Shown: positions 1 to 64,000 of the stretch, one piece after another
How positions within the stretch are numbered: the stretch's first letter is position 1
Layout: every line of letters begins with the position of its first letter
Source of the DNA: Escherichia coli
GTDB lineage: Bacteria > Pseudomonadota > Gammaproteobacteria > Enterobacterales > Enterobacteriaceae
Reading direction: 5' to 3' (one strand)
Length of the DNA stretch: 64,000 bases
Assembly: GCF_003018255.1 (NCBI RefSeq)
Contig: NZ_CP027440.1
Program-made: the position numbers and the translations under genes
Notes under the pieces: generated by a model
What the model saw: only the letters and a program-made list of their open reading frames with translations
Told to the model about the DNA's origin: nothing
Databases searched by the model: none

Positions 1-1046
1 CCGTTCAGCTTGTCGTTTTCCTGGCTGATGTGCGAAAGCATCTCTTCGGCAATACCATGCGAATACGGCACCGCCACACAGAAGCTGGCCCCGGCAGGCA
101 TACTGTTCCATACCGGCGTAAAATCGAAACTGGCATCTACGCTGGCGGATTCATCATTTAACGCCACAAAGCTATGCCAGCCGTCGTTGCTCATTTCGAA
201 GCGTACGCCAGCAAAAGAAGGCATTAATCGCTGGTAGCCAAACCCCAGCAACCTGGCGCTGACAACAATACGCTGGCGTACTGGCGTTTTTTCAGCAGCA
301 CGCTCTTCCAGGCCAAAGCTGGCTTGCCAGCGTTTTTTACCGCTCAACAAATCACTTGCGATCGCCGTGGCTTCGGTATCCTGCTGGTCATCTTTAAACA
401 GCATATCCGTACTGGAAAACACCAGCATCTTGTCCTGATAAGTCGCGAACATCAGGGCGTTATTGCCGTTATAGCGCAACTGATAAACCGGGATGGTTTC
501 ACTATTTAGCTTAATACTACTGATTTCCGTTTTGCTTAACTGGCTGTCGCTGGTAGCGGCAAACAACAATGGCTCCAACAGTTTGCTTAAACCACTGCGC
601 TGGATCAGCACCATGTAATGTGAAAGATGGCCTTGTTTATCGTGCCATAGCGCCGCCTGCGCGGGCTGATCTAAGAGTGACGAAAAGAGCTTATCTTTCA
701 GCGTGAGATCGTGTTCATAGACAATGCGGCGAATGCTGCCTTCAATGCCCAGACGATCGGCATGATTCTGATAATAGAAAACGAAATCTTCACTCAGAAC
801 ATCGTGGAGAAACGGAATGGTAAGGAGGTCTTTGGGAAGCTGGCTCAGAGAGTCGCTGTCGAGAAAGAGGTCCGGCTCATTGAGATCGATTTGCAGATTG
901 TTGTGCACCACCAGCGGCGACAACGTTTTTTCTGGCCCACTGCCAGCATATTGCAACGCCCAGACGCCAGCGGAAAGCAGTACTATTGCGCCCAAACCTA
1001 CAAGACCATAGAACCGCCAGCCTTTCGCCTTTTTTTCACCACTCAT
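1..1046 (-). CDS. yfaA: DUF2138-family protein YfaA, N-terminal part (gene continues beyond window start)
   Basis: Manual minus-strand translation from the ATG at 1046-1044 stays open to position 1 (MSGEKKAKGWRFYGLVGLGAIVLLSAGVWALQYAGSG...), with a signal/TM-like N-terminus. It is absent from the ORF track only because it has no stop inside the window. Position downstream of gyrA matches my recollection of E. coli synteny. Confidence 0.6.
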   Translation of the reverse strand, partial: MSGEKKAKGWRFYGLVGLGAIVLLSAGVWALQYAGSGPEKTLSPLVVHNNLQIDLNEPDLFLDSDSLSQLPKDLLTIPFLHDVLSEDFVFYYQNHADRLGIEGSIRRIVYEHDLTLKDKLFSSLLDQPAQAALWHDKQGHLSHYMVLIQRSGLSKLLEPLLFAATSDSQLSKTEISSIKLNSETIPVYQLRYNGNNALMFATYQDKMLVFSSTDMLFKDDQQDTEATAIASDLLSGKKRWQASFGLEERAAEKTPVRQRIVVSARLLGFGYQRLMPSFAGVRFEMSNDGWHSFVALNDESASVDASFDFTPVWNSMPAGASFCVAVPYSHGIAEEMLSHISQENDKLN

Positions 1047-1194
1047 TGCCACATTCCTTGTGTAAAGCCAGCCATTTTTTACGAGCACAGCAAAACTTTA
1101 CCGCGCCCTAATACGACAAAAGCCCAGACTTTGCAGCCTGGACTTTTCAATTCAAACAAGGGAGATAGCTCCCTTTTGGCATGAAGAAGTAAAA

Positions 1195-3822
1195 TTATTC
1201 TTCTTCTGGCTCGTCGTCAACGTCCACTTCCGGAGCGATTTCATCGTCCCCTTCCGCGGCACTGCCGTCGATGGTATCCAGATCTTCCTCGTCAACCGGT
1301 TCAGCAACACGTTGCAGACCCACTACGTTTTCATCTTCCGCAGTACGGATGAGGATCACGCCCTGGGTGTTACGGCCCACGATGCTGATTTCCGAAACGC
1401 GAGTACGTACCAGCGTACCGGCATCGGTGATCATCATGATCTGGTCGCAGTCATCTACCTGCACCGCGCCAACCACTAAACCGTTACGTTCGGTAACCTT
1501 GATGGAGATAACCCCTTTCGTCGCACGCGACTTAGTCGGGTATTCCGCCACTGCGGTACGTTTACCATAACCGTTCTGCGTTGCGGTGAGGATTGCGCCA
1601 TCGCCACGAGGCACGATCAGAGAGACGACTTTATCGCCTTCGCCTAAACGAATACCGCGAACACCGGTGGTGTTGCAGCCCATCGCACGGACAGAAGACT
1701 CTTTAAAGCGCACCACTTTACCTTCGGCGGAGAACAGCATTACTTCGTCTTCGCCGCTGGTCAGGTCAACGCCGATCAGCTCATCGCCTTCAACCAGTTT
1801 GATCGCCACTTTACCGGCGGTACGCAGACGGTTGAACTCGGTGAGGACGGTTTTCTTCACAGTACCGTTAGCGGTCGCCATGAAGACTTTCACGCCTTCT
1901 TCAAACTCGGTCACCGGCAGGATCGCAGTGATACGTTCGTCCTGCTCCAGCGGCAGCAGGTTGACGATCGGACGACCACGCGCGCCACGAGTGGCTTCTG
2001 GTAACTGGTAGACCTTCATCGAATAGACGCGGCCACGGCTGGAGAAGCACAGAATATGGTCGTGGGTGTTCGCCACCAGCAGTCGGTCAATAAAGTCTTC
2101 TTCTTTAATACGTGCGGCAGATTTGCCTTTCCCGCCACGACGCTGCGCTTCGTATTCAGAAAGCGGCTGATACTTCACGTAGCCCTGGTGAGAGAGTGTT
2201 ACCACCACATCTTCCTGGGTGATTAGATCTTCCAGGTTGATGTCAGCGCTGTTGGCAGTGATTTCAGTACGACGTTTGTCGCCGAACTGTTCACGAACCA
2301 GCTCCAGCTCTTCGCGGATCACTTCCATCAGACGATCGGCACTGCCAAGAATACGCAGCAGTTCTGCGATCTGATCCAGCAGCTCTTTGTATTCGTCGAG
2401 CAGTTTTTCATGCTCAAGGCCGGTCAGTTTCTGCAAACGCAGATCCAGAATCGCCTGAGCTTGCTGTTCGGTCAGGTAGTACAGACCATCACGCACGCCG
2501 AACTCTGGCTCCAGCCATTCCGGACGCGCAGCATCATCGCCCGCACGTTCGAGCATGGCGGCAACGTTGCCCAGCTGCCACGGATTAGCCACCAGCGCAG
2601 TTTTCGCTTCTGCAGGCGTCGGCGCATGACGGATCAGTTCGATGATCGGGTCGATGTTCGCCAGCGCTACGGCTAATGCTTCAAGGATATGAGCACGATC
2701 GCGAGCTTTACGCAGTTCGAAAATAGTACGACGAGTCACCACTTCGCGGCGGTGACGAACAAACGCCGCGATGATGTCTTTCAGGTTCATGATCTTCGGC
2801 TGACCATGGTGCAATGCCACCATGTTGATACCGAAAGAAACCTGCAACTGGGTCTGGGAGTAGAGGTTGTTGAGCACAACTTCACCGACCGCATCGCGTT
2901 TCACTTCAATCACGATGCGCATACCGTCTTTGTCAGACTCGTCACGCAGCGCGCTGATGCCTTCCACGCGTTTTTCTTTTACCAGTTCCGCAATCTTCTC
3001 GATCAGGCGCGCTTTGTTTACCTGATACGGAATTTCGTGGACGATAATGGTTTCACGTCCGGTTTTGGCGTCAACTTCCACTTCAGCACGGGCGCGGATA
3101 TATACCTTGCCGCGACCGGTACGGTAAGCTTCTTCAATACCGCGACGACCGTTAATGATTGCCGCCGTCGGGAAGTCCGGCCCGGGGATGTGTTCCATCA
3201 GCCCTTCAATGCTGATGTCTTCATCATCGATATACGCCAGACAACCGTTGATGACTTCCGTCAAGTTGTGCGGCGGGATGTTGGTTGCCATACCTACGGC
3301 GATACCGGAAGAACCGTTCACCAGCAGGTTAGGAATTTTGGTTGGCATGACGTCGGGAATTTTTTCCGTGCCGTCATAGTTATCTACGAAATCGACCGTC
3401 TCTTTTTCGAGATCGGCCATCAGTTCATGGGCAATTTTCGCCAGACGGATTTCCGTATAACGCATTGCCGCCGCAGAGTCGCCGTCGATGGAACCGAAGT
3501 TACCCTGACCGTCTACCAGCATGTAACGCAGCGAGAATGGCTGCGCCATACGGACGATCGTGTCATAAACCGCCGAGTCACCATGGGGATGGTATTTACC
3601 GATTACGTCACCAACGACACGGGCAGATTTTTTATAGGCTTTGTTCCAGTCATTGCCTAGTACGTTCATGGCGTAAAGTACGCGACGGTGTACCGGCTTC
3701 AGGCCATCTCGGACATCTGGCAGCGCACGGCCAACAATGACCGACATCGCATAATCCAGATAGGAGCTCTTCAGCTCTTCCTCAATGTTGACCGGTGTAA
3801 TTTCTCTCGCAAGGTCGCTCAT
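1195..3822 (-). CDS. gyrA: DNA gyrase subunit A
   Basis: 875-aa ORF starting [17 protein letters not shown], with the GyrA active-site and QRDR region (..[20 protein letters not shown]..) and the acidic C-terminal tail DEPEEE. Confidence 0.97.
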
Positions 3823-3968
3823 CTAACCGCTATCCCTCTACTGTATCCCGGATTCAAAGGTCGCAAATTATAACACAGCCGCGCAGTTTGAGGTAAACCT
3901 ATACGCTTTATTCACATCCAATGCCTGATATACTCGTTTGTCTTGCCAATTACGGAGTAGAAGTGCCA

Positions 3969-4691
3969 ATGAATGCCGAAAAATCGCCGGTAAACCATAA
4001 CGTAGACCACGAAGAGATCGCTAAATTTGAAGCTGTCGCCTCCCGCTGGTGGGATCTTGAAGGTGAGTTCAAACCGCTGCACCGCATTAACCCGCTGCGT
4101 CTGGGCTATATTGCCGAGCGTGCTGGCGGTTTATTTGGCAAAAAGGTGCTCGATGTCGGTTGTGGCGGCGGCATTCTGGCCGAGAGTATGGCGCGCGAAG
4201 GTGCGACGGTGACCGGTCTGGATATGGGCTTTGAGCCATTGCAGGTGGCAAAGCTGCACGCGCTGGAAAGCGGCATTCAGGTGGATTACGTGCAGGAAAC
4301 CGTGGAAGAGCACGCGGCAAAACATGCCGGGCAGTATGATGTGGTGACCTGCATGGAGATGCTGGAGCACGTCCCCGATCCGCAGTCAGTGGTCAGAGCC
4401 TGTGCGCAACTGGTGAAACCGGGCGGCGATGTCTTTTTCTCGACGCTTAACCGCAACGGCAAGTCATGGCTGATGGCGGTGGTTGGCGCGGAATATATTT
4501 TGCGCATGGTGCCCAAAGGCACGCATGATGTGAAGAAGTTTATTAAACCGGCAGAGCTGCTGGGCTGGGTGGATCAGACCAGTCTTAAAGAGCGACATAT
4601 AACCGGGTTACATTACAACCCGATCACTAATTCCTTTAAGCTCGGCCCCGGCGTGGATGTGAACTATATGCTGCACACGCAGAATAAGTGA
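3969..4691 (+). CDS. ubiG: bifunctional 3-demethylubiquinone / 2-polyprenyl-6-hydroxyphenol O-methyltransferase
   Basis: ORF 3921-4691; the internal start [20 protein letters not shown] at 3969 matches the UbiG N-terminus as I recall it. SAM-methyltransferase motif [13 protein letters not shown]. Divergent from gyrA. Confidence 0.92.
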
Positions 4692-4727
4692 GGTTGTTGT
4701 TTGGATTCATCCGGCAACCGCGCCAAT

Positions 4728-4809
4728 GCCTGATGCGACGCTTGCCGCGTCTTATCAGGCCTACAAATGCTCTCCGTAGGCCTGATAAGGCGTTTACGCC
4801 GCATCCGGC
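4728..4809. repeat. REP/BIME element (two inverted REP units) between ubiG and yfaL
   Basis: GCCTGATGCGACGCTTGCCGCGTCTTATCAGGCCTAC at 4728-4764 and the inverted copy GTAGGCCTGATAAGGCGTTTACGCCGCATCCGGC at 4777-4809; classic REP consensus. Confidence 0.6.
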
Positions 4810-4831
4810 AATAGTGATGGTCAGACAGCGA

Positions 4832-7800
4832 TTACCATTTCACCGTCATCGACAAAAACCCTGCCGTCTGGGCAAAATCATCACTCCCTTTCTGCCACGC
4901 CACGCTGCCGCGCAGGGACACTCGCTGACTGATATTGCCCGTGACTCCCACTTTTATTTCACCCCGTTGCTTCACCCCATCGTCACTGATAGTGCTGCCA
5001 TCTTCTTCAATTTCCGTCGCATGGGGATCGTGATAATAATTCAGATCTAATGTTGGTATGACATGAACAGCGGTACGCCATTCGCTGTGTAAACCCAGCC
5101 GCGTCTGAATATCATCACCCTGCGATTGTGACACGCGCGCATGGTTAGCGGCGGTAAAATCATCCTGCTGCACGCCCTGATAAATCACCTGCGCCTGCGG
5201 TTCAATCACCACACCACGCCCCGGTAACCATTGATACCCGGCTTCCAGCGAGGCGATAATCCCCGACGAGTGGTAATGATCCACGCCATCGTCTTGTTCA
5301 GAAACATCATTGTTAAACCACGCATATTGCAGCCAGCTATCCAGCCAGACCCCCTGCTTCTGATTACCGTGCTGATACCAGCTTGAGGTCAGCCCAACGG
5401 CATAACCGTGGTTCTGGTTATCGGCGCGAGTTCCGCTCATATTCGAGCGGCTGTCGCCCTGGTTATCGCTGTAGCCACCAACAATCCCAAGCATCCACTC
5501 GCCATCATCACCCCAGTGCCTGCTAAACAGATCGCCGCTAAGCTGCACCGTAGAAGTGTCTTCATGCTGAGCCAGTTGCCCTGCCGCCGTGTAATGATAA
5601 CGCCCGCCGATAACGCGTAAATTCAGCGTCTGACCATCGCCACCAGCGTGATCGCGTCGCTCCATCACAAATGCCTGATTTGCCGCACGTAGGTTATTAA
5701 AATATCCACCAACTTTGGCATTCAACACCGGCTGGTAAGCAGGCGTAGGTCCAGGGTCGGGGGTTGGGTCGGGATCCGGCGTGGGATCAGGATCTGGAGT
5801 CGGGTCCGGATCGGGCGGCGGCGTCGGAGTGACTTCTTGCGATCGCAGATACCAGTCATTGTTATCTTCCACCAGCGTATAGTCATACGCCCCCATATTG
5901 ACGTAGCCGCTTCCTGCCAGACGGAACTGCGCATTGTTTTGAAACTGCGTGGGATCAGCTGCGAAATCAACCACTTTAATACCTGTAGATGTCGGCTCAC
6001 CAATACCCGTAATGGGGTTAATTACCACGGCCGTGTTGCCAGCAGTATTACCGTTCAATACCAGTTGGTCACTTGCCGAGTCATCGCCGTTTAATTCGCT
6101 GTCGAGCAGTAGCGTACCGCCGCCGGTATAATCACCATTTACCGTCAGCGTGTCGCCAGCGACGCCATTTTGCAGGCTAATCGCACCGGACGTATTGGTC
6201 AGATTGCCATTAACCGTCACGTCGGAAAGATAAGTCAGGCTGTCAGTTTCAAGGTTGGTATTAAGCTCGCCTGTCAGCGTCACGCCATCGGTGGCATTCA
6301 CCAACGTACCGTCGCCGCTAAACAGCGAGGCATCCAGCACCTGGTTCGTATCCTGCTGCGTCAATCGCAACACAGTACCATCGGTTATGTCGATATCGCC
6401 GCCAGAGGTGGCATCGATTGAGCGAATATCCTGATTTTGCCCGGTTTCAAAAACACCGTCTTCCCCCACCCACAGTGAAGAAACATAAGGAATAATATTC
6501 TCCGCTTCACCTTTTAGCGTTCCGTCCTCCACACGTACCGCAGACGTCGCAGTGCCGCTGGCGGTCAACTCCAGCGTACCGCCGCCACTTTTAGTCAACG
6601 TGCTTACGCTATCCAGTTGTTGCCCGGTACTATCCGCCATCAACCCGCCCCATTGCGTATCTACGCCATCCTCAACGTGTATTTCGCCATCAGCGCGCAT
6701 TTCAATATTCCTGCCCTGACCTGTTGTAGCCGAGCGAGTGTCAACATCAGTCGTCACATCCATTTCACTGTGTTGTTGGGGATCTGTGAAGATCACTGAA
6801 CGGTTGTAACTTGTGTCCCCCAATTGCGAATTATCGCTGACTTCAAGCGTACCGGAGGCGATTTGCGTATTACCGAGATAACCGTTGTTATTCGCCAGCG
6901 TTACGCGCTGATCCCCCGCATTAATGACGACATAAACGCCATTCTGGCTGGCATCACTGCCGCCAATATGTAAATCATCGCCACTGCTGATATCAACGAC
7001 ATCATTACTGCCAATCACTGTCCCCCCGCTGCCGCTGATTTGCAGACCGTCATTGTATGAGCTATCGCCATCCCAGGTGGTGAAATCAGAGAGATCCAAT
7101 ACTCCGCCATTTAGCACGATCGATTGCGGATCGCTCTGCATTGCCCGTAAATCGGCCTGATTCCCCGCTAGCGACAATACGGCGTTATCTTCCACCACAA
7201 TATCGCCGGTTAATGCCATCGACTGCGCCCCTGTCAGGAGATAGCTGCCATCTTGCGCTACCGTCAACTGTCCTTCACCCTGAATCGAGCCGGAAAAACC
7301 GCCCTGGTTTACGGTAACATTGCCGCCTGCGTCGATATTCAAAATGCCATTAGCAAAACCGGTTAATGAGTGCACAAACGTTTGTTGTGTATTGCCAACA
7401 TTCAGTTCTGCCTGATACTCAGAATGAACAGTGCTGCCGACCATCAGACCAAAGCAATCCTGCGGATCGCTCTGACAGTGCGTGTCGCCGACATTCATTA
7501 ACTCATCGCTGCGCCCCAACGTCACCTCGCCATTCTGGATACTTATCTCGCCGGTAAACGCATTATTGTCGGCATTGAGGACTAACTCTCCCGCTCCCTC
7601 TTTAACGATGACTCCCGTTCCGGCAAGAGAATCAATCGCGCCATCGTTGCTGGTATTGCCTATTACCAGCGTTTTATCGGCGGCAATGTTAAATTCAGCC
7701 ACACTATGACCGATATACATAAAGCCCCCCGCCGCTGCCGTCGCCGAATGGTCATATCCCGAGGCGCTGTTATTTTCATCAATCATCACACCATTGTTTT

Positions 7801-8596
7801 GGTCATAATTATCATCAACAGAAATATCAATAAGATACGGGGATGTGGTGCTGCTGGTATAAATTGCTCCGCCATAACCTTCTGCATAGTTATTGGTAAA
7901 GGAGGTATTATTAATTATCGTTTTTCCTGAAAGATGTGTGTTATCCGTACTATTATCCGTAACATCAATAGCGCCGCCATCCCCATCACTATAACTTGTT
8001 GATGTATATGCCTGGTTATTATTAAAAGCATCATCACTTAAATAGTCGTCATTATTGATGGTATAAATTGCACCGCCTTTGCCGTCATTAGCGATGTTAT
8101 TGTGAAATACGGCGTTAGTGACACGTAAATCGGCGGCACCGGTATCATTGGTACCGGCAGAATAGATTGCTCCGCCATAGCCTCCTGCAACATTACTGTC
8201 GAAAATAACATTCGCAAGATTTATCGTTGAGTTTTCTTTAGCAAAGATAGCCCCACCATTATTATATTCGCCACTAACCGAGTTATCAGCAAACAGGGTC
8301 ATCCCTGTTTCATTTTGTGGTGAAATCGTAAATTCAGCACTTTGCTGCAAAAATACTGCGCCACCGCTGGCATTATTGGCCATACCCGAAAAAATCAACC
8401 ATTGCCCATCCGCGATGCTCCAGTCCTGCATATTGCCCGAAAGGCTTTGCCTGCTGGCCTGACAGTTCGCTTTGATATCATATCCCTGGCATGAATCGAT
8501 GACCGCTGCGGCACCGTTACCAGAGAAAAGAGATGCAATCATTGACGGGAGTAAAGATAAATACTCCTTGCGTAGAAAGATAATCCGCATATTCAT
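4832..8596 (-). CDS. yfaL: AIDA-I-type autotransporter adhesin (passenger with beta-helix repeats, Pro-rich linker, C-terminal beta-barrel)
   Basis: 1254-aa ORF with an N-terminal signal peptide (true start may be the Met 2 codons in, at 8590), repetitive GGAIY / N-rich passenger, a TPDPDP linker and a C-terminal barrel domain ending ..FLSMTVKW. Confidence 0.9.
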   Translation of the reverse strand: MNMRIIFLRKEYLSLLPSMIASLFSGNGAAAVIDSCQGYDIKANCQASRQSLSGNMQDWSIADGQWLIFSGMANNASGGAVFLQQSAEFTISPQNETGMTLFADNSVSGEYNNGGAIFAKENSTINLANVIFDSNVAGGYGGAIYSAGTNDTGAADLRVTNAVFHNNIANDGKGGAIYTINNDDYLSDDAFNNNQAYTSTSYSDGDGGAIDVTDNSTDNTHLSGKTIINNTSFTNNYAEGYGGAIYTSSTTSPYLIDISVDDNYDQNNGVMIDENNSASGYDHSATAAAGGFMYIGHSVAEFNIAADKTLVIGNTSNDGAIDSLAGTGVIVKEGAGELVLNADNNAFTGEISIQNGEVTLGRSDELMNVGDTHCQSDPQDCFGLMVGSTVHSEYQAELNVGNTQQTFVHSLTGFANGILNIDAGGNVTVNQGGFSGSIQGEGQLTVAQDGSYLLTGAQSMALTGDIVVEDNAVLSLAGNQADLRAMQSDPQSIVLNGGVLDLSDFTTWDGDSSYNDGLQISGSGGTVIGSNDVVDISSGDDLHIGGSDASQNGVYVVINAGDQRVTLANNNGYLGNTQIASGTLEVSDNSQLGDTSYNRSVIFTDPQQHSEMDVTTDVDTRSATTGQGRNIEMRADGEIHVEDGVDTQWGGLMADSTGQQLDSVSTLTKSGGGTLELTASGTATSAVRVEDGTLKGEAENIIPYVSSLWVGEDGVFETGQNQDIRSIDATSGGDIDITDGTVLRLTQQDTNQVLDASLFSGDGTLVNATDGVTLTGELNTNLETDSLTYLSDVTVNGNLTNTSGAISLQNGVAGDTLTVNGDYTGGGTLLLDSELNGDDSASDQLVLNGNTAGNTAVVINPITGIGEPTSTGIKVVDFAADPTQFQNNAQFRLAGSGYVNMGAYDYTLVEDNNDWYLRSQEVTPTPPPDPDPTPDPDPTPDPDPTPDPGPTPAYQPVLNAKVGGYFNNLRAANQAFVMERRDHAGGDGQTLNLRVIGGRYHYTAAGQLAQHEDTSTVQLSGDLFSRHWGDDGEWMLGIVGGYSDNQGDSRSNMSGTRADNQNHGYAVGLTSSWYQHGNQKQGVWLDSWLQYAWFNNDVSEQDDGVDHYHSSGIIASLEAGYQWLPGRGVVIEPQAQVIYQGVQQDDFTAANHARVSQSQGDDIQTRLGLHSEWRTAVHVIPTLDLNYYHDPHATEIEEDGSTISDDGVKQRGEIKVGVTGNISQRVSLRGSVAWQKGSDDFAQTAGFLSMTVKW
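5745..5830 (-). repeat. in-frame Pro/Asp/Thr tandem repeat (PTPPPDPDPTPDPDPTPDPDPTPDPGPTP) inside yfaL
   Basis: Near-perfect 18-nt periodicity on the coding strand; linker between the passenger and translocator domains. Confidence 0.7.
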
Positions 8597-9123
8597 CTAA
8601 CCATCATTTTCTATAAGATGGCGTATTTAATCGCATTATGCGATATAGGGTATTTTTCTTTTGTAAATTCTGCCCCTGATGTAATAACTATTTTGTTATT
8701 ATCTGATAATTAATTTAGATGCATCACAATTCAAATTAATAACTTTAAGGTAAATCGGTTATATTTAAACTAAATTAAAGCAATAAATAATATTCTTATA
8801 ATAAATACAAAAGTAACAAATTGGCTTAGTATTTAACAATAACCGCATAGAAAACAACCATTTCGACATCAACAATCGCTTACATTCGCTTATATATTGA
8901 CCACAACTGATACATCAGATTATGTGATGACTCGTGCTTAGATCAATTTTTGCAATCATTAGCAAAAAGATTAATAAACCATCTATATCAATTTATCCAA
9001 CCTATTCTGCCGTTCAAGAAATCACCGAACAGTTATTTTTAACAAATTTTTCTCTTCCCATTGACTTTCCCGGACACCTTGTCTGACCTAAGGTGCGCGA
9101 AAGCCACTTTTTCCTTCCTGAGT

Positions 9124-9208
9124 TATCCACAAAGTTATGCACTTGCAAGAGGGCCATTTTCACACTATCTTGCAGTGAATCCCAAACATACCCCCTATAT
9201 ATAGTGTT
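9124..9208 (+). promoter_or_regulatory. nrdAB promoter region with a DnaA box (TTATCCACA, 9124-9132) and two NrdR-box-like palindromes (9161-9177, 9193-9208)
   Basis: Exact DnaA-box nonamer; CACACTATCTTGCAGTG and CCCTATATATAGTGTT resemble the NrdR box consensus; located about 80-160 bp upstream of the nrdA ATG. Confidence 0.5.
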
Positions 9209-9284
9209 CTAAGCAGCTTCCCTCACTACAGGTAGTCTGCATGAAACTATTGCGGAAAGAATTCCAAAAACAGGTACGACATAC

Positions 9285-11570
9285 ATGAATCAGAATCTGC
9301 TGGTGACAAAGCGCGACGGTAGCACAGAGCGCATCAATCTCGACAAAATCCATCGCGTTCTGGATTGGGCGGCAGAAGGACTGCATAACGTTTCGATTTC
9401 CCAGGTCGAACTGCGCTCCCACATTCAGTTTTATGACGGTATCAAGACCTCTGACATCCACGAAACCATTATCAAGGCTGCCGCAGACCTGATCTCCCGT
9501 GATGCGCCGGATTATCAGTATCTCGCCGCGCGCCTGGCGATCTTCCACCTGCGTAAAAAAGCCTACGGCCAGTTTGAGCCGCCTGCGCTGTACGACCACG
9601 TGGTGAAAATGGTCGAGATGGGCAAATACGATAATCATCTGCTGGAAGACTACACGGAAGAAGAGTTCAAGCAGATGGACACGTTTATCGATCACGACCG
9701 TGATATGACCTTCTCTTATGCTGCCGTTAAGCAGCTGGAAGGCAAATATCTGGTACAGAACCGCGTGACCGGCGAAATCTACGAAAGCGCCCAGTTCCTT
9801 TATATTCTGGTTGCCGCGTGCCTGTTCTCGAACTACCCGCGTGAAACGCGCCTGCAATACGTGAAGCGTTTTTACGACGCGGTTTCCACATTTAAAATTT
9901 CGCTGCCGACGCCAATCATGTCCGGCGTGCGTACCCCGACTCGTCAGTTCAGCTCCTGCGTACTGATCGAGTGCGGCGACAGCCTGGATTCCATCAACGC
10001 CACCTCCAGCGCGATTGTTAAATACGTTTCCCAGCGTGCCGGGATCGGCATCAACGCCGGGCGTATTCGTGCGTTGGGTAGCCCGATTCGCGGTGGCGAA
10101 GCATTCCACACCGGCTGTATTCCGTTTTACAAACATTTCCAGACAGCGGTGAAATCCTGCTCTCAGGGCGGTGTGCGCGGCGGTGCGGCAACACTGTTCT
10201 ACCCGATGTGGCATCTGGAAGTGGAAAGCCTGCTGGTGTTGAAAAACAACCGTGGGGTTGAAGGCAACCGCGTGCGTCATATGGACTACGGGGTACAAAT
10301 CAACAAACTGATGTATACCCGTCTGCTGAAAGGTGAAGATATCACCCTGTTCAGCCCGTCCGACGTACCGGGGCTGTACGACGCGTTCTTCGCCGATCAG
10401 GAAGAGTTTGAACGCCTGTACACCAAATATGAGAAAGACGACAGCATCCGCAAGCAGCGTGTGAAAGCCGTTGAGCTGTTCTCGCTGATGATGCAGGAAC
10501 GTGCGTCTACCGGTCGTATCTATATTCAGAACGTAGACCACTGCAACACCCACAGCCCGTTTGATCCGGCTATTGCACCAGTGCGCCAGTCTAACCTGTG
10601 CCTGGAAATCGCCCTACCGACCAAACCACTGAACGACGTCAACGACGAGAACGGTGAAATCGCGCTGTGTACGCTTTCTGCTTTCAACCTGGGCGCAATT
10701 AACAGCCTGGATGAACTGGAAGAGCTGGCAATTCTGGCGGTTCGCGCACTCGACGCACTGCTGGATTATCAGGATTACCCGATCCCGGCCGCTAAACGTG
10801 GAGCGATGGGGCGTCGTACGCTGGGTATTGGTGTGATCAACTTCGCTTACTACCTGGCGAAGCACGGTAAACGCTACTCCGACGGCAGCGCCAACAACCT
10901 GACGCATAAAACCTTCGAAGCCATTCAGTATTACCTGCTGAAAGCGTCTAATGAGCTGGCGAAAGAGCAAGGCGCGTGCCCGTGGTTTAACGAAACCACT
11001 TACGCGAAAGGGATCCTGCCGATCGATACCTATAAGAAAGATCTGGATGCCATCGCTAATGAGCCGCTGCATTACGACTGGGAAGCACTGCGTGAGTCAA
11101 TCAAAACGCACGGCCTGCGTAACTCCACGCTTTCTGCTCTGATGCCGTCAGAGACCTCTTCGCAGATCTCTAACGCCACTAACGGTATTGAACCGCCGCG
11201 TGGTTACGTCAGCATCAAAGCGTCGAAAGACGGTATTCTGCGCCAGGTGGTGCCGGACTACGAGCATCTGCACGACGCCTATGAACTGCTGTGGGAAATG
11301 CCGGGTAACGATGGCTATCTGCAACTGGTGGGTATCATGCAGAAATTTATCGATCAGTCGATCTCTGCTAACACCAACTACGATCCGTCACGCTTCCCGT
11401 CAGGAAAAGTGCCGATGCAGCAACTGCTGAAAGACCTGCTCACCGCCTACAAATTCGGGGTCAAAACGCTGTATTATCAGAACACCCGTGACGGTGCTGA
11501 AGACGCACAAGACGATCTGGTACCGTCAATCCAGGACGATGGCTGCGAAAGCGGCGCATGTAAGATCTGA
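9285..11570 (+). CDS. nrdA: ribonucleoside-diphosphate reductase 1 alpha subunit (class Ia)
   Basis: 761-aa ORF starting [26 protein letters not shown] (ATP-cone), catalytic Cys/Glu region, C-terminal CESGACKI. Confidence 0.97.
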
Positions 11571-11578
11571 TATTGAGA

Positions 11579-11610
11579 TGCCGGATGCGGCGTAAAATGC
11601 CTTATCCGGC
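11579..11610. repeat. REP-like palindrome in the nrdA-nrdB spacer
   Basis: GCCGGATGCGGCGTAAAATGCCTTATCCGGC imperfect palindrome of REP type. Confidence 0.45.
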
Positions 11611-11635
11611 ATTAAACTCCCAACAGGACACATTC

Positions 11636-12766
11636 ATGGCATATACCACCTTTTCACAGACGAAAAATGATCAGCTGAAAGAACCGATGTTCTTTGGTCA
11701 GCCGGTTAACGTGGCTCGCTACGATCAGCAAAAATATGACATCTTCGAAAAGCTGATCGAAAAGCAGCTCTCTTTCTTCTGGCGTCCGGAAGAAGTTGAC
11801 GTTTCTCGTGACCGTATCGATTACCAGGCACTACCTGAACACGAAAAACACATCTTTATCAGCAACCTGAAATATCAGACGCTGCTGGACTCCATTCAGG
11901 GTCGCAGCCCGAACGTGGCACTGCTGCCGCTGATCTCGATCCCTGAGCTGGAAACCTGGGTCGAAACCTGGGCGTTCTCAGAAACCATTCACTCTCGTTC
12001 TTATACCCATATCATTCGTAATATCGTTAACGATCCGTCTGTTGTGTTTGACGATATCGTCACCAACGAGCAGATCCAGAAACGTGCGGAAGGGATCTCC
12101 AGCTATTACGATGAGCTGATCGAAATGACCAGCTACTGGCATCTGCTGGGCGAAGGTACCCACACCGTTAACGGTAAAACCGTAACCGTTAGCCTGCGCG
12201 AGCTGAAGAAAAAACTGTATCTCTGCCTGATGAGCGTTAACGCGCTGGAAGCGATCCGCTTCTACGTCAGCTTTGCTTGTTCCTTTGCCTTTGCAGAACG
12301 CGAACTGATGGAAGGTAACGCCAAAATTATTCGCCTGATTGCCCGCGATGAAGCCCTGCACCTGACCGGTACTCAGCATATGCTGAATCTGCTGCGCAGC
12401 GGCGCGGATGATCCGGAGATGGCGGAAATTGCCGAAGAATGTAAGCAGGAGTGCTATGACCTGTTTGTCCAGGCGGCACAGCAAGAGAAAGACTGGGCGG
12501 ATTATCTGTTCCGTGACGGTTCGATGATTGGTCTGAATAAAGACATTCTCTGCCAGTACGTTGAATACATCACCAATATCCGCATGCAGGCAGTCGGTTT
12601 GGATCTGCCGTTCCAGACACGCTCCAACCCGATCCCGTGGATCAATACCTGGCTGGTGTCTGATAACGTGCAGGTTGCTCCGCAGGAAGTGGAAGTCAGT
12701 TCTTATCTGGTCGGGCAGATTGACTCGGAAGTGGACACCGACGATTTGAGTAACTTCCAGCTCTGA
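11636..12766 (+). CDS. nrdB: ribonucleoside-diphosphate reductase 1 beta subunit (diferric-tyrosyl radical)
   Basis: ORF 11573-12766; internal start [22 protein letters not shown] at 11636 matches the NrdB N-terminus as I recall it; the 5' extension lies in the REP-containing spacer. Confidence 0.95.
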
Positions 12767-13020
12767 TGGCTCGCGTTACCCTGCGCATCACTGGCACACA
12801 ACTGCTGTGCCAGGATGAACACCCTTCCCTTCTGGCGGCGCTGGAATCCCACAATGTGGCGGTTGAGTACCAGTGCCGCGAAGGTTACTGCGGTTCCTGT
12901 CGCACGCGCCTTGTTGCAGGCCAGGTGGACTGGATTGCCGAACCGTTAGCCTTTATTCAGCCGGGGGAAATTTTGCCCTGTTGTTGCCGGGCAAAAGGCG
13001 ATATTGAAATCGAGTTGTGA
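12766..13020 (+). CDS. yfaE: 2Fe-2S ferredoxin involved in maintaining the NrdB cofactor
   Basis: 84-aa ORF with the CxxxxCxxC...C ferredoxin cysteine pattern (CREGYCGSCRTRL...CCC); ATG overlaps the nrdB stop (TGATGG), suggesting translational coupling. Confidence 0.9.
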   Translation: MARVTLRITGTQLLCQDEHPSLLAALESHNVAVEYQCREGYCGSCRTRLVAGQVDWIAEPLAFIQPGEILPCCCRAKGDIEIEL

Positions 13021-13032
13021 TCGGGTACTAGC

Positions 13033-13068
13033 GCCAGATACGACGCTTACGCGTATTATCTGGCCTAC
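13033..13068. repeat. REP-like palindrome downstream of yfaE / inaA
   Basis: GCCAGATACGACGCTTACGCGTATTATCTGGCCTAC. Confidence 0.45.
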
Positions 13069-13073
13069 AACGA

Positions 13074-13724
13074 TTACATGGCGTAGTAATACGCTTTCAC
13101 CTGCTCCCAGTCCGCTTTAGGGATCGGCTCCAGATATTTTTCCAGCTGGCGGAAGTCATGATTAATCGCTTTATCGCGACGCAAGCGGCGACGACTTTTC
13201 TCCAGATCAAGAAAACCAGCTTCTGACTTACCTTCTGTTTTCACATAGATATGGCGAACATAGCAACAGCCATGCTGACGATTAACGCTATGCATTTTCT
13301 TAAACGCCAGCGCCACTGCTTTCAACATGGCTTGCCGTACTTCGTCAGAATAGGGCGTTACTGCATGCTGGGCATACCAGTCAGCAATGCTGATGAACCC
13401 CGCCATATCTTCAGTCACCAGCAACGCGCGCCATTCCCCCTCAATTTTCACCGCTTCACCAAAAACGATCTTCGGCACGATGACACCGGCCCGTTCCAGT
13501 TCTTTAATTACCGCAACCTCACGGACAATCGTTGGTCGGCCGAACGGATAACGTACGGAATGAAACAGATGATGCGTCATGCGCTTTACATATAGCTTTT
13601 TGCCGTTGCGCTCGACGCATTGCACCCCGCTCATACCATTACGGCGATAGTTAGGCTCTTCAACCCAGTCGCCCTCTGTTGCCCACCAGTGATTAAATTC
13701 GTCGTGCTTTGCTGAAACTGCCAT
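13074..13724 (-). CDS. inaA: acid-inducible Kdo/WaaP-family kinase-like protein
   Basis: 216-aa ORF starting MAVSAKHDEFNHWWATEGDWVEEPNYRRNGMSGVQ; position matches InaA. Confidence 0.88.
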   Translation of the reverse strand: MAVSAKHDEFNHWWATEGDWVEEPNYRRNGMSGVQCVERNGKKLYVKRMTHHLFHSVRYPFGRPTIVREVAVIKELERAGVIVPKIVFGEAVKIEGEWRALLVTEDMAGFISIADWYAQHAVTPYSDEVRQAMLKAVALAFKKMHSVNRQHGCCYVRHIYVKTEGKSEAGFLDLEKSRRRLRRDKAINHDFRQLEKYLEPIPKADWEQVKAYYYAM

Positions 13725-13926
13725 ACCCTATCGCCTGTCGTTTTTTATTAACGACAATGACTATAGATGTTTAGCTGAGGAAAATCTTAATAATACGTGT
13801 TGTATTGACGAGTATCTTATGCCGGGAACAAGTCATCTCGCTCAAAATAATTGCAATTAAGGATAACCCACAGACTTTAATGAAGAGTGGTATCGGATAG
13901 CACATAAGTGCCATCCGGTAGTTAAT

Positions 13927-15003
13927 TTACTCTTTATTAAGAAATTTTACTGCCTTATCAGGGAAATCAGTAAATAGCCCATTTACACCCGCTTTGTTAT
14001 ACAGAGCATCATATAACTGATTCACATCAGTAGTGTATTCAGGCAGTTTATCTGACCGCACGGTATAAGGATGCACTACCAGCTTGTTCTGCTGAGCATC
14101 TTGCACCATGCCAGTGAGTTTGATATTACCCGGCTGCGATGTCTCCTCAATCAACATATGGTAATCCGGACCAATACCATCTGCATATTCCGCCACCTGT
14201 TTCATGGCTCCCGGCTTAAACATCCAGTCGTAGTTGTAATTAACCCAGCTTCCGTCCGGCTGTTTCTGCTGCGTTTCATTCCAGTCGGTATAGGCAATCA
14301 GCTGTACCAGATTGAGGTCCATGCCCATTTTAGGTTCCAGCTCATTCTTAATACGCTTCAGTTCATCGGCATCAAAACATTGCAAATAAACTTTGTCGTC
14401 CTTACCGCTGTAACCATATTTCTTCAGCACTTCCAGCGTTTTTGCCGCAATATCCTTCCCTTCCTGATGATGGAACCACGGCGCTTTAATTTCTGGATAG
14501 ATACCGATATTTTTCCCGGTAGAGTGATTTAACCCCTGAACAAATTCAATCTCTTCTTCGAAAGTGTGTACCCGGAAGTCAGATTTACCCATCGGGAAAC
14601 GGCCCGGATAAGTCTGTACTTTCTTACCGTTTTCAATATCGAAACCTTCGGTAAATTTCAGTGACTTAATTTCATCGAGCGTGAAATCTATCGCGTAGTA
14701 ACGACCGTCTTTGCGCGCCCGATCCGGGAAACGATCGGCAACATCAGTAACACGATCGAGATAATGGTCATGCAGGACAACCAGATGGTCGTCCTTCGTC
14801 ATCACCAAATCCTGTTCCAGATAATCCGCTCCCTGCGCATACGCCATCGCTTTTGCTGGCAGCGTATGCTCCGGCAAATATCCACTGGCACCGCGATGGG
14901 CGATGACTATTTTTTCGTTGCTGTCCGCCGCCATTGCACTACTTCCCATGACCATAGTGCTCATCATGATCGCCATGCTAAGGTTTTTCAGCGTCAATTT
15001 CAT
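13927..15003 (-). CDS. glpQ: periplasmic glycerophosphodiester phosphodiesterase
   Basis: ORF 13927-15060; the signal-peptide start MKLTLKNLSMAIMMSTMVMGSSAMA at 15003 is preferred; lies 4 nt downstream of glpT. Confidence 0.93.
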   Translation of the reverse strand: MKLTLKNLSMAIMMSTMVMGSSAMAADSNEKIVIAHRGASGYLPEHTLPAKAMAYAQGADYLEQDLVMTKDDHLVVLHDHYLDRVTDVADRFPDRARKDGRYYAIDFTLDEIKSLKFTEGFDIENGKKVQTYPGRFPMGKSDFRVHTFEEEIEFVQGLNHSTGKNIGIYPEIKAPWFHHQEGKDIAAKTLEVLKKYGYSGKDDKVYLQCFDADELKRIKNELEPKMGMDLNLVQLIAYTDWNETQQKQPDGSWVNYNYDWMFKPGAMKQVAEYADGIGPDYHMLIEETSQPGNIKLTGMVQDAQQNKLVVHPYTVRSDKLPEYTTDVNQLYDALYNKAGVNGLFTDFPDKAVKFLNKE

Positions 15004-15007
15004 GCCA

Positions 15008-16366
15008 TTAGCCTCCGTTGCGTTTTTGCAGTAATTCCTGATGGCGACGTTTTTCGCCAATCATCACAACAATCAACAAGATAACCGCGAGAATGCTGCC
15101 GCCAATCATTACCATAAAGCCGCCATCCCAGCCGAAGAAGTCCACGGTGTAGCCAACAATCGCGCTCGCCGCCACCGAACCGCCCAGGTAACCAAACAGC
15201 CCGGTAAAGCCCGCTGCCGTACCTGCCGCTTTTTTCGGTGCCAGTTCCAGCGCATGCAGACCGATCAACATCACAGGACCGTAAATCAGGAAGCCGATAA
15301 CAATCATACAGATCATATCGACGTTCGGATTGCCCGCCGGGTTCATCCAGTAAACGATAGTCGCGATGGTCACCAGTGTCATAAAGAAGACGCCGGTGGC
15401 CCCACGGTTGCCACGGAAGACTTTATCCGACATCCAGCCGCACAGCAGGGTGCCCGGAATGCCCGCATACTCATAGAAGAAGTAGGCCCAGGAGGATTTA
15501 TCCAGCGCGAAGTGTTTCACCTCTTTCAGATAAGTCGGTGACCAGTCGAGGATGCCGTAACGCAGCAGATAAACGAACACGTTGGCGATAGCGATGTACC
15601 ACAGCAATTTGTTCGGCAGCACGTACTGCATGAAGATTTGCTTCGCAGTCAGCTCCTGTTCCGCTTTTTCGTTATAGTCGTCCGGATAATCATTTTTGTA
15701 CTCTTCGATCGGCGGCAGGCCACAAGATTGCGGGGTATCGCGCATCATCGCAAAGGCGAACAGTGCCACCAGAATGGCGCAGAAAGCGGGCATATAGAGC
15801 GCCGCGTGCCAGTCATTGAACCAGGCCATCCCCAGCAGGAACAGCAGCGGCGGAATACCACCACCGACGTTGTGCGCACAGTTCCACACTGACACAATGC
15901 CGCCACGTTCTTTCTGCGACCACCAGTGCACCATAGTACGACCACACGGCGGCCACCCCATCCCCTGGAACCAACCGCAGAGGAACAACAGTACAAACAT
16001 CACCGCAATGCTCGACGTCGCCCACGGCACAAAGCCCATAAACAACATCACTGCCGCCGCCAGAATCAAACCTGCGGGCAGGAAAACGCGCGGATTCGAG
16101 CGATCCGACACCGAGCCCATGATGAATTTCGAAAATCCATAAGCGATCGAGATCCCAGAAAGCGCGAAACCTAAATCACCGCGTGAGAATCCCTGCTCGA
16201 CCAGGTAAGGCATAGCAAGCGCAAAGTTCTTACGAACCAAATAGTAAGCAGCATAGCCAAAGAATATCCCCAGGAAAATTTGCCAGCGCAATCGACGATA
16301 AGTCGGATCGATCTCCGCGGCAGGTAAGCGCGCTTTGTGTGGCGCTGGTTTAAAAATACTCAACAT
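15008..16366 (-). CDS. glpT: glycerol-3-phosphate:phosphate antiporter (MFS)
   Basis: 452-aa ORF starting [31 protein letters not shown], multi-TM MFS. Confidence 0.95.
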
Positions 16367-16638
16367 TGATAGCCTCCGTGGCCCGTGGTCTTATTTATGA
16401 TTAACAGCCTGATTCAGTGGGAGAACCTGCCGTTTCTTGAGTTGCCGCGATGTTAAGAAAACATTCATAAATTAAATGTGAATTACCGCACACATTATTA
16501 AATACGATGGTTTAAATGTTCAGAATGACGCATGAAATCACGTTTCACTTTCGAATTGTGAGCGAATATGCGCGAAATCAAACAATTCATGTTTTTACTA
16601 TGGCTAAATGGTAAAAAACGAACTTCAGAGGGATAACA
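16367..16638. promoter_or_regulatory. divergent glpTQ / glpACB control region; CRP-like site TGTGAattaccGCACA at 16477-16492
   Basis: 272-bp divergent spacer; sequence match to the CRP consensus TGTGA-N6-TCACA; GlpR operators are expected here but I did not map them confidently. Confidence 0.45.
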
Positions 16639-20703
<4,065 letters not shown>

Positions 20704-20717
20704 AACTCCCATCTGAT

Positions 20718-20749
20718 GCCCGGTAAGCATGTTGTTACCGGGCATTTTT
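20718..20749 (+). terminator. rho-independent terminator of glpACB
   Basis: GC-rich hairpin GCCCGGTAAGCATGTTGTTACCGGGC followed by ATTTTT. Confidence 0.6.
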
Positions 20750-20896
20750 GCGTCCACGATTCCGCGCTCAATGTATACGTTGCAACGCAGTGAAAATTCC
20801 TCTGAAAACGTCTCGCAAAGGCTGAAACTGGCAGATGTCAAAGGCCTGGGATAACCGTAATGTCGCGTTATCATAAATATCAGGTGACGGACAACC

Positions 20897-21856
20897 ATGA
20901 CCGAATCAACAACCTCCTCCCCGCATGATGCGGTATTTAAAACCTTTATGTTCTCGCCCGATACGGCGCGAGATTTTCTCGAAATACATCTGCCAGAGCC
21001 GCTGCGCAAGCTTTGCAACCTGCAAACCTTACGCCTGGAACCCACCAGCTTTATTGAAAAAAGTTTACGCGCTTACTACTAGGATGTTTTGTGGTCGGTG
21101 GAAACCAGCGACGGTGACGGCTATATCTACTGCGTGATTGAACATCAAAGTTCTGCAGAAAAGAATATGGCTTTTCGACTAATGCGCTATGCCACTGCCG
21201 CCATGCAACGTCACCTGGATAAAGGCTATGACAGAGTTCCGCTGGTGGTGCCATTGCTGTTTTATCATGGCGAAACCTCGCCCTACCCGTACTCACTCAA
21301 CTGGCTGGATGAGTTTGACGATCCGCAACTTGCCCGGCAGTTGTACACCGAAGCTTTTCCGTTGGTGGATATCACCATCGTACCTGACGATGAGATCATG
21401 CAACATCGGCGTATAGCTCTGCTGGAACTGATTCAAAAGCATATTCGCGACCGCGATTTAATCGGTATGGTCGACAGGATCACCACGCTTTTGGTTAGAG
21501 GCTTCACTAATGACAGCCAGCTACAAACGCTGTTTAATTATCTGCTGCAATGCGGCGATACCTCCCGTTTCACCCGCTTTATTCAGGAGATTGCCGAACG
21601 TTCACCACTACAAAAGGAGAGATTAATGACTATTGCTGAACGGCTACGGCAGGAAGGACATCAAATTGGCTGGCAGGAAGGTAAATTAGAAGGCTGGCAG
21701 GAGGGGAAATTGGAGGGTTTGCAGAAAGGCAAAGTAGAAGGTATGCATGAACAAGCCATTAAAATTGCCTTGCGCATGCTGGAACAGGGCTTTGAACGTG
21801 AGATTGTGCTGGCGACAACCCAACTCACTGATGCTGATATTCCGAACGGTCATTAA
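20897..21856 (+). pseudogene. yfaD: Rpn-family (PDDEXK nuclease-like, YhgA-like) protein gene interrupted by an in-frame TAG at 21080-21082
   Basis: Two same-frame ORFs (20897-21082 and 21089-21856) separated only by TAG. Translation across it reads ..[34 protein letters not shown].., a continuous Rpn N-terminal motif as I recall the family. The 255-aa downstream ORF in the track begins at a TTG. Confidence 0.55.
21626..21856 (+). CDS. candidate intragenic C-terminal small protein of the Rpn gene (76 aa, same frame)
   Basis: Internal ATG at 21626 preceded by AAGGAG with 6-nt spacing (..caAAAGGAGagattaATG..); encodes [39 protein letters not shown]...; the same SD+ATG block is duplicated at ypaA. 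Confidence 0.35.
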
Positions 21857-21868
21857 AAGGAGAGATTA

Positions 21869-22042
21869 ATGACTATTGCTGAACGGCTACGGCAGGAAGG
21901 ACATCAAATTGGCTGGCAGGAAGGCATGCATGAACAAGCCATTAAAATTGCTTTGCGCATGCTGGAGCAGGGCATTGATCGTGATCAGGTGCTCGCGGCC
22001 ACTCAGCTAAGCGAAGCCGATCTGGCAGCGAATAACCACTAA
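21869..22042 (+). CDS. ypaA: free-standing Rpn C-terminal-tail small protein (57 aa)
   Basis: ATG at 21869 with AAGGAG at 21857-21862; [57 protein letters not shown]. Its first ~70 nt are identical to 21611-21680 inside yfaD. Below the 60-aa ORF-track cutoff. Confidence 0.6.
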   Translation: MTIAERLRQEGHQIGWQEGMHEQAIKIALRMLEQGIDRDQVLAATQLSEADLAANNH

Positions 22043-22049
22043 TTAACAC

Positions 22050-22079
22050 AGGCCCACAGCCGATCCCCATGGGCCTTTG
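22050..22079. terminator. hairpin between convergent ypaA and rhmA (possible bidirectional terminator)
   Basis: AGGCCCA...TGGGCCT stem followed by TTTGA. Confidence 0.35.
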
Positions 22080-22082
22080 ATA

Positions 22083-22886
22083 TCAATAACTACCTTTTAC
22101 GCGTGGCCCATTTTTGCCTGATTTAAACATCGCCAGTCGTTGATCCAGGGCATCGCTGTAGAGCATCGTGTCAACGCCAACAGCGACAAAGTTCGCTCCC
22201 CACGCCAGGCATTGCTGCGCCATATCAGGAGCCACAGCCAGAAAACCAGCCGCTTTACCCGCAGCACGGATCCGCCGAATGCTGGTTTCAATAATTCGCT
22301 GCACTTCCGGGTGCCCGGCGTTATCCGGGTAGCCCAACGACGCAGAAAGATCCGCAGGTCCAATAAACACGCCATCAATCCCTTCAACATCGAGGATTTC
22401 GTCCAGGTTATCCAGTGCCGTTTTACTTTCCACCTGCACCAACAGACAAAGCGAATCGTTGACTTGCGCCATGTAATTCTCAATGCGTCCCCAGCGCGCA
22501 GCCCGTGCCACACTGGCCCCAACACCACGCTCACCGTAGGGAGGATAGCGCGTGGCAGACACCACCTGACGTGCCTGATCGGCAGTATCGACCATTGGGA
22601 TCAGTAGAGTTTGCGCGCCAATATCCAGGACTTGTTTAATCAGCGGCTTACTGCCTTCCACCGGACGGATCACGGGGTGGCTGGCATAGGGCGCTACCGC
22701 CTGTAGCTGGTGATAAAGATCCTGAATGGTGTTTGGCGCATGCTCCCCGTCAATCAGCAACCAGTCATAACCGGAAGTGGCGGCAATTTCTGCCATATAG
22801 GCAGTCGTTGAGCTTAACCACAGACCAATTTGCACTTCGCCCTTGCGTAAACGTTCTTTAAAGGGATTGGTTAATAATGCGTTCAT
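22083..22886 (-). CDS. rhmA: 2-keto-3-deoxy-L-rhamnonate aldolase (HpcH/HpaI family)
   Basis: 267-aa ORF starting [26 protein letters not shown]; class II aldolase fold motifs. Confidence 0.9.
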
Positions 22887-22902
22887 CGTGTTCCTTAACT
22901 AT

Positions 22903-23990
22903 TTAATGATGTGCCACGTCGGTCTGCGCAACAGTGCGATTTACACGCAGAGTGAAAATAATCAGCGAACCGATGACCGCCACCGCTGCCAGCGTCAGTA
23001 ATCCCGCCGCATCGCTGGAAAATAACGTTTCTGCTTTCACGCGCAGGATCGGGGCAATAAACCCGCCCACTGCACCAAACAGGTTTATAAAACCAATCCC
23101 CGCAGCCAGCGCCGTACCGGAAAGAAGCTGTGTCGGCATCGTCCAGAACACTGGCTGTACGGCAATAAACCCGATGGCTGCAACACACAGCGCAACGATC
23201 GCCAGTAATGTCAGCGCCGCGACATTACGCCGCTCGCCGGTTTTATCGGAATAGCGCGGAATAAGCCAGGTCCCAAACAAGGCCGCGACCCACGGAATGG
23301 CGGTGACCACCGACGCCGTAAAGCCCACTTTTGTCCCCAACAATGCAGCAACCTGCGTCGGCAGGAAGAAAATTAATCCGTAAACCGCCACCTGAATGGT
23401 CAGGTAGATAATCGCCAGTTGCCAGACTCGGCCATTACGCAGCGCATCGCTCAATCGAGAAGTCACTTTCTGTTGTTCTTCACTTGCCAGTTGGTTGATA
23501 AGCAACGTTTTTTCTTCTTTACTCAGAAAACGTGCCTGCTCCGGCGTGTCATCAAGCCAAAAGAATGTGAATACCCCAGCGCCGACTGCCAGCAATCCTT
23601 CAATCACAAACATCCAGAACCAGCCGGGATGCCCCATAAATCCATGCATCTCCAGCAGCGCGCCGGAAAGCGGTGATCCCAGTGTTAACGCCAACGGTGC
23701 GCCCATATAGAACAGCCCCATAATGCTGGCGCGATTACGCTGCGGAAACCATTGCGAGGTGAGATAAATCATACCAGGGAAGAACCCGGCCTCCGCAGCA
23801 CCAAGCAGAGTACGAACGATCAGAAATTTCGCTTCAGTATCGGCCCATGCCATGGCTGCCGAAAGAAATCCCCACAGCAGTGTTGTCGTACCAATCCAGG
23901 TTCTTGCCCCCAGTTTGCGCATCAAAAGATTCGCCGGAACACCCAGAAACGCATATACCACAAAGAAAATGCCTGCTCCCAGACCAGCCC
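22903..23990 (-). pseudogene. rhmT: L-rhamnonate transporter (ACS-family MFS), N-terminally truncated
   Basis: ORF 22903-24039; the MFS sequence begins only at ..GLGAGIFFVVYAFLGVPANLLMRKLGAR (the TM2 region). About 50 N-terminal residues including TM1 are missing, and the 5' end of the ORF overlaps rhmR' in another frame. Confidence 0.55.
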
Positions 23991-24464
23991 TTCGATAATA
24001 CTTTGCTGTACAGCTGCAGGTTGCCAGGCAAGCAGGCATTTACCTATTCCGGAGCGATAAAGCGAAAGGCTTTTTCCTTCATGGGAACGCACGCTGATAG
24101 TGGCTGATGACTCCACTTTCAAAATGTAATAAGCGCTGCCGTTATCAATAATCCCCAGGTGACATAACAGCCCAGTGGTATCCATCAGTTGCGTCAAACG
24201 CGGTCGAGCCAGTTCCCGGAGATCCATCTTGCTTAACGCATGACCGGAAAGCTCCACCAGCCTGGTCCACAAACAAAAATTTTCCTGGTGATCAAGGCTA
24301 AGAAAACGCTGACGCCTGAGTTCATTAAGCAGCAAATAGGCCGTGCTTTTAGGGATCCCCAATGTGTCAATGATCGTCGCAGCACTACAGGGGCCAATGC
24401 GGGCAATCAAATTGAGAATATCAATAGCCCGTGTCAGGGCGGGAACTTTGCTTGATTCCAACAT
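23922..24464 (-). pseudogene. rhmR: IclR-family transcriptional regulator, C-terminally truncated (180 aa versus about 260 expected)
   Basis: N-terminal IclR HTH (ALTRAIDILNLIARIGPCSAATIIDTLGIPKSTAYLLLNEL); the effector domain ends prematurely in ..WYMRFWVFRRIF*; overlaps the rhmT' ORF by about 118 nt. Confidence 0.55.
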
Positions 24465-24683
24465 ACTGGACTCCAGTCTTAGATACTGGAATCAGTCTCG
24501 TTGCTCAGGGGGAGTAAAATTGTGAAGCTCATCAAATCCCGCTCCTCGTCCAGCGGACTGGAGAAATTACGCACAAATTTGTGAATTAGCGCACGGATTT
24601 TTTCTTATTGAGTACAACAGGTTGGACAAATTTTGCCGGAGGGGGAATGTGCCGGTGCAGTAAACCGGCACAGAGTGGCGGAA

Positions 24684-25886
24684 TCAGACAGATAAGGTCA
24701 TGGACTCAACAACCTCAATCCAGCCATGCTCACTGGCGATGTCCTGGCCGTTTAACCAACGGCGCAGCATATTCAGTGCCATCATTGCGCACACTTCCTG
24801 ACGGATAGCCAGGCTGTAGCGTGTAGTGCTGAAACGCACACGCAGAGCGAAAGTGCCATCTGGCGTGGATAGCGCAAAGTTGAGATGCTCGTTCTCGAAA
24901 CCCGAAACAGCCAGTGCCAGCCCGGCAAAATGGTTGGCCCGCCGTTCTGTAATCCAGTGCGCAGTTTGCGCCAGGGTTTCTTCCTGTGAAGGAACCACTT
25001 CACACGCCAGCAATGGAGCACCTGCGCGAGAAAGTTGCAAAGCCAATAAACCGCCGGTGAATTGCTCGCTCAACGTCAGGCTGAACTGGCGGTTTTGCAA
25101 TTCGCGACTGATCTGCGCGGGCAGTCCTTCGGTGCCTTCGAAAATCACGCTCTGTCCGGCAACACGTTTAACGTCCAGCCACAGTTTTTCCATCGCCTGT
25201 TGCTCGCTTGCCGGTCCGGTGAGTTTCAGTTCGATGATAGGCATTGAGGAGCGATAACCCATTGTTACGCCCGGCGGCAGTTGTAGAGTGTCCAGGCTTT
25301 GTGCCAGATCGCTTTCCGAACGACCAAAGGTAGTTAAACGCAGACAAACCGGCGGCTGTGGTAAAGAAAAACGCTCGCGCAGGCGCGGCAGGATTTCGTG
25401 CTCGACCATCACCTTAAATTCTGACGGTACGCCGGGGGTAAAGAACATCAGGCAACGATTAAGCTGCACGGCAAAACCACAGGCGGTGCCTACCGGGTTA
25501 TTGATAAATTCAGCACTGGCAGGTAGCTCCGCTTGTTTACGGTTGCTCGGTGCCATTACTCGTCCACGTTCGTGGAAATAGCGTTCCATCTCTTTGAGCC
25601 AGGCTTCATGCAGCACCAGGCCTTCACCTTTTGCTGTCGCAGCGGCGAGTGCGCTTAAATCATCACTGGTCGGCCCCAGCCCGCCGTTAACGATCAGCAC
25701 ATCGGTGTGCTGACTCCGTTCGCGAAGAATGGTGACTAAGTCATCAAGGTTATCCCCCACCGTATTGCGGCGAGATAATGGCAACCCCTGATGAAAGAAA
25801 AAATCGGCCAGCCAGGCAGCGTTAGTGTCAACGATTTGCCCGTGTAACACTTCATCCCCGGTGGATAACATTTCCACTTTTAACAT
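24684..25886 (-). CDS. yfaY: CinA-like protein (MoCF-binding domain plus CinA C-terminal domain)
   Basis: 400-aa ORF starting MLKVEMLSTGDEVLHGQIVDTNAAWLADFF. Confidence 0.85.
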   Translation of the reverse strand: MLKVEMLSTGDEVLHGQIVDTNAAWLADFFFHQGLPLSRRNTVGDNLDDLVTILRERSQHTDVLIVNGGLGPTSDDLSALAAATAKGEGLVLHEAWLKEMERYFHERGRVMAPSNRKQAELPASAEFINNPVGTACGFAVQLNRCLMFFTPGVPSEFKVMVEHEILPRLRERFSLPQPPVCLRLTTFGRSESDLAQSLDTLQLPPGVTMGYRSSMPIIELKLTGPASEQQAMEKLWLDVKRVAGQSVIFEGTEGLPAQISRELQNRQFSLTLSEQFTGGLLALQLSRAGAPLLACEVVPSQEETLAQTAHWITERRANHFAGLALAVSGFENEHLNFALSTPDGTFALRVRFSTTRYSLAIRQEVCAMMALNMLRRWLNGQDIASEHGWIEVVESMTLSV

Positions 25887-25985
25887 GGTTATCTCCTGCT
25901 TTTGTTATCGAATCACTATAACGCAAAGGGAGACAGGGCGTAGTAACAAACTGAATGGCGCGACAGAATGCCGCGCCGGAAGGGA

Positions 25986-26528
25986 TCAGAAACTGGCGTT
26001 AACCCCCACATACGGGCCGTCAGCCACGGCGTTGTCGCGGTTACCGTCTTTACCAGAAAGGTTCAGGTAGCGATAACCCGCCTCAATACTGACTGGACGC
26101 ATAATGGTGTAACGCGCGCCAACATTCGCTTCCTCATAACTTTGAATACCGCTGGAGAGCGAATCCGGAGAGTAGTAATACTCGCCAAACAAACGGAAGC
26201 TGTTGCCAATTTTCCACTGCAAACCACCTCCTACCGCTGCGGCATAACCTTCATCGCCGTAATTCGGGTTGGTGTAAACGCCTTTTCCGCCAACGGTCGC
26301 CATTAACGGCCCGAGAGGCAGATTCAACCCCAGCCCCACGCCCGCGACGTCACCGTCGTCGTCGTTATGTGTCCAGTTACCGCTTAACGCCAGGCCCGTT
26401 GATTCAGTCCCAAAACCGACACCAATATTGGTGTATTCTTTACCCGCCTGGCCGCTGATGCTCATTGCATTGACCGATGCAGAAACCAACAGCATTCCGG
26501 CCAGACCTGCTAGCGCAATTTTTTTCAT
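25986..26528 (-). CDS. yfaZ: outer-membrane beta-barrel protein YfaZ
   Basis: ORF 25986-26603; signal-peptide start MKKIALAGLAGMLLVSASVNA at 26528; C-terminal aromatic residue (..VGVNASF). Confidence 0.8.
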   Translation of the reverse strand: MKKIALAGLAGMLLVSASVNAMSISGQAGKEYTNIGVGFGTESTGLALSGNWTHNDDDGDVAGVGLGLNLPLGPLMATVGGKGVYTNPNYGDEGYAAAVGGGLQWKIGNSFRLFGEYYYSPDSLSSGIQSYEEANVGARYTIMRPVSIEAGYRYLNLSGKDGNRDNAVADGPYVGVNASF

Positions 26529-26806
26529 TTTCCCCTCTCCCACAAGCAATAAATCAAAATTCCCAAAGCTGCGGGATTGTACTGCCTGGCACAGAGGATT
26601 CAATGAGCGAAAAAAGGGATCTAGTCACTTATTGTAACTAAATACTTCTTAAATAATTAAACGCCGAAAAAATAAACATACTTTATCGATACACACAAAA
26701 ATAATAATAAGTGCAGTTATCATCGCAAAAGAGATTACTGTCACTTTCACATATTTCTGAGTTACCGTATTCTCATGGTTTCTTTTTATTTATAAGGAAT
26801 ACCCCT

Positions 26807-27232
26807 GTGCGACAACGGACTATTGTATGCCCTTTGATTCAAAATGATGGTGCTTATTTGCTGTGTAAAATGGCCGACGATCGCGGCGTTTTCCCCGGTC
26901 AATGGGCGCTTTCGGGTGGCGGCGTAGAGCCTGGCGAACGAATTGAAGAGGCACTACGCCGCGAAATTCGCGAAGAACTGGGAGAACAGCTGCTTTTGAC
27001 AGAAATCACGCCGTGGACCTTCAGCGATGATATTCGCACCAAGACGTATGCAGATGGTCGCAAGGAAGAGATTTATATGATTTACCTGATTTTTGACTGC
27101 GTTTCTGCCAACCGAGAAGTGAAAATAAACGAAGAGTTTCAGGACTACGCGTGGGTAAAACCTGAAGATCTGGCGCACTATGATTTGAATGTCGCCACCC
27201 GAAAAACGTTACGTTTGAAAGGTCTTCTGTAA
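26807..27232 (+). CDS. nudI: Nudix nucleoside-triphosphatase NudI
   Basis: Nudix box [24 protein letters not shown]; the 141-aa product requires a GTG start at 26807 ([10 protein letters not shown]); the ORF-track 5' extension to 26711 has no support. Confidence 0.8.
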
Positions 27233-27270
27233 CAATGATGACAGCCATTACTGGCTGTCAGATTGAAAAT

Positions 27271-27873
27271 TTAGTGGTTAACGAATTCCCCATCCAGATA
27301 AACTTTGCCTTTTTCCACATGCATGACTAAACCATCCAGATAATCAGGTTTAAATGTCGCATCACGCTTATCTTTAGCAATATATGTCAGGCAATGATTA
27401 TGGGTGAAAATAACGATATTTTTATCAGGCGCTTTGCTTTGTAAGTCCTTAATTGCACTATAAATCTCATTACCGCACTGAAGAAGTCGTTTATCTACCG
27501 TCAGCTTTTTACCCGCTGAAAACCAGGTCGCCGACTGAATGGTCCGGACGGTATTACTGGAATAAAGATCGAAATCAGGGATATCAGCACTAAAAGCGTT
27601 GCCCAGTTCACGGGCATCCTGGGTACCTTTAACCGTAATACCTGTTTTATCTGACAAGCATTGGTTGGTTGAACGATCGCAACGTTCAGCATGGCGAAAC
27701 AAAACGACAACCGGATGCTGCTGTGCCAGTCTGGCCAGCGTTTTATTGTCGATACGTGGCAAACCATTGCTACTCCAGGCGGCATGAGTACCCAGTCCGG
27801 CAATTGCAGCGAGCGCCAGTAAAATGATGAAATATTTTTTTGACTTCAACGAAGAGCGGCAAAAAGCTAACAC
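27271..27873 (-). CDS. ais: Ais (aluminium-inducible, histidine-phosphatase-like) protein
   Basis: ORF 27271-27930; probable GTG start at 27873 giving 200 aa with a signal peptide; histidine phosphatase motif RHAERCD. Confidence 0.75.
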
Positions 27874-28065
27874 GTAAACTCCACCTATAGACAAGCGCAA
27901 CCAGACAATTACCGTGAAATTGAGCGACATTTCTGGCGATAATTAGCAGTTGGTGTAATATTAAAAATCCTGCGATGCCGGCAAAATGCCTCAAAATTTT
28001 GCCAAATGCAAAGCCTAAATAAGAAAAAATATAAAAATTTCAATATTTACGTCTAATATTAGTTT

Positions 28066-28082
28066 CTTAAGGTTAAGTTAAT
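28066..28082. promoter_or_regulatory. PmrA(BasR)-box-like direct repeat CTTAAG-GTTAA-GTTAAT upstream of arnB
   Basis: Matches the YTTAAK-N5-YTTAAK PmrA box; lies about 100 bp upstream of the arnB start in the ais/arnB divergent region. Confidence 0.45.
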
Positions 28083-28180
28083 ATTCTATCCTTAAAATTT
28101 TGCTCCAAATGGCAAAATATACACAACACTCTTTATAGCAAATATAAGTGGACAGGTATTCAATGGCGGAAGGAAAAGCA

Positions 28181-29320
28181 ATGTCAGAATTTTTGCCTTT
28201 TTCGCGACCAGCAATGGGCGTGGAGGAACTCGCTGCAGTTAAAGAGGTTCTCGAATCCGGTTGGATCACAACCGGTCCGAAGAATCAGGCGCTTGAACAA
28301 GCCTTTTGCCAGTTGACGGGAAATCAGCATGCCATCGCGGTCAGTTCAGCCACCGCCGGAATGCATATCACGCTAATGGCGTTGGAAATTGGCAAGGGCG
28401 ATGAAGTGATTACGCCTTCCCTGACCTGGGTTTCAACCCTCAATATGATTTCCTTGTTGGATGCAACGCCGGTAATGGTGGATGTCGACCACGATACGCT
28501 GATGGTCACGCCTGAAGCGATCGAGTCAGCCATTACGCCACGCACTAAAGCCATCATTCCGGTGCATTATGCCGGTGCGCCAGCAGATATTGACGCCATT
28601 CGCGCCATTGGCGAACGTTACGGCATCGCAGTTATCGAAGATGCTGCCCATGCCGTCGGTACGTATTACAAAGGCCGACATATTGGCGCAAAAGGTACCG
28701 CTATTTTTTCGTTTCACGCCATCAAAAATATTACCTGTGCGGAAGGTGGCCTGATTGTTACAGATAATGAAAACCTTGCCCGCCAGCTACGGATGCTAAA
28801 ATTTCACGGTCTGGGTGTCGATGCCTATGACAGACAAACCTGGGGCCGTGCACCGCAAGCTGAAGTCTTAACGCCGGGCTATAAGTATAATCTGACCGAT
28901 ATTAACGCCGCGATTGCCCTGACCCAGTTAGCCAAATTAGAGCACCTCAACACCCGTCGGCGCGAAATTGCTCTGCAATATCAACAAGCACTGGCAGCTC
29001 TCCCTTTTCAGCCATTAAGCCTTCCCGCCTGGCCGCACGTTCACGCCTGGCATCTGTTTATTATTCGTGTCGATGAACAACGTTGTGGTATCAGTCGCGA
29101 TGCGTTGATGGAAGCGTTAAAAGAAAGAGGCATTGGTACCGGGTTACATTTCCGCGCCGCTCACACACAAAAATATTATCGCGAGCGTTTTCCCACGCTG
29201 TCGTTACCGAATACCGAATGGAATAGCGAACGCATCTGTTCGTTGCCGCTGTTCCCGGATATGACCACCGCCGATGCCGACCGCGTCATCACAGCCCTTC
29301 AGCAACTCGCAGGACAATAA
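28181..29320 (+). CDS. arnB: UDP-4-amino-4-deoxy-L-arabinose--oxoglutarate aminotransferase (PLP)
   Basis: ORF 28148-29320; start [23 protein letters not shown] at 28181 preferred (28148 is an alternative); DegT/ArnB aminotransferase family. Confidence 0.93.
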
Positions 29321-30291
<971 letters not shown>

Positions 30292-30292
<1 letters not shown>

Positions 30293-32274
30293 TGAAAACC
30301 GTCGTTTTTGCCTACCACGATATGGGATGCCTCGGTATTGAAGCCCTGCTGTCTGCCGGTTACGAAATTAGCGCCATTTTTACCCATACCGATAATCCCG
30401 GTGAAAAAGCCTTTTATGGTTCGGTGGCTCGTCTGGCGGCGGAAAGAGGCATTCCAGTTTATGCGCCGGATAACGTTAATCATCCGCTGTGGGTGGAACG
30501 TATTGCCCAACTCTCACCAGAGGTGATTTTCTCTTTTTATTATCGCCATCTTATTTGCGACGAGATTTTGCAGCTCGCTCCCGCAGGTGCATTTAATCTG
30601 CACGGTTCGCTGTTACCAAAATATCGTGGTCGCGCGCCGCTGAACTGGGTGCTGGTGAACGGTGAAACGGAAACTGGCGTTACATTGCACCGAATGGTGA
30701 AACGTGCCGATGCCGGGGCCATTGTGGCGCAACTGCGCATTGCCATTGCGCCAGACGATATCGCCATTACGCTGCATCATAAATTGTGCCATGCCGCGCG
30801 CCAGCTACTGGAACAGACATTACCCGCCATTAAACACGGTAATATTCTGGAAATCGCCCAGCGCGAAAACGAAGCCACCTGTTTTGGTCGCAGAACACCG
30901 GAAGACAGTTTCCTCGAATGGCATAAACCGGCATCCGTGCTGCACAACATGGTGCGTGCCGTTGCCGATCCGTGGCCGGGTGCCTTCAGCTATGTTGGTA
31001 ATCAGAAATTTACCGTCTGGTCGTCACGCGTGCATTCTCATGCGCCCGCAGCACAACCGGGGAGCGTGATTTCTGTTGCGCCACTGCTGATTGCCTGTGG
31101 CGATGGCGCGCTGGAAATCGTCACCGGACAGGCGGGCGACGGCATTACTATGCAGGGCTCGCAATTAGCGCAGACGCTGGGCCTGGTGCAAGGTTCACGC
31201 TTGAATAGCCAGCCTGCCTGCACCGCCCGACGCCGTACTCGGGTACTCATCCTCGGGGTGAATGGCTTTATTGGCAACCATCTGACAGAACGCCTGCTGC
31301 GCGAAGATCATTATGAAGTTTACGGTCTGGATATCGGCAGCGATGCGATAAGCCGTTTTCTGAATCATCCGCATTTTCACTTTGTCGAAGGCGATATCAG
31401 TATTCATTCCGAATGGATTGAGTATCACGTCAAAAAATGTGATGTCGTCTTGCCGCTGGTGGCGATAGCCACGCCGATTGAATATACCCGCAACCCACTG
31501 CGCGTATTTGAACTCGATTTTGAAGAGAATCTGCGCATTATCCGCTACTGCGTGAAGTACCGTAAGCGAATCATCTTCCCGTCGACTTCAGAAGTTTATG
31601 GGATGTGTAGCGATAAATACTTCGATGAGGACCATTCTAATTTAATCGTCGGCCCGGTGAATAAACCACGCTGGATTTATTCGGTGTCTAAACAATTACT
31701 TGATCGAGTGATCTGGGCCTATGGCGAAAAAGAGGGTTTACAGTTCACCCTCTTCCGCCCGTTTAACTGGATGGGGCCTCGACTGGATAACCTTAATGCG
31801 GCACGAATCGGCAGCTCCCGCGCTATTACGCAACTCATTCTCAATCTGGTAGAAGGTTCACCGATTAAGCTGATTGATGGCGGAAAACAAAAACGCTGCT
31901 TTACTGATATTCGCGATGGTATCGAGGCGTTATACCGCATCATCGAAAATGCGGGAAATCGCTGCGACGGCGAAATTATCAACATTGGCAATCCTGCGAA
32001 CGAAGCGAGCATTGAGGAACTGGGCGAGATGCTGCTGGCGAGCTTCGAAAAACATCCGCTGCGCCATCACTTCCCACCGTTTGCGGGCTTTCGTGTTGTC
32101 GAAAGTAGCAGCTACTACGGCAAAGGATATCAGGACGTAGAGCATCGTAAACCGAGCATCCGCAATGCCCGCCGCTGCCTGGACTGGGAACCCAAAATTG
32201 ATATGCAGGAAACCATCGACGAAACGCTGGATTTCTTCCTGCGCACCGTTGATCTTACGGATAAACCATCATGA
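30292..32274 (+). CDS. arnA: bifunctional UDP-glucuronate decarboxylase / UDP-Ara4N formyltransferase
   Basis: 660-aa ORF; N-terminal formyltransferase domain and C-terminal SDR domain ([10 protein letters not shown]). Confidence 0.96.
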
Positions 32275-33161
32275 CCAAAGTAGGCTTACGCATTGATGTC
32301 GATACCTTTCGTGGCACCCGTGAAGGCGTGCCGCGTCTGCTGGAAATCTTGAGTAAGCATAATATTCAGGCCAGCATTTTTTTCAGCGTCGGCCCGGACA
32401 ATATGGGCCGCCATCTCTGGCGACTGGTGAAGCCACAGTTTTTGTGGAAGATGCTGCGCTCAAACGCGGCATCGCTTTATGGCTGGGATATTTTACTGGC
32501 AGGTACGGCCTGGCCGGGTAAAGAGATTGGTCATGCCAATGCCGATATCATTCGTGAAGCGGCTAAACATCACGAAGTCGGCCTGCACGCCTGGGATCAC
32601 CATGCCTGGCAAGCCCATAGCGGTAATTGGGATCGGCAAACAATGATCGACGATATCGCACGCGGCCTTCGCACCCTGGAAGAAATTATCGGCCAACCGG
32701 TAACCTGCTCCGCAGCCGCTGGCTGGCGTGCCGACCAGCAGGTGATCGAAGCAAAAGAAGCGTTCCATTTGCGCTACAACAGCGATTGTCGTGGGGCGAT
32801 GCCGTTTCGTCCACTGCTCGAATCAGGAAACCCTGGTACTGCGCAAATTCCGGTGACCTTACCCACCTGGGATGAAGTGATTGGTCGGGATGTGAAAGCA
32901 GAAGATTTTAACGGTTGGTTACTCAATCGCATCCTGCGAGATAAAGGCACGCCGGTTTATACCATTCATGCAGAAGTTGAAGGCTGCGCTTATCAGCATA
33001 ATTTTGTGGATCTCCTTAAACGGGCAGCCCAGGAAGGCGTGACATTTTGCCCTTTAAGCGAACTGTTATCAGGGATGTTGCCGCTCGGACAAGTTGTTCG
33101 CGGAAATATTGCCGGACGTGAAGGCTGGCTGGGTTGCCAACAAATTGCGGGTAGTCGCTGA
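32271..33161 (+). CDS. arnD: 4-deoxy-4-formamido-L-arabinose-phosphoundecaprenol deformylase
   Basis: 296-aa polysaccharide-deacetylase-like ORF overlapping the arnA stop (ATGA). Confidence 0.93.
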
Positions 33162-34813
33162 TGAAATCGGTACGTTACCTTATCGGCCTCTTCGCGTTTA
33201 TTGCCTGCTATTACCTGTTACCGATCAGCACGCGTCTGCTATGGCAACCCGATGAAACGCGTTATGCGGAAATCAGTCGAGAAATGCTGGCATCCGGCGA
33301 CTGGATTGTGCCCCATCTGTTAGGGCTACGTTATTTCGAAAAACCCATTGCCGGATACTGGATTAACAGCATTGGGCAATGGCTATTTGGCGCGAATAAC
33401 TTTGGTGTGCGGGCAGGCGTTATCTTTGCGACCCTGTTAACTGCCGCGCTGGTGACCTGGTTTACTCTGCGCTTATGGCGCGATAAACGTCTGGCTCTAC
33501 TCGCCGCAGTGATTTATCTCTCATTGTTTATTGTCTATGCCATTGGCACTTATGCCGTGCTCGATCCGTTTATTGCCTTCTGGCTGGTGGCGGGAATGTG
33601 CAGCTTCTGGCTGGCAATGCAGGCACAGACGTGGAAAGGCAAAAGCGCGGGATTTTTACTGCTGGGAATCACTTGCGGCATGGGGGTGATGACCAAAGGT
33701 TTTCTCGCCCTTGCCGTGCCGGTATTAAGCGTGCTTCCATGGGTTGCAACGCAAAAACGCTGGAAAGATCTCTTTATTTACGGCTGGCTGGCGGTCATCA
33801 GTTGCGTACTGACGGTTCTCCCCTGGGGACTGGCGATAGCGCAGCGGGAGCCTGACTTCTGGCACTATTTTTTCTGGGTTGAGCATATTCAACGCTTTGC
33901 AATGGATGATGCCCAACATAGAGCTCCGTTCTGGTACTACTTGCCGGTCATCATTGCCGGTAGCCTGCCGTGGCTGGGATTACTCCCCGGAGCACTGTAC
34001 GCAGGCTGGAAAAACCGCAAGCATTCCGCAACCGTCTATTTGTTGAGCTGGACGATAATGCCGCTGTTGTTTTTCTCCGTCGCCAAAGGCAAATTGCCCA
34101 CCTATATTCTTTCTTGCTTTGCTCCTCTGGCAATGCTGATGGCGCATTACGCTTTGCTGGCAGCAAAAAATAATCCTCTGGCGTTGCGGATTAATGGCTG
34201 GATTAACATCGCTTTTGGCGTCACTGGCATTATTGCCACATTTGTGGTCTCCCCCTGGGGAGCAATGAACACGCCGGTGTGGCAAACCTTCGAGAGCTAT
34301 AAAGTCTTTTGTGCCTGGTCGATTTTTTCGCTATGGGCATTTTTCGGCTGGTACACCTTAACAAACGTCGAAAAGACCTGGTCTTTTGCCGCGCTTTGCC
34401 CGCTGGGGCTGGCGTTGCTGGTAGGATTTTCAATTCCTGACAGAGTCATGGAAGGAAAACATCCGCAATTTTTTGTCGAGATGACACAAGAATCACTTCA
34501 GCCAAGCCGCTATATTCTTACTGATAGCGTCGGTGTTGCCGCAGGTCTGGCATGGAGCCTGCAACGCGATGACATCATCATGTATCGCCAGACAGGTGAG
34601 TTGAAATACGGCCTTAATTATCCGGATGCGAAAGGGAGATTTGTCAGCGGTGATGAGTTCGCAAACTGGCTTAATCAACATCGTCAGGAGGGGATTATTA
34701 CACTCGTGCTTTCGGTTGACCGCAATGAAGATATCAACAGTCTCGCCATTCCGCCCGCAGATGCCATCGATCGTCAGGAGCGTCTGGTGCTGATTCAGTA
34801 TCGTCCCAAATGA
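33161..34813 (+). CDS. arnT: undecaprenyl-phosphate-alpha-L-Ara4N:lipid A arabinosyltransferase (GT83)
   Basis: 550-aa polytopic membrane protein. Confidence 0.95.
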
Positions 34814-35145
34814 TCTGGCTAACATTAGTCTTTGCCAGCTTGCTTAGCGTTGCCGGGCAGTTGTGTCAGAAACAGGCAACCTGCTTTGTGGCGATAAACA
34901 AACGGCGCAAACATATCGTGCTGTGGCTGGGACTGGCGCTGGCTTGTCTTGGTCTTGCCATGGTGCTCTGGCTGCTGGTCTTGCAGAACGTACCGGTAGG
35001 CATTGCCTACCCGATGTTAAGTCTGAATTTTGTCTGGGTGACGCTGGCTGCAGTAAAACTGTGGCACGAACCGGTATCGCCGCGTCACTGGTGTGGGGTG
35101 GCGTTCATTATTGGTGGCATTGTGATCCTCGGGAGTACCGTGTAA
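34810..35145 (+). CDS. arnE: undecaprenyl-phosphate-Ara4N flippase subunit ArnE
   Basis: 111-aa 4-TM SMR-like protein; overlaps the arnT stop. Confidence 0.85.
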
Positions 35146-35531
35146 TGGGCCTGATGTGGGGATTATTCAGCGTCATTATCGCCTCCGCTGCGCAATTAAG
35201 CCTGGGTTTTGCGGCGAGTCATCTGCCGCCGATGACGCACTTATGGGATTTTATCGCGGCGTTGTTAGCTTTTGGCCTGGATGCCCGGATACTGTTACTC
35301 GGGCTGCTGGGTTATCTGCTTTCCGTTTTTTGTTGGTATAAAACACTACATAAACTTGCACTAAGCAAAGCCTATGCCTTGCTCAGTATGAGTTATGTGC
35401 TGGTATGGATTGCTTCAATGGTACTTCCCGGCTGGGAAGGGACTTTTTCGCTGAAAGCACTACTGGGAGTAGCCTGTATTATGAGCGGGTTGATGCTGAT
35501 TTTCCTGCCCACAACAAAACAACGTTACTGA
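35145..35531 (+). CDS. arnF: undecaprenyl-phosphate-Ara4N flippase subunit ArnF
   Basis: Internal start [22 protein letters not shown] at 35145 within ORF 34863-35531, overlapping the arnE stop; 128-aa 4-TM protein. Confidence 0.8.
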
Positions 35532-35791
35532 GTTTTCCCTGCCGCTTTACACTGCCGTTCCCACTCATCGGGGCTATAACAGCTTGCAGAAAGGACTTTC
35601 ACCGTGTGCAGCTTTTCACGATTAATACAGTAAAGCGCATTCTGCAAAGGCGAGAGTAAATCCCCCACTTTCACGGCGAAGTCACTCTTCACTTCGGCGA
35701 TCATTTTTATCGCGCCGCCAGCATCGCAGAGCATAATTACATGTCTGTTATCTTGTTTATTGCAGCACGATTTTTTGACCAGCCATTCCAT
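35525..35791 (-). CDS. pmrD: PmrD connector protein (links PhoPQ to PmrAB/BasRS)
   Basis: ORF 35525-35821; start [18 protein letters not shown] at 35791 (88 aa). Confidence 0.8.
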
Positions 35792-35900
35792 TGCATTATC
35801 CTGTTTGCTAAGAGTTTTCACATCAATTTACAGATTAACAGATAAACTCTTTATCAACGGCAATGGAATGGCAGAAATGAGAAGTGAAACGGAGGGTTAA

Positions 35901-37256
35901 TTATTGCTGGCGTTGCACCCACTCTTTTAGCGCCTGACGTGAAATTTTAATACCGCCGTTTTTCAGCTCCGGCGGCAGATTCAGCCAGCGCACCGGTTGT
36001 TGAAAACGAGCCAGCTTGTCTTTCACCCATTCGTCAAGATCAACGGTTTGCTGGTCATACTCCACCACCGCCACCGGTCGATGACCAAACTCCTTGTCGG
36101 CAACGGGGACGATAAACACCTGCAAAACCGCAGGATGTGCAGCAATTACGCGCTCGACTTCTTCCGGCTGAATACCCTCTCCGCCACTGAAGAATAGATT
36201 GTCTAAACGTCCGACAATGGTCAGCTTGCCATTATGCATCTCACCGCGATCGCGCGTAGCGTACCAGCCTTCGTCATTAACCAGTGAAACCAGTTGCCCG
36301 TTACGCCAGTAACCTTCTGCCATACTGGCAGCCCGCAGCCACACTTCATCATTAACGATTTTCACTTCCCGACCCGGCAGCGGCGAACCAACGTCTGCCA
36401 GACCGTCGGCTTCTTTCGCACACACCGTGGAGGCAAACTCGGTCAGACCATAGCCGCAAAAGCAACGAATCCCCTGCTCGCGCGCCTGTTCCGTCAACTC
36501 GACCGGGATAGCCGCGCCGCCAAGTAACACCGCTTTCAGGGAAACGGAACTGCGGTTAACCAGCAAACGCCAGAGTTGTGTTGGCACCAGTGAAGCGTGA
36601 GTACAGCCTGCCAGCATTTGCTCCAATGGCTGTTTATCACGCACCGTCATCCGCGCACCAGCGTATAACCAGCGCCACATAATTCCCTGACCGGAGACGT
36701 GAAACAGCGGTAAAGAGAGCAACCAGTCATCGTGATCGCCAAACGGAATCAACGATAACACCCCTTCGGCACTGGCAAGATGGGCCTGATAAGTATGGAC
36801 AGCGGCTTTCGGCAGCCCGGTAGAACCCGAGGTCAACGTCATTGAGCACAGACGCGTCGGCTGCCACGTAGCGGCATGTGCGCCTTCAACCCGCTGAATG
36901 TGCAGCGACGTTAATGCCGGAAACGTGTTTTCCCCATCCGGCACCAGCGCAAATTGCAGCGTAAGATTGGGGAGCAATTCCTCAAGTAACGGTTGCGGCA
37001 GCTGTGGATTCACGGGCAGCACCCGCGCCCCGCATTGCAGTAACGCCAGCCAGGCCAGCAGCGTTTGCGGCGTATTCCACGCCCGCAACATCACGCCGCT
37101 GCCCTCAACCACACCCTGCATCGCAAAGCTGGAGGCTAATTCATCGACGCGAGCACAAAGCTCGCGCCAGTTGAGTTGCTCGTCATTAAGACGTAAGGCG
37201 ATGGCTTCTCCCCGCACTTGCCGCCAGTGACGCCACGGCCAGTCAGAGAAGATCAT
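35901..37256 (-). CDS. menE: o-succinylbenzoate--CoA ligase
   Basis: 451-aa adenylate-forming enzyme (TSGSTGLPK motif). Confidence 0.93.
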
Positions 37257-48241: not shown

Positions 48242-49771
48242 TTACGGCCTTGTAGTAGTAACGGAATTAACAAACCACTGCTGGATATTGCCAATCGCGG
48301 AGTGCGAGGTATCCAGAATCGGCTGCGGATAGAAGCCCAGCAGTACCAGCAGCACCACCAGCAACAGGATCATAAACAGCTCACGCAGCGACATCCCTGG
48401 CAGTTCCTGGCTGGCAATCTGGCTTTTCGCTTTACCGAAGTAAGCGCGATGTAACATCGCCAGCGAATAAACAGATGCAAAGACCAGCCCAAAGGTAGAG
48501 ATAACGGTAATCACCGGGACAACCTGGAAGCTGCCGAACAGAATCATAAATTCGCCGACGAAGTTACCGGTGCCAGGCATCCCAAGCGTTGCCACCGCAA
48601 AGAACAGCGACAGTGCTGGCAGCCATTTCATCTTGCTCCACAGACCGCCCATCATGCGCATGTCGCGGGTATGGATACGTTCATAAAGCTGACCGCAGAG
48701 AATAAACAGACCCGCCGCCGACAAGCCGTGCGCAATCATCTGGATTACCGCGCCCTGGTAGGCCAACTGGCTGCCAGTGTAGATAGCAATCAGCACGAAG
48801 CCCATGTGGGAAACCGAGGTGTAGGCGATCAGACGTTTGATATCGGTCTGGGCGAAGGCCATCCACGCACCGTAGAAGATGCCGATAACACCCAGCCACA
48901 TAGCGATTGGCGCGAACTCTGCCGACGCGTTCGGGAACAACGGTAGGGAGAAACGCAGCAGACCGTAAGCGGCGGTTTTCAGCAAGATCCCCGCGAGGTC
49001 AACGGAACCGGCGGTTGGAGCCTGTGAGTGCGCATCCGGCAGCCAGCCATGCAGCGGAACCACCGGCATTTTCACCGCAAATGCGATGAAGAAGCCCAGC
49101 ATCAACAGATATTCCACACCACTGGACATTGGCGTATTCAACAGCTCTTCATAGTTGAAGGTCCAGACGCCGGTCGCATTGTAGTGAACAAAAACCAGCG
49201 CCAGGATGGCGATCAACATCACCAGACCACTCGCCTGGGTGTAAATGAAGAACTTGGTTGCCGCCGTGATACGCGTTTTACCGTCAGAGGCTTTATGCCC
49301 CCACAGTGCGATCAGGAAGTACATCGGCACCAGCATCATTTCCCAGAAGAAGAAGAACAGGAACATGTCGATGGCAAGGAACACGCCGATAACGCCGCCC
49401 AGGATCCACATCAGGTTGAGGTGGAAGAAGCCCTGATATTTTTCGATCTCTTTCCACGAACAGAGTACCGCCAGCACACCGAGCAGACCGGTCAGCACGA
49501 CCATCAGCAGCGACAGCCCGTCAATGGCGAGATGGATAGAGATACCAAAACGCGGGATCCACGGCATGTCGAATTCAGACTGCCACTGCGGAATTCCGGC
49601 GGATTGCGTCAGTGAATAACCGCCCTGCAACCACAGTTGCAGCGACAGCGCCAGCGTCAATCCCATGGTGATCAGCGCGATCCAGCGCGGCACCTTGACG
49701 CCAAAGCGTTCGGTCTGCCAGCACAGGAAGCCGCCGATAAAGGGAATTAATATTAGCCAGGGTAGTAACAT
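48242..49771 (-). CDS. nuoM: NADH:quinone oxidoreductase subunit M
   Basis: 509-aa antiporter-like subunit. Confidence 0.96.
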   Translation of the reverse strand: MLLPWLILIPFIGGFLCWQTERFGVKVPRWIALITMGLTLALSLQLWLQGGYSLTQSAGIPQWQSEFDMPWIPRFGISIHLAIDGLSLLMVVLTGLLGVLAVLCSWKEIEKYQGFFHLNLMWILGGVIGVFLAIDMFLFFFFWEMMLVPMYFLIALWGHKASDGKTRITAATKFFIYTQASGLVMLIAILALVFVHYNATGVWTFNYEELLNTPMSSGVEYLLMLGFFIAFAVKMPVVPLHGWLPDAHSQAPTAGSVDLAGILLKTAAYGLLRFSLPLFPNASAEFAPIAMWLGVIGIFYGAWMAFAQTDIKRLIAYTSVSHMGFVLIAIYTGSQLAYQGAVIQMIAHGLSAAGLFILCGQLYERIHTRDMRMMGGLWSKMKWLPALSLFFAVATLGMPGTGNFVGEFMILFGSFQVVPVITVISTFGLVFASVYSLAMLHRAYFGKAKSQIASQELPGMSLRELFMILLLVVLLVLLGFYPQPILDTSHSAIGNIQQWFVNSVTTTRP

Positions 49772-49860
49772 GGCGATCTTTATTCCTTGTAAAAGTCCCG
49801 TCAGGACCGGATTTTCAACGAATTCTCACGACAGAAAATTCTCTTCGGACTGGGGGTAGT

Positions 49861-49896
49861 GTCGGATGCACCGCGAATGCGGCTTATCCGACCTAC
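49861..49896. repeat. REP element between nuoL and nuoM
   Basis: GTCGGATGCACCGCGAATGCGGCTTATCCGACCTAC. Confidence 0.5.
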
Positions 49897-49934
49897 GTTC
49901 TTATATGCCCAGGGGCAATCCCACAATCCTTAAC

Positions 49935-51776
49935 TCAACGCAGTACCATCAACAGTGCCAGCACCACGACCGCACCGATGCTCATGGATGCCACATACCA
50001 GCGCAGATAACCGTTCTCGCTTAACAGCAGACCTTTACCTGCAAAGCGGGAAAGGACAGCCGGGATGTTCATCATTGAGTTCAGCGGATCGCGTTTCAGC
50101 AACCAGGCAATACCCAGGAACGGCTTGACGAACACTTTGTCGTACAGCCAGTCAAAGCCCCAGGCGTTGTACCACCAGGTACCCAGCAGACGGCCCGGCG
50201 CACTGTTGGCGATGGAGGTCACCAGAGTACGTTTACCCAGCCACAGCCAGGCAGCCAGCAGAATGCCGACCACCGCGACCACGCCAGAGGTAATTTCCAG
50301 GGTCAACATGCTGCCGTGCGCCAGTTCCGTCGTTTGCGGAAGCACGCCCTGCAGCGGCGGTACAATCAGTGCGCCAACGAAGGTGGAAAGGATCAGCAGC
50401 ACAATCAGCGGCAGGCTGTGAGTTACCCCTTTCACGGCGTGAGCGTGAATTTGTTCTTTTCCGTGGAAGACGATGAAAATCATACGGAAGGTGTAGAGCG
50501 AGGTCATAAACGCACCGACCAGACCTGCCACCATCAGATTGATATGACCATTCGCCATCGCACCCGCGAGGATCTCATCCTTACTGAAGAAGCCCGCAGT
50601 GACCAGCGGCAGTGCCGACAGTGCTGCGCCGCCCACCAGGAAGCAGAGATAAACCAGCGGAATAGATTTACGCAGACCGCCCATCTTGAAGATGTTCTGT
50701 TCGTGATGGCAGGCCAGAATGACGGAACCGGATGCCAGGAACAGCAGCGCTTTAAAGAACGCGTGGGTCATCAAGTGGAAAATCGCCGCATCCCATGCCT
50801 GCACGCCAAGCGCGAGGAACATGTAGCCAATCTGGCTCATGGTAGAGTAAGCGAGAACACGTTTGATATCGGTCTGTACCAGCGCCGCAAAACCGGCCAG
50901 CAGCAGCGTAACCGCCCCGACAATGCCCACCAGATGCAGAACTTCCGGCGTCATCAGGAACAGGCCGTGGGTACGAGCGATCAGGTAGACACCCGCGGTT
51001 ACCATCGTTGCGGCGTGGATCAGCGCGGAGACAGGCGTCGGGCCCGCCATCGCGTCGGCAAGCCATGTCTGCAACGGCAACTGCGCAGATTTACCGACCG
51101 CACCGCCCAGCAGCATCAGCGTCGCCCACATCAGCATGTTATTGCCGTCAGCAAAGTGCGCTGGTGCCAGTTCCACCATTTCGCGGAAGTTCAGGGTGCC
51201 CAGTTCGTTGTAAAGAATGAACAGCGCGAAAGCGAGGAACACGTCACCCACACGGGTCACGACGAACGCTTTCATTGCCGCTGCGCCATTCTTCGGATCG
51301 GTGTAATAGAAACCGATCAGCAGATAGGAGCACAGGCCCACGCCTTCCCAGCCGAGGTACATCAACAGTAGGTTATCGGCGAGAACCAGAACTACCATGC
51401 TGGCGATGAACAGGTTGGTGTAAGCGAAGAAGCGAGAGTAGCCCTCTTCTCCGCGCATATACCAGGAGGCATACATGTGAATAAGGAAACCCACACCAGT
51501 GACCACTGAGAGCATGGTCAGCGACAGGCCGTCCAGCACCAGATTGAAACCAATGTTAAAGTCGCCTACCGACATCCACGTCCACAGCGGCTGGCTGTAT
51601 GCCTGCTCACCGTTAGCGAAGAAGTCAACGCCGATAAAGGCGGTTACCAGCGCCGCCAGGCCCACAGAGCCAACGCCGACGATCGCCGAGACGTTTTCAG
51701 ACCAGCGCCCACGGGAGAACGCCAGCAGGACGAAGCCAATCAATGGCAAAATAATGGTTAAGGCAAGCATGTTCAT
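49935..51776 (-). CDS. nuoL: NADH:quinone oxidoreductase subunit L
   Basis: 613-aa antiporter-like subunit. Confidence 0.96.
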
Positions 51777-52075
51777 CCGCGCATCTCACTTACTGAATCG
51801 ATGTTCAGGTTCTGGCGACGACGGTGAAGTTGCAGCAGCAGCGCAAGGCCGATACTCGCTTCCGCCGCCGCGAGGCTGATGGCGAGAATGTACATCACCT
51901 GACCGTCGGTCTGGCCCCAGTAGCTTCCGGCGACCACAAAGGCCAGCGCAGAGGCGTTAATCATGATTTCCAGACCAATCAGCATAAACAGCAGATTGCG
52001 ACGGATAACCAGACCGGTTAAGCCAAGAACGAATAAGATTGCCGCGAGGATCAGTCCATGTTGTAAGGGGATCAT
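51773..52075 (-). CDS. nuoK: NADH:quinone oxidoreductase subunit K
   Basis: 100-aa 3-TM subunit. Confidence 0.93.
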
Positions 52076-52626
52076 GCGTGCTCCTCCGTTTTTCTTTTCG
52101 CGCTGTCGTCTTTACGATTGCTCAGCACTTCACCCGCACGCTCTTCACGACCGACGTGGAAGGCCACAACCAGACCCGCGAGCAGCAGCATAGAAGCCAG
52201 TTCCACCGCCAGTACGTAAGGCCCGAACAGCGTAATACCCACTGCTTTAGCACTGATTGGCGTACCGTCGATACCCTGATCATTAACACCAAGGATGGCG
52301 TAAACAATCACCACCAGCATGATGGCCGACAAAATCGCCGGACCAATCCACACCTGCGGTTTCAGCCACTGGCGTTCCTGTTCGATTTCTGAACCGCCCA
52401 GGTTGAGCATCATCACCACGAACACGAACAGCACCATAATGGCACCCGCGTAGACGATAATTTCCAGCGCACCGGCGAAGTAAGCGCCCAGTGAGAAGAA
52501 CACCCCAGAAATCGCCAGCAGCGAAATAATCAGGTACAGCAGCGCGTGTACCGGATTGGTATGGGTGATCACTCGCAAGGTCGCAAGTATGGCTATCAGG
52601 CCACAGATATAAAAAGCGAACTCCAT
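52072..52626 (-). CDS. nuoJ: NADH:quinone oxidoreductase subunit J
   Basis: 184-aa ORF. Confidence 0.93.
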
Positions 52627-52637
52627 TGCCCCTCTCC

Positions 52638-53180
52638 TTACGGTAACAGGCTCTTGACGTCGATAGGCTTGGCTTCGTTCTCTGCTTCGCCCTTATCTTT
52701 GCCGTCGATTGCCATACCTGCCATCCGGTAGAAGTTATATTCCGGGTATTTGCCCGGACCGGAGATCAGCAGATCCTCTTTCTCGTAAACCAGATCCTGG
52801 CGCTTGTATTCCCCCATTTCGAAATCCGGGGTTAACTGAATCGCCGTGGTCGGACAGGCTTCTTCGCACAGACCACAGAAAATGCAGCGTGAGAAGTTGA
52901 TGCGGAAAAATTCCGGATACCAGCGACCGTCTTTGGTTTCTGCTTTTTGCAGCGAGATACAGCCGACCGGGCAGGCTACCGCGCAGAGGTTACAGGCTAC
53001 GCAACGCTCTTCGCCGTCCGGATCGCGGGTCAGAACGATACGACCACGATAACGGGGCGGCAGATAGACCGGCTCTTCCGGGTACATTCGCGTTTCGCGT
53101 TTGGCGAACGCGTGCAGGCCGATCATCCAGATACTACGAACCTGGGTGCCGAAACCTACTAACAATTCTTTTAAGGTCAT
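52638..53180 (-). CDS. nuoI: NADH:quinone oxidoreductase subunit I (2x[4Fe-4S])
   Basis: 180-aa ORF with two CxxCxxCxxxCP motifs. Confidence 0.95.
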
Positions 53181-53194
53181 GGTCTTATTGCCCC

Positions 53195-54172
53195 TTATTG
53201 CGCCTGCCAGAGAATGACAGCCGCCGTTACCAGCAAGTTGATCAGCGTCAGCGGCAGGCAGATTTTCCAGCCGAAGGACATTACCTGGTCATAACGCGGA
53301 CGCGGTAACGACGCACGAATCAAAATGAACATCATCATAAAGAACGCGGTTTTCAGCGCGAACCAGATGAATGGCGGTAACAACGGGCCTTGCCAGCCAC
53401 CGAAGAACAGCGTCACCATCAGTGCAGAGATGGTCACAATCCCGATGTATTCGCCCACGAAGAACAGACCGAACTTCATGCCGGAATATTCAATGTGGTA
53501 ACCATCCGCCAGTTCCTGCTCGGCTTCCGGCTGGTCAAACGGGTGACGGTGACACACCGCCACGCCCGCGATGGCAAAGGTAATAAAACCAAAGAATTGC
53601 GGGATGACGTTCCACACATGCGCCTGGCTGTTGACGATGTCGGTCATGTTGAATGAACCGGCCTGCGCCACCACGCCCATCAGGGAAAGCCCGAGGAACA
53701 CTTCGTAGCTCAGGGTCTGCGCAGAAGCACGCATCGCACCCAGCAGCGAGTATTTGTTGTTACTTGACCAGCCCGCAAACAGCACCGCGTAAACCGCCAG
53801 ACCGGCCATCATCAGGAAGAACAAAATCCCGATGTTCAGGTCGGCAACCACCCAACCCGGACTGACTGGCACAATCGCAAAGGCCAGCAGCAGCGAGGTA
53901 AAGGCAATCATCGGTGCCAGGGTAAAGATGACGCGATCCGAGAATTTCGGGATCCAGTCTTCTTTAAAGAACATCTTGATCATGTCCGCGACCAGCTGGA
54001 GCGAACCGCCCCAGCCAACACGGTTAGGTCCGTAACGGTTCTGGAACAGACCCAGCAGGCGACGTTCGCCAAAGCTCATGAATGCCCCACAGGTGACAAC
54101 CACCAGCAGGATCACCACCGCTTTGAGGATGGTCAGCAGGATCTCAATCAGTTCCGGTGATATCCAACTCAT
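53195..54172 (-). CDS. nuoH: NADH:quinone oxidoreductase subunit H
   Basis: 325-aa polytopic subunit. Confidence 0.95.
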
Positions 54173-56895
54173 TGTTGTGCCTCCTTGAGATCCTCAAGAT
54201 GCGCGCCAGCCAGTACCGGAGCAATGCCGGACATACCCATCGGCAAGCCCACCTGCCCTGCCGTCAGTCCTTCGGCGATTTCAACCGGCAGCGTGACCGT
54301 GTTGCCATCGTAACTAAAGGAGACGCGTGTACCCGCGTTCACACCCAACTTCGCGGCATCCGCTGGGTTGAGTTTGATGTACGGCTGCGGCATACGGCTC
54401 TGGAAGACCGGAGCACGCTGTGACAATTCATCGCTACCAAACAGGTGGTAGTACGGCGCGATACGCCATTTCCCGTCCTGCGGCTGGAAGCGTGCCGGTA
54501 CGCTGGTGAAGTAATCCAGACCATTTTCGCTGGTTTCAAACAGACGCACGCCCGGATCGCCAAAGCGCAGTTTGCCGCCCACTTCGTCCTGGAATTTGTT
54601 CCACGCCTGCGGGGAGTTCCAGCCTGGCGCCCAGGCAAACGGCACTTGCGAACGGTGCGCGGTCGGCTGGTTGTTACCTTCCATCGAGAAGGTGAACATG
54701 GTGTCAATATCCTGCGGCTGACGCGGCTCATGAACGCTGATATTGGCGCGCATGGCGGTACGACCGCTGTAACGGTGCGGTTCACGGGCCAGTTTCTGCC
54801 CACGAATACGGAATGTCGCATCCGGCGCAGCATCTTTGATACCCGCCAGTTCCGGGATTTTCGCCACAACAGCGTCAATCACATGGTCGAGCTGCGTCCA
54901 GTCCACTTCACGGCTCAGCAAGGTGCTGTGCAGCGAGTGTAACCAACGCCAGCTTTCCAGCATGACAGTTTTGCTGTCGTAATAAGCCGGATCGTAAACC
55001 TGGAAGAAACGTTGGGCACGGCCTTCGTTGTTAATCACCGTACCGTCGCTTTCAGCAAAGCTGGCAGCAGAAAGTACCAGATGGGCGTTTTCCATAATCG
55101 CTGTGCGTTGATGGTCAACCACCATCACCAGCGGCGCTTTAGCCAGCGCAGCATTCACGCGGGTAGCGGAAGCGTGACGATGCAGATCGTTTTCCAGCAC
55201 CACCACCGCGTCGGCGCGTCCGGTTTCCAGTTCGGTTAACGCTTCTTCAAGCGATCCACCGCCCATAATGCCCAGCCCCATGCTGTTGACGGAACGGGCA
55301 ATCATGGTGATACCGACGTCAGCGCCGCGACCTTTCAGGGCTTTCGCCACGTTAGCCGCAGCCTGAATCACTTCAGCGCTACCGGCGTTCGTCCCGGAGA
55401 TAATCAACGGTTTCTTCGCACCTGCCAGTGCCTGCACGATGACGTCGATTTTGCTTTGCAGCTCAGGTTCAATACCGTCAACCGCTGGCGCGGAGTTATC
55501 CAGCGCATGGGCGATGGCAAAACCTAAACGCGCCTGATCTTCAACCGGTGCGCGGTAAGTCCACGCCGCGATATCATCCAGACGGGTGTCATCAACGTTG
55601 GTAACAAACAGCGGATGCTTCGCACGTTGGCCGATGTTGAGGATTGCCGCAATCTGCCAGTCAGCCACTTTCTGTGCTGCCGCCATTTCGCGCGCTTTAC
55701 CTTTCACCGCCTGACGAACTGCCAGCGCGACGCGCGCGCCGGTCTGGGTAACGTCTTCGCCCAGCACCAGTACCGCATCGTAAGATTCGATTTCGCGCAG
55801 TGCCGGCGTATAAATGCCGCCTTCACGCAGCACTTTCAGCGCCAGTTGCAGACGTTCCTGCTCACCGTGAGCGATACCGGTGTAGAAGTTTTCTTCGCCC
55901 ACCAGCTCACGCAGCGCAAAGTTGCTTTCCACGCTGGCACGCGGAGAACCAATGCCGATCACTTTCTTCGACTGACGCAGAATATCTGCCGCGCCCTGCA
56001 TTGCCTGTTCGGCGTTGAGGGTAATGAAATCATCGCCACGACGCTGTACTGGCTGACGCGGACGATCTTTCAGGTTGACGTAACCGTAACCGAAACGACC
56101 ACGGTCGCAGAGGAAGTAGTGGTTTACCGTACCGTTGTAACGGTTTTCGATACGACGCAGTTCGCCGTAACGCTCGCCGGGGCTGATGTTACAGCCGATG
56201 GAACATTGCTGGCAGATGCTCGGCGCAAACTGCATATCCCATTTACGGTTGTAACGCTCGGAGTGCGTTTTGTCGGTGAATACGCCGGTCGGGCAAATCT
56301 CGACCAGATTACCGGAAAATTCGCTTTCCAGCGTGCCGTCTTCCGGGCGACCGAAGTAGACGTTGTCGTGCGCACCGTAAACGCCCAGGTCCGTGCCGTC
56401 AGCGTAATCTTTGTAGTAACGCACGCAGCGGTAGCAGGCGATGCAGCGGTTCATTTCGTGAGAGATGAATGGCCCCAAATCCTGATTACGGTGGGTACGT
56501 TTGGTGAAACGGTAGCGACGGAAGCTGTGTCCAGTCATCACAGTCATATCCTGAAGATGGCAGTTACCGCCCTCTTCACATACCGGACAGTCGTGCGGGT
56601 GGTTGGTCATTAACCACTCGACCACACTTTCACGGAACTGTTTCGCTTCTTCATCGTCAATGGAAATAAAGGTGCCATCGGAAGCCGGTGTCATACAGGA
56701 CATCACCAGGCGACCACGCGTGTCTTCCGCGTTTTGGTATTGCTTCACCGCACACTGGCGGCAAGCACCGACGCTTCCCAGCGCCGGATGCCAGCAAAAG
56801 TAAGGAATATCAAGGCCCAGAGACAGACAAGCTTCCAGCAAGTTGTCCGCTCCGTTGACCTCGTATTCTTTGCCGTCTACATGAATTGTAGCCAT
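54169..56895 (-). CDS. nuoG: NADH:quinone oxidoreductase subunit G
   Basis: ORF 54169-56901; start [15 protein letters not shown] preferred; N-terminal Fe-S cysteine clusters and a molybdopterin-like domain. Confidence 0.95.
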
Positions 56896-56947
56896 TAGCA
56901 TGCTTCCAGTTTTCTCAGTCAGAGACTGAGCGTTAATCGAAATTCGG

Positions 56948-58285
56948 TTACCAGCGCTCTTTCAGCAGGTTCGGCTGAATCCCATTAATCAAATGGGTAT
57001 TGCTGAACGGCTGTTTGATTCCCGCCTCAAATTCTTCGCGGAAATATTTGATGGCGCTCTGTAACGGCTCCACTGCACCAGGTGCGTGGGCACAGAAAGT
57101 TTTACCCGGGCCTAAGAATCGACACAGTTGCTCAAGTGTTTCGATATCGCCCGGCTGACCTTCGCCACGCTCCAGCGCACGCAGAATTTTCACGCTCCAC
57201 GGCAGACCGTCGCGGCACGGCGTACACCAGCCACAGGACTCACGGGCGAAAAACTCTTCCAGGTTACGCACCAGCGACACCATGTTGATCTCATGGTCAA
57301 CCGCCATCGCCAGCGCCGTACCCATACGGCTTCCCGCTTTACCGATACTTTCGAATTCCATCGGCAGATCAAGGTGCGCTTCGGTCAGGAAGTCGGTGCC
57401 AGCGCCGCCTGGCTGCCAGGCTTTGAATTTCAGACCGTCACGCATACCACCGGCGTAATCTTCGAGGATCTCGCGTGCGGTGGTGCCGAATGGCAGTTCC
57501 CACAGGCCCGGATTTTTCACCCGACCGGAGAAGCCCATCAGCTTGGTGCCAGCATCTTTACTTTTCGAGATGTTCTGATACCACTCCACGCCGTTAGCGA
57601 GGATCGCCGGAACGTTACACAGGGTTTCGACGTTATTGACACAGGTCGGTTTGCCCCATGCACCGGAGGTTGCCGGGAATGGAGGCTTCGAGCGAGGGTT
57701 AGCGCGACGCCCTTCCAGGGAGTTGATTAACGCTGTTTCTTCACCGCAGATGTAGCGCCCAGCCCCGGTATGGACGAACAATTCGAAGTCGAAACCTGTT
57801 CCCATAATGTTTTTGCCAAGCAGACCCACTTCGGTGGCTTCGGCAATGGCACGGCGCAGATTCACTGCCGCTTCGATATACTCGCCACGCAGGAAGATGT
57901 AGCCACGGTACGCTTTCAGCGCAAACGCGGAGATGAGCATACCTTCCACCAGCAGGTGCGGCAGTTGTTCCATCAGCAGGCGGTCTTTATAGGTGCCCGG
58001 CTCCATTTCATCGGCGTTACACAGCAGGTAACGGATGTTCATGGATTCGTCTTTCGGCATCAGGCTCCATTTCAGGCCGGTAGAAAAGCCCGCGCCGCCG
58101 CGCCCTTTCAGACCAGCGTCTTTTACCTGATTAACGATTTCGTCCGGAGACAGCCCGGTCAGCGCCTTACGCGCGCCTTCGTAACCGTTTTTGCTGCGAT
58201 ATTCGTCCAGCCACACTGGCTGTTTGTCATCGCGCAGACGCCAGGTCAGCGGATGCGTTTCGGGAGTACGGATAATGTTTTTCAT
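56948..58285 (-). CDS. nuoF: NADH:quinone oxidoreductase subunit F (FMN, NADH site)
   Basis: 445-aa ORF. Confidence 0.96.
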
Positions 58286-58782
58286 TTATACCGCTCCAGC
58301 AGTTCAGGGATCGCTTCCGGGGTCAGATGCGCGTGAGTGTCCTCATCGATCATCATGTTTGGCCCTTTGTCGCAGTTCCCCAGGCAGCAAGTTGGCAGCA
58401 GCGTAAAGCGGCCATCAAATGTCGTTTGCCCTGGTTTGATGTTCAGCTTTTTCTCCAGCGCCGCCTGAATACCCTGGTAACCGTTGATGTGACAGACCAC
58501 GCTGTCGCAATAACGGATCACATGGCGACCAACCGGCTGGCGGAAGATCTGGCTATAGAACGTTGCCACGCCTTCGACGTCGCTCGCCGGAATACCCAGC
58601 ACATCGGCGATCGCGTGGATCGCGCCATCCGGCACCCAGCCACGCTGCTTCTGAACGATTTTCAGCGCTTCAATGGACGCCGCACGCGGGTCTTCGTAGT
58701 GGTGCATCTCGTGCTCAATCGCTTCACGCTCTGCCGCACTCAGCTCAAAAGCCTCGGTTTGTGGTTGTTGATTCTCGTGCAT
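58282..58782 (-). CDS. nuoE: NADH:quinone oxidoreductase subunit E (2Fe-2S)
   Basis: 166-aa ORF. Confidence 0.95.
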
Positions 58783-58784
58783 AA

Positions 58785-60587
58785 TTAGCGGTCCACATCT
58801 GACATAACAAAATCGATACTGCCCAGATAAACAATCAGGTCAGACACCAGGCTGCCGCGGATCGCCGCCGGAATTTGCTGCAAATGCGCATAACTCGGCG
58901 TACGGATACGGGTGCGATAACTCATGGTGCTACCGTCGCTGGTCAGGTAGTAACTGTTGATCCCCTTGGTCGCCTCAATCATCTGGAAAGATTCATTGGC
59001 TGGCATCACCGGACCCCACGACACTTGCAGGAAGTGGGTGATCAGGGTTTCGATATGTTGCAGCGTGCGCTCTTTCGGCGGCGGCGTGGTCAGCGGATGA
59101 TCCGCTTTGAACGGGCCTTCCGGCATGTTGTTGAGGCACTGCTCAAGAATGCGCAGACTCTGGCGCAGCTCTTCCACTTTCAGCATTACGCGGGTGTAGC
59201 AGTCAGAAACACCACCACCCACCGGGATTTCAAAGTCGAAGTTTTCATAGCCAGAATAAGGACGCGCCTTACGCACGTCGAAGTCGATCCCGGTGGCGCG
59301 CAGGCCCGCGCCAGTGGTGCCCCACTCCAGCGCCTCTTTCGCGCCATAGGCGGCAACGCCCTGGGAACGACCTTTCAGAATGGTGTTTTGCAGCGCCGCT
59401 TTCTCGTAAGACGCCAGACGTTTCGGCATCCAGTCGAGGAACTCACGCAGCAGGCGATCCCAGCCACGCGGCAGGTCGTGCGCTACACCGCCAATACGGA
59501 ACCACGCCGGGTGCATACGAAAACCCGTGATCGCTTCCACCAGATCGTAAATTTTCTGACGATCGGTAAAGGCGAAGAACACTGGCGTCATCGCGCCGAC
59601 GTCCTGAATAAAGGTGGAGATATACAGCAGGTGACTGTTGATGCGGAACAGTTCGGAGAGCATTACGCGAATGACGTTAACGCGATCCGGCACGGTGATC
59701 CCGGCCAGTTTCTCTACCGCCAGCACGTAAGGCATTTCGTTAACGCAGCCGCCGAGGTATTCGATACGGTCGGTATACGGAATGTAGCTGTGCCAGGACT
59801 GGCGTTCGCCCATTTTCTCCGCACCACGGTGGTGGTAGCCGATGTCTGGTACGCAGTCGACAATTTCTTCGCCATCAAGCTGCAAAACGATGCGGAAAGC
59901 CCCGTGCGCCGACGGGTGGTTCGGGCCGAGGTTGAGGAACATGAAGTCCTCGTTTTCGGTGCCGCGCTTCATCCCCCACTCTTCCGGTTTGAAGGTCAGG
60001 GCTTCCATCTCCAGGTCCTGTTTGGCTTTGGTCAGCTCAAACGGCGAGAATTCGGTAGCGCGCGCCGGATAATCTTTACGCAGCGGGTGACCTTTCCAGG
60101 TTTGCGGCATCATGATGCGGCGCAGGTTCGGGTGACCGTCGAAAGTAATGCCAAACAGATCCCAGGTTTCACGCTCATACCAGTTAGCGTTCGGGAACAG
60201 TTTGGTGAAGGTCGGTACGTGCAGGTCGTTTTCTGCCAGCGCCACCTTCAGCATGATGTCGCGGTTACGATCGATAGAAATCAGATGGTAGAAAACGGAA
60301 AAATCCGCGGCAGGTAACCCTTCGCGGTGTGTGCGCAGACGTTCGTCCATGCCGTGTAAGTCAAACAGCATGACGTAAGGTTTCGGCAGTTTCTTTAAGA
60401 AATCGCCCACTTCCAGTAATTGTTCACGCTTGATCCACACAACGGGAACCCCGGTGCGAGTCGCCTGAACAGTAAAGGCATCCGGCCCAAAACGGTTGCG
60501 CAGTTCGCCAATCACCGGATCATCAAGATGATCGCGGGTCTGCCAGGCGGGTTCTTGCGCGGTTAAGTCGGTCATATTGTTCACCAT
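58785..60587 (-). CDS. nuoC: NADH:quinone oxidoreductase fused subunit C/D
   Basis: 600-aa fused NuoCD characteristic of E. coli (start may be 4 codons in, at MTDLTAQ). Confidence 0.95.
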
Positions 60588-60680
60588 TGCAAATGGTCCG
60601 TGGTGACTGTCGGCGCAGTAAGCTTCGCGAAATAGATTTAGGAATAAGCGAAGAAAAATTCCTTTGCCGACAGGCGCAAA

Positions 60681-61343
60681 TTAAATCTCGTCAGGTGTAC
60701 GCAGGTTGGTTACGGCAATGCGTTCACCGCGCTTGCGTTCGCGCTCTGATTGCATATTGGCGCGATAAACGCCCTGATCGCCAACCACCCAGGAGAGCGG
60801 ACGACGTTCTTTACCGATAGATTCCTGCAACAGCATCAGTGCCTGCATGTACGCTTCAGGACGCGGAGGGCAGCCCGGGATATACACATCAACCGGGATG
60901 AATTTATCGACGCCCTGCACAACGGAATAAATATCGTACATACCGCCGGAGTTGGCACAGGCACCCATTGAGATAACCCATTTTGGTTCCAGCATCTGGT
61001 CATACAGACGCTGAATAACCGGTGCCATTTTTGTAAAGCAGGTTCCTGCAACGACCATCAGGTCAGCCTGACGCGGCGAAGCTCGCAATACTTCTGCGCC
61101 AAAACGCGCCACGTCATGCACCGCGGTAAACGAAGTCACCATCTCAACGTAACAGCAGGAAAGACCGAAGTTATACGGCCAAATTGAGTTTTTACGACCC
61201 CAGTTAACCATGTCATTGAGCTTGCCCATAAACACGTTTTTATTAACTTCTTGCTCCAGAGGGTCGGTTACGATCTCCTGCTTTTGCAGGGGGTAACGGT
61301 CGTTCTCACCGTTGGGATCTATGCGGGTGAGCGTATAATCCAT
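60681..61343 (-). CDS. nuoB: NADH:quinone oxidoreductase subunit B
   Basis: 220-aa ORF with the CCxxE...C...CP N2-cluster motif. Confidence 0.95.
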
Positions 61344-61358
61344 CTTAATGCCTCGCGG

Positions 61359-61802
61359 TTAGCGTTGACGATTAGCGATACTGTTCGTTTCCGGGTTCAT
61401 ACGCTCGCGGCGTGAACGCGCGGGCGTCCAGTCCAGCGCGCCAATACGCACCAGATAAACCAGACCTGCCAGTAACACAAAAATAAAAATTGCAGCTTCC
61501 ACAAAGCCTACCCAGCCGCTTTCGCGGATAGAGGTTGACCATGCGAACAGATACAGCGCTTCAACGTCGAAGATAACGAAGAACATGGCCACCAGATAAA
61601 ACTTGGCGGACAGGCGTAAGCGGGCGGAGCCGACCGAGTCGATACCGGATTCAAACGGAACGTTTTTCGACCTTGCGCGTGCGCGACCGCCTAAAAACCA
61701 ACCGCCTACCAGCATCAGGCAACACAGGCCAATGGCAACGATAAGAAAGATAGCGAATGCCCAGTGATGAGCGATGACTTCAGTGGATGTTGACATACTC
61801 AT
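61359..61802 (-). CDS. nuoA: NADH:quinone oxidoreductase subunit A
   Basis: 147-aa 3-TM subunit; first gene of the operon. Confidence 0.93.
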
Positions 61803-62350
61803 TGCTTACTCATCAAAAGTAGCGCCAGATTCACTGCTCTTCACGGCAGATGGACGCCACATCGATTCATGGGGAGGAATAAAAAAAACCTTACAATCAC
61901 TGTAGAAATTCTTTTATACAGCTAATTGATGTGGTCTTTTACTCCTTTCTATAACCTTTTGTCAACTTTAACAAAAGTTTCTTCACATTAGTTTACATAA
62001 TATCAACACCATTAGCATTTAATGCCCTTTCACCCCAGATCCTTGACGACTCCAGGATAATTAGATGTTGTTGAATCGTGTCCGTTGTGAAGCAATGGAA
62101 AAAATACGGGTCTATTTTGACAGGAATTTGTGTCGATTCCTCCCCCCAAAAGAGAGTATTTTCTTGATCTGTGACACGCTTTTGTCATTCCATAACAAAA
62201 ACGCAGCAACAAATTTACGTATTTTTTAACATCATTGTAGCAGGTGATTTTTTTCAGGCGATTATTTGTGCGTTCGGGACGTGAATCTCTGGTGATTGAA
62301 AAATGAACAGTTTTGTACGTTCTGCACGATACGAGGAAGGCTTTTTACTA
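61803..62350 (-). promoter_or_regulatory. nuo operon promoter / long 5' leader region
   Basis: About 550 bp non-coding AT-rich region upstream of nuoA; individual regulator binding sites not mapped here. Confidence 0.45.

Positions 62351-64000: not shown

Follow-up and report, generated by a model that had tools for sequence, protein, structure and literature searches.

The 64,000-nucleotide stretch of Escherichia coli DNA analysed here (contig NZ_CP027440.1; hereafter the window) opens inside yfaA. The gene lies on the minus strand and starts with an ATG at positions 1046-1044, from which its frame is free of stop codons up to the left window edge and runs past it. The visible part (positions 1-1046) comprises 348 complete codons plus 2 bases of a gene of 562 codons, and translation confirmed the 348 N-terminal codons counted in a preliminary description of this DNA. 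The name yfaA given there was likewise borne out, both by the match of the product to the DUF2138 family and by 100 % identity to annotated E. coli genomes. The 348-residue fragment covers profile positions 2-342 of 560 of Pfam DUF2138 (PF09909) with an E-value of 7.1e-169, which is far beyond chance, and the full-length protein matches the same family (DUF2138, COG4685) over residues 15-559 (E 4.7e-286) as well as the NCBIfam equivalog PRK11410 with 901.7 bits at a cutoff of 529. Many complete E. coli genomes match window positions 1-1200 with 100 % identity; in them the gene is annotated as yfaA (562 aa) downstream of gyrA, and these two genes are the only features annotated under this segment in public genomes. 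Furthermore, the fragment was matched in 5398 of 5426 complete E. coli genomes, in 5393 of them at a coverage of at least 80 %. The window start is an ordinary, correctly named E. coli core gene that was already known. An antisense open reading frame at 711-1184 on the plus strand was considered and rejected, being without a family match and unannotated in public E. coli genomes. Neighbouring gyrA (1195-3822, minus strand) is complete, encodes 875 aa, and carries the wild-type residues Ser83 and Asp87 at the positions linked to quinolone resistance. Across the window's first 20 kb, the best match among the 5426 complete genomes reached 99.3 %, and the source strain is either unsampled or mosaic over positions 1-20000.

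The spacer between gyrA and yfaA (1047-1194, minus strand) forms three hairpins in succession (-55.8 kcal/mol, z-score -4.5), two of which are terminator-like. The first, an intrinsic terminator-like hairpin at 1158-1175 after the gyrA stop codon that was found by terminator scan and RNA folding, is the gyrA terminator. Another strong hairpin, with a run of A on one side and a run of U on the other, occupies positions 1118-1147 of the same strand (RNA fold of 1040-1200, z-score -4.5). A search of the spacer against Rfam returned no match at E-values up to 1, and no consensus match to a sigma-70 promoter for yfaA was found upstream of the gene. Given this lack of a consensus promoter and the two terminator-like hairpins following gyrA, yfaA expression may be low or conditional, and expression of the whole yfa operon appears to be low in E. 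coli, where a YfaQ-msfGFP fusion was undetectable (PMC12282094). Upstream of the yfaA start, a Shine-Dalgarno motif AAGGAA can be read at 1054-1059 (minus strand), separated from the ATG by 7 nt, and the ribosome-binding region at 1050-1062 of this strand reads ACAAGGAAUGU. The binding consensus of CsrA/RsmA is ACARGGAUGU. We take the ribosome-binding region of yfaA to resemble this consensus, which, together with the known regulation of the Pseudomonas aeruginosa mag operon discussed below, makes control of E. coli yfaA by CsrA a lead. The mag operon is under GacA/RsmA control, and its leader is a direct target of RsmA (PMC3735191).

The preliminary description had considered the function of yfaA not assessable from the visible N-terminal part. 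The sequence absent from the window is, however, supplied by identical or nearly identical public genomes, and we read the last 214 codons (349-562) and the rest of the operon, all of it beyond the window, from the two nearest ones: strain 104, which is identical over positions 1-1200, and DETEC-S792, the complete genome nearest to the window in its first 20 kb (99.3 %). In both, gyrA is followed on the minus strand by yfaA (562 aa), yfaT (207 aa), yfaS, yfaQ (549 aa), and yfaP (258 aa), with all five yfa genes intact. The cluster sits between gyrA and atoB, the convergent ato operon being next. Extending the sequence, as had been proposed, with these genomes showed an undisrupted yfaA frame in them, followed by the rest of its operon, and judging from these nearest genomes the strain of the window would carry an intact operon as well. 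While the expected neighbouring cluster with an alpha-2-macroglobulin-like gene and several DUF genes was recovered from public genomes and Pfam, it is not adjacent to yfaA, as had been thought; rather, yfaA heads the operon yfaA-yfaT-yfaS-yfaQ-yfaP. The yfaA stop codon and the yfaT start share the sequence ATGA, an overlap that points to translational coupling.

With regard to domain content, YfaA consists of DUF2138, YfaT carries DUF1175 and a weak NlpC/P60 match, YfaS the MG2, A2M bait-region (A2M_BRD), and A2M domains, YfaQ DUF2300 and a weak SpoIID match, and YfaP DUF2135. Searching the five Yfa proteins with the anti-phage defence models of PADLOC gave no match. In strain 104, the RefSeq start of yfaS is a GTG yielding a product of 1504 aa without a signal peptide. 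An in-frame ATG lies 30 codons upstream of it, overlapping the end of yfaT (positions 12715-12804 of the strain 104 locus, L001, minus strand), and translation from there would add 30 residues with a plausible signal peptide, giving a protein of 1534 aa; the gene as annotated probably begins too late. The same strain encodes Ser at yfaA codon 477 (L001 13616-13618), a position held by Pro in 92 % of the family and in three other E. coli alleles examined.

The N-terminus of YfaA shows the features of a signal anchor. Codons 1-12 (1011-1046, minus strand) encode the basic tail MSGEKKAKGWRF, predicted to be cytoplasmic, with a net charge of +3, which is also the family median. It precedes a predicted transmembrane helix at codons 13-31 (954-1010, minus strand), which is indicated by hydropathy, by a helix at residues 11-34 in an AlphaFold2 model, and by its presence in the family. 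In a Kyte-Doolittle scan with a 19-residue window, the maximum (1.94) fell on residue 13, and no other segment reached 1.6. Within an alignment of 66 family members, 24-72 % identical to YfaA, the N-terminal hydrophobic segment recurs in 60, and the residues ahead of it again carry a median charge of +3. According to the positive-inside rule, the N-terminus is thus predicted to be cytoplasmic and residues ~35-562 to be periplasmic. The periplasm is also where MagD resides, the P. aeruginosa macroglobulin to which we turn below.

The most conserved block of the alignment spans codons 54-140 (627-887, minus strand; D59, Y91/Y92, G103, R107, E111, W134, G139), and from its conservation we consider it a candidate partner-binding surface. 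Y92, G103, G139, C323, P327, C358, W359, and P368 are invariant in all 66 sequences. The codon of Cys323 is found at 78-80 (minus strand), whereas that of its partner Cys358 is beyond the window; since both cysteines form an invariant pair, they probably make a periplasmic disulfide. The AlphaFold2 model obtained with the 66-sequence alignment (pLDDT 89.2, pTM 0.84) is confident and consists of the helix already mentioned, residues 35-58 as a disordered linker, and a body of mixed alpha/beta structure. Searching the PDB for sequences similar to YfaA gave nothing meaningful. Comparison of the model by Foldseek retrieved as best match TP0453 of Treponema pallidum (E 4.6e-4, query-normalised TM-score 0.21). 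This protein and the Mog1/PsbP-like envelope domains (LpqN, TiME, DcrB, the PknH sensor) share just 8-11 % identity with YfaA, align with at most 165 of its 562 residues, and are unassociated with macroglobulins. The likeness is therefore a resemblance and not family membership. Alignment segments compared by hhalign gave no sign of an internal domain duplication, all probabilities being below 2 %.

The surroundings of yfaA had been called the least characterised of the gene neighbourhoods touching the window. Instead, they are orthologous to P. aeruginosa magBCDEF, a system studied since 2013 (PMC3735191, PMC5764988, PMC12663445). The products of the operon magABCDEF (PA4492-PA4487) are MagD, a thioester-less type II macroglobulin, and its partners, and MagB (PA4491), a protein of 589 residues and 64 kDa, has the sole transmembrane helix predicted in the operon, at residues 26-48 (PMC3735191, PMC5764988). 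For comparison, we used a locus from P. aeruginosa assembly GCA_001766125.1 (L007), which was reached via a frameshifted DUF2138 fragment. Nine of the ten published PAO1 mag deletion-check primers (PMC5764988) have exact matches in it and the tenth differs at a single base, and the order and orientation of all ten are as expected, which identifies it as the mag locus. Scanning genome contigs for one of these PAO1 primers, F.DmagB, had yielded a single match, by chance, in a genome of the Erythrobacteraceae. In the P. aeruginosa locus, the magB primers enclose a gene that belongs to DUF2138 and encodes 589 aa once the frameshift is bridged, which equals the published length of MagB. There, magB (L007 10001-11769) consists of two open reading frames of 397 and 195 aa, separated by a frameshift of one base close to codon 345, which reflects either an assembly error or a real pseudogene in that isolate.

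By BLASTP, YfaA (residues 54-562) and MagB are 45 % identical over 509 residues (E 5e-156). The remaining proteins pair in the same manner: YfaT with MagC (76 % identity), YfaS with MagD (53 %), YfaQ with MagE (53 %), and YfaP with MagF (53 %, vs 40 % with MagA). Besides belonging to DUF2138, YfaA and MagB are of similar size (562 vs 589 aa), share a single N-terminal transmembrane helix, and are both encoded directly upstream of MagC-like, A2M, MagE-like, and MagF-like genes. Judged by these sequence comparisons, YfaA is the E. coli ortholog of MagB, and YfaT, YfaS, YfaQ, and YfaP are those of MagC, MagD, MagE, and MagF, respectively. There are differences, too. The N-terminal tail is shorter in YfaA (helix at 13-31 vs 26-48 in MagB), and the P. 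aeruginosa operon has the YfaP-like magA in front, whereas that of E. coli has five genes and no magA equivalent. The CxEQ thioester motif is missing from both YfaS and MagD, making both of them type II macroglobulins. Orthologous pairings and missing motif together define the E. coli cluster as a five-gene version (magBCDEF) of the Mag system. Type I macroglobulins such as E. coli YfhM/ECAM and Salmonella Sa-A2M, which are encoded adjoining pbpC, are reminiscent of Yfa/Mag in being large periplasmic proteins at the inner membrane that are thought to guard the envelope (PMC5764988). However, they possess their own lipobox anchor and a CxEQ thioester, neither of which is found in YfaS or MagD (PMC3735191). 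Lacking a lipobox of their own, YfaS and MagD would need a separate anchor, a role assigned to MagB/YfaA. Among the five pairs, YfaT/MagC (L001 12738-13361 vs L007 11754-12404) stands out with 76 % identity, the other four ranging from 45 to 53 %. Measured by this, the NlpC/P60-like component is under unusually strong constraint. A structure of MagC has been solved (PDB 7BK8).

The gene order is strictly kept well beyond these two species. DUF2138 is a modest family, with 326 clusters at 50 % identity among 1.84 billion representatives and 1240 matches in a larger collection. The complete order DUF2138, MagC, A2M, DUF2300/SpoIID, and YfaP_C was found in E. coli, Salmonella, Yersinia, P. aeruginosa (GCA_001766125.1), and the gamma proteobacterium HdN1, and also on a metagenome contig, where the DUF2138 protein shares only 28 % identity with YfaA. 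On a Pseudomonas sp. contig (L002) and a further metagenome contig (L013; 26 % identity), the same order holds up to the contig end. Since it is kept across all these loci, DUF2138 is a dedicated component of this operon. In Salmonella enterica subsp. salamae (L003 1-9338), the five genes are part of an island beside a phage-type integrase, an autotransporter, and a PerC-like gene; the different chromosomal context and the integrase suggest that they were acquired horizontally there, as part of the island.

None of the papers found reports an experiment on YfaA itself, and the orthology described above allows results from P. aeruginosa to be transferred to E. coli. From the inner membrane, MagD, MagA, and MagF are recovered together with MagB by co-immunoprecipitation, and MagB undergoes degradation in cells lacking MagD (PMC3735191). 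The soluble domain of MagB associates with MagD in a 1:1 ratio, conferring the strongest thermal stabilisation, and MagB can join MagA:MagD and MagF:MagD complexes (PMC5764988). Upon deletion of magB, MagD becomes scarce, moves to the periplasm, and stays uncut, the conversion from 165 to 100 kDa being lost; complementation restores all three (PMC5764988). Furthermore, the mag operon shields P. aeruginosa from VgrG3 and Tae1, two T6SS effectors that target peptidoglycan (PMC12663445).

Following from this work, we consider it likely that YfaA, as the MagB ortholog, is the bitopic inner-membrane anchor of YfaS within a periplasmic guard complex. The protein would begin with a short, basic stretch in the cytoplasm, cross the membrane with a single helix (13-31), and continue into a periplasmic domain of ~500 residues, which by analogy with MagB would bind the thioester-less type II macroglobulin YfaS in a 1:1 ratio. 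YfaA would thereby tether YfaS to the inner membrane, stabilise it, and permit its processing to a shorter form. In addition to these two, the guard complex might include YfaT as an NlpC/P60-like peptidoglycan binder, the SpoIID-like YfaQ, and YfaP, and its P. aeruginosa counterpart would be the complex that wards off peptidoglycan-targeting T6SS effectors. Binding, anchoring, and protection by YfaA in E. coli are thus roles we infer from the P. aeruginosa experiments. A MagB-like role of YfaA would fit the envelope phenotype of an E. coli yfaQ deletion, which causes wider cells and whose phenotypic profiles correlate with those of mepS, mepK, nlpI, and related mutants, linking it to genes of peptidoglycan and the envelope (PMC12282094). 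Our comparison ties this width phenotype to the macroglobulin complex, a link absent from the yfaQ paper (PMC12282094). Understanding of type II bacterial macroglobulin complexes is still partial, and the wider relevance of yfaA is modest.

A more active part for YfaA/MagB may also be envisaged. The disappearance of 100 kDa MagD in the magB deletion and its return on complementation (PMC5764988) would also be expected if MagB were not a passive anchor but the processing enzyme, or an essential cofactor, that cleaves the macroglobulin, and highly conserved polar residues (D59, E111, D167, S211, and S459, with H112 at 82 %) could be read in the same sense. However, neither a histidine nor a lysine is invariant among the 66 sequences, which leaves no recognisable catalytic triad or dyad, and YfaA matched no protease family or fold. 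Full-length MagD was moreover purified together with MagB, in a stable complex of 1:1 stoichiometry, and an excess of TEV cut MagD only partly, even with MagB present (PMC5764988). We therefore regard a cleaving YfaA as very unlikely. Alternatively, its ~500-residue periplasmic domain, which has no close solved fold and carries the invariant cysteine pair, raises the thought that it senses something. In one form of this idea, which we consider unlikely, YfaA/MagB would sense damage or a ligand and thereby license the macroglobulin to be cleaved and activated under cell-wall attack, for instance by T6SS peptidoglycan hydrolases; if true, the Yfa/Mag complex would be a regulated periplasmic immune device. 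In another, which seems to us slightly less likely still, the domain would detect a lipid or a fragment of envelope or peptidoglycan and gate activation of the complex on envelope damage, anchoring being secondary.

The anchor role presupposes a gene that is still in use, and the E. coli cluster might instead be a decaying remnant in which yfaA is functionless. The cluster has been called a pseudogene in K-12-derived strains (PMC7092960), transposon insertion into yfaA costs nothing in LB and the locus is thus dispensable (PMC7751189), expression is low or undetected (PMC12282094), and natural deletions of the locus occur in strains OP50 and KFu022. Against decay stand the presence of yfaA at a coverage of at least 80 % in nearly all complete genomes, the integrity of all five genes in the closest ones, and the low ratio of nonsynonymous to synonymous change: between E. 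coli alleles, the dN/dS of yfaA is 0.08-0.12, at dS values of 0.13-0.16. Hence yfaA is maintained by purifying selection, and we hardly credit the remnant explanation. In K-12, the macroglobulin gene yfaS is disrupted.

The yfaA fragment is absent from about 30 of the 5426 E. coli genomes. OP50 is without the segment from micF to yfaA (PMC7092960). In E. coli KFu022 (L010 5179-6114), a deletion joins the middle of atoE to yfaA at about codon 24, and the whole yfa operon is gone.

Follow-up and report, generated by a model that had tools for sequence, protein, structure and literature searches.

Codons 83 and 87 of gyrA are the two main fluoroquinolone-resistance positions, and the substitutions S83L and D87N/G/Y come first and count most among the chromosomal steps toward quinolone resistance. 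[quoted passage not shown] In E. coli gyrase, both Ser83 and Asp87 anchor the water-metal ion bridge to the Mg2+-chelated keto-acid of the quinolone (PMC9917921; PMC9953508). The two residues hydrogen bond to waters around a noncatalytic Mg2+ chelated by the fluoroquinolone keto-acid, the resulting bridge holds or positions the drug in the cleavage complex, and S83L and D87N/G/Y act by disrupting it. We analyzed a 64,000-nt stretch of E. coli DNA (the window) in which an initial annotation had described both codons as wild type.

The window carries an intact, ordinary E. coli gyrA as a minus-strand open reading frame (ORF). The gene and some of its parts are as follows.

1195..3822, minus strand: gyrA coding sequence, DNA gyrase subunit A, 875 codons plus stop with an ATG start (ORF list and translation)
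3823..3922, minus strand: gyrA upstream region with a TATAAT hexamer about 45 nt 5' of the ATG, a putative promoter (read from the sequence)
3457..3459, minus strand: codon 122, Tyr in the motif AAMRYTE, intact (read from the translation)
2125..2145, minus strand: GyrA box QRRGGKG, residues 560 to 566, in the C-terminal domain (read from the translation)

The open reading frame listing gave a single 875-amino-acid (aa) ATG ORF at this place, and translation over its full length revealed no frameshift and no premature stop. Tyr122 is the catalytic DNA-cleavage residue of GyrA. The product aligned collinearly from residue 1 to residue 875 with GyrA from E. coli as found in PDB 6rks. Residues 1 to 677 are the same as in this reference, and residue 678 is the sole difference between the two proteins (874/875 residues identical). 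The matched region is annotated as gyrA in 5,425 of 5,426 complete E. coli genomes, with 95 to 99.4% DNA identity. The neighbors are also those of annotated E. coli genomes, with yfaA downstream and ubiG divergent upstream, followed by yfaL, nrdAB, and yfaE.

The same ORF could be read as parC, the paralogue that encodes topoisomerase IV subunit A, or as a nonfunctional gyrA, in which case neither the codon numbers nor the conclusion on resistance would apply. GyrA and ParC do have a common N-terminal fold, and parC models also match the product. However, the parC_Gneg score of 581.5 is below that model's own cutoff of 628.9, whereas TIGR01063, the NCBIfam gyrA equivalog, reached 1309.7 bits, well above its cutoff of 877. 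The GyrA box QRRGGKG, which lies in the C-terminal beta-pinwheel domain and tells GyrA from ParC, where it is absent, is present in the product. The full-length identity to E. coli GyrA also argues against a paralogue or a broken copy, as do the conserved synteny and the number of gyrA copies, with a median of one place per complete E. coli genome. We consider this reading vanishingly improbable. A parC gene or a broken gyrA copy was refuted by the alignment to PDB 6rks, the profile scores, and the GyrA box, and the ORF is treated below as intact gyrA.

The quinolone-resistance positions of this gene were located by codon count and by comparison with the PDB 6rks reference.

3505..3624, minus strand: QRDR, codons 67 to 106, wholly wild type (identical to the PDB 6rks reference)
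3574..3576, minus strand: codon 83, TCG, Ser, wild type (codon count)
3562..3564, minus strand: codon 87, GAC, Asp, wild type (codon count)

When codons were counted on the minus strand from 3822, positions 3576-3574 proved to be codon 83 (TCG, Ser) and positions 3564-3562 codon 87 (GAC, Asp), just as the initial annotation had read them. Its frame, its start at 3822, and its coordinates were all exact, and the frame or coordinate error that it had named as a refutation was not found on translation. The residue context of codons 80 to 89 is H80-G-D-S83-A-V-Y-D87-T-I, and positions 3562 to 3576 belong to helix alpha-4, part of the domain of GyrA that binds and cleaves DNA. Positions 51, 67, 81, 82, 84, 106, 119, and 196 were checked one by one and carry the reference residues. 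Relative to PDB 6rks, no substitutions were found in residues 67 to 106 or at residues 51, 119, and 196. Because gyrA is a conserved essential gene, chance is not at issue for the reading of codons 83 and 87.

Because both bridge anchors, Ser83 and Asp87, and the remaining QRDR are unmutated, we predict that the gyrase encoded in the window is fully sensitive to the drug. Taken together, the reading of an intact E. coli GyrA with a wild-type QRDR and a quinolone-sensitive enzyme is almost certainly correct. Its identity, intactness, and residues were observed directly, and the drug sensitivity of the enzyme is predicted from published biochemistry and an allele genotype-phenotype table. The expectation of no gyrA-mediated quinolone resistance that accompanied the initial annotation is thus supported by wild-type Ser83 and Asp87, by the QRDR, by residues 51, 119, and 196, and by the mostly susceptible phenotype of the allele with D678E alone (see below). 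What is supported is a call of no gyrA-mediated resistance and not a call of a susceptible strain. The window bears on gyrA only, not on parC, parE, gyrB, plasmid-borne determinants, or efflux regulators, and therefore the overall susceptibility of the strain is not callable from it. By mapped gene content, none of qnr, aac(6')-Ib-cr, qepA, oqxAB, parC, parE, gyrB, marR, and acrR is located in the 64,000-nt window. For genotype-based resistance prediction, the gyrA locus adds no fluoroquinolone resistance, and the value of this result is practical only. It is a correct negative call at the most studied resistance site of E. coli and raises no new biological question; a wild-type quinolone site in gyrA is already known, a routine negative genotype and no discovery.

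We additionally examined how frequent the wild-type site is, using exact 30-nt probes across gyrA codons 80 to 89 against the 5,426 complete E. coli genomes. The wild-type probe with Val85 as GTT, which is the window's own sequence, matched 2,013 genomes, and the wild-type probe with Val85 as GTC matched 639. The corresponding probes for S83L+D87N matched 1,371 (GTT) and 331 (GTC) genomes. Codons 80 to 89 are therefore wild type in at least 2,652 of the 5,426 genomes (49%), and the classic double mutant S83L+D87N accounts for 1,702 (31%). The four probes leave 1,072 of the 5,426 genomes unplaced, comprising S83L alone, other changes at D87, and other synonymous backgrounds. The wild-type state is the commonest gyrA state in this collection, even though, on our assumption, clinical isolates are probably overrepresented in it. 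One gyrA copy in the collection sits on a plasmid-labelled record, and the S83L+D87N 30-mer also occurs at one plasmid-labelled place. The plasmid-labelled gyrA could be either a mislabelled replicon or a truly plasmid-borne resistant gyrA.

The single residue that departs from the reference lies outside the QRDR.

1789..1791, minus strand: codon 678, Glu where K-12 and PDB 6rks have Asp (D678E), outside the QRDR, in the C-terminal domain (alignment)

D678E is a common lineage polymorphism and a reported marker in Shigella sonnei and in ST405, ST38, and ST1193. The allele with D678E alone relative to MG1655 was found in 152 fluoroquinolone-susceptible E. coli genomes and 1 resistant genome (PMC7067475). 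In S. sonnei, D678E is the majority state whatever the phenotype, and the role of the substitution was said to need study (PMC10269460). It is conceivable that D678E is not fully neutral and that a change in the C-terminal domain, which wraps DNA, makes for slightly reduced susceptibility to quinolones or has a compensatory effect on fitness. Such an effect would fit the occurrence of D678E after stepwise enrofloxacin selection, where it was among the substitutions called resistance associated, without a causal test (PMC11721436), and its presence alongside S83L/D87N in resistant isolates of ST405, ST38, and ST1193 (PMC10638923). However, the 152:1 distribution of the D678E-only allele and the majority state in S. 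sonnei irrespective of phenotype both speak against it. The exact 875-aa GyrA sequence is also present in the public protein collection on at least 1,000 contigs, the pattern of a phylogenetic marker, and residue 678 lies beyond the GyrA chains of the gyrase-drug-DNA cleavage-core structures, which end near residues 500 to 525. We regard the listing of D678E as resistance associated (PMC11721436) as weak evidence; this listing and the remark on S. sonnei (PMC10269460) do not outweigh the 152:1 association with susceptibility. A non-neutral D678E is thus very unlikely, and we treat the substitution as a lineage polymorphism.

At the nucleotide level, gyrA differs from that of the near-best complete genome, FDAARGOS_1287, at 16 positions (99.4% identity), all of them synonymous. 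Thirteen of these 16 differences cluster in codons 507 to 578 (216 bp, window positions 2089-2304), and a 226-bp query covering 2083-2308 was found exactly in only 1 of the 5,426 complete E. coli genomes (strain DETEC-S792). This clustering suggests that gyrA is a mosaic allele with a short patch acquired by recombination at 2089-2304. That the imported patch together with D678E would subtly alter gyrase expression, C-terminal-domain function, or the quinolone response seems highly doubtful. Over the whole window, the highest identity that a complete E. coli genome reached was 98.7% for positions 1-25000, 99.4 to 99.5% for 25001-50000, and 100.0% for 50001-64000, and the best-matching strains differ between these three segments. 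No complete RefSeq E. coli genome identical across the whole window was found in the collections, which contain no Shigella genomes. The segment-wise identities fit a mosaic chromosome whose E. coli lineage has been sampled only sparsely. A Shigella origin was also considered, since D678E is common in S. sonnei, and may apply as well.

The gene content of the window was mapped from annotated E. coli genomes. The gene order is yfaA-gyrA-ubiG-yfaL-nrdAB-yfaE-inaA-glpQT-glpABC-rpnE-rhm-yfaYZ-nudI-ais, followed after ais by arnBCADTEF-pmrD-menECBHDF-elaBA-rbn-yfbLM-nuoN..A-lrhA. From gyrA through lrhA, the window is thus ordinary E. coli chromosome. A tRNA scan found no tRNA genes in the window, and Rfam gave no match in it other than the nuoG motif listed here together with the large adhesin gene near gyrA.

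56903-56945, minus strand: nuoG RNA motif RF01748, between nuoF and nuoG (Rfam, 50.3 bits against a gathering score of 33)
4832-8596, minus strand: YfaL/EhaC autotransporter adhesin, 1254 aa

The exact YfaL protein is rare, being present on only 13 Logan contigs (assemblies from read archives), whereas the neighboring GyrA allele is ubiquitous. The L-rhamnonate cluster is degraded, with a junction at about 23971-23982, within 22903-24464. Compared to strain JNE23-011, approximately 1.7 kb is gone, comprising the entire rhmD gene together with the 5' end of rhmT/yfaV and the 3' end of rhmR/yfaX, and the alignments flanking the junction share a 12-bp overlap. FDAARGOS_1287 has a similar rearrangement, with a truncated IclR pseudogene and rhmD missing between yfaU and yfaY. 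The gap between rbn and yfbL is only 355 bp (window positions 44779-45133). K-12 has the deubiquitinase gene elaD, of roughly 1.2 kb, between these two genes, and the closest annotated genome has an elaD pseudogene remnant of 111 nt there. Lineages of extraintestinal pathogenic E. coli are reported to lack elaD.

Compared to GyrA of E. coli K-12 (PDB 6RKS, 3NUH, and 1AB4), the window GyrA is likewise 875 aa long, with 874 residues in common. The QRDR, the catalytic Tyr122, the GyrA box, and the acidic C-terminal tail are alike in the two proteins, and both genes have yfaA downstream and ubiG divergent upstream. The two differ at residue 678, which is Asp in K-12 and Glu in the window. The "gyrA-1" allele of Hyun et al. 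2020 (PMC7067475) carries D678E with A828 unchanged, as in the window, when the two are compared by mutation pattern alone. The resistant alleles, S83L and S83L+D87N, are the same gene and often have the same background, and D678E is also present with S83L/D87N in ST405, ST38, and ST1193. In contrast to the window, which has TCG at codon 83 and GAC at codon 87, these resistant alleles have TTG and AAC at the respective positions.

Follow-up and report, generated by a model that had tools for sequence, protein, structure and literature searches.

A proline-rich linker between the passenger and the barrel of the Escherichia coli autotransporter YfaL: a degenerate repeat in one allele and a copy-variable 18-nt repeat in a sister family

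The pertactin of Bordetella pertussis contains proline-containing passenger repeats, the GGXXP region 1 and the PQP region 2, whose unit number varies between alleles. These repeats are loops of the passenger, in contrast to the repeat described here, which forms the spacer between the passenger and the barrel of YfaL. In TibA, a self-associating autotransporter of ETEC, a proline-rich domain (residues 627-677) lies between the junction region and the membrane domain (PMC3835316). The proline-rich segment of YfaL occupies the same position in an AIDA-I-type autotransporter, a likeness drawn from the published description. In YfaL itself, residues 786-1250 of the K-12 protein, linker included, are reported to display heterologous proteins (PMC7138890), and yfaL is listed among the positively selected genes of E. 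coli (PMC9110714). Proline-rich spacers between junction and barrel, as in TibA, and repeat-number polymorphism in autotransporters are already known, and the YfaL linker is one more case. A literature search for yfaL together with VNTR/MLVA found no paper, and an MLVA paper lists its loci without gene positions; the allele census and the series of one, two and three copies given below may be undescribed, although as results they are of an ordinary kind.

The gene lies on the minus strand of the window, the whole 64,000-nt stretch of E. coli DNA that was analysed. Counted from the first ATG, its open reading frame encodes 1254 residues and ends with the stop codon at 4832-4834; the RefSeq homologues start two codons downstream, at 8590. 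The protein matches the NCBIfam equivalog NF007285 (YfaL/EhaC, AIDA-I family autotransporter adhesin) at 2717.8 bits, above the cut-off of 1459, and the alignment is full-length, from residues 3-1254 of the protein to model positions 1-1250, which places it in the YfaL/EhaC family and bears out the gene name given in the preliminary description. The autotransporter beta-domain PF03797 of Pfam matches residues 993-1232. The neighbouring reading frames of 875 residues (1195-3822), 256 residues (3921-4691) and 761 residues (9285-11570) correspond in size to gyrA, ubiG and nrdA, consistent with the conserved position of yfaL between ubiG/gyrA and nrdA; two related loci (L017 and L024) have the same order, with GyrA, a methyltransferase and a ribonucleotide reductase typed by Pfam. 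With a 601-nt query around the linker, a single locus annotated yfaL is found in 5,419 of 5,426 complete E. coli genomes. One of these matches is on a record typed as a plasmid instead of a chromosome. The plus strand carries no open reading frame of at least 100 residues overlapping the linker segment; a feature on that strand was considered and rejected, as the plus strand is here only the reverse complement of proline codons. The features of the locus are as follows.

4832..8596, minus strand: yfaL/ehaC coding sequence (open reading frame list, translation, NF007285, and the yfaL annotation of E. coli matches)
5834..6166, minus strand: C-terminal end of the passenger (junction or autochaperone beta-helix), residues 811-921 (TIGR01414 match starting at residue 811, model strands to residue 921, alignments to IcsA and AIDA-I)
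5741..5830, minus strand: proline-rich acidic linker, residues 923-952 (codon table, unit comparison, periodicity test, pLDDT below 50)
5819-5830, minus strand: linker unit TPTP
5801-5818, minus strand: linker unit PPDPDP
5783-5800, minus strand: linker unit TPDPDP
5765-5782, minus strand: linker unit TPDPDP
5747-5764, minus strand: linker unit TPDPGP
5741-5746, minus strand: linker end TP
5675..5719, minus strand: alpha-helical segment, residues 960-974 (helix at model residues 179-193, and the best structural matches given below)
4835..5629, minus strand: twelve-stranded outer-membrane beta-barrel (translocator), residues 990-1254 (PF03797, model, Foldseek)

The passenger end of YfaL closes with the conserved motif DWYLRS, and residues 811-921 can be aligned with two structures of the IcsA autochaperone, 3ML3 and 5KE1, as well as with AIDA-I (4MEE). 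The linker that follows at residues 923-952 reads TPTP PPDPDP TPDPDP TPDPDP TPDPGP TP, in which 15 of the 30 residues are proline. The preliminary description had placed four TPDPDP units at 5745-5830; the repeat is real, with two exact and two imperfect units and an extent of 5741-5830. An AlphaFold model of residues 782-1254, built on an alignment of 19 sequences (mean pLDDT 80.6), shows beta-strands that end at residue 921, then a coil at residues 923-956, where pLDDT is below 50 and secondary structure is absent, a helix at residues 960-974 and finally 12 long strands at residues 990-1253. In related autotransporters, the counterpart of this helix plugs the barrel pore. The closest solved structure to the C-terminal 473 residues, by sequence as well as by fold, is the AIDA-I transport unit 4MEE; the sequence match has an E-value of 5e-39, and Foldseek aligns the model to it with an E-value of 3.3e-28 and a target TM-score of 0.93. 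The best fold matches are the beta-domains of AIDA-I, EstA, EspP, BrkA, Hbp and NalP. The protein thus has the 12-stranded barrel and the pore helix after the passenger that define a type Va autotransporter, and residues 923-952 have the character of a spacer, a proline-rich, low-confidence coil between the junction region and the pore helix. With strands on one side of the coil and the helix and barrel on the other, the linker does lie between passenger and translocator and keeps them apart, as had been proposed from the sequence.

In AIDA-I (4MEE), the passenger end is likewise followed by a linker, the pore helix and a 12-stranded barrel. The linkers differ, about 15 non-repetitive residues of AIDA-I (...HLPTSDTRQYRPE...) lying opposite the 30-residue proline-rich repeat of YfaL. 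In distant homologues of the AIDA family (29-38% identity), a spacer is present at the same spot, flanked by the conserved WYL(T/R/S)S motif and the beginning of the pore helix, and is very variable in length and proline content; examples range from ...TNPDGPGDGNQSGGGDK... to over 45 residues made up of TPDP/EPTP repeats. One genome per species was scanned with the back-translated EDNNDWYLR pattern; the scan yields three loci only and is read qualitatively. The E. albertii spacer has 33 residues in another unit layout (PPDP TPDP TPDPDPDP TPDP TPEP TP), a divergent 'E. coli' has a spacer of 35 residues, and a Pseudocitrobacter MAG has one of about 54 residues that consists partly of X-Pro-Pro triplets. 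Among relatives, the composition and position of the spacer are conserved; its sequence and length are not.

At the DNA level, the repeat of the window allele is degenerate. Tandem Repeats Finder reports only 5766-5812, with a period of 18, 2.6 copies, 75% matches and a score of 52. Pairs of linker units share 11-14 of 18 bases, comprising 10-12 of the 12 first and second codon positions and 0-3 of the 6 third positions, and exact runs at offset 18 reach at most 5 nt. Matches at offset 18 number 47 of 72 in the linker against 18.9 +/- 4.0 over all positions, the maximum of the 64-kb window. When the linker peptide is redrawn with synonymous codons according to the gene's own usage, 50.7 +/- 2.4 matches result, slightly above the observed 47. 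Since the peptide alone accounts for at least the matches observed, the DNA of the window linker carries no repeat signal beyond the peptide. The repeat of the window allele is real at the protein level and degenerate as DNA, so that the 18-nt tandem repeat first described holds as a periodicity of the peptide and not as a series of near-identical DNA units. Copy number does not differ among close genomes of the window type either: all 60 genomes nearest the window (99.0% identity) have the same linker length. The window allele is not slippage-prone, its longest exact repeat being 5 nt and each unit having its own synonymous codons.

For positions 5500-6100 of the window, no RefSeq complete E. 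coli genome is more than 99.0% identical, and the 60 best matches, all at 99.0%, include ST648-type isolates. The protein identity between the window YfaL and K-12 YfaL is only 83% (compared with L034 and L035). In the three-allele full-length comparison, identity per 100-residue bin is 68-85% in the passenger vs 92-98% in the barrel. Broken copies of yfaL, annotated or called, also occur: one lacks the C-terminus (L003), one has an internal stop (L028) and one is split into three reading frames (L017).

The length of the linker was taken as the stretch between WYLRS and AYQP in 100 rows, drawn as two evenly spaced samples from a ranking of 5,426 complete genomes; in the DNA, the segment lies between GACTGGTATCTGCGATC and CAGCCGGTG. 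The matches fall into length classes, and all of their length differences are located in the linker. Linkers of 33 residues (65 of 100 rows) and 27 residues (23 of 100) are the most frequent, followed by 25 and 35 residues (4 rows each), 37 residues (2 rows) and 21 residues (1 row), the frequencies of the 25-, 33-, 35- and 37-residue classes being estimates from these 100 rows. The remaining row has a 168-nt in-frame deletion that extends into the linker. The protein database adds alleles of 21 and 23 residues; nearly all of its matches are fragments below about 830 residues, and it yields neither a usable census nor a full-length Shigella sonnei linker. The linker length therefore differs between strains, from 21 to 37 residues in complete E. 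coli genomes, which agrees with the earlier expectation, and the repeat count is not identical in all alleles.

All indels in the linker are multiples of 6 nt, corresponding to whole X-Pro dipeptides. Without the linker, the annotated genes take two lengths across six linker lengths, 3654 nt (12 alleles) and 3660 nt (3 alleles). The window also gives 3660 nt: with the RefSeq-type start at 8590 its gene measures 3,759 nt, of which the linker takes up 99 nt. The sole other indel in three full-length alleles is one of 2 residues at positions 546-547, counted from MRIIF. The linker is an indel hot spot of yfaL, and nearly all indels of the gene are found there. This excess could reflect mutational bias, relaxed constraint or selection for length.

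Within an allele type, the length is uniform: besides the 60 genomes nearest the window, all 14 sampled 27-residue alleles, at 95.7-100% identity, have equal linker lengths. The window-type and K-12-type alleles of 33 residues differ at 46-50 of 600-660 flank sites (about 7-8%) and have the same length. Across the 33-residue alleles, each unit keeps its own codons, namely ACT CCA/C GAT CCT GAT CCC in unit 2, ACG CCG GAT CCC/T GAC/T CCA in unit 3 and ACC/A CCC GAC CCT/G GGA/GAA CCT in unit 4. These unit-specific codons, retained across alleles, indicate that the four units are positional orthologues that have not been homogenised. The fifth residue of the last unit differs between alleles, being G, E, A or I. 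Alleles with linkers of 25 and 35 residues fall in one clade, in which the flanks differ at 8-11 sites per 660 nt; a 24-nt deletion plus a 6-nt insertion sets the two lengths apart. Most differences between alleles are old indels of 6, 12, 18 and 24 nt together with substitutions, and not changes in the count of 18-nt units. One 27-residue allele (L013) has flanks nearer to the K-12-type flanks than to those of the other 27-residue alleles, so recombination between yfaL alleles is evident and counts of independent events are blurred.

Larger deletions also end inside the linker. In NZ_CP178670.1 (L012), the 168-nt in-frame deletion fuses ...FAADPT to PDPDPTPDPEPTP; two further in-frame deletions (P0009 and P0010) join ...GAYDYT to PAYQP and ...DPTQFQN to PTPDPEPTP. 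All three take out the last passenger strands, and short DPT/TP microhomology may be involved in them. In addition, dozens of draft assemblies of S. sonnei, and some of E. coli, break within the yfaL linker (L021-L027; P0028-P0115). The upstream contigs end at slightly varying points (...ACACCGGATCCTGA) and the downstream contigs always begin with CGGCCCCTACGCCT; relative to the K-12 layout, about 14 nt are absent, and neither contig end carries IS sequence. The break could stem from insertion of an IS, from expansion of a perfect repeat or from a drop in coverage.

In the 27-residue 'DPIP' family, the linker has the form ...PPDPDP DPTPDP DPTPDP IP and contains two copies of GACCCAACACCCGATCCT. 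Exact runs at offset 18 reach 17-20 nt in two of three alleles and 8 nt in L013. The maximum exact repeat is 17-38 nt in DPIP alleles of two or three copies, compared with 11 nt in the K-12 type and 5 nt in the window type. Here, the adjacent DNA units are near-identical and the copy number differs among close relatives. On the PPSPP background, one copy is present in L017 and L033, two in L006 and three in L028 and L029; on the PPLPP background, one copy is present in L031, two in L008 and L032 and three in L030. Inside each background, the flanks differ at 0-2 sites per 600 nt; L033 is the exception, and its high number of ungapped differences is probably due to a change in length of 3 nt at another place in the gene. 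Of two O111:H8 strains whose flanks are identical, one has a single copy of GACCCAACACCCGATCCT and the other has two. The occurrence of one, two and three copies on identical flanks indicates slippage at a low rate.

The frequency of these changes was counted in complete genomes with short queries across the repeat under strict E-value limits, which only ungapped full-length matches pass; long megablast identity bands mix gaps with mismatches and were left out of the counting. One copy of GACCCAACACCCGATCCT is found in 22 genomes, two copies in 1,200 and three copies in 10, and none of the 1,232 DPIP-family genomes has four or more. Accordingly, 32 of 1,232 genomes (2.6%) depart from two copies and 97.4% keep two. 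The DPIP repeat resembles the VNTRs used in MLVA in being an in-frame 18-nt unit present in one to three copies among otherwise identical alleles, and differs from them in its very low variability, with only 2.6% off two copies. In one genome (NZ_CM160084.1, H237), the match of the linker query to a two-copy DPIP allele is 122 nt long and not 115 nt; this 7-nt insertion is either a would-be frameshift or a sequencing error. The proneness to slippage claimed at the outset for the linker thus falls away for the window allele, with its 5-nt maximal run and 60 of 60 invariant neighbours, and stands for the DPIP family, where one, two and three copies occur on identical flanks. Old indels and ongoing slippage both occur, in different alleles.

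Taken together, the linker is very probably the ordinary proline-rich spacer of YfaL/EhaC, in which composition and register are selected, while the window allele is stable and the DPIP allele slips. In this reading, an acidic X-Pro run of about 30 residues without a regular fold joins the passenger end, after DWYLRS, to the pore helix. Judged from its composition, its most likely role would be that of a stiff, extended stalk holding the passenger off the mouth of the barrel. A polyproline-II-like chain extends by about 3 Å per residue, from which we infer that the range of 21-37 residues would change the reach by roughly 50 Å; an altered surface exposure, as suggested at the outset, might follow from this. 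Selection would act on the composition and the X-Pro register and not on the exact sequence or length; for this reason, in-frame indels of whole dipeptides would be tolerated and the indels of the gene would collect in the linker. In the window allele, the divergence of the four units at synonymous sites leaves almost no substrate for slippage, and the length is stable in the lineage. In the sister DPIP family, a recent duplication would have made the near-perfect 18-nt tandem unit, whose copy number changes recurrently between one, two and three.

The same variation could be seen as a contingency-type hypermutable repeat, in which frequent 18-nt slippage changes the length of the adhesin within clones as an adaptive switch. 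The changes of DPIP copy number on identical flanks, with variants in 32 of 1,232 genomes, fit this proposal, but the 5-nt exact run of the window allele, its invariant length in the 60 nearest genomes, the 97.4% of DPIP genomes at two copies and the lack of any with at least four do not, and every change is in frame, which leaves no room for on/off switching; it is very unlikely. Errors of assembly or sequencing in a GC-rich repeat are a scarcely credible source of the length differences, even though many drafts, especially of S. sonnei, break in the linker and one complete genome has a 7-nt insertion: independent complete genomes from different laboratories carry every length class with one and the same sequence, the differences are in frame and in multiples of 6 nt, and a segment of about 100 nt or less is shorter than a single read. 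Assembly collapse of the window linker is rejected on the same grounds, the segment of about 90 nt being shorter than a read and the same length being present in many independent complete genomes.

The length classes could also be adaptive, tuned to the thickness of O-antigen or capsule or to escape from antibodies or phages, as opposed to drifting neutrally. The report of positive selection on yfaL (PMC9110714), the far greater divergence of the passenger than of the barrel, the exchange of G, E, A or I in the last unit and the dominance of two length classes all point in this direction. The O111:H8 strains with both one and two copies, however, argue against a tight coupling to the O-antigen, and neutral indels in a tolerant spacer fit the pattern too, which makes adaptive classes unlikely. 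A wider proposal holds that linker length in YfaL and similar AIDA-type adhesins is a selected 'reach' trait whose classes track polysaccharide thickness or host niche; indels in dipeptide steps and, in some alleles, 18-nt slippage would then adjust how far the beta-helix projects through LPS and capsule. We regard this as quite improbable. The spacer with selected composition and register and tolerated length remains the preferred explanation.

In conclusion, the linker result brings no new mechanism and no new question, and its significance is modest. YfaL is a near-universal adhesin of E. coli and a widely used surface-display anchor, and the display constructs (786-1250) contain the linker, for which the natural linkers of 21-37 residues offer a ready-made series for the effects of spacer length on display and adhesion. 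Allele comparison of yfaL and pan-genome clustering must handle the in-frame indels of the linker. The stable, degenerate allele of the window and the copy-variable, perfect-repeat allele of the DPIP family, set side by side, indicate that DNA identity between the units, not repetition of the peptide, predicts slippage.

Follow-up and report, generated by a model that had tools for sequence, protein, structure and literature searches.

The yfaL-nrdA divergent spacer

We analysed a 64-kb stretch of DNA (64,000 nucleotides, hereafter the window), the whole of which is E. coli chromosome. A region at 8597-9120, upstream of the autotransporter gene yfaL, had been singled out in an original prediction as consistent with a target of xenogeneic silencing. 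Gene order was taken from the open reading frame (ORF) list and from the RefSeq annotation, which was read from a genome identical to the window over 8597-9284; nrdB and yfaE come after nrdA in both sources. The main features are:

1195-3822, minus strand: gyrA (ORF list and RefSeq annotation)
3921-4691, plus strand: ubiG (ORF list and RefSeq annotation)
4832-8590, minus strand: yfaL/ehaC, AIDA-I family autotransporter adhesin, B2-type allele (ORF list, RefSeq annotation and allele comparison)
7791-8590, minus strand: AT-enriched 5' coding part of yfaL, 42.4% GC
8591-9013: yfaL-linked AT-rich spacer, 27.4% GC (over 8591-9017), the core of the region under study
9014-9157, minus strand: ypaB, an annotated 47-aa ORF (RefSeq) overlapping the nrdAB promoter
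9285-11570, plus strand: nrdA, class Ia ribonucleotide reductase alpha subunit, divergent neighbour of yfaL (ORF list and RefSeq annotation)

The gene call of the original prediction agrees with RefSeq, where the gene is annotated as the AIDA-I family autotransporter adhesin YfaL/EhaC. The first in-frame ATG of the yfaL ORF lies at 8596 and the annotated ATG at 8590; because of the latter, the divergent spacer between yfaL and nrdA was set at 8591-9284 (694 bp). The predicted region, 8597-9120, is the larger, yfaL-proximal part (about two-thirds) of this spacer. Reading it from the yfaL side is incomplete, as this overlooks that the spacer also serves the essential nrdAB operon. The region had further been described as devoid of ORFs, which holds for ORFs of at least 60 aa, none of which lies inside; ORFs of 30-50 aa are present, and ypaB overlaps the right end. 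The latter ORF had no NCBIfam match. In B2 genomes its start codon is CTG in place of ATG (T to G at 9157) and the ORF is not annotated; given this start, the status of ypaB as a protein-coding gene is doubtful.

Base composition

The strong AT-richness claimed for the ~520 bp upstream of yfaL was borne out, 8597-9120 having 30.5% GC against 52.2% for the window (33.1% for 8597-9284). Set against every 524-bp window (63,477 in all), this value corresponded to z = -4.35; only 0.2% were as low in GC, every one of them overlapping the yfaL upstream site, and the minimum over the 64 kb (28.4%) fell at 8526-9049. GC in 100-bp windows, the check proposed with the prediction, reached its 64-kb minimum of 16% in the window starting at 8706, and both quoted AT runs were found in the sequence (at about 8711-8721 and 8783-8814). 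TpA steps were 2.5 times as frequent in the tract, and A/T tracts of four or more 2.4 times denser, than window-wide. GC well below background over several hundred bp is a property of H-NS xenogeneic-silencing targets.

Low GC was spread unevenly across the spacer, with 27.4% over 8591-9017 and 41.9% over 9018-9284. It also continued into yfaL over the first ~800 nt of the gene, where GC was 42.4% compared to 52.8% in the rest of the gene (50.6% overall).

A yfaL-linked module and an ancestral nrdAB module

We compared the neighbourhoods of nrdA from 80 Enterobacterales species, which gave ~75 informative loci. In ~70 species, ubiG directly adjoins nrdA without yfaL between them, the spacer being about 350-540 bp long at ~40% GC (lowest 100-bp GC typically ~0.3). 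yfaL was found between ubiG and nrdA at only five of the ~75 informative species loci:

Genome labelled E. coli (L004)
E. albertii
Pseudocitrobacter MAG, YfaL 70% aa identity
Enterobacteriaceae RIT691, YfaL 57% aa identity
Rahnella bonaserana, YfaL 55% aa identity

All five have a spacer of 677-702 bp upstream of nrdA, and the extra DNA upstream of yfaL amounts to about 340-430 bp. Within Rahnella, yfaL occurs in one species and is absent from four others. Such a patchy distribution is that of a xenogeneic-silencing target, though yfaL is core within E. coli (5425 of 5426 genomes), and any acquisition must therefore be ancient.

Spacers were aligned across genera with MAFFT, anchored at the nrdA ATG; blastn across the spacer between genera matched the coding edges only. 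Homology between E. coli and genera without yfaL runs from the nrdA ATG back to about 9012-9018 (GTTCAAGAAATCA...), with invariant alignment columns from about 9012 onward. To the left of this boundary, the genera without yfaL have the ubiG terminator palindrome and then ubiG itself, and no counterpart of 8591-~9013 was found in any of the ~70 sampled Enterobacterales species in which ubiG adjoins nrdA. The spacer therefore consists of yfaL-linked DNA (8591-~9013) and ancestral nrdAB control DNA (~9014-9284), and a control block conserved across genera was seen in 9014-9284 only, not in 8591-9013. The term 'xenogeneic' stands insofar as yfaL and its extra upstream DNA occur together at five of ~75 loci, but it has to be withdrawn for the ~105 bp at 9014-9120, which are ancestral nrdAB DNA. 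This clean boundary at ~9014, and the presence of a yfaL cassette at the same ubiG-nrdA site in distant genera, are added here to what was known of the locus.

In the distantly related, yfaL-bearing RIT691, the yfaL-side spacer has 43.8% GC. For Rahnella, whose spacer could not be divided into its two sides, the value over the full length is 42.8%. The presence of yfaL therefore does not require an extremely AT-rich spacer.

The nrdAB control region

Features on the nrdAB side of the boundary are:

9014-9284, plus strand: ancestral nrdAB control region and leader, 41.9-42% GC (cross-genus alignment)
~9012-9080: block conserved across genera (MAFFT alignment)
9123-9131 and 9135-9143: presumed DnaA boxes, by consensus
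9143-9148 (-35) and 9166-9171 (-10): what we take to be the nrdAB promoter, TTGCAA-17-TATCTT, by consensus
9162-9177 and 9190-9207: presumed NrdR boxes, by consensus
9070-9085 and 9105-9120: HusR boxes, exact match to the published boxes (PMC12844172)

The region thus meets a known system, the nrdAB upstream region with its DnaA, Fis, IciA/ArgP, NrdR, HusR and H-NS inputs. Both occupy the same spacer; the HusR boxes are inside 8597-9120, whose right-hand end is closely followed by the DnaA boxes, the promoter and the NrdR boxes. The difference is that only 9014-9120 belongs to that system, 8591-9013 being absent from genera without yfaL.

The position of the DnaA boxes varied between lineages when window 9085-9230 was compared with the corresponding loci L006-L030. 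In Escherichia and Pseudocitrobacter, two DnaA boxes stand immediately upstream of the -35 element. Citrobacter, Enterobacter, Raoultella, Kluyvera, Kosakonia, others and RIT691 carry an inverted DnaA box pair close behind NrdR box 2, within the 5' UTR; the -10 element there differs (TAGAAT). B2-type genomes have a 13-bp deletion in the nrdA leader (window 9253-9265). The segment upstream of the nrdAB promoter (window 9047-9161; L003 4001-4115) also has a ~78% identical copy on E. coli plasmids, found at 235 plasmid places in the collection. The T-tract, the two DnaA boxes and the TTGCAA -35 all recur in this copy, which lies just upstream of a gene pair, one for a hot-like DNA polymerase III theta and the other humD; the plasmid concerned further carries metG, apbC and a type I restriction-modification system.

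Variation within Escherichia and relatives

The two sides of the boundary differed strongly in conservation. Over 9041-9240, identity was 96-100% among the window, K-12-like, O157, B2 and L004 sequences, and 82-98% for E. albertii. Identity over 8591-8940 was 75-100% within E. coli, and no similarity above shuffled controls was detected between this segment and E. albertii, L004 or Pseudocitrobacter (z -0.8 to 1.1); 8941-9013 was partly kept in E. albertii (64-76%). Three mutually unrecognisable versions of the spacer thus exist: one in E. coli proper, one shared by E. albertii and L004, and one in Pseudocitrobacter. In each of the three, ~430 bp with a GC content of 27-30% separate yfaL from the invariant control block of nrdAB. 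The yfaL-side spacer is 427-438 bp long with 27-30% GC in every Escherichia and Pseudocitrobacter version, and the total spacer length in these genera is 694-702 bp.

The tract (8591-9013) is present in all 5,425 complete E. coli genomes. Identity to the window is 80-90% in about 81% of these (about 86-87% for the K-12/O157 type) and 90-99% in ~19%, the latter range being the one in which B2-type genomes fall. The window itself combines two types:

8591-8845: B2-type haplotype sub-segment, 1 mismatch to strain clone D i2 (alignment)
8846-9013: K-12/O157-type haplotype sub-segment, 1 mismatch to O157 versus 16 to B2 (alignment)

Over 8641-8840, the window is about 75-84% identical to K-12. We therefore regard the window as a recombinant of two major E. 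coli haplotypes, an arrangement found in only six of 5425 genomes (at least 99% identical). The two haplotypes are ~13% apart and occur, with their recombinants, alongside a dimorphism of the YfaL passenger domain, with which the spacer block is continuous.

This passenger dimorphism (window 6200-8400) is allelic and trans-species. At alignment columns 300-800, the passenger of the window and B2 type has 94-98% aa identity to E. albertii and L004 and only 68-76% to the K-12/O157 type.

H-NS binding of the K-12 orthologue, and promoter-like sites

In E. coli K-12, H-NS silences acquired AT-rich DNA at bgl and proU as well as at cryptic operons for adhesins and fimbriae. The yfaL locus resembles these in having AT-rich DNA that lies upstream of an adhesin gene and continues into its 5' end, in the patchy phylogenetic distribution of that gene, and in the gene having been studied after insertion of a constitutive promoter. 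It differs in that yfaL belongs to the E. coli core genome, with a largely normal GC content (50.6% overall), and in that bridging between upstream and downstream sites is something we only infer for yfaL.

Taking the shift between U00096.2 and U00096.3 to be 1978 bp, the K-12 promoter island 2342143_534 maps to about window 8542-9075, in agreement with its published gene labels. The K-12 orthologue of the tract is this island, listed for MG1655 as yfaL(-)/ypaB(-) (Panyukov & Ozoline 2013, PMC3661553). Its score there is 'A', the mark for H-NS binding in every one of the ChIP studies compiled (Grainger, Kahramanoglou, Oshima), and it is flagged as associated with predicted foreign genes (PMC3661553). 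Genomic SELEX also placed an H-NS site and an RpoD-holoenzyme site in the K-12 yfaL<HNS>nrdA spacer (Shimada et al., PMC3946193). The claim of H-NS-bound DNA is thus supported for the K-12 orthologue by both compiled ChIP (PMC3661553) and genomic SELEX (PMC3946193). H-NS is also listed in reviews as a repressor or binder of nrdAB (PMC4009431; PMC12176259). The tract is therefore, in kind, already known gene-silencing DNA with a published K-12 counterpart. The island is the orthologue of the window locus and likewise AT-rich; it is dense in promoter-like sites and next to a predicted-foreign gene. The two differ in that the window carries a recombinant haplotype, and the occupancy data are those of K-12. 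No report of yfaL derepression in an hns mutant was found in the literature naming both yfaL and H-NS.

Sites relevant to binding and transcription in the window are:

8919-8946, minus strand: candidate sigma-70 promoter for yfaL, TTGATC-16-CATAAT (consensus scan)
8990-8999, minus strand: H-NS-motif near-match TGGATAAATT, 1 mismatch to TCGATAAATT
8939-8948: H-NS-motif near-match TAGATCAATT, 2 mismatches to TCGATAAATT
8545-8606: equivalent, taking the same 1978-bp shift, of two K-12 GadX ChIP-exo peaks (2342146-2342207) at the yfaL start codon (PMC4918353, Supplementary Table 3)

The candidate yfaL promoter implies a ~320-nt leader, and the RpoD genomic SELEX table lists the same TTGATC-16-CATAAT as the yfaL promoter (PMC3946193). 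GadX binds at the K-12 yfaL start; however, a gadX knockout left yfaL expression unchanged, and the table records no yfaL transcription start (PMC4918353). The biofilm phenotype of YfaL was studied with the gene driven by an inserted constitutive promoter (PMC3764049), which fits, indirectly, the description of yfaL as cryptic under laboratory conditions.

Promoter islands are defined by at least eight predicted transcription start points per 100 bp over at least 300 bp, using PlatProm (Panyukov & Ozoline). Our simple hexamer scan, which differs from PlatProm, found four promoter-like sites in 524 bp versus 17 in the surrounding 20 kb, a ~9-fold higher density. This was no higher than local composition predicts (4 versus 4.0 expected). 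Three further promoter-like matches lie at 7927-8289, inside the AT-enriched 5' part of yfaL. The H-NS 10-mer TCGATAAATT was not enriched either, with 60 near-matches window-wide versus 57.7 expected, two of them in the tract.

The claim that the tract is curved DNA proved not to be robust, as two prediction methods each gave one local signal, in different places. A wedge model centred a bend at ~8952, the second strongest in the 64 kb; AA/TT phasing peaked at ~9081 (top 0.3%) and gave no signal at 8950. Neither method flagged the AT-richest core at 8600-8800. Given this disagreement, we do not endorse curvature for the tract as a whole. With promoter density explained by composition, the 10-mer not enriched and the curvature methods at odds, these analyses lend no independent support to the mechanism.

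A 17-nt direct repeat (TAGATCAATTTTTGCAA / TATATCAATTTATCCAA) was seen at 8939-8955 and 8984-9000, with 45-bp spacing. Its ATCAAT cores coincide with both H-NS-motif near-matches; E. albertii and Pseudocitrobacter retain these cores in part, frequently as GATC (Dam) sites.

Proposed silencing of yfaL next to an essential promoter

We consider it probable that the tract is H-NS-bound, AT-rich, yfaL-linked DNA that silences yfaL, which is the best explanation of the data; the binding is taken from the K-12 literature, and silencing in the present haplotype is extrapolated from it. The segment 8591-~9013 (27% GC, TpA-rich), which goes with yfaL, would serve as a binding platform on which H-NS polymerises, probably together with the AT-enriched first ~800 nt of the gene. 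This 5' coding part may act as a downstream arm for spreading or bridging of H-NS. RNA polymerase would bind the many promoter-like sites and be trapped there or excluded, so that productive transcription of yfaL is blocked and the adhesin stays silent in laboratory conditions. The H-NS filament would adjoin, and partly reach, the ancestral nrdAB control region (~9014-9284), so that H-NS would be one among several factors modulating this essential promoter. Binding of H-NS and RNA polymerase, promoter-island status and repression of nrdAB by H-NS are supported by K-12 literature; occupancy in the window haplotype, the silencing itself and bridging to the 5' coding region we infer. The locus would then be an example of H-NS-coated AT-rich DNA silencing an adhesin gene beside the promoter of an essential, cell-cycle-regulated operon, which mainly confirms existing knowledge.

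An alternative is that the tract mainly acts in cis on nrdAB as an upstream regulatory element (AT-rich sequence, 45-bp inverted repeat, Fis and IciA sites) and is not a silencer of yfaL. An AT-rich sequence and a 45-bp inverted repeat upstream of nrd are reportedly needed for cell-cycle-timed transcription (Sun et al. 1994; Jacobson & Fuchs 1998; both cited second-hand). Fis, IciA, DnaA and H-NS all regulate nrdAB, T-tracts with 10-11-bp phasing occur at 9036-9112, and the partial conservation of 8941-9013 with E. albertii (64-76%) points the same way. Genera without yfaL, however, run nrdAB on ~350 bp of upstream DNA at ~40% GC with nothing like 8591-9013, and this segment is hypervariable to the point of being unrecognisable in close relatives, whereas the nrd side is 96-100% conserved. 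Absence from those genera and hypervariability make it unlikely that 8591-9013 serves nrdAB control alone. The 45-bp repeat was itself not located in the sequence, a repeat finder and an ungapped arm search giving weak candidates (12/20 at 8936-8979; 15/24 at 9060-9108). The conserved AT-rich block at 9015-9060 is a more likely home of the nrd element, and touches the right edge of the predicted region only; both the AT-rich sequence and the 45-bp repeat of the literature are more plausibly placed within the conserved block 9015-9122.

That the tract is a functionless compositional relic beside yfaL, produced by AT-biased drift and bound by H-NS incidentally, would account for the lack of sequence conservation between lineages, the lack of H-NS motif enrichment, a promoter-like density explained by composition, and the 43.8% GC of the yfaL-side spacer in RIT691. 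Drift of this kind fits poorly with the retention of spacer length (694-702 bp) and GC (27-30%) in three mutually unrecognisable haplotypes; the tract is moreover kept in 5425 of 5426 E. coli genomes, and H-NS and RNA polymerase binding is reproducible across datasets. We judge a relic quite improbable. A hidden gene, small RNA or mobile-element remnant is very improbable indeed. Small ORFs of 30-50 aa exist, but five of them had no NCBIfam match, and the divergence of the tract between lineages speaks against a product. A weak Rfam match to IS605-orfB-I (minus strand 8897-9104, 16.8 bits, E = 0.65) is far under the gathering score of 94.2, and was taken as chance. The segment 8591-9013 had no match in the phage collection, and its plasmid matches were all to chromosome-sized or chromosome-derived E. 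coli records; a mobile-element origin was therefore rejected.

H-NS silencing of yfaL thus remains the preferred reading, and the comparison adds that, on the silencer side, length and composition persist through sequence turnover and recombination. A tentative, less likely possibility is that composition and length, and not sequence, define the yfaL-side spacer as a silencer or insulator; selection would then act on H-NS-binding capacity and/or on spacing that shields the essential nrdAB promoter from its variable surface-antigen neighbour. Whether composition alone constrains H-NS silencers, and how an essential promoter is shielded from an adjoining silenced domain, could be addressed with this locus as a natural test case.

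Other features of the window

After the yfaL-nrdA spacer, the next-lowest GC stretches of the window are 44637-46400 and 61730-64000 (35-38% over 524 bp). Compared to a K-12-like genome, the window is without ~168 bp in the nrdA-nrdB spacer (window ~11571-11640) and ~261 bp between inaA and glpQ (~13800-14000); the K-12 inaA-glpQ interval has pseudogene fragments, including a LysR-family remnant. Predicted bending and AA/TT phasing both reached their maximum for the whole window at 27931-28147, between a 219-aa minus-strand ORF and a pair of 390-aa and 322-aa plus-strand ORFs (probably ais and arnBC), and the K-12 promoter-island list includes ais(-)/arnB(+).

Follow-up and report, generated by a model that had tools for sequence, protein, structure and literature searches.

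Known DnaA and NrdR sites in the Escherichia coli nrdAB promoter and leader, and the conservation of NrdR box 0 across the Enterobacterales

The interval 9120-9284 of the window (the whole stretch of 64,000 nucleotides of E. coli DNA analysed here) is the nrdAB promoter together with its 5' leader. The motifs recorded there in a first-pass annotation belong to a textbook regulatory region that is already known, and the interpretation that accompanied them is partly supported. In the reading that we favour, with a probability of roughly 0.85, a sigma-70 promoter and its leader are run by two nucleotide-sensing regulators: DnaA, acting at a double box (9123-9143), and NrdR, acting at two boxes in the leader (boxes 1 and 2), with a further NrdR-like box (box 0) adding little or nothing in vitro. 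The sequences, spacings, criteria and conservation behind this reading were computed, protein binding and regulatory direction are taken from published papers, and the transcription start and mode of repression are inferred.

The nrdAB locus and core promoter

The window comes from the E. coli chromosome and has the gene order gyrA-ubiG-yfaL-ypaB-nrdA-nrdB-yfaE, as determined from the ORF list, megablast and the RefSeq annotation of the identical locus. The first-pass annotation had called the region the nrdAB promoter, an assignment upheld by its position immediately upstream of nrdA. The features discussed below are as follows.

4832-8596, minus strand: yfaL, a 1254-aa ORF
9123-9131, plus strand: DnaA box 1, TTATCCACA (pattern search; 9/9 consensus match)
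9135-9143, plus strand: DnaA box 2, TTATGCACT (8/9 match; direct repeat 3 bp past DnaA box 1)
9143-9148, plus strand: putative -35 hexamer TTGCAA (read from the sequence; 17 bp from TATCTT)
9160-9175, no strand assigned: NrdR box 0, TCACACTATCTTGCAG (C4, A8, T9, T11 and G13 present; position 6, at 9165, is C; 5/6 conserved positions)
9166-9171, plus strand: putative -10 hexamer TATCTT, inside NrdR box 0 (read from the sequence)
9175-9284, plus strand: nrdAB 5' leader of approximately 107-110 nt, holding NrdR boxes 1 and 2 (from the inferred start to the nrdA ATG at 9285)
9192-9207, no strand assigned: NrdR box 1, CCCCTATATATAGTGT (6/6 conserved positions; the essential box)
9223-9238, no strand assigned: NrdR box 2, TCACTACAGGTAGTCT (C4, A6, T11 and G13 present; centre AG; 5/6 conserved positions)
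9285-11570, plus strand: nrdA coding sequence, class Ia ribonucleotide reductase (RNR) alpha subunit (ORF list; RefSeq annotation of the identical locus)

The segment 8597-9400 is 100% identical to three E. coli chromosomes (megablast) and is found in 5425 of 5426 complete E. coli genomes. Over 9115-9290, the window and K-12 are identical at 173 of 176 bases; the three SNPs lie at 9154, in the promoter spacer (C in the window, T in K-12), and at 9223-9224. The nrdAp promoter of K-12, reportedly the subject of work by Tuggle & Fuchs, Augustin et al., Olliver et al. and Torrents et al. (2007), and also covered by Rozman Grinberg et al. (2025), is like the window in gene order, DnaA double box, -35 and -10 hexamers, and NrdR boxes 0, 1 and 2. 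An Rfam scan of 8597-9400 gave no family match for the nrdAB leader. A sub-threshold match to IS605-orfB-I in the same interval was taken as chance (E = 0.44; 16.8 bits, where the gathering score is 94).

The nrdA promoter was not called by a sigma-70 scanner in either the window or Citrobacter, because its hexamers match consensus at just 8 of 12 positions; the -35 and -10 assignments thus rest on spacing, conservation and the literature. TTGCAA is assigned as the -35 hexamer by inference from these three sources, and the transcription start is estimated to lie at about 9175-9178. Published work places both the -10 hexamer and the transcription start within box 0 (PMC12176259; 2026 preprint).

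In its distal part, the intergenic region between yfaL and nrdA is both strongly AT-rich (GC content 23.5-30% from 8600 to 9000) and unusually variable. Identity of at least 99% over 8597-9400 is seen in only 4 of 5658 records, most being 90-95% identical; over the proximal 176 bp, every matching record except one reaches at least 95%. The variable AT-rich region 8597-9000 is probably the Fis/H-NS/AT-rich upstream region of the literature. Two short blocks, AAGAAATCA...CGA(A/T)CA and ATTGAC(A) (9016-9040 and 9060-9065), are kept across both of the promoter architectures described below in an alignment of 80 sequences; these may be the published positive cis-acting sites or the cell-cycle inverted repeat. 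An inverted-repeat search yielded nothing that convincingly matched the '45-bp inverted repeat' which the literature places upstream of the DnaA boxes.

The DnaA double box

The first-pass annotation had listed a single canonical DnaA box at 9124-9132. The motif itself is genuine (TTATCCACA), although it lies one base upstream, at 9123-9131, and 9124-9132 reads TATCCACAA. As a binding site the single box is one half of a larger unit, the second half of which (9135-9143) had been overlooked: the complete DnaA site, TTATCCACA-aag-TTATGCACT, is a double box spanning 9123-9143, with two 9-mers (scored against the consensus TTATNCACA) on the same strand and separated by a 3-bp gap (AAG), within the published range of 2-3 bp. 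The last base of DnaA box 2 is the first base of the putative -35 hexamer. DnaA box 1 is unchanged in eight sampled E. coli alleles, E. albertii and Pseudocitrobacter.

The ChIP-seq study of Stringer, Fitzgerald & Wade (2024) found that DnaA generally requires two boxes 2-3 bp apart, and mutation of either nrdA box disrupted DnaA binding (PMC11317965). The 23-mer gTTATCCACAaagTTATGCACTt at 9122-9144 of the window is letter-for-letter the same as the double box listed for the nrdA ChIP-seq peak in that study (PMC11317965). The nrdAB site should be recorded in annotations as a double box. Double boxes at polA, purH, mioC, dnaA, DARS and oriC are built in the same way, from two same-strand 9-mers 2-3 bp apart of which one is a consensus box and both are required (PMC11317965); unlike at those loci, the weaker box at nrdAB is promoter-proximal and touches the -35 hexamer. 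The reported effect of DnaA on nrdAB transcription is both activating and repressing, depending on the level of DnaA-ATP: the published mechanism involves two high-affinity boxes and one DnaA-ATP-specific site, with activation by low DnaA and repression by high DnaA-ATP (PMC8203912).

In the favoured reading, a DnaA dimer on 9123-9143, abutting the -35 hexamer, would modulate recruitment of RNA polymerase. Following the literature, DnaA-ADP or a low level of DnaA-ATP on the high-affinity boxes would aid the polymerase, and a high level of DnaA-ATP would spread to the weaker ATP-specific site and cause repression. Control of this kind would tie dNTP synthesis to replication initiation.

A 42-56 bp stretch resembling the nrdA double DnaA box together with TTGCAA (94-95% identity) is also present in approximately 217 E. 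coli plasmid records and in phage P1. Window positions 9120-9161 correspond to 3001-3042 of one locus of this kind and to 463-518 of another, which is phage P1 (NC_005856, 86399-86454). This nrdA-like stretch adjoins hot (theta subunit) and upfN/upfO, and the P1 record itself annotates it as similar to an E. coli region with two predicted DnaA boxes. The annotated 47-aa ORF ypaB (9014-9157, minus strand; without annotation in the B2-like strain Z247) overlaps the nrdA promoter, and its first residues (MALLQVHNFVDNS) come from reading the DnaA boxes and the -35 hexamer on the reverse strand; the same peptide is found in a P1-like plasmid ORF (MAPLQVHNFVDNS). Since the start of ypaB is an antisense reading of these sites, its apparent conservation as a protein may merely mirror conserved DNA sites.

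The NrdR boxes

An NrdR operator, according to published criteria, has two 16-bp boxes 15-16 bp (or 26-27 bp) apart. The working criteria of the 2026 preprint, which require two boxes, treat C4 and G13 as indispensable and A6 and T11 as important, although the E. coli protein accepts T6, and call for at least 63% A/T between C4 and G13. The first-pass annotation had noted two NrdR-like strings approximately 32 bp apart from centre to centre, and both sets of coordinates are exact: CACACTATCTTGCAGTG lies at 9161-9177 and CCCTATATATAGTGTT at 9193-9208. In the published 16-bp register these are box 0 and box 1, with a 16-bp linker and 32 bp from centre to centre. Box 1 passes every published criterion (A/T between C4 and G13, 8/8). 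Box 0 and box 1 together have the expected spacing (15-16 bp) and the C4 and G13 bases, and box 0 fails solely at position 6, where it has C and A or T is required. A third box, box 2, had been omitted even though it lies inside the annotated interval 9120-9284; it is separated from box 1 by a 15-bp linker (9208-9222) and passes the published criteria, with an A/T content (5/8, 62.5%) right at the lower limit.

The classical annotation, which goes back to Rodionov & Gelfand (2005) and Torrents (2007), pairs box 0 with box 1. Rozman Grinberg et al. (2025), who renamed the upstream box 'box 0', found by microscale thermophoresis (MST) that a probe carrying boxes 0 and 1 was bound by E. coli NrdR with a KD above 6000 nM (PMC12176259). 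Box 1 with the new downstream box 2 (K-12 sequence GTACTACAGGTAGTCT, 15-bp linker) gave a KD of 113 nM (PMC12176259); these values are for K-12 probes, and box 2 of the window differs from K-12 at the non-critical positions 1-2 (TC in place of GT). In the EMSA of Torrents (2007) on a 185-bp fragment, as reported in PMC12176259, mutation of box 1 abolished NrdR binding and mutation of box 0 was without effect. The failure of box 0 has been put down to C at position 6: a C6A change raised affinity approximately 10-fold, and an A6C change lowered it more than 20-fold (2026 preprint). In Salmonella, mutation of either the upstream box or box 1 raised nrdAB-lacZ expression, with only the box 1 mutant equalling an nrdR deletion; the authors cautioned that the upstream-box mutation adjoins the -10 hexamer and may have altered the promoter itself (PMC2892513). 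Of the NrdR pair in the first-pass annotation, box 1 holds and box 0 is discounted by the in vitro data, yet box 0 is conserved in 78 of 78 promoters (discussed below).

The operators of E. coli nrdHIEF and nrdDG resemble nrdAB boxes 1 and 2, each having two 16-bp boxes with C4, A6, T11 and G13 and a 15-bp linker, and their affinities are similar (138 and 160 nM vs. 113 nM for nrdAB boxes 1 and 2; PMC12176259). Unlike these operators, nrdAB has three boxes, and its high-affinity pair is located downstream of the transcription start and not over the RNA polymerase site. More than two boxes at a class I RNR promoter are also found at Listeria monocytogenes nrdAB, which has four, in pairs of different affinity. 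The Listeria boxes form two separate pairs that both bind, whereas those of E. coli nrdAB are three consecutive boxes with a shared middle one.

In the favoured reading, an NrdR tetramer would occupy the high-affinity pair formed by box 1 (9192-9207) and box 2 (9223-9238) in the early leader. As these boxes lie at roughly +15 to +64 and are transcribed early, the step repressed would be promoter escape or early elongation. Box 0 (9160-9175), which lies over the -10 hexamer, would be an attenuated box, its weakness explained by C at position 6.

Motif counts in the window were also compared with those in shuffled sequences. The perfect DnaA box TTATCCACA occurs once in the 64-kb window (plus strand), which is not above chance (0.42 expected per shuffled window, with at least one in 33 of 100 shuffles), and neither TTATCCACA nor TTATNCACA is enriched over shuffles. 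Using a crude six-position NrdR score, 514 boxes of at least 5/6 are found in the window, and pairs spaced by 15-16 bp number 4, compared to 5.7 in shuffles; the strict NrdR core CNANATNTNG occurs 9 times where 16.9 are expected. The 4 spaced pairs are two pairs read on both strands, both at the nrdAB promoter, with none elsewhere in the window. Given this lack of enrichment, motif counts were dropped as evidence. That the motifs are chance matches without a regulatory role would fit these consensus-level counts, but we give the idea virtually no credence: they sit at an RNR promoter, they are conserved across the order, and binding to identical sequences has been published by ChIP-seq, EMSA and MST, which refutes it (PMC12176259; PMC11317965). 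The DnaA and NrdR sites at nrdAB are real, as judged by their location directly upstream of nrdA, their order-wide conservation and the published binding data.

Conservation of the sites and the role of box 0

Within E. coli, eight sampled alleles of 9115-9290 differ at 9154, 9157, 9211, 9223-9224, 9242 and 9246 and by a 13-bp leader deletion (9253-9265), and nowhere else. The DnaA boxes, promoter hexamers and critical NrdR-box positions are untouched by these polymorphisms. Box 2 is invariant at positions 3-16 in the eight alleles; at positions 1-2 the window has TC and K-12 has GT (GTAC at positions 1-4), and a TT allele also exists. In the 33-bp stretch around box 2, the TC allele is carried by 1533 of 5426 genomes and the GT allele by 3389. 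TC is probably ancestral, since it is common to E. albertii, Pseudocitrobacter and these 1533 E. coli genomes. The 13-bp deletion (CGGAAAGAATTCC), which is downstream of all NrdR boxes, is present in approximately 980 of 5426 genomes, such as that of Z247.

For a wider comparison, nrdA loci were taken from 80 species-representative Enterobacterales genomes, and the region from -300 to +6 of 78 of these was aligned with the window and K-12. Of the 80 sequences, 78 keep box 1 at all six conserved positions. In box 0, C4, T11 and G13 are invariant (78/78 promoters) and A8 and T9 occur in 79/80 aligned sequences. Among the 78 promoters, the base at position 6 is C (69), T (8) or G (1), and never A. 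The linker between boxes 0 and 1 is 16 bp in 75 of 77 scored promoters (15 bp in the other 2), and the block from box 0 to box 1 is free of indels in the alignment, while the 16-bp linker sequence itself varies freely. Only 6 of the 78 promoters, mostly of the Escherichia lineage, have a box 2 that passes the published criteria, namely those of E. coli (two sequences), E. albertii, a Pseudocitrobacter MAG, Rouxiella and one Pantoea. In approximately 60 of 78 promoters, box 1 has no other partner box passing the same criteria, leaving box 0, with C at position 6, as its sole candidate. That box 0 is universal with a fixed spacing and box 2 is rare is the opposite of what would be expected if boxes 1 and 2 were the only functional pair. 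From the alignment, box 0 looks selected, and the distribution of box 2 suggests that the E. coli solution of boxes 1 and 2 is lineage-specific.

Two promoter architectures can be distinguished. Type A (31 sequences) includes Escherichia, Pseudocitrobacter, Yersinia, Serratia, Rahnella, Hafnia, Edwardsiella, Dickeya, Brenneria, Budvicia and Xenorhabdus, and is characterized by an upstream DnaA box, the sequence CACTTGCAA (almost invariant in the 31 promoters), and TATCTT inside box 0. Type B (46 sequences) includes Citrobacter, Enterobacter, Raoultella, Kluyvera, Kosakonia, Pantoea, Erwinia and one Pectobacterium, and probably Salmonella; it is without the upstream DnaA box and has a conserved TA[GAC]AAT (the likely -10 hexamer) immediately 5' of box 0. 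In 40 of 46 type B sequences, a double DnaA box with a 3-bp gap lies directly 3' of NrdR box 1 (predicted at +16/+28 relative to box 1), with an inverted box approximately 30 bp further. Type B promoters share NrdR boxes 0 and 1, the 16-bp linker and DnaA boxes with E. coli, but unlike E. coli they have a qualifying NrdR box downstream of box 1 in only 1 of 46 taxa. A box 0 and 1 probe for Salmonella or Klebsiella would read as follows.

Salmonella/Klebsiella box 0+1: ACTCACCATATAGCGT-16 bp-CCCCTACATATAGTAT

In most type A genera the DnaA boxes are 13 bp apart; within this type, the 3-bp double box is found only in Escherichia and Pseudocitrobacter. A 10-bp indel separates the two spacings, the longer having one helical turn more, and the promoter-proximal DnaA box is fixed at -57 from NrdR box 1 throughout type A. 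The types are patchily distributed: two genera, Escherichia and Pseudocitrobacter, have type A promoters in the otherwise type B Enterobacteriaceae, and Pectobacterium zantedeschiae is type B among type A Pectobacteriaceae, suggesting promoter replacement by recombination. In type B leaders, an inverted pair, TTATCCACAG...CTGTGGATAA, at +16 to +56 from box 1 could form an mRNA hairpin of approximately 10 bp.

The conservation of box 0 can be accounted for in more than one way. Tentatively, and at less than even odds, we propose that box 0 is a maintained, deliberately weakened NrdR box (with the position-6 pyrimidine fixed) that is the ancestral partner of box 1 throughout the Enterobacterales, and that box 2 is a recent addition of the Escherichia lineage at a position that is taken by a double DnaA box in most Enterobacteriaceae and Erwiniaceae.

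Box 0 may instead have been conserved for reasons other than NrdR, as part of the core promoter and transcription start or as a low-affinity DnaA-ATP site, with its likeness to an NrdR box residual or coincidental; this is a realistic possibility, albeit one that we would not bet on. In E. coli the box lies over the -10 hexamer and the transcription start, in type B it directly adjoins TAGAAT, the likely -10 hexamer, it shows no binding in vitro (PMC12176259), and the complete absence of A at position 6 is odd for a site selected by NrdR. However, the conserved positions are exactly those of the NrdR signature (C4, A8, T9, T11 and G13), and the single C6A change is enough to restore approximately 10-fold affinity (2026 preprint). 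The probable -10 hexamers of types A and B, assigned from consensus, are approximately 12 bp apart relative to box 0, and the distance from box 0 to box 1 stays fixed at three helical turns despite this apparent shift. The constancy of both the box 0 sequence and its distance to box 1 argues against conservation merely as a -10 element.

The classical model, in which NrdR on boxes 0 and 1 (32 bp apart) occludes the -10 region, we consider unlikely, even when its weaker form is included, namely that box 0 serves in vivo as a third, low-affinity box beside boxes 1 and 2. It draws on the same conservation: the box 0 signature in 78/78 promoters, the indel-free block in spite of a variable linker, the approximately 60 of 78 promoters without another qualifying partner box, and the retention of box 0 in two architectures with different -10 positions. 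The Salmonella reporter data (PMC2892513) also favour it, and Listeria nrdAB is a precedent for more than two boxes. Opposed to it are the KD above 6000 nM for the box 0 and 1 probe and the lack of an EMSA effect when box 0 is mutated in the 185-bp fragment (both PMC12176259), the presence at position 6 of C, the base that lowers affinity more than 20-fold in the A6C change (2026 preprint), and the chance that the Salmonella mutation changed the promoter itself (PMC2892513).

The nrdAB operon provides dNTPs for replication, and its promoter joins the state of the replication initiator (DnaA-ATP/ADP) with the dATP/ATP balance (NrdR). The NrdR box pair commonly copied for E. coli nrdAB is outdated; as box 0 is universal but box 2 lineage-specific, the 2025 reassignment may in turn not hold beyond Escherichia. 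If box 1 was ancestrally paired with box 0, E. coli would be unrepresentative as a model, repression of nrdAB by NrdR in most of its relatives would rely on a pair that is 'non-binding' in short-probe assays, and a three-box complex in E. coli might connect the -10 region with the leader. As NrdR is discussed as an antibacterial target, it would be useful to know which boxes matter in Salmonella, Klebsiella and Yersinia.

Follow-up and report, generated by a model that had tools for sequence, protein, structure and literature searches.

The promoter of inaA in Escherichia coli K-12 reportedly belongs to the mar/sox/rob regulon. Binding sites of MarA, SoxS and Rob (marboxes) are said to follow the consensus AYnGCACnnWnnRYYAAAYn, with a spacing of 18-19 bp between the marbox and the -10 hexamer in class II promoters. 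In K-12-type strains, the spacer between glpQ and inaA is 462 bp long, and RefSeq annotates in it the 3' ends of two genes, for an MFS transporter and a LysR regulator, the LysR fragment of MG1655 being the pseudogene yfaH (b2238). The O157:H7 spacer is 4058 bp long and holds an island of three genes, namely an intact MFS transporter gene, oriented as inaA is, a divergent LysR gene, and a gene encoding a 356-aa protein. The PinaA reporter of Rossi and Dunlop responds to MarA (PMC5257004), and inaA is listed as a validated target of the GcvB R3 seed in E. coli (PMC9299463).

Here, the same junction is considered in a stretch of 64,000 nt of E. coli DNA (the window; contig NZ_CP027440.1), with the gene order nrdB, yfaE (plus strand), inaA (minus strand), spacer, glpQ and glpT (both minus strand). 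Positions 13725-13926 comprise the complete inaA-glpQ intergenic spacer. We estimate at about 85% the probability that this spacer is an island-free allele without a gene remnant, made up of a hairpin at the 3' end of glpTQ, a marbox-dependent inaA promoter and a leader with a GcvB site. In the sense of inaA transcription, the predicted order is a REP-like hairpin closing glpTQ, 70 bp of filler, the marbox/-10 promoter, and a leader of about 29 nt. This reading draws on the anatomy of the spacer and its conservation, on the promoter arrangement being unique in the window, and on the lack of coding homology, all of which are direct observations. Two things had originally been predicted for this spacer: the promoter of inaA is supported, and the degenerate gene remnant is not. 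The features are as follows.

13074-13724, minus strand: inaA coding sequence, 216 aa, running from 13724 to 13074; downstream flank of the spacer.
13724-13739, minus strand: predicted GcvB R3 pairing site, GACAGGCGAUAGGGUA, covering the ribosome-binding region and the A of AUG.
13725-13753, minus strand: inferred inaA 5' leader, about 29 nt, with an A-rich tract at 13749-13741.
13760-13765, minus strand: -10 hexamer TATAGT, 18 bp downstream of the marbox and about 35 bp before the ATG.
13784-13803, minus strand: predicted marbox (MarA/SoxS/Rob site), ACAACACGTATTATTAAGAT, in forward orientation, overlapping the -35 position.
13804-13823, minus strand: conserved block upstream of the marbox, GGCATAAGATACTCGTCAAT.
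13824-13893, no strand: lineage-specific filler, 70 bp with no recognisable function, replaced by the island in other E. coli.
13875-13893, minus strand: second marbox-like sequence, ATACCACTCTTCATTAAAG, with 2 mismatches; its centre lies about 130 bp before the inferred start site.
13894-13917, minus strand: REP-like stem-loop, 9 nt past the glpQ stop, CGGATGGCAC-TTAT-GTGCTATCCG, with a 10-bp stem.
13927-15003, minus strand: glpQ coding sequence, 358 aa from the ATG, with the TAA stop at 13929-13927; flanks the spacer upstream with respect to transcription.

The spacer is AT-rich, with a G+C content of 37.6% vs 52.2% in the whole window. An initial inspection had described it as about 200 bp without any ORF of 60 aa or more, and this description holds, since the exact length is 202 bp and the longest ORF has 47 aa (13771-13914, minus strand). 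The lack of an ORF of at least 60 aa says little, however, as no more than about 67 codons fit into 202 bp. RefSeq annotation of genomes with the same allele shows no feature inside the spacer. In the mechanical list of ORFs, glpQ extends to a TTG start (13927-15060, minus strand, 377 aa), and its annotated start is the ATG at 15003 (358 aa, MKLTLKNL...).

The marbox consensus is matched upstream of inaA, at 13803-13784, in 11 of the 14 specified positions, with A replacing the G of GCAC. Still, consensus matches of such quality are found in the window at chance level (129 observed vs 131 expected), and thus the marbox scan proposed at the outset does yield a site, but the match alone is uninformative. 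The orthologous K-12 marbox has the same consensus score, and it differs from that of the window in three positions, all of which are N or W in the consensus. The composite arrangement (a marbox with at most three mismatches, a distance of 18-19 bp, and a -10-like hexamer), which was defined after the site had been seen, occurs only once on both strands of the 64-kb window, at 13803, and is found in 90 of 20,000 dinucleotide shuffles of the spacer (0.45%). There is no match to the -35 hexamer upstream of TATAGT, and a scan of the spacer with the plain sigma-70 consensus finds no promoter, as would be expected for an activator-dependent one.

Comparison of 24 sequences from at least eight genera shows that the best conserved columns upstream of inaA are CAC, YTAAG and TATAnT. 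The combination of CAC...YTAAG with TATAnT is kept in most genera aligned, in particular, in Escherichia, Citrobacter, Intestinirhabdus, Leclercia and Pluralibacter, whatever gene is located upstream.

The primers with which the PinaA reporter was built (PMC5257004, Table S1) delimit the homologous K-12 fragment, which ends at the equivalent of position 13751, 9 nt after the -10 hexamer. As the reporter fragment ends there, transcription should start at or just upstream of 13751, and we infer a start site near 13753. The response of the promoter fragment to MarA has been shown by others for the homologous K-12 sequence, and by analogy it may be expected in the window. The full-text literature search did not find a published inaA marbox or start site in accessible sources. 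The composite arrangement, the conservation across genera and the homologous K-12 PinaA reporter together uphold the original prediction that the inaA promoter is situated in this spacer. The position of the marbox over the -35 position suggests that, as in class II promoters, RNA polymerase would depend on bound MarA, SoxS or Rob at the window allele, and that stresses such as salicylate and other weak acids or superoxide generators would induce inaA.

Outside the spacer, the 19 specified or degenerate marbox positions are matched perfectly at 16485-16503 (plus strand, ACCGCACACATTATTAAAT), the only site of the window with zero mismatches. It is located in the control region between the divergent genes glpT and glpA, about 120 bp before the ATG of glpT and about 140 bp before that of glpA. 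The number of matches with at most one mismatch in the window is at chance level (2 vs 1.0 expected), and the perfect match may be meaningless.

The leader is predicted to form a duplex with nucleotides 149-175 of GcvB (MG1655 gcvB) with an energy of -20.1 kcal/mol, matched by 1.5% of shuffled targets. All Escherichia alleles retain the complementarity of the leader to GcvB R3, and so does Citrobacter. The targeting of inaA by GcvB was demonstrated by others for the homologous K-12 sequence, and, if it extends to this allele, pairing of the leader site with R3 over the ribosome-binding site would repress the translation of inaA. These values come from a search restricted to R3, which replaced an unrestricted duplex prediction that gave unrealistic pairing of the whole molecule, no better than that of shuffles. 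The inverted repeat TGTCGTT/AACGACA (13756-13736) was also considered as a possible leader hairpin and rejected; the inferred start site falls inside its 5' arm, and the repeat is not kept in E1V33 or E69.

The G+C-rich hairpin following glpQ has a folding energy of -19.7 kcal/mol (z = -4.2) and is found at the same place in every Escherichia allele and in C. amalonaticus. In the alignment of seven alleles and species, 70 of 70 cells are paired, with compensatory changes in three pairs, though this is a small sample, and the same seven sequences served to derive the structure. The stem is followed by AUACCACU and not by a U tract, and the scan of the spacer with the terminator consensus finds no terminator. 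Hence the hairpin likely forms the 3' end of the glpTQ transcript or stabilises it, having a 3'-end-protecting or weakly terminating role; it may also not terminate transcription at all. Its arms fit a loose REP pattern, as do five or six REP-type palindromes of the window, which has several canonical REPs, and no Rfam model matches the hairpin. The spacer between the convergent genes yfaE and inaA (13021-13073) is likewise filled by a REP-type palindrome, GCCAGATA...TATCTGGCCTAC, with a folding energy of -29.8 kcal/mol and a sub-threshold match to the Rfam model naRNA4 (26.9 bits, E = 0.028).

As glpQ and inaA are transcribed in the same direction and lie 202 bp apart, with only a hairpin lacking a U tract between them, transcription of glpTQ could read through into inaA. 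In K-12 and O157-type strains, unlike the window, a convergent LysR gene or its fragment is located between glpQ and inaA. That read-through feeds inaA in B2-type strains only is, in our estimate, quite improbable. If it did, a stress gene of the MarA/SoxS/Rob set would be coupled to glycerol-3-phosphate and GlpR-CRP control in an allele-specific manner. The second marbox-like sequence (13893-13875), located in the filler, could add to such a difference between alleles. In E69, a 39-bp indel breaks its 3' half, and the sequence is probably a chance match.

The megablast search of positions 13650-14000 against 5426 complete E. coli genomes gave matches in 5425 of them, with end-to-end coverage in only about 1057. 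According to a 79-base probe from the middle of the spacer, the island-free allele is present in 1056 of the 5426 genomes, including CFT073, 83972 and ATCC 25922; the probe occurs once per carrier genome and is absent elsewhere in the E. coli set. The intact three-gene island is found in 711 genomes. The most common form is the K-12-type wreck, accounting for approximately 60% of the 4370 island-matching genomes, as judged from an evenly spaced listing of the matches. Further forms of the junction are a two-gene island and variants interrupted by IS1 or IS66. The small pseudogene originally suspected near here does exist as yfaH, but it belongs to the 462-bp K-12 allele and not to that of the window, which corrects the initial guess.

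From inaA, the homology of the window to the K-12 and O157 alleles extends as far as 13823. Towards glpQ, it restarts at 13895 in the case of K-12, but only at 13927 in the case of O157; the interval 13823-13895 has no match to either allele. The inaA promoter is intact in all forms of the junction, reaching as far as the stop codon of the MFS gene next to it. Among island-bearing strains, the third gene of the O157:H7 island (11840-12910 of the extracted locus), whose 356-aa product belongs to no Pfam family, is present only in a part, and it is absent from the islands of the cryptic clades. In E. coli APEC_AN-25 (6082-8600 of the extracted locus), an IS66-family element is inserted 7 bp upstream of the inaA start codon, separating the gene from its promoter, that is, a natural promoter disconnection. 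The window inaA (13074-13724) is closer to that of O157:H7 (99.4%) than to that of ATCC 25922 (97.8%), yet the spacer is of the ATCC 25922/CFT073 type, which suggests a recombination breakpoint near the inaA start.

Outside the E. coli allele, the filler is shared only with the genome deposited as E. coli E69, a divergent Escherichia whose inaA and glpQ are about 12% different from those of E. coli. The identity of the filler in the two is approximately 87% outside a 39-bp indel. No match to the filler was found within 7 kb upstream of inaA in 24 other loci, nor in phages, and among plasmids there was one match only. An origin of the filler from mobile DNA was rejected, as phages give no match and the lone plasmid match sits in a chromosomal block. 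This block, occupying positions 1-13600 of the locus extracted from the IncF conjugative plasmid pEco1162T7a (NZ_CP051662.1), includes the spacer along with gyrA (flagged as fluoroquinolone-resistant), ubiG, yfaL, nrdAB, yfaE and inaA, and ends at a copy of IS26; it may have arisen by IS26-mediated capture of the gyrA region, or else be an artefact of assembly.

The short allele is most simply read as an old, island-free arrangement, the island having replaced the filler in other lineages. In Citrobacter and Intestinirhabdus, glpQ adjoins inaA, the spacers being 176-286 bp long and containing no island. The E69 spacer is the short allele as well, with the filler. Other arrangements are seen in more distant genomes: in a Leclercia MAG and in Shimwellia pseudoproteus, glpT adjoins inaA with no detectable glpQ between them, and in Pseudocitrobacter, Pluralibacter and Hafnia, inaA has other upstream neighbours. 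Salmonella is reported to lack inaA (PMC9299463).

Alternatively, the short allele could be secondary in the B2 and E69 lineages, having arisen there either when the island was lost or when recombination in the conserved flanks replaced one allele by another, with the same function of the spacer. The three cryptic Escherichia lineages that are nearest to E. coli carry the MFS and LysR island, as do most E. coli; the locus is mosaic, its inaA being 99.4% identical to that of O157 and 97.8% to that of ATCC 25922; and the filler was not found in Citrobacter. On the other hand, adjacency of glpQ and inaA without the island is the rule outside Escherichia, and a deletion would need base-exact ends at both genes. 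Moreover, the spacers of the window and E69 are approximately 84% identical, apart from the single 39-bp indel, vs 87-88% identity of the flanking genes, and this similar degree of divergence fits long vertical descent. Hence a secondary origin seems rather unlikely, though it deserves to be kept in mind, and the ancestral, island-free state of the short allele is preferred.

It is very unlikely that the spacer as a whole, or the 70 bp in its middle, is what is left of yfaH/LysR, the MFS gene or some other decayed gene, even though other E. coli do have gene fragments at exactly the same place. The 20 bp at 13804-13823 are homologous to the end of the MFS gene, aligning with its last five codons and stop in the island-bearing alleles. 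However, the island-free spacers of E69 and Citrobacter contain these bases as well (in the latter, as AGAAATCC), and thus this homology is not a gene leftover; we conclude that the block probably represents inaA upstream sequence which has been entered by the MFS reading frame.

The remainder of the middle (13824-13893) has no DNA match to any island allele, and blastn finds no similarity of the spacer middle to the LysR, MFS or 356-aa island genes. At the protein level, tblastn of the three island proteins against the spacer (E<=100) gives only chance-level matches, no better than those of unrelated control proteins, so that the check by translated homology suggested along with the remnant provides no trace of it. 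Pfam finds nothing in the spacer, nor does Rfam at E<=10 over 13000-14600. When the 51-codon open frame was compared with 5.8 billion proteins, the only match was a 44-aa "hypothetical protein" from E. coli MS 185-1, which is the same sequence, produced by a gene finder. Seventy AT-rich bases could hide a very old remnant; nevertheless, with no protein homologue and no translated similarity above chance, the spacer is best described as free of gene remnants.

That the 47-aa ORF (13914-13771, minus strand) encodes a real small protein is hardly credible, since, despite its ATG start and the single call of a 44-aa version in E. coli MS 185-1, it begins inside the glpQ hairpin and reads through the marbox, is broken by stops after 21 codons in E69, has neither homologues nor a Pfam match, and is not annotated by PGAP in the listed genomes with the same allele.

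Overall, the spacer is ordinary, and its K-12 counterpart has already been described. What is added here are base-level coordinates of the inaA control elements in a B2-type strain and, as a mildly useful by-product, the finding that the glpQ-inaA junction is multi-allelic among 5426 complete E. coli genomes.

In comparison with the described systems, the MFS-LysR(-hypothetical) island of K-12 and O157 occupies the same chromosomal site between the same flanks, but none of its sequence is present in the window, which has 70 bp of unrelated filler instead. The hairpin after glpQ resembles REP elements in being a stable imperfect palindrome with CCGGATG...TATCCG arms just past a stop codon; unlike canonical REPs, it is shorter, occurs as a single copy, and has neither the GGCCTAC tail nor the central consensus. 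It also differs from the intrinsic terminators of glpQ in Citrobacter and Intestinirhabdus, which are canonical and have a U tract. As for the GcvB R3-seed targets (inaA, nlpA, panD and phoP; PMC9299463), the window leader is complementary to GcvB nucleotides 150-163 over the ribosome-binding site, the pairing being predicted.

The closest counterpart is the orthologous K-12 inaA promoter, as the 100 bp preceding the ATG can be aligned without large gaps. Beyond position -100 the sequences are unrelated, with the filler in the window and fragments of the MFS and LysR genes in K-12, and several further substitutions are found in the block upstream of the marbox, while the two alleles agree in the consensus positions of the marbox, in the -10 hexamer and in the distance that separates them.

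Follow-up and report, generated by a model that had tools for sequence, protein, structure and literature searches.

The control region between the divergent glpTQ and glpACB operons of Escherichia coli, with what is almost certainly its principal cAMP-CRP site

The closest described system is the glpTQ-glpACB region of E. coli K-12 (Larson, Cantwell and van Loo-Bhattacharya 1992; Yang, Gerhardt and Larson 1997; RegulonDB), and the region described here shares with it the genes, the length of 272 bp, the three CRP sites and, where glpA transcription starts, the GlpR/FNR element. In the glpT-glpA region of E. coli, 21 sites for 5 factors have been counted (PMC4280137). According to Shimada 2011 (PMC3105977), it is not established what each of the CRP sites of the spacer does. 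The repression exerted by GlpR is relieved by glycerol 3-phosphate. GlpT is one of the two routes by which fosfomycin is taken up, and the control of the glpT promoter by CRP, GlpR and FNR therefore sets fosfomycin susceptibility (PMC4790336, PMC5352689).

The window, i.e. the whole 64-kb stretch of E. coli DNA that was analysed, contains glpQ beyond glpT, and glpB and glpC after glpA, so that glpT-glpQ and glpA-glpB-glpC lie head to head on opposite strands. GlpT, GlpQ, GlpA, GlpB and GlpC are each confirmed by NCBIfam equivalog models. A 401-bp query spanning 16367-16638 matches 5419 of the 5426 complete E. coli genomes, several of them at 100%, and RefSeq annotates glpT and glpA on either side of the matched spacer. 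The open reading frames, the NCBIfam models and the annotation of E. coli genomes thus agree with the earlier note, which had called this interval the divergent glpTQ/glpACB control region. It is very nearly certain that 16367-16638 is the control region shared by the two operons, and that the TGTGA-type motif pointed out in that note is the principal cAMP-CRP site. Everything that the note proposed is already documented for E. coli, and the present work is the re-identification of a well-studied region: protein binding and transcription starts are taken from the literature, and the gene identities, the motif, its strength, its conservation and the match to K-12 were found here. The genes and the main elements are the following.

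15008-16366, minus strand: glpT coding sequence, glycerol-3-phosphate:phosphate antiporter of 452 aa (open reading frame list; NCBIfam equivalog NF008433, 976 bits; RefSeq annotation)
16639-18267, plus strand: glpA coding sequence (open reading frame list; NCBIfam NF008313, 1107 bits; RefSeq annotation)
16367-16638: divergent control region, 272 bp, the exact interval between the glpT start and the glpA start, 38% G+C (52% in the window)
16372-16382, minus strand: putative glpT ribosome-binding block, GCCTCCGTGGC on the plus strand, i.e. GGAGG on the minus strand, 6 nt ahead of the start codon
16402-16414, minus strand: candidate IHF core AATCAGGCTGTTA (WATCARNNNNTTR, 9/9), at about +30 to +42 of the glpT transcript
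16443, minus strand: glpT transcription start, transferred from K-12 by the RegulonDB CRP offsets (-41.5, -91.5, -131.5) and alignment
16450-16455, minus strand: probable glpT -10 hexamer TAACAT (ATGTTA on the plus strand), from its place relative to the transferred start
16474-16495: CRP site 1, core 16477-16492, centre 16484.5; class II for glpT (-41.5) and upstream site for glpA (-90.5)
16524-16545: CRP site 2, AATGACGCATGAAATCACGTTT, RegulonDB entry; glpA -40.5 (class II position) and glpTQ -91.5
16564-16569, plus strand: probable glpA P1 -10 hexamer GAATAT, from its place relative to the transferred start at 16575
16575, plus strand: glpA P1 transcription start, transferred from K-12 by the RegulonDB offsets (-90.5, -40.5, -0.5) and alignment
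16627-16632, plus strand: putative glpA Shine-Dalgarno sequence AGAGGG, of which GAGG is conserved in a 32-species Enterobacteriaceae alignment

The transferred glpT and glpA P1 starts are 132 bp apart, and the position of the former agrees within 2 nt with the numbering of Kurabayashi 2017 (PMC5352689). A simple sigma-70 promoter scan recovered neither of these two documented promoters, as is expected for promoters that depend on activators. In the alignment of 32 Enterobacteriaceae spacers, the glpT -10 block GATGTTAAG is conserved in most species and the glpT ribosome-binding block is nearly invariant. Yang, Gerhardt and Larson are said to have described, in 1997, IHF sites downstream of the glpT start; the candidate IHF block 16402-16414 is not conserved between genera. 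A second candidate for an IHF core, ATCAAACAATTC, was rejected because its TTR part is not conserved.

The motif of the earlier note, TGTGAATTACCGCACA (TGTGAattaccGCACA), is found exactly where the note had placed it. It reads TGTGA-attacc-GCACA, which corresponds to 9 of the 10 core bases of TGTGA-N6-TCACA, within AAATGTGA...CACAcaT. Its strength was evaluated with a symmetric CRP weight matrix built from 183 distinct RegulonDB CRP cores (Shimada 2011 Table S4, PMC3105977); every glpTQ and glpACB site was omitted from the training set, which avoids circularity. The scan of the spacer returned an above-threshold match: site 1 scores 11.78 bits, compared to a median of 7.64 and an upper quartile of 10.37 for the training sites. 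The top match of the window, TGTGAAGCTCATCAAA (24521-24536, 12.57 bits), lies in the yfaX/yfaY spacer, where the SELEX-chip experiments of Shimada 2011 (PMC3105977) place a CRP site that differs by one base. The matrix is validated by the fact that this top match is another SELEX-chip CRP locus. The same yfaX/yfaY spacer also contains a second good CRP match, TGTGAATTAGCGCACG (24580-24595, 9.75 bits).

Site 1 is also the documented CRP site of the region, as judged from RegulonDB, SELEX-chip and DNase I data. The RegulonDB entry reproduced in Shimada 2011 (PMC3105977), AAATGTGAATTGCCGCACACAT, at -41.5 of glpTQ and -90.5 of glpABC, corresponds to window positions 16474-16495, and genomic SELEX-chip recovered TGTGCGGCAATTCACA in the glpTQ/glpABC spacer (same study, Tables S3 and S4). 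Kurabayashi 2017 (PMC5352689) showed that CRP-cAMP protects glpT from -30 to -52 against DNase I in EHEC, which overlaps the -35 box, and that glpT expression is below detection in crp and cyaA mutants.

Could a motif of this kind be a functionless chance match, in a spacer of which the G+C content is only 38% and where 12 other positions score at least 3 bits? The numbers speak against it. Site 1 ranks second among the approximately 64,000 positions of the window, 0.0023 sites as good are expected per 272-bp spacer (independent-base background, window composition), and only 1.45% of 2000 dinucleotide-preserving shuffles of the spacer reach 11.78 (P = 0.0145); because of this rank, this expectation and this P value, site 1 exceeds chance. 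Moreover, both half-sites are kept across genera. The alignment of the 32 Enterobacteriaceae spacers shows that TGTGAA...CGCACA is retained while the flanks diverge freely, and 26 of the 32 species have an aligned 16-mer that reaches 7.6 bits or more, with a median of 11.5; the 6 species that have no good site 1 form the Kosakonia/Phytobacter group, which has lost it. Considering also that SELEX and footprint results have been published for the K-12 and EHEC alleles, a chance match has next to no probability of being the right explanation. A different reading accepts that site 1 is functional and assigns it to glpA: from -90.5 it would act together with the -40.5 site, and its effect on glpT would be incidental. 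Indeed, -90.5 of glpA P1 is a spacing from which an upstream CRP dimer can act, and RegulonDB also lists site 1 as an activator site for glpABC. However, with its centre at -41.5 of glpT, site 1 occupies the canonical class II position, the footprint covers the glpT -35 box, and glpT expression is undetectable in the crp and cyaA mutants (PMC5352689); besides, the two roles are not mutually exclusive. This makes a site that serves glpA in place of glpT rather improbable.

The preferred reading is thus that site 1 is the principal CRP site and acts on glpT. A CRP dimer centred at 16484.5 would sit at -41.5 of glpT, over the -35 region, and contact RNA polymerase directly as a class II activator, so that the transcription of glpT would depend on CRP. 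The same single dimer would also lie at -90.5 of glpA P1, and the weaker site 2 (16524-16545) would place another at -40.5 of this promoter. Site 2 is weak in this strain, with 1.98 bits, whereas it scores 8.6-9.5 in Klebsiella, Raoultella and Buttiauxella; its right half, AAATCACG, is conserved in the 32 Enterobacteriaceae.

The spacer is 98% identical to that of K-12 MG1655 (314-bp alignment, i.e. the spacer and about 20 bp on each side). The ten base differences from MG1655 are at 16420, 16485 (A for G), 16505, 16509-16513 (GGTTT for TTACA), 16523 and 16558 (G for A), and none of them falls on a core base of a CRP or FNR site. The only one in CRP site 1 is at 16485, a base of the spacer between the half-sites; the matrix score is 11.78 with the A found here and 11.11 with the G of the K-12 allele, and judging from the sequence, the A probably leaves CRP binding intact. 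The G at 16558 weakens a GlpR-like half-site at -17 of glpA P1, from TATGAGCGAA in MG1655 to TGTGAGCGAA here. Over the 96-bp core 16470-16565, among the 5426 genomes, 19 have an identity of at least 99%, 1841 of 95-99% and 3017 of 90-95%. The representatives fetched from the 95-99% class have the haplotype of this strain and those fetched from the 90-95% class are K-12-like. There are therefore two common E. coli haplotypes, about 9% apart over 96 bp, found in roughly 1860 and 3000 genomes, respectively; they differ mainly between CRP sites 1 and 2, by GGTTT or TTACA at 16509-16513 and by linked changes. Both aligned strains of this strain's haplotype group (three were fetched) have A at 16558, which indicates that the G found here is a rare private change, in line with the 19 genomes of at least 99% identity.

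The conservation of the region was examined by a single scan of species-representative genomes with a degenerate pattern for the N-terminal FAD motif of GlpA, which gave 120 loci. The head-to-head arrangement of glpT and glpA is kept throughout Enterobacterales and in Pasteurellaceae. Besides the elements already mentioned, the 32 Enterobacteriaceae spacers share TTTCG at 16549-16553, CGAATATGCnCGAAATCAAACA at 16562-16584 and TGGCTAAATG at 16601-16610. A conserved near-palindromic block, TGTTACAGAAATATGACA, is found between CRP sites 1 and 2, aligned to 16493-16514, in most genera other than Escherichia (Citrobacter, Enterobacter, Klebsiella, Kosakonia and others, e.g., loci L011, L044 and L055), and Escherichia has diverged there. 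Pasteurellaceae loci (L004, L005, L034, L089, L123 and others) have divergent glpT and glpA genes separated by about 300 bp, and their spacers contain GTGAT-N4-ATCAC palindromes, of the CRP type, in place of the enterobacterial ATCAAACA element.

GlpR operators were expected in the region by the earlier note, which found them hard to assign. Zhao et al. reportedly gave, in 1994, the half-site consensus WATKYTCGWW. The window was scanned with the corresponding 20-bp palindrome, WATKYTCGWW-WWCGARMATW, which was first checked on K-12 glp promoters, where it matches 20/20 positions at glpD and 17/20 at glpFK. The matches at and near the spacer are listed below.

16085-16104 and 16118-16137: two GlpR-like matches, 15/20 each, 33 bp apart, in the first 300 bp of the glpT coding sequence
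16450-16469: weak candidate GlpR-like match, 13/20, which contains the inverted repeat ATGTT-N5-AACAT and overlaps the glpT -10; at chance level when taken alone
16515-16534: candidate GlpR-like match AATGTTCAGA/ATGACGCATG, 14/20; not significant in shuffles when taken alone
16567-16586: best GlpR operator match TATGCGCGAA/ATCAAACAAT, 17/20, spanning the glpA P1 start; joint top of the 64-kb window
16607-16626: candidate GlpR-like match AATGGTAAAA/AACGAACTTC, 15/20, in the glpA leader; at chance level when taken alone

Only the 17/20 match stands out in the spacer: a match as good is found in 2% of the spacer shuffles (P = 0.02), and the block 16567-16586 is strongly conserved. The other matches are reproduced by shuffles. 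The number of matches in the spacer does not exceed that of the shuffles at 13/20 or better (P = 0.15), and is borderline at 14/20 or better (P = 0.06). The expectation of the earlier note is thus borne out for one operator, which can be recognised from the consensus. The Reg-Seq authors likewise found the RegulonDB GlpR sites too degenerate to be called from the sequence. In the glpA leader, AAAACGAAC (16614-16622) is conserved within Enterobacteriaceae, and not in Yersinia or Serratia. The window contains 41 matches of at least 15/20, of which four fall in 16085-16626, an interval picked post hoc, compared to 0.35 expected; the pair at 16085-16137 may represent remote operators, such as have been described in glp operons. 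GlpR, a repressor of the DeoR family that responds to glycerol 3-phosphate, would bind several degenerate 20-bp operators, and the one that is clearest covers the start of glpA P1.

The DNA of this operator would also hold the FNR half-site ATCAA, which would mediate an anaerobic boost. Two documented elements overlap here.

16568-16581: FNR site ATGCGcgaaATCAA, 7/10 to TTGAT-N4-ATCAA; published D154A-FNR footprint and motif
16564-16585: third 'CRP site' of RegulonDB, GAATATGCGCGAAATCAAACAA, on the same DNA as the FNR site; glpABC -0.5 and glpTQ -131.5, 7.99 with the CRP matrix

The earlier note had expected an FNR site that could not be assigned by eye. The consensus scan points the other way, as no position of the spacer exceeds 7/10, ATGCGcgaaATCAA is only one of the 7/10 matches, and 94% of the shuffles are as good; it is the experimental footprint which carries the assignment. 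Kurabayashi 2017 (PMC5352689) described a footprint of D154A-FNR that extends over 70 bp and lies upstream of the CRP site, with a motif TTGAT-TTCG-CGCAT that is the opposite strand of ATGCGcgaaATCAA, and read the site as an upstream enhancer of glpT. Myers 2013 found an FNR ChIP-chip peak at glpT/glpA solely in a strain that lacks hns and stpA, which suggests that the occupancy by FNR in vivo is weak or conditional. Ravcheev 2007, which compares ten genomes and gives no site sequences, assigns a strong FNR site candidate to glpABC in the majority of these genomes.

The position of the FNR site was compared in 62 Enterobacterales loci anchored on ATCAAACA. It matches the consensus at 9/10 in 21 loci, 8/10 in 19 and 7/10 in 22, so that 40 of the 62 reach 8-9/10. 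Yersinia, Serratia, Hafnia, Brenneria, Buttiauxella and Cedecea have TTGTT or TTGCT as the left half-site. On the right, all loci have ATCAA, as the set was selected on that anchor, whereas the GlpR consensus prefers ATCGA. Zhao and co-workers are also said to have found, in 1994, that the A/G position which distinguishes ATCAA from ATCGA is critical for the binding of GlpR. Because of the better FNR match in other genera and of the ATCAA in place of ATCGA, the third CRP site of RegulonDB resembles a GlpR operator and an FNR site in one; as an element of the FNR type, it is better conserved in other Enterobacterales. The centre of the FNR site is at -0.5 of glpA P1 and at -131.5 of glpT, and the class II spacing of -41.5 is found with neither of these documented starts.

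A conserved block in the glpA leader bears on this point.

16599-16609, plus strand: near-invariant block, TATGGCTAAAT in E. coli and TGTGGCTAAAT in most genera; candidate extended -10 of an FNR-dependent promoter, P2

Six bases of this block (T, T, G, A, A and T at 16599, 16601, 16602, 16607, 16608 and 16609) are 95-98% conserved among 59 distinct Enterobacterales sequences, in all of which the distance between the TGTGGCTAAAT block and the FNR/GlpR element is constant and free of gaps; the block lies 27 nt downstream of the FNR centre. On sequence grounds, the FNR site 16568-16581 and this block may tentatively be seen as a conserved, FNR-dependent second glpA promoter with a start near 16616. 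FNR would then control glpA from -41.5 of this start, TGgCTAAAT (16601-16609) would serve as its extended -10, and the two CRP sites would be at -81.5 (site 2) and -131.5 (site 1), in a co-dependence similar to that of ansB. This promoter, if it exists, would explain how FNR activates glpACB despite a site that overlaps the known start: from -0.5 of P1, FNR cannot activate that promoter, although glpABC is counted among the FNR-activated operons. The half-site ATCAAACA is found in all of the 59 sequences, although these were selected for this anchor, present in 62 loci; compared to the GlpR consensus, the half-site differs at the position which is said to be critical for GlpR binding, and the 21 loci with a 9/10 match have TTGTT or TTGCT as the left half. 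In terms of P2, T(-15) and G(-14) and then A(-9), A(-8) and T(-7) are each 95-98% conserved, and the A at +1 (16616) is 88% conserved. The distance from the block to the FNR site is preserved in Yersinia and Serratia, and that from the block to the glpA start codon is not.

Against such a promoter, positions -12 and -11 are C and T (92-95% conserved) instead of the canonical T and A, and the missing A at -11 is a serious defect for a sigma-70 -10 element. Another protein could instead bind the block, which could also belong to a GlpR operator or form an arm of an inverted repeat or hairpin, CCACA-N7-TGTGG (16587-16591 with 16599-16603); for the latter, 75% of the cells are paired, compared to 73% in shuffles, and there is one covarying pair. 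The FNR site is moreover taken by Kurabayashi 2017 (PMC5352689) as an upstream enhancer of glpT, and no description of a glpA start near 16616, or of a class II start for FNR, was found in the searchable literature. On balance, a second glpA promoter seems possible rather than probable. In uropathogenic CFT073, an NsrR ChIP-seq summit is reported at a position that corresponds to about 16598, 41 nt ahead of the start codon of glpA, and glpA is down-regulated under nitric oxide stress (PMC5320621). The sequence TGGCTAAAT was considered as the -24 element of a sigma-54 promoter and rejected, as there is no GC 12 nt downstream.

Scott, Busby and Beacham reportedly showed, in 1995, that ansB is co-activated by FNR at -41.5 and by CRP bound further upstream. 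If the second glpA promoter is real, it is like promoters of the ansB type in that FNR is at -41.5, CRP is upstream, and the gene is induced by anaerobiosis and cAMP. It would differ from them in the position of CRP (-81.5, not -91.5), in a putative -10 that is not canonical, and in a start that is a predicted one.

The glpD and glpFK operators for GlpR fit the same consensus (20/20 and 17/20) as the 17/20 match at 16567-16586, whereas the remaining operators of the glpT-glpA spacer are too degenerate to be called from the sequence. The class II promoters galP1, melR, mglB and caiT are similar to glpT in having a 22-bp CRP site at -41.5 which replaces a functional -35, and an absolute need for CRP. 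In contrast to these promoters, the glp region has one CRP dimer that is common to two divergent promoters, and packs extra CRP, GlpR, IHF and FNR sites into 132 bp.

Follow-up and report, generated by a model that had tools for sequence, protein, structure and literature searches.

The 64,000-nucleotide stretch of Escherichia coli DNA analysed here (the window) very probably carries an rpnE–ypaA module in which the tail of rpnE was duplicated and the long gene was recently knocked out by a C>A amber mutation, leaving a remnant composed of antitoxin-like genes only. According to this explanation, an Rpn-family nuclease gene would have had its C-terminal protein, RpnE_S, translated separately from an internal Shine–Dalgarno sequence and ATG, and tandem duplication of this tail cassette would have produced the free-standing gene ypaA (rpnE_Ss). 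A recent C>A transversion would then have converted Ser62 (TCG) to amber, one codon before Asp63, so that a full-length nuclease would be precluded; neither D11 nor D63 would be present in products of re-initiation at TTG 21089 or GTG 21098, and RpnE_S and YpaA would still be expressed in the window strain as an antitoxin-only remnant. We are confident that the description that fits the locus best is an Rpn locus of the toxin/intragenic-antitoxin type at the first step of decay. All features of rpnE and ypaA described below lie on the forward strand, and one hairpin is unstranded.

The window covers the E. coli chromosomal region gyrA–nrdAB–glpTQ/glpABC–rpnE–ypaA–yfaU...arn–men–nuo. The neighbours of rpnE are glpC and yfaU, matching the K-12 order, and rpnE–ypaA has a nucleotide identity of about 96% to the K-12 locus. 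Between the convergent genes ypaA and yfaU is a GC-rich hairpin (22050–22076; 10-bp stem with 6 GC pairs) that is likely to be a bidirectional terminator. The locus is the already described E. coli rpnE–ypaA system, the published biology of which includes nested genes, antitoxins encoded inside the toxin gene and a hypervariable repeat that determines specificity. The window strain is an ordinary natural knockout of this known system, and a loss-of-function allele is all that it adds. In the neighbouring rhm cluster, which is degraded, the open reading frame (ORF) of yfaV has only 378 amino acids and, compared with K-12, lacks 48 nt; similarity to K-12 ends after 23982, where yfaY follows directly; rhmD and most of rhmR are therefore missing.

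Rpn proteins are toxic nucleases, and the RpnS small proteins, whose translation begins inside the same gene, bind to and block the long forms (Zhong 2023, PMC10400941). The same study demonstrated this block for RpnA, RpnB and RpnC only, and reported that an RpnS protein acts only on its own RpnL. This biology had been stated correctly in an earlier note on this DNA, and the published work extends to ypaA itself, which is explicitly identified as the second, free-standing copy of RpnE_S and renamed rpnE_Ss (Zhong 2023). An antitoxin role for RpnE_S and YpaA would be an extrapolation from RpnA, RpnB and RpnC. Similarly, 'toxin' is an unproven label for RpnE; when overexpressed, K-12 RpnE was negative for toxicity, SOS induction and stimulation of recombination (Kingston 2017, PMC5350276).

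The long form, RpnE_L, is encoded by rpnE (yfaD; 20897–21856), which starts with the ATG at 20897 and is interrupted by an amber codon at position 62. Past this codon the frame is open to the TAA at 21854–21856, giving 319 codons when codon 62 is counted as Ser. After repair of codon 62, the protein matches the Pfam family PF04754 (Transposase_31, YhgA-like) over residues 8–209 (E = 1e-87), the NCBIfam RpnE equivalog NF007418 with 707.6 bits (cutoff of 583) and the Rpn family model TIGR01784 with 172.7 bits (cutoff of 52.1). The residues defined as functional in RpnA (D11, D63, E82, Q84, R94 and the PDDEI motif; Kingston 2017) are all conserved in the conceptual translation of RpnE, with identical numbering and with D165 in PDDEI. 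Judged by these matches, rpnE is here a pseudogene member of the Rpn/YhgA-like PD-(D/E)XK nuclease family. A phmmer search of full-length RpnE against the Protein Data Bank (PDB) returned nothing relevant, and PADLOC 2.0, which has no Rpn model, gave only a weak match of the tail to PDLC01084 ('putative invertase'). Annotation pipelines call rpnE an 'ISNCY family transposase'. In PGAP annotation, ypaA is usually a pseudogene fragment, although it is a validated small protein.

Within the 3′ end of rpnE lies rpnE_S, the gene of the putative intragenic antitoxin (21626–21856). Its ATG is 729 nt from the start of rpnE (21626 − 20897) and is therefore in frame, at codon 244 (M244), giving the 76-amino-acid product that the earlier note had read from this position. 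The internal Shine–Dalgarno sequence, AAGGAG (21614–21619), is formed by codons K240–E241 of rpnE and is 6 nt before the ATG. In RpnA, the K240R/E241D/M244L mutant abolishes RpnA_S (Zhong 2023); because the ribosome-binding site and start of RpnE_S occupy the same codons, the sites are positionally homologous. The pattern AAGGAG-N5-8-ATG occurs 7 times in the window, compared with 1.6 expected from shuffles. Both tails match the C-terminal end of NF007418 (E = 2e-30 and 7e-29), and PF27070 (HTH_Rpn_C) is listed in the precomputed Pfam record for the 57-amino-acid and 252-amino-acid products that contain a tail.

Initiation at both small-gene starts, which the earlier note had proposed to check by ribosome profiling, has already been recorded in published K-12 data. 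Ribo-RET peaks occur at in-frame internal starts in five of five rpn genes (Meydan 2019, bioRxiv 10.1101/520783), Onc112 and retapamulin peaks occur at the RpnE_S and YpaA starts, and both proteins were detected in K-12 by SPA tagging and immunoblots (Zhong 2023). Zhong 2023 also reported a transcription start site inside every rpn gene and found that the small proteins outnumber the long ones in K-12. A simple sigma-70 scan of positions 20650–22150 found no consensus-like promoter, so the assignment of an internal promoter draws on published K-12 dRNA-seq. The K-12 internal promoter lies within the 369 nt upstream of the internal start, in which the window strain differs from K-12 at only 6 positions (approximately 98% identity). 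Given the retained consensus ribosome-binding sites and these approximately 370 nt of 98% K-12-identical upstream sequence, we infer that RpnE_S and YpaA continue to be expressed in the window strain. Nucleotide diversity in rpnE drops markedly across the 300 nt before the internal start, in agreement with the synonymous-site conservation reported by Meydan 2019.

The second copy of the tail is the free-standing gene ypaA (21869–22042), which encodes 57 amino acids with zero extra 4-amino-acid units. Its Shine–Dalgarno sequence, AAGGAG (21857–21862), begins one base past the rpnE stop codon, and the sequence AAGGAGAGATTAATG recurs at 21857–21871, where it opens ypaA. The two copies of the cassette match at every base over about 65 nt, starting ahead of the Shine–Dalgarno sequence (AAAAGGAG...) and continuing to GGCTGGCAG; they then diverge by a 60-nt block, after which they realign. 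A likeness of this length is not due to chance, and it bears out the earlier description of a repeated Shine–Dalgarno–ATG–tail cassette; Meydan 2019 had already described the C-terminal product of RpnE as almost identical to YpaA. The tandem-duplication junction and leader (21837–21868), ATTCCGAACGGTCATTAAAAGGAG, is a copy of ATTGCCGAACGTTCACCACTACAAAAGGAG (21588–21619) with 1-nt and 5-nt deletions. This frameshifted copy supplies the last residues of rpnE (IPNGH; DIPNGH*) and its TAA stop.

The tandem arrangement is common. Using a 65-nt probe across the junction of the rpnE stop and the ypaA Shine–Dalgarno sequence (at least 80% coverage), we called tandem rpnE–ypaA in 2,307 of 5,426 complete E. 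coli genomes (43%); the remaining genomes match only the Shine–Dalgarno/ATG half of the probe, a sign of a single tail. In the single-tail genomes examined (BL21, O157:H7 and O104:H4), this tail has the YpaA-type end ...SEADLAANNH. Free-standing rpnSs genes have been reported to be born by duplication and lost through deletion or fusion (Zhong 2023). The coincidence of three features that had drawn attention to this locus is thus real in that all three are present, although the internal ORF and ypaA are standard equipment and only the TAG is special. Two assemblies with the TAG (L005 and L009) have a single tail; we rejected these as cases of ypaA loss after the TAG, because both were built from short reads, and the duplicated tails are likely to have been collapsed artefactually. 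Breaks within rpnE and at the tail duplication are frequent in short-read assemblies.

YpaA matches the crystallized RpnA_S chain (7th0_A) over residues 1–55, its whole length, with E = 4e-5. For YpaA, AF2 run on the single sequence predicts three helices with a mean pLDDT of 76.6, and a Foldseek search of the PDB with this model found nothing below E = 2 (best E = 2.0). The link between YpaA and RpnA_S comes from the sequence match.

The block in which the two tails differ is a hypervariable tract of five 12-nt (4-amino-acid) units (21683–21742) that has no counterpart in ypaA here, leaving a 60-nt gap; TRF reports a period of 24 over 21668–21751. The units begin at residue 20 of RpnE_S, and in RpnS proteins such repeats start 8–20 residues past the initiating Met (Zhong 2023). 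Across 22 genomes, unit number ranges from 0 to 8 in RpnE and from 0 to 6 in YpaA, always in multiples of 12 nt. The 22 tandem loci sampled comprise 10 distinct RpnE/YpaA unit combinations, and the two numbers are never equal (5 versus 0 in the window strain). We do not attach significance to this mismatch, because the marginals and the 10 combinations give approximately 0.6 equal pairs expected, so that zero is a descriptive observation. The strain-variable four-amino-acid repeats set specificity, and RpnC_S with one additional repeat fails to block RpnC_L (Zhong 2023). With zero units in YpaA and five in RpnE, the RpnC result suggests by analogy that YpaA would be non-cognate toward the adjacent RpnE_L, and so would not inhibit its neighbour even if the long form were intact.

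An alternative reading takes YpaA to be a deliberately non-cognate tail cassette, acting either as a recombination donor that exchanges the specificity-determining tail of RpnE or as a modulator through mixed dimers with RpnE_S, and takes the codon-62 amber to be a selected shedding of the nuclease. Unit numbers are mismatched in every tandem genome sampled and the examined single-tail genomes carry the YpaA-type end, both of which fit such a cassette; nevertheless, we consider this reading unlikely. If it were true, YpaA would not be a redundant back-up antitoxin, and the small proteins would be kept for a function of their own.

The premature TAG occupies codon 62 (21080–21082), as the earlier note had stated, and lies directly 5′ of the codon for the catalytic Asp63. 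Upstream of it remains an N-terminal ORF of 61 codons (20897–21079) that keeps D11 and is without D63, E82, Q84, R94 and PDDEI. The nearest complete genome, that of strain 104 (NZ_CP029164), differs from the window across rpnE–ypaA only at 21081, where it has C and the window has A; this establishes that the TAG is derived from TCG, as had been proposed. Comparison across E. coli genomes, the check that the earlier note had suggested for both the TAG and the ypaA copy, shows that both vary, to very different degrees. In contrast to the common tandem form, a 61-nt probe centred on the TAG has an exact match in only 1 of 5,403 complete genomes, that of SC418, and the others are one mismatch off, so that the frequency of the allele is approximately 0.02% of complete genomes. 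In the SC418 genome the same TAG is labelled 'internal stop' by PGAP.

Three observations would fit an amber codon that is an error of sequencing or assembly in a gene that is really intact: rpnE–ypaA differs by one base from its closest complete counterpart, the allele is almost absent from complete genomes, and paralogues of rpnE cause assembly breaks nearby. Exact copies of the 61-amino-acid product occur in public assemblies on two N-terminal haplotypes. Some of the contigs that encode a '61-aa protein' (72 and 22) are contig-end artefacts. With these discarded, a true TAG followed by the downstream ORF is present on the window haplotype in assemblies L004–L007, L009 and L010, and on the SC418 haplotype in three further assemblies (L011–L013). 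Because several assemblies made independently from separate samples, one of them a 945-kb metagenome scaffold, carry this allele on the same haplotype, and because it is also annotated in the complete SC418 genome, the TAG is not a sequencing error, and an artefact is extremely improbable as an explanation. Short N-terminal RpnE products were rejected as a tally of independent truncations, because most are contig-end partials that result from assembly breaks at sequences conserved among the paralogues.

Both haplotypes have near-identical relatives with TCG. Over 728 nt, nothing else distinguishes the window haplotype from the TCG-bearing strain 104. For the SC418 haplotype, five complete genomes with TCG match at 99.7%, which corresponds to 2 mismatches in 730 nt, including the base in codon 62. 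The two haplotypes themselves differ at 21 of 728 sites, with the nearest flanking single-nucleotide polymorphisms (SNPs) at 21049 and 21154. On this sequence evidence, the TAG allele is real, heritable, rare and young, and it probably arose twice, although a single origin followed by gene conversion over a tract of at most 104 nt between SNPs 21049 and 21154 may account for the same pattern.

A repeated origin raises the question of whether the codon-62 TAG was selected, such that lineages shed the RpnE nuclease and keep RpnE_S and YpaA for a function of their own, for example immunity to incoming Rpn toxins, regulation or acting as a phage decoy. The identical nonsense change on two haplotypes that are 21/728 sites apart, each with TCG relatives 0–1 SNP away, would fit such selection, as would the position of the stop immediately before the essential D63, the intact small ORFs in both TAG lineages and the excess of small over long proteins in K-12. 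However, there are only two events, both very young, in which intact tails are expected without selection; the allele is found in approximately 0.02% of complete genomes, and a short conversion tract could reduce the two events to one. Overexpressed K-12 RpnE is non-toxic, so selection may have had nothing to act on, and RpnS proteins act on their own RpnL only. We consider selection of the TAG to be quite improbable. Strain 104, in which the long ORF is intact, has exactly the same two tails as the window, so the persistence of antitoxin-like ORFs says nothing about selection. The earlier proposal of an inactivated large ORF with a persisting antitoxin-like copy therefore stands in its description, as the long ORF is broken and both small ORFs are intact, but persistence cannot be taken as evidence that the copy was selectively kept.

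The effect of the TAG on the nuclease can be predicted from RpnA. The stop breaks the reading frame of the single polypeptide and parts D11 from D63, E82 and Q84. In RpnA, all phenotypes are lost with either D11A or D63A, and the in vitro nuclease activity of D63A is below 0.006 of the wild-type level (Kingston 2017). Because both residues are needed, no active nuclease is expected from the 61-amino-acid fragment or from restart products, and the nuclease function of RpnE has presumably been lost in the window strain. A truncated or split system could still be functional if translation restarted at TTG 21089 or GTG 21098, giving a protein of 252–255 amino acids alongside the 61-amino-acid fragment, or if the stop were partially read through. 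In-frame TTG and GTG codons do occur 6 and 15 nt past the stop, an AGGA overlaps the stop codon and gene callers predict a 252-amino-acid ORF there. Nevertheless, restart products would lack D11 and D63, the Rpn family offers no precedent for a PD-(D/E)XK core put together from two chains, and the window offers no evidence of a suppressor tRNA. A functional split system is accordingly very improbable, and a simple knockout remains the preferred reading. Because K-12 RpnE was non-toxic in published assays, this knockout may be neutral or phenotypically silent.

The window strain and the second independent lineage are of modest value as natural material that is RpnE_L-minus and retains RpnE_S and YpaA. 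They would make it possible to examine whether RpnE_S and YpaA have an activity of their own and whether RpnE has a role in phage defence.

The closest known system is the K-12 locus itself, in which rpnE, RpnE_S and ypaA have the same location between glpC and yfaU, the same Shine–Dalgarno/ATG cassette at codon 244 and a free-standing downstream copy. The two strains differ at codon 62, which is TCG in K-12 and TAG in the window strain, and in the repeat tract, with 0 units in RpnE and 1 in YpaA in K-12 compared with 5 and 0, respectively, in the window strain. Among characterized paralogues, RpnA_L/RpnA_S (7TH0) is similar over most of the protein: the RpnA model matches RpnE residues 1–256 (E = 1e-124), and the catalytic residues and the codon of the internal start are common to both. 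The difference is functional, in that toxicity, nuclease activity and inhibition by RpnA_S have been demonstrated for RpnA, whereas RpnE was inactive in the same assays. A parallel for ypaA is provided by rpnC and the downstream rpnC_Ss of some E. coli strains, in which an independent tandem duplication of the tail cassette also produced a free-standing small gene with variable 4-amino-acid repeats; rpnC is nonetheless a different paralogue at a different locus, and the loss of inhibition by a one-repeat mismatch is an experimental result for RpnC. Finally, the locus resembles degenerate toxin–antitoxin loci with orphan antitoxins, in which a disrupted toxin frame likewise accompanies intact antitoxin frames. 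Unlike in those loci, the antitoxin of rpnE is encoded within the toxin gene, with an internal promoter and ribosome-binding site, and the disruption of rpnE is too recent for selective retention to be inferred.

The codon-62 change in rpnE, from TCG to TAG, occurs identically in a second Escherichia coli lineage, that of strain SC418 (locus L003; NZ_LR778147.1, 2347–3318), to which three further TAG-bearing loci (L011–L013) belong. Haplotypes of this lineage and of the window differ at 21 of 728 sites, and their numbers of 4-aa repeat units also differ, with six in RpnE and four in YpaA in the SC418 lineage compared with five and none in the window. The stop codon in the SC418 lineage is probably the same nonsense mutation recurring independently.

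We compared repeat numbers across tandem rpnE–ypaA loci, namely the window (21683–21742 versus 21869–22042) and loci L001–L003 and L024–L041. The RpnE and YpaA counts were unequal in all 22, in 10 distinct combinations, a sample too small to tell unequal counts from random pairing. Such inequality nevertheless predicts that YpaA is non-cognate for the neighbouring RpnE. Among 15 distinct rpnE haplotypes, each 60 nt of the gene's 5′ half holds 5–10 variable sites, a density that drops to 0–3 over the ~300 nt upstream of the internal start of rpnE_S, the in-frame tail ORF. The low diversity of this stretch (21257–21625) fits embedded promoter or ribosome-binding signals for rpnE_S, and is also consistent with homogenization of the stretch.

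The rhamnonate (rhm) cluster adjoining ypaA (22903–25886, minus strand) shows degradation. Its yfaV/rhmT reading frame encodes no more than 378 aa, with a 48-nt in-frame deletion near 23204 relative to K-12, and similarity to K-12 does not extend past 23982. The next gene is yfaY (24684–25886, minus strand), and rhmD and most of rhmR are therefore missing; strain 104, the closest complete genome, has an IclR-family pseudogene at the matching place. Elsewhere, a nuoG RNA motif (Rfam RF01748; 50.3 bits) lies between nuoG and nuoF (56903–56945, minus strand) and is ordinary for this region.

Contigs from short-read and metagenome assemblies frequently end within rpnE (L006–L008, L010 and L014–L020), either around codons 53–85, where the sequence is conserved among rpn paralogues, or at nucleotide 745, in the duplicated tail leader. 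These ends give rise to artefactual partial proteins in databases, and some apparent '61-aa' entries are among them. Annotations of ypaA were compared between window 21857–22042 and its counterparts in L001, L002, L003 and L024–L041. In most genomes NCBI PGAP treats ypaA as a pseudogene that begins directly after the rpnE stop codon, described as 'hypothetical protein; incomplete; missing N-terminus', and in a few (E15 and Evo1) it is called as a regular CDS. For rpnE the annotation reads 'ISNCY family transposase'. The two annotations, the ypaA pseudogene and the rpnE transposase, disagree with the experimental literature.

Follow-up and report, generated by a model that had tools for sequence, protein, structure and literature searches.

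Does an Rpn-family gene whose reading frame is closed after 61 residues by an in-frame stop represent a sequencing error, a gene that is read through or restarted, or a natural knockout, and what would such a lesion leave of the gene's products? The question is raised by the rpnE (yfaD) locus in a stretch of 64,000 nucleotides (hereafter the window), a part of the E. coli chromosome that extends from gyrA through nrdAB, glpTQ, glpABC, rpnE, ypaA, rhmA, arn and men to nuo. Gene names around the finding follow the RefSeq annotation of matching genomes. We consider it highly probable that a single C-to-A transversion, converting Ser62 to an amber codon, has inactivated rpnE in a natural lineage of E. 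coli.

The interrupted rpnE frame and its ancestral state

The rpnE gene lies between glpC and ypaA/rhmA, the position that it also has in K-12 and in strain 104. When translated in one frame on the + strand, from the ATG at 20897 to the TAA at 21854-21856, it comprises 319 codons with a single internal stop; the translation of 20897-21856 begins with MTESTT and ends with PNGH before the terminator. The parts of the frame are as follows.

20897..21082, + strand: 5' fragment of rpnE, codons 1-61 followed by the premature TAG; specifies a peptide of 61 aa in which Asp11 is the only catalytic residue
21080..21082, + strand: amber codon 62 of rpnE; A at base 21081, where the ancestral allele has C (TCG, Ser62)
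21083..21856, + strand: downstream codons of rpnE, 63-319, with the TAA; includes Asp63, Glu82, Gln84, the remaining part of PF04754 and the C-terminal tail

With Ser62 restored, the protein matches the Pfam family PF04754 (Transposase_31, YhgA-like) over residues 8-209 with E = 1e-87, a profile match that places it in the Rpn/YhgA-like family. The NCBIfam equivalog for RpnE, NF007418, matches residues 1-318 with 707.6 bits against a cut-off of 583, and TIGR01784 scores 172.7 bits (cut-off 52.1). Because the PF04754 and NF007418 matches span both sides of the stop, the two halves are parts of one gene, rpnE; the NF007418 score and the conserved chromosomal position assign it to the RpnE orthologue group. 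The TAG at codon 62 interrupts what would otherwise be a full-length RpnL frame and, on the evidence of that frame, the rpnE of the window is a pseudogene of the Rpn family and not a functional member. A PDB sequence search with full-length RpnE returned nothing at E <= 0.01, and PADLOC gave only a weak, irrelevant match.

The sequence around the stop is GCT TAC TAC TAG GAT GTT TTG TGG TCG GTG GAA. Aligned with one another, the five K-12 paralogues show S/S/S/S/T at position 62 and the same D in all five at position 63, with [VIL]L[WY]SV after it; as judged from this alignment, the conservation of the motif around the stop is far beyond chance. The original prediction, that an amber codon splits an Rpn open reading frame inside a conserved motif, is borne out by the translation, the domain matches and the paralogue alignment, and the translation that it quoted is reproduced exactly.

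To place the stop among its relatives, we compared positions 20860-22060 with 5,426 complete E. coli genomes by megablast. No perfect match to this query is present among them, and at least 30 genomes match at 1,200 of 1,201 positions (99.9% over the full 1,201 bases). The sole difference between the window and strain 104 in the 1,201 nt is base 21081, A in the window versus C in strain 104, and the frame from 21083 to 21856 is otherwise identical to intact alleles. Since otherwise identical alleles carry C at 21081, the guess that a single-base TCG-to-TAG change had produced the stop was right, as the comparison with the at least 30 near-identical genomes confirms. The stop at codon 62 is also recent, judging from the alignments, because no other difference from intact alleles occurs across rpnE-ypaA.

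The amber codon as a natural allele

A window that departs from its nearest intact alleles at one base only is also what an isolated miscall would produce, in which case the true base at 21081 would be C and the gene intact. This explanation is confronted by records from nine different samples in which the TAG is read in DNA with flanks 99.98-100% identical to the window: ERZ28579877, ERZ1754311, ERZ1755316 and ERZ916638, the last a human gut metagenome, and SRR36161698, SRR13450396, SRR1951444, SRR33953905 and SRR7947255. The same A would thus have to be a miscall in nine different runs and metagenome assemblies, and it also occurs in the separately assembled allele of the SC418 type described below. 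The exact 61-aa N-terminal product (P0001) is present on 22 public contigs. Because nine separate-sample records carry the same A with near-identical flanks, we give a sequencing or assembly error practically no chance. A sense codon at 21081 in the reads had been named as the observation that would overturn the original prediction; the opposite is seen, as independent assemblies of different runs carry A. The codon-62 TAG is a real, inherited allele of a natural lineage and not a base-calling error.

This is a rare allele. With a 51-nt query that had the A at its centre and so seeds only where the A is present, the codon-62 TAG was found in one of the 5,426 complete E. coli genomes, that of strain SC418. 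The lesion is already known from this public genome (NZ_LR778147.1, H1D11_RS10770), where RefSeq/PGAP annotates rpnE as a pseudogene with an 'internal stop'. The codon-62 allele makes a known accessory gene into a nonsense pseudogene of an ordinary kind, restricted to its lineage.

Two further sets of short proteins were considered in this connection and set aside. Short N-terminal RpnE fragments (50-85 aa) had suggested frequent pseudogenisation, and proved to be gene calls cut at contig ends, wild-type in sequence and stopping at arbitrary positions. A K-12-like 61-aa fragment occurs on 72 contigs, many of which are not TAG alleles, with L016-L022 ending at or beside codon 62; the SC418-type TAG allele was therefore counted only from L013-L015 and SC418. 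Six contigs from other samples (L009 and L017-L021) end at ...TACTACT, one base short of 21081. Such ends are the pattern expected from a branch in the assembly graph of a sample containing both alleles, and query selection contributes to the pattern of contig ends at 21081.

Predicted products of the interrupted gene

RpnL/RpnS genes encode an intragenic toxin-antitoxin system that also acts against phages (Zhong et al. 2023, PMC10400941; Kingston et al. 2017, PMC5350276). Internal start sites and RpnS proteins have been shown for all five K-12 rpn genes (PMC10400941; bioRxiv 10.1101/520783), each RpnS also having a promoter inside the gene, and RpnS blocks the toxic RpnL in the case of RpnA, RpnB and the plasmid-encoded RpnP2 (PMC10400941). 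The K-12 ypaA gene is a second copy of RpnE_S and its product has been detected as protein (PMC10400941). The window resembles K-12 rpnE (b2244) and ypaA in the synteny glpC-rpnE-ypaA-rhmA, in the PF04754 domain with catalytic residues at the same positions, and in having an internal small-protein start with a ribosome-binding site, a duplicate ypaA and four-amino-acid repeat variation. Unlike that of K-12, its long frame is broken at codon 62, leaving small proteins only, and its tail is 20 residues longer (319 versus 299 codons).

Ribosomes that initiate at the ATG at 20897 would stop after 61 residues and should yield no full-length RpnE_L, which by analogy would be a PD-(D/E)XK nuclease and the toxin in the RpnL/RpnS scheme of toxin-antitoxin action and defence. 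The location of the stop relative to the catalytic residues determines what any downstream product could do. In RpnA, each of the substitutions D11A, D63A, E82A and Q84K abolishes activity, and the D63A protein is inactive in vitro (PMC5350276). In the K-12 paralogue alignment, RpnE carries D11, D63, E82 and Q84 at the same numbers as RpnA, so that the PD-(D/E)XK residues are present by alignment, with their requirement known for RpnA alone (PMC5350276). The TAG directly precedes Asp63, with Asp11 upstream of the stop and Glu82 and Gln84 downstream. The proposal that the catalytic core lies downstream therefore holds for Asp63, Glu82 and Gln84 but not for Asp11.

Two codons shortly beyond the stop could in principle reopen the frame.

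21089..21100, + strand: candidate restart codons, TTG at 21089-21091 (codon 65) and GTG at 21098-21100 (codon 68)

The in-frame TTG at 21089 had been pointed out in the original prediction and is indeed present, as codon 65; it opens a 255-codon open reading frame ending at 21856. The GTG at 21098 is the start used by public gene callers for a 252-aa product (P0017). If ribosomes stopped at the TAG and restarted at one of these codons, a truncated RpnE (residues 65/68-319) might keep some function, for instance as an RpnS-like partner. The two codons follow the stop at distances of 7 and 16 nt, the 252-aa product is predicted by gene callers, and the C-to-A change itself creates an AGGA at 21081-21084, four nucleotides 5' of the TTG. 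Restarts after early amber mutations are, moreover, classical in E. coli lacI. Against this, the predicted anti-Shine-Dalgarno pairing before the TTG is weak, at -4.3 kcal/mol in the mutant compared with -8.7 kcal/mol at the RpnE_S and ypaA starts, and barely altered from the -3.6 kcal/mol of the wild type; nor is there any sign of selection on the restart frame. The product would also lack Asp11 and Asp63, each of which is essential in RpnA (PMC5350276), and nuclease activity is not expected of it. Since a protein started at TTG65 or GTG68 lacks both residues, it rebuilds no active site, and suppression or reversion is the only way to regain one. The suggestion that either suppression or reinitiation could yield the core thus survives for suppression and fails for the TTG restart. 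Low-level synthesis of a restart product is possible, but the product should be catalytically dead, and we regard a restart product with retained function as improbable.

Suppression deserves separate consideration, because short of reversion nothing else would give the TAG allele an intact active site. An amber suppressor tRNA or programmed recoding could produce useful amounts of full-length RpnE, and the frame downstream of the TAG is still fully open, as it would be in any case because the mutation is recent and unaccompanied by other changes. A recoding site should, however, be conserved, and the stop is missing in orthologues: the TAG is found in 1 of 5,426 genomes, the nearest alleles have TCG and the paralogues have S or T at this position. 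The codon is therefore not a conserved recoding site. TAG also serves as the ordinary terminator of menF in the same window, and ARAGORN found no tRNA gene within the 64,000-nt window. Amber suppressors are seldom found in natural E. coli isolates, and background read-through of UAG is well below 1%. We therefore judge useful read-through to be extremely unlikely; background read-through would give traces of full-length RpnE at most.

Premature termination at codon 62, the reading that we prefer, does not touch the small proteins encoded at the 3' end of the locus and in the adjoining gene.

21626..21856, + strand: RpnE_S, internal in-frame open reading frame of 76 aa starting at codon 244; intact, with the exact protein represented by P0046
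21869..22042, + strand: ypaA (RpnE_Ss), a 57-aa second copy of the small protein that stands as a gene of its own; intact, with the same site AAGGAGAG
21612..21681, + strand: copy 1 of a 70-bp perfect direct repeat, containing the ribosome-binding site and the RpnE_S start
21855-21924: copy 2 of the 70-bp perfect direct repeat, containing the ribosome-binding site and the ypaA start
21648..21753, + strand: tandem 12/24-nt repeats, which encode the variable four-amino-acid repeats of the RpnE tail

The ribosome-binding site AAGGAGAG of RpnE_S is at 21614-21621, and intact alleles have the very same frames and AAGGAGAG sites for both RpnE_S and ypaA. At each of the two starts, pairing with the anti-Shine-Dalgarno sequence is predicted to be -8.7 kcal/mol. 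The ypaA protein (P0031) is found on 849 contigs in public data. A putative internal start, a ribosome-binding site, a small C-terminal protein and four-amino-acid repeats, the features that mark RpnL/RpnS genes, are thus all recognizable at this locus. Variation of such repeats in Rpn proteins has been described (PMC10400941). In L005, L006 and L010, which are siblings of the TAG lineage, the 243 bp between the repeat copies are gone, giving an rpnE'-ypaA fusion and a 233-aa gene call, and Zhong et al. describe the same type of repeat rearrangement (PMC10400941).

RpnE_S, by homology the probable cognate antitoxin of the long form, and YpaA probably continue to be produced, as antitoxins that lack their cognate toxin, because their K-12 counterparts use their own strong ribosome-binding sites and a short transcript with its own internal promoter. 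A consensus scan of 20700-22100 found no sigma-70-like promoter, so the internal RpnE_S promoter rests on the published K-12 data. From sequence and analogy, the most likely state of the locus is one in which the long form, the toxin, is dead and its antitoxins are orphaned.

The expected phenotype would be mild and would amount to losing any contribution of RpnE_L to defence or recombination. Overexpression of K-12 RpnE caused no toxicity, SOS induction or increase in recombination, and the protein was inactive in every assay (PMC5350276); the RefSeq name of K-12 RpnE is 'inactive recombination-promoting nuclease-like protein'. The K-12 RpnE constructs used in these assays probably co-expressed RpnS. 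Loss of RpnE_L may be close to neutral. The cited Rpn literature contains no report of antagonism between RpnE_L and RpnE_S.

The importance of the allele extends little beyond correct annotation. Automatic gene callers produce two separate genes of 61 and 252 aa at this locus, and the proper annotation is not two 'transposase' genes but an rpnE pseudogene with an internal stop, together with intact RpnE_S and ypaA. The allele is also a tidy natural case of an intragenic toxin-antitoxin gene that is toxin-null and antitoxin-retaining, and isogenic TAG and TCG strains would be a handy natural pair with which to probe the chromosomal role of RpnE_L and the roles of RpnE_S and YpaA when free of the toxin.

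Other inactivated rpn alleles and the surrounding region

The rpnE pseudogene of SC418 carries the same TCG-to-TAG change at codon 62. Unlike the allele of the window, to which it is 96.5% identical, it has 323 codons and a K-12-like N-terminus (FTPETARD, compared with FSPDTARD in the window). The differences nearest to the TAG are 32 nt upstream and 73 nt downstream of it. Gene conversion as the source of the TAG common to both alleles was considered and set aside, as it would require a tract of less than 105 bp; independent mutation is therefore more economical, and an independent origin of the two TAG alleles is most likely on this pattern of differences. The loci L003 and L013-L015, which carry the SC418-type TAG allele, share an identical block of 2,272 bp (rpnE'-ypaA-most of rhmA) with flanks that differ by up to 1.3%. 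This arrangement indicates that the TAG had one mutational origin within the SC418 group, followed by recombination, which would have either spread the block between backgrounds or replaced its flanks.

Long-frame loss by other routes was found through proteins that start at GTG68, the search that brought in the frameshifted alleles (L038, L039 and L040 among the loci). An S56N allele has a run of seven A residues (equivalent to about 21056-21064 in the window) and is intact in 40 complete genomes, and slippage from A7 to A6 in this allele is present in five complete genomes, for example F829 (NZ_OY754443.1). The rpnE of BUCT2930 (NZ_CP059723.1) shows slippage from A6 to A5. Both genes are PGAP pseudogenes with the note 'frameshifted'. 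As in the window, the long frame of F829 and BUCT2930 is lost in a lineage-restricted manner and the small open reading frames are kept, with lesions 15-20 nt upstream of codon 62; unlike in the window, the cause is homopolymer slippage and not a base substitution.

An amber codon has also inactivated another Rpn-family gene, the rpnD of K-12 MG1655 (b4584; L034:6999-7919), which is annotated as a pseudogene with an in-frame TAG at codon 104. The likeness to the window's rpnE is the single in-frame amber codon. K-12 rpnD differs in being another paralogue and in having its stop after the E82/Q84 motif and not before D63. RpnD has been reported to be active on overexpression despite the amber codon of K-12 rpnD (Kingston et al., PMC5350276).

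These parallels raise the question of whether the knockout was selected, with a costly or self-damaging toxin lost and the antitoxins kept, and is not neutral. A second, divergent allele (96.5% identical) acquired the same TCG-to-TAG change, two different frameshifts fall in the same 25-nt stretch in other lineages, and at least one small-protein frame is kept in all of these inactivated alleles. In addition, cloned RpnP2_L without its antitoxin quickly gained inactivating mutations (PMC10400941). These points are offset by the rarity of the lesions, which are present in 1, 5 and 1-2 of 5,426 complete genomes, rpnE being intact in most genomes. A single-base change can create a stop in rpnE in 126 ways, and with the very large number of E. 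coli assemblies in databases chance alone should produce a repeated TAG. That lesions cluster near codon 62 is in part a search artefact, because the search used proteins starting at GTG68, and K-12 RpnE showed no toxicity (PMC5350276). We therefore think it unlikely that selection favoured the knockout.

A stronger version would make the Ser62 amber a recurrently selected 'off' state of RpnE_L that is reversible in a single step, with RpnE_S and YpaA as orphan antitoxins and the allele as a maintained polymorphism and not decay. We consider this very unlikely. If true, orphan RpnE_S and YpaA might neutralise related incoming Rpn toxins or serve a separate role.

The region in which the inactivated rpnE lies is of mixed ancestry. 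Over the 25 kb from 9000 to 33999, complete RefSeq E. coli genomes reach 99.3% identity at most, and the glp-rpnE part of the window shares only about 96% identity with K-12. The rpnE-ypaA segment is identical, bar the TAG, to that of at least 30 complete genomes, many of them from chickens or other poultry. By these patterns of identity, the region 9000-33999 is a recombination mosaic.

Two deletions affect the neighbouring L-rhamnonate cluster. In rhmT/yfaV (- strand), a 48-bp in-frame deletion at 23200-23207 lies between 8-bp direct repeats, CGCCAGTA, and is private to the window; the 48 bp are kept in every other locus examined, including the otherwise identical TAG-lineage loci L004-L006 and L010. 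At about 23971-23982, a deletion of 1,727 bp relative to K-12, with a 12-bp junction overlap, has removed rhmD, the 5' end of rhmT and the 3' end of rhmR (yfaX), and the cluster is therefore defunct. The 1,727-bp deletion is common to the related loci L004 and L023. Elsewhere in the window, a nuoG RNA (Rfam RF01748) scores 50.3 bits at 56903-56945 on the - strand, between nuoF and nuoG, an ordinary and expected feature of this region.

Follow-up and report, generated by a model that had tools for sequence, protein, structure and literature searches.

Organization of the rpnE–ypaA locus

The stretch of Escherichia coli DNA analyzed here (64,000 nucleotides, hereafter the window) carries two genes, rpnE (yfaD) and ypaA, between glpC on the upstream side and rhmA (yfaU), which lies downstream on the opposite strand (Table 1). 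The same arrangement occurs in K-12 MG1655, where both genes are annotated as rpnE (b2244) and ypaA (b4543), and this agreement in gene order identifies the gene of the window as rpnE, formerly yfaD. As the long frame of the window is broken, the intact 319-aa coding sequence of strain 104 (allele L001, 99.9% identical) was used as its proxy in the profile searches. This protein scored 707.6 bits against the NCBIfam RpnE equivalog model NF007418 (cut-off 583), while the RpnA model gave 415.9 bits, under its own cut-off of 583, and a PD-(D/E)XK domain (Pfam PF04754, Transposase_31) was found at residues 8–209 with E = 1e-87. We read the locus as the E. coli rpnE (yfaD)–ypaA member of the ‘gene-within-a-gene’ toxin–antitoxin family Rpn, and give this account as a whole a probability of roughly 85%. 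PADLOC has no model fitting the RpnE or YpaA proteins, its sole and weak match being to a ‘putative invertase’ (E = 1.5e-4).

Table 1. Features of the rpnE–ypaA locus and their positions in the window
Feature	Position	Strand	Description and basis
rpnE (yfaD) full-length frame, RpnE_L	20897..21856	+	319 codons, interrupted here by a stop; ORF list
TAG nonsense codon, Ser62 TCG to TAG	21080..21082	+	changed base 21081, C to A; precedes conserved Asp63
Duplication copy 1	21596..21838	+	243 nt, within rpnE; repeat search and alignment
Shine–Dalgarno AAGGAG, internal start	21614..21619	+	6 nt 5' of the ATG; read from the sequence
rpnE_S, putative intragenic antitoxin	21626..21856	+	in-frame internal ORF of 76 aa; ORF list and translation
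Array of six 12-nt/4-aa units, (xxxG)n glycine repeat	21671..21742	+	Tandem Repeats Finder and reading of the units
Duplication copy 2	21839..22021	+	183 nt: end of rpnE, ypaA Shine–Dalgarno and most of ypaA; repeat search and alignment
Shine–Dalgarno AAGGAG of ypaA	21857..21862	+	directly 3' of the rpnE stop TAA (21854–21856)
ypaA (rpnE_Ss)	21869..22042	+	standalone S-domain copy of 57 aa; ORF list
Single WQEG unit, ypaA array (minimal array)	21914..21925	+	
G+C-rich hairpin, terminator-like	22050..22076	.	between the convergent ypaA and rhmA; terminator-like on the minus strand

As in other Rpn gene-within-a-gene systems, rpnE has an in-frame internal Shine–Dalgarno sequence and ATG near the 3' end of the long gene, the ATG lying at position 21626 and opening the predicted 76-aa frame. 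The initial annotation had noted this Shine–Dalgarno sequence and ATG, but had not recognized them as the start of a gene within a gene. Translation of both small proteins in K-12 is known from the literature: Ribo-RET revealed that each of the five rpn genes has an in-frame internal start, with an internal product of K-12 rpnE 98% identical to YpaA (Meydan et al. 2019, 10.1101/520783), and SPA tagging on the K-12 chromosome detected RpnE_S as well as YpaA, there named RpnE_Ss (Zhong et al. 2023, PNAS, PMC10400941). The latter study also reported that the four-residue repeats are variable in all RpnS and RpnSs proteins, and that ypaA derived from rpnE and can disappear through deletion or fusion. 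Work of 2019 and 2023, on the same locus in K-12, has thus already described the internal start, the ypaA duplicate and the four-residue repeats with their variation. To these, the present analysis adds the exact junction of the duplication with evidence for its single origin, a survey of sampled complete genomes of E. coli that documents variation in both copies, evidence for exchange between the copies and for purifying selection on the long N-terminal domain and on ypaA, the character of the array as a FliH-like (xxxG)n glycine repeat, and a nonsense codon that would abolish this strain's long protein.

Both small proteins can be aligned to the structure of RpnA_S (PDB 7TH0). YpaA, which keeps one of the six four-residue units and is there 20 aa shorter than RpnE_S, matches it over residues 1–55 against 1–47 (phmmer, E = 4e-5), and RpnE_S matches in two pieces, residues 1–13 and 41–72, which places the array at residue 13 of RpnA_S. 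Precomputed matches to the Pfam family PF27070 (HTH_Rpn_C) exist for YpaA and the RpnE C-terminus; a Pfam-A search of YpaA gave no significant match and did not report PF27070. A single-sequence AlphaFold2 model of RpnE_S reached a pLDDT of 56, with broken helices. The top PDB matches, designed helical repeat and PPR proteins, were set aside as compositional matches to the helix-turn-helix part. No internal promoter was detected by a consensus sigma-70 scan of positions 20700–22150; an internal transcription start has been published. The hairpin between ypaA and rhmA, folded as plus-strand RNA, has a predicted energy of −12.1 kcal/mol (z = −2.1) and is followed by a weak T run only.

A tandem duplication of the rpnE 3' end

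A repeat search identified an exact direct repeat of 70 nt (21612–21681 and 21855–21924) carrying the Shine–Dalgarno sequence, the ATG and 18 codons, together with a second pair, 21737–21838 and 21920–22021, of 102 nt with 81% identity. The spacings of the two pairs, 243 and 183 nt, imply an indel of 60 nt, and a pairwise alignment of the copies indeed contained a single gap. The alignment also exposed about 16 nt of similarity on the 5' side of the exact repeat (ATTGCCGAACGTTCA, at 21596, aligning with ATTCCGAACGGTCA, at 21839), so that the duplicated unit extends over the limits given in Table 1. The initial annotation had described an imperfect direct duplication of about 240 bp, with an internal indel, of the Rpn 3' end, including near-identical segments at 21611–21680 and 21853–21922 that share Shine–Dalgarno sequence and ATG. 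That description was borne out, save for coordinates 1–2 nt off, and so was the homology of the copies beyond chance, which the single-gap alignment supports and the length of the exact repeat puts beyond question.

The 32-mer spanning the junction (21816–21847) was identical in 14 of 14 duplicated loci of the first set fetched, K-12 MG1655 included, which suggests that the duplication arose only once. A scan of metagenomes with this 32-mer returned three contigs only, a number insufficient for a census. Mis-assembly typically occurs at tandem repeats and near-identical duplicates, and in one metagenome contig (L018) the join at the conserved head is possibly chimeric, so that the duplication, or the difference in repeat number, could in principle be an artefact of assembly or sequencing. 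We regard this as barely credible, since every duplicated locus examined, K-12 MG1655 among them, has the same junction, the haplotype with six units in rpnE and one in ypaA recurs in independent assemblies, 76 complete genomes are at least 99% identical to the window over the whole locus, and both proteins have been tagged on the K-12 chromosome (PMC10400941).

As to the order of events, we infer that 243 nt comprising the internal start, the array and most of the S domain were duplicated in tandem and in frame; as this length is divisible by three, a double S domain in a single frame would have resulted at first. In the alignment, indels of 1 and 5 nt distinguish the copy-2 linker from its source. 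These indels would have put ATT CCG AAC GGT CAT TAA in frame, providing the stop after which RpnE now ends in IPNGH, and this new stop would have left the second copy as a separate gene, ypaA.

The repeat array and its variation in the population

Tandem Repeats Finder described the array of the window as a repeat of period 24 with 3.1 copies and 76% matches (21668–21741). The array alternates two types of four-residue unit, [W/L]Q[E/K/Q]G and K[L/I/V]EG, and steps of 24 nt are common because of this alternation. A 24-nt unit encoding eight residues, as first proposed for this DNA, is hence the best period at the DNA level, but the unit by which the population varies is of four residues, or 12 nt. 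The array starts at residue 16 of RpnE_S, within the 8–20 residues past the S start that are characteristic of Rpn proteins.

One rare allele (L051/L052) has 24 nt exactly duplicated in tandem between direct repeats of GGCAGGAAGG. This is the signature of slipped-strand mispairing, and it indicates that even a minimal array can seed expansion. It substantiates the earlier suggestion that the repeat is prone to slippage.

The locus was present in 5,420 of 5,426 complete E. coli genomes, and its length across these 5,420 varied in multiples of 12 nt. Among the loci read, the rpnE array contained 1, 2, 3, 4, 6, 7 or 9 units, the ypaA array 1, 2, 3, 5 or 7, and the array of single-copy alleles 1, 2 or 3, the combinations of rpnE and ypaA units amounting to 17 distinct haplotypes. 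The survey of repeat number across strains that the initial annotation had called for therefore found it variable and not invariant. On the other hand, its view that only one of the copies carries the array describes this strain (six units in rpnE against one in ypaA) but not the species, in which both copies vary, K-12 having one unit in rpnE and two in ypaA. An evenly spaced sample of 40 genomes, whose classes were partly inferred from span lengths, comprised about 24 duplicated loci, 15 with a single fused copy bearing a ypaA-type tail, and one with an IS2 insertion; a single fused copy would appear to be present in about 38% of complete genomes. Every main protein variant was found on at least 997 contigs, and the exact YpaA protein of the window was listed in 1,926 collection blocks.

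Sequence variation is also pronounced outside the array. In the N-terminal region of rpnE (20950–21250), 3,854 of the 5,420 genomes are just 90–95% identical to the window, and the mean synonymous divergence among rpnE alleles is 0.078. This divergence seems high for a chromosomal gene of E. coli and suggests either old allelic lineages or frequent import.

Two loci depart from the common structure. The metagenome contig mentioned above (SKEH01015850.1, positions 438–614) has a nine-unit rpnE tail followed by a different RpnS-like ORF of 58 aa (MMTIAERLQEVGRRKGKREGQHAEALRIAQRMLDDGIARETVVKITGLTADEIAALAH) instead of ypaA, with unrelated G+C-rich DNA downstream of that ORF; the contig represents either genuine recombination at the conserved head or a chimera made in assembly. 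In L050 (GCA_031444645.1), the second copy continues after its ypaA head into a third type of tail, and the gene downstream is of the MoCF_biosynth family and not rhmA. The locus thus has further allelic and structural variants.

Divergence between the copies and selective constraint

Synonymous divergence between the two copies increases along their length, from 0.11 in the head to 0.20 over the first 15 codons of the tail and 0.51 over the last 16. Such a mosaic fits gene conversion over the 5' part, and would likewise fit an origin from two diverged alleles. In strain BHUCD02 the tail of copy 1 mixes both types; a mosaic copy-1 tail is given for L053. Judged by their N-terminal sequences, single-copy alleles adjoin duplicated ones, with two differences between L004 and L048 and four between L012 and L009, a pattern that fits recurrent loss of the duplication by fusion.

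Between strains, the 243 N-terminal codons of rpnE had a pN/pS of 0.07 and the ypaA tail one of 0.25, and the head of neither rpnE_S nor ypaA showed a single non-synonymous change at a pS of 0.08–0.09, the figures for the short regions resting on small numbers. To judge from these values, the N-terminal domain of rpnE and ypaA both look constrained by purifying selection, which argues against the RefSeq annotation of rpnE as ‘inactive’ and of ypaA as a pseudogene or ‘incomplete, missing N-terminus’.

These labels nonetheless point to another reading, according to which ypaA is a decaying fragment and the array varies in both copies by neutral, microsatellite-like slippage that has no role in specificity. 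In keeping with it, K-12 RpnE was inactive in assays of recombination, toxicity and SOS induction (Kingston et al. 2017, PMC5350276), the constructs of which also co-expressed RpnE_S; the second copy is absent from about 15 of the 40 systematically sampled genomes; rpnE is broken in some strains, the window among them; and intact frames are weak evidence for selection, since slippage by 12 nt is in frame by itself. However, nearly every duplicated locus read preserves the ORF, Shine–Dalgarno sequence and ATG of ypaA, the exceptions being L049 and L050, whose ypaA copy has an atypical or unclassified C-terminus. Neutral decay also accords poorly with the low pN/pS of the ypaA tail and the unchanged head, with the detection of the YpaA protein in K-12, and with the finding that one added repeat abolishes the function of RpnC_S (PMC10400941). 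We consider this reading improbable.

Relation between the arrays of rpnE and ypaA

Another possibility concerns the role of ypaA, which might represent a second, non-cognate specificity rather than a redundant antitoxin to the resident RpnE_L, either as a spare cassette that could be moved into rpnE by recombination or as immunity to incoming RpnE_L alleles. The two arrays differ in this strain (six against one unit), in K-12 (one against two) and apparently in 24 of 24 duplicated loci of the unbiased sample, their unit numbers having been partly read from the sequence and for the rest inferred from locus length. In addition, the single-copy alleles that adjoin duplicated ones by N-terminal sequence carry the ypaA-type tail along with ypaA-like arrays, and the mosaic tail of L053 points to gene conversion between the copies. 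If the rule established for RpnC holds for RpnE, a YpaA of mismatched repeat number would be unable to pair in register with the resident RpnE_L, and gene conversion or a deletion-fusion could then move the ypaA cassette into rpnE; strains that have lost the long protein would keep two orphan small proteins.

A systematic mismatch of repeat number between the copies was considered and rejected as a rule. All of the first 12 distinct haplotypes had unequal numbers, but when synthetic equal-number queries were searched against the complete genomes, haplotypes with equal numbers came to light, namely 1+1 in BHUCD02 and 3+3 in A30 and GDSC2239PM, while no genome with 2+2 units was found by this search. 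Two of the 17 distinct haplotypes are thus equal, against 1.65 expected if the arrays were independent. These counts give no evidence that equal numbers are avoided, though the unit numbers do differ in most genomes. Moreover, the haplotypes are clonal and hence stand for few independent events, a fusion that loses one copy is irreversible and would make a poor switch, and fusion alleles had already been noted by Zhong et al. (PMC10400941). We therefore hold a dedicated second specificity of ypaA to be unlikely, and retain the interpretation of the locus as an Rpn gene-within-a-gene system with a duplicated small protein.

Proposed function of the array in RpnE pairing

For other members of the family, the toxic effect of the long protein, a DNA endonuclease, and its blockage by the small one are documented: RpnS blocks the toxic RpnL, antitoxin action having been shown for RpnA, RpnB, RpnP2 and RpnC, and the dimer interface of RpnA_S is formed by its long first helix (PMC10400941). 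Likewise, only RpnC_S proteins of equal repeat number block RpnC_L (PMC10400941). Extending these rules for toxin, antitoxin and repeat number to RpnE, we infer the following scheme. RpnE_L would combine an N-terminal domain resembling PD-(D/E)XK nucleases with a small helical C-terminal domain, and the internal Shine–Dalgarno sequence and ATG would yield, in the same frame, the C-terminal domain alone as RpnE_S. As short Rpn proteins bind the long protein through helix 1 and block it, RpnE_S might do so too. Slipped-strand mispairing or unequal exchange would make the array of xxxG units in helix 1 grow and shrink, mostly by 12 or 24 nt at a time, and the number of units could set the length of the pairing helix as well as its register, and thereby which long and short proteins pair. 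Toxin and antitoxin would thus derive from a single frame, in which a slippage-prone 12-nt repeat retunes the fit between partners, probably under phage pressure; anti-phage defense has been shown for the plasmid-borne RpnP2 only (PMC10400941). The initial annotation had suspected a putative interaction tail and a specificity-diversifying region in this segment. The first corresponds to the dimerization helix of RpnS, and the second agrees with the need for equal repeat numbers in blocking, which has been shown for RpnC only (PMC10400941).

Comparison with known systems places the array more precisely. The K-12 locus has the same internal Shine–Dalgarno sequence and ATG, the same junction and the same heads and tails as the window, but differs in having 1 + 2 instead of 6 + 1 units, and in the absence of the nonsense codon at residue 62, which the window shares with no other complete genome. 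RpnA_S (7TH0) and RpnC_S have a homologous C-terminal three-helix domain, and in RpnA_S the array would lie in helix 1, at the insertion point marked by the authors (PMC10400941). The RpnC-type units resemble those of RpnE in having four residues, one hydrophobic and the others charged or Gly; RpnA_S itself, however, lacks an array, and the rule that only equal numbers function was shown outside RpnE.

In RpnE_S, Gly occupies residues 11, 15, 19 and so on up to 39, eight in all, forming seven contiguous GxxxG units with Glu, Gln, Lys and Leu between them. Profile matches of the array were weak and sub-threshold, with E = 0.025 for Yae1_N and E = 2e-7 to 3e-4, far under the cut-offs, for FliH models. 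In FliH, repeats following the pattern AxxxG(xxxG)mxxxA, with m = 0–12, are predicted to be helical (PMC2674601), and the deca-GX3 motifs of Yae1/Lto1 mediate complex formation (PMC4523923). The array shares with FliH/YscL the run of xxxG, similar residues between the Gly positions and a varying repeat number, but FliH varies between species whereas the RpnE array varies within one. The likeness to FliH/YscL and Yae1/Lto1 is one of motif only and not of homology. The main text of Zhong et al. 2023 (PMC10400941) does not draw the link to FliH or Yae1. The (xxxG)n character provides a structural reason why one unit more or less should shift a helix–helix interface. As an analog, Zhong et al. (PMC10400941) cited the TAEL repeats in HsdS of EcoR124I and EcoR124II, where the count of four-residue repeats in a helical spacer also sets specificity; the HsdS repeat, however, determines the spacing of the DNA recognition site, while the RpnE array is proposed to determine protein–protein pairing.

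Disruption of the long frame and other features of this strain

The TAG at codon 62 is the sole difference between the window and strain 104 over 1800 nt. Of the 5,420 complete E. coli genomes, none matches the window exactly over 20950–21250, the best reaching 99.7% with one mismatch. Accordingly, either this strain has lost the long protein, which is truncated at residue 61, or the base is a sequencing error. The codon immediately precedes Asp63, which we take to belong to the conserved nuclease motif. Both small ORFs, rpnE_S and ypaA, remain intact despite the TAG; if real, the nonsense codon would remove RpnE_L here and leave the two small ORFs without a partner.

Other disruptions of the long frame were met in strain UTME-10 (L017), where an IS2 is inserted after codon 211 of rpnE, and in two single-copy loci (L026 and L027), in which the frame is truncated to 217 and 213 aa while the internal small ORF is intact. 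These three disruptions are independent.

The neighboring rhamnonate operon is rearranged as well, at about 23922–24464, with a junction near 23971. Here the ORF of an IclR-type regulator (the N-terminus of rhmR/yfaX, 180 aa) runs straight into a truncated rhmT/yfaV transporter gene, which encodes 378 aa from its first ATG in place of the 429 aa of K-12-like loci, and rhmD/yfaW is absent. The contiguous rhmR–rhmT arrangement was found in 79 of 5,426 complete genomes, a number approximately equal to the 76 that share the rpnE haplotype at 99% identity or more.
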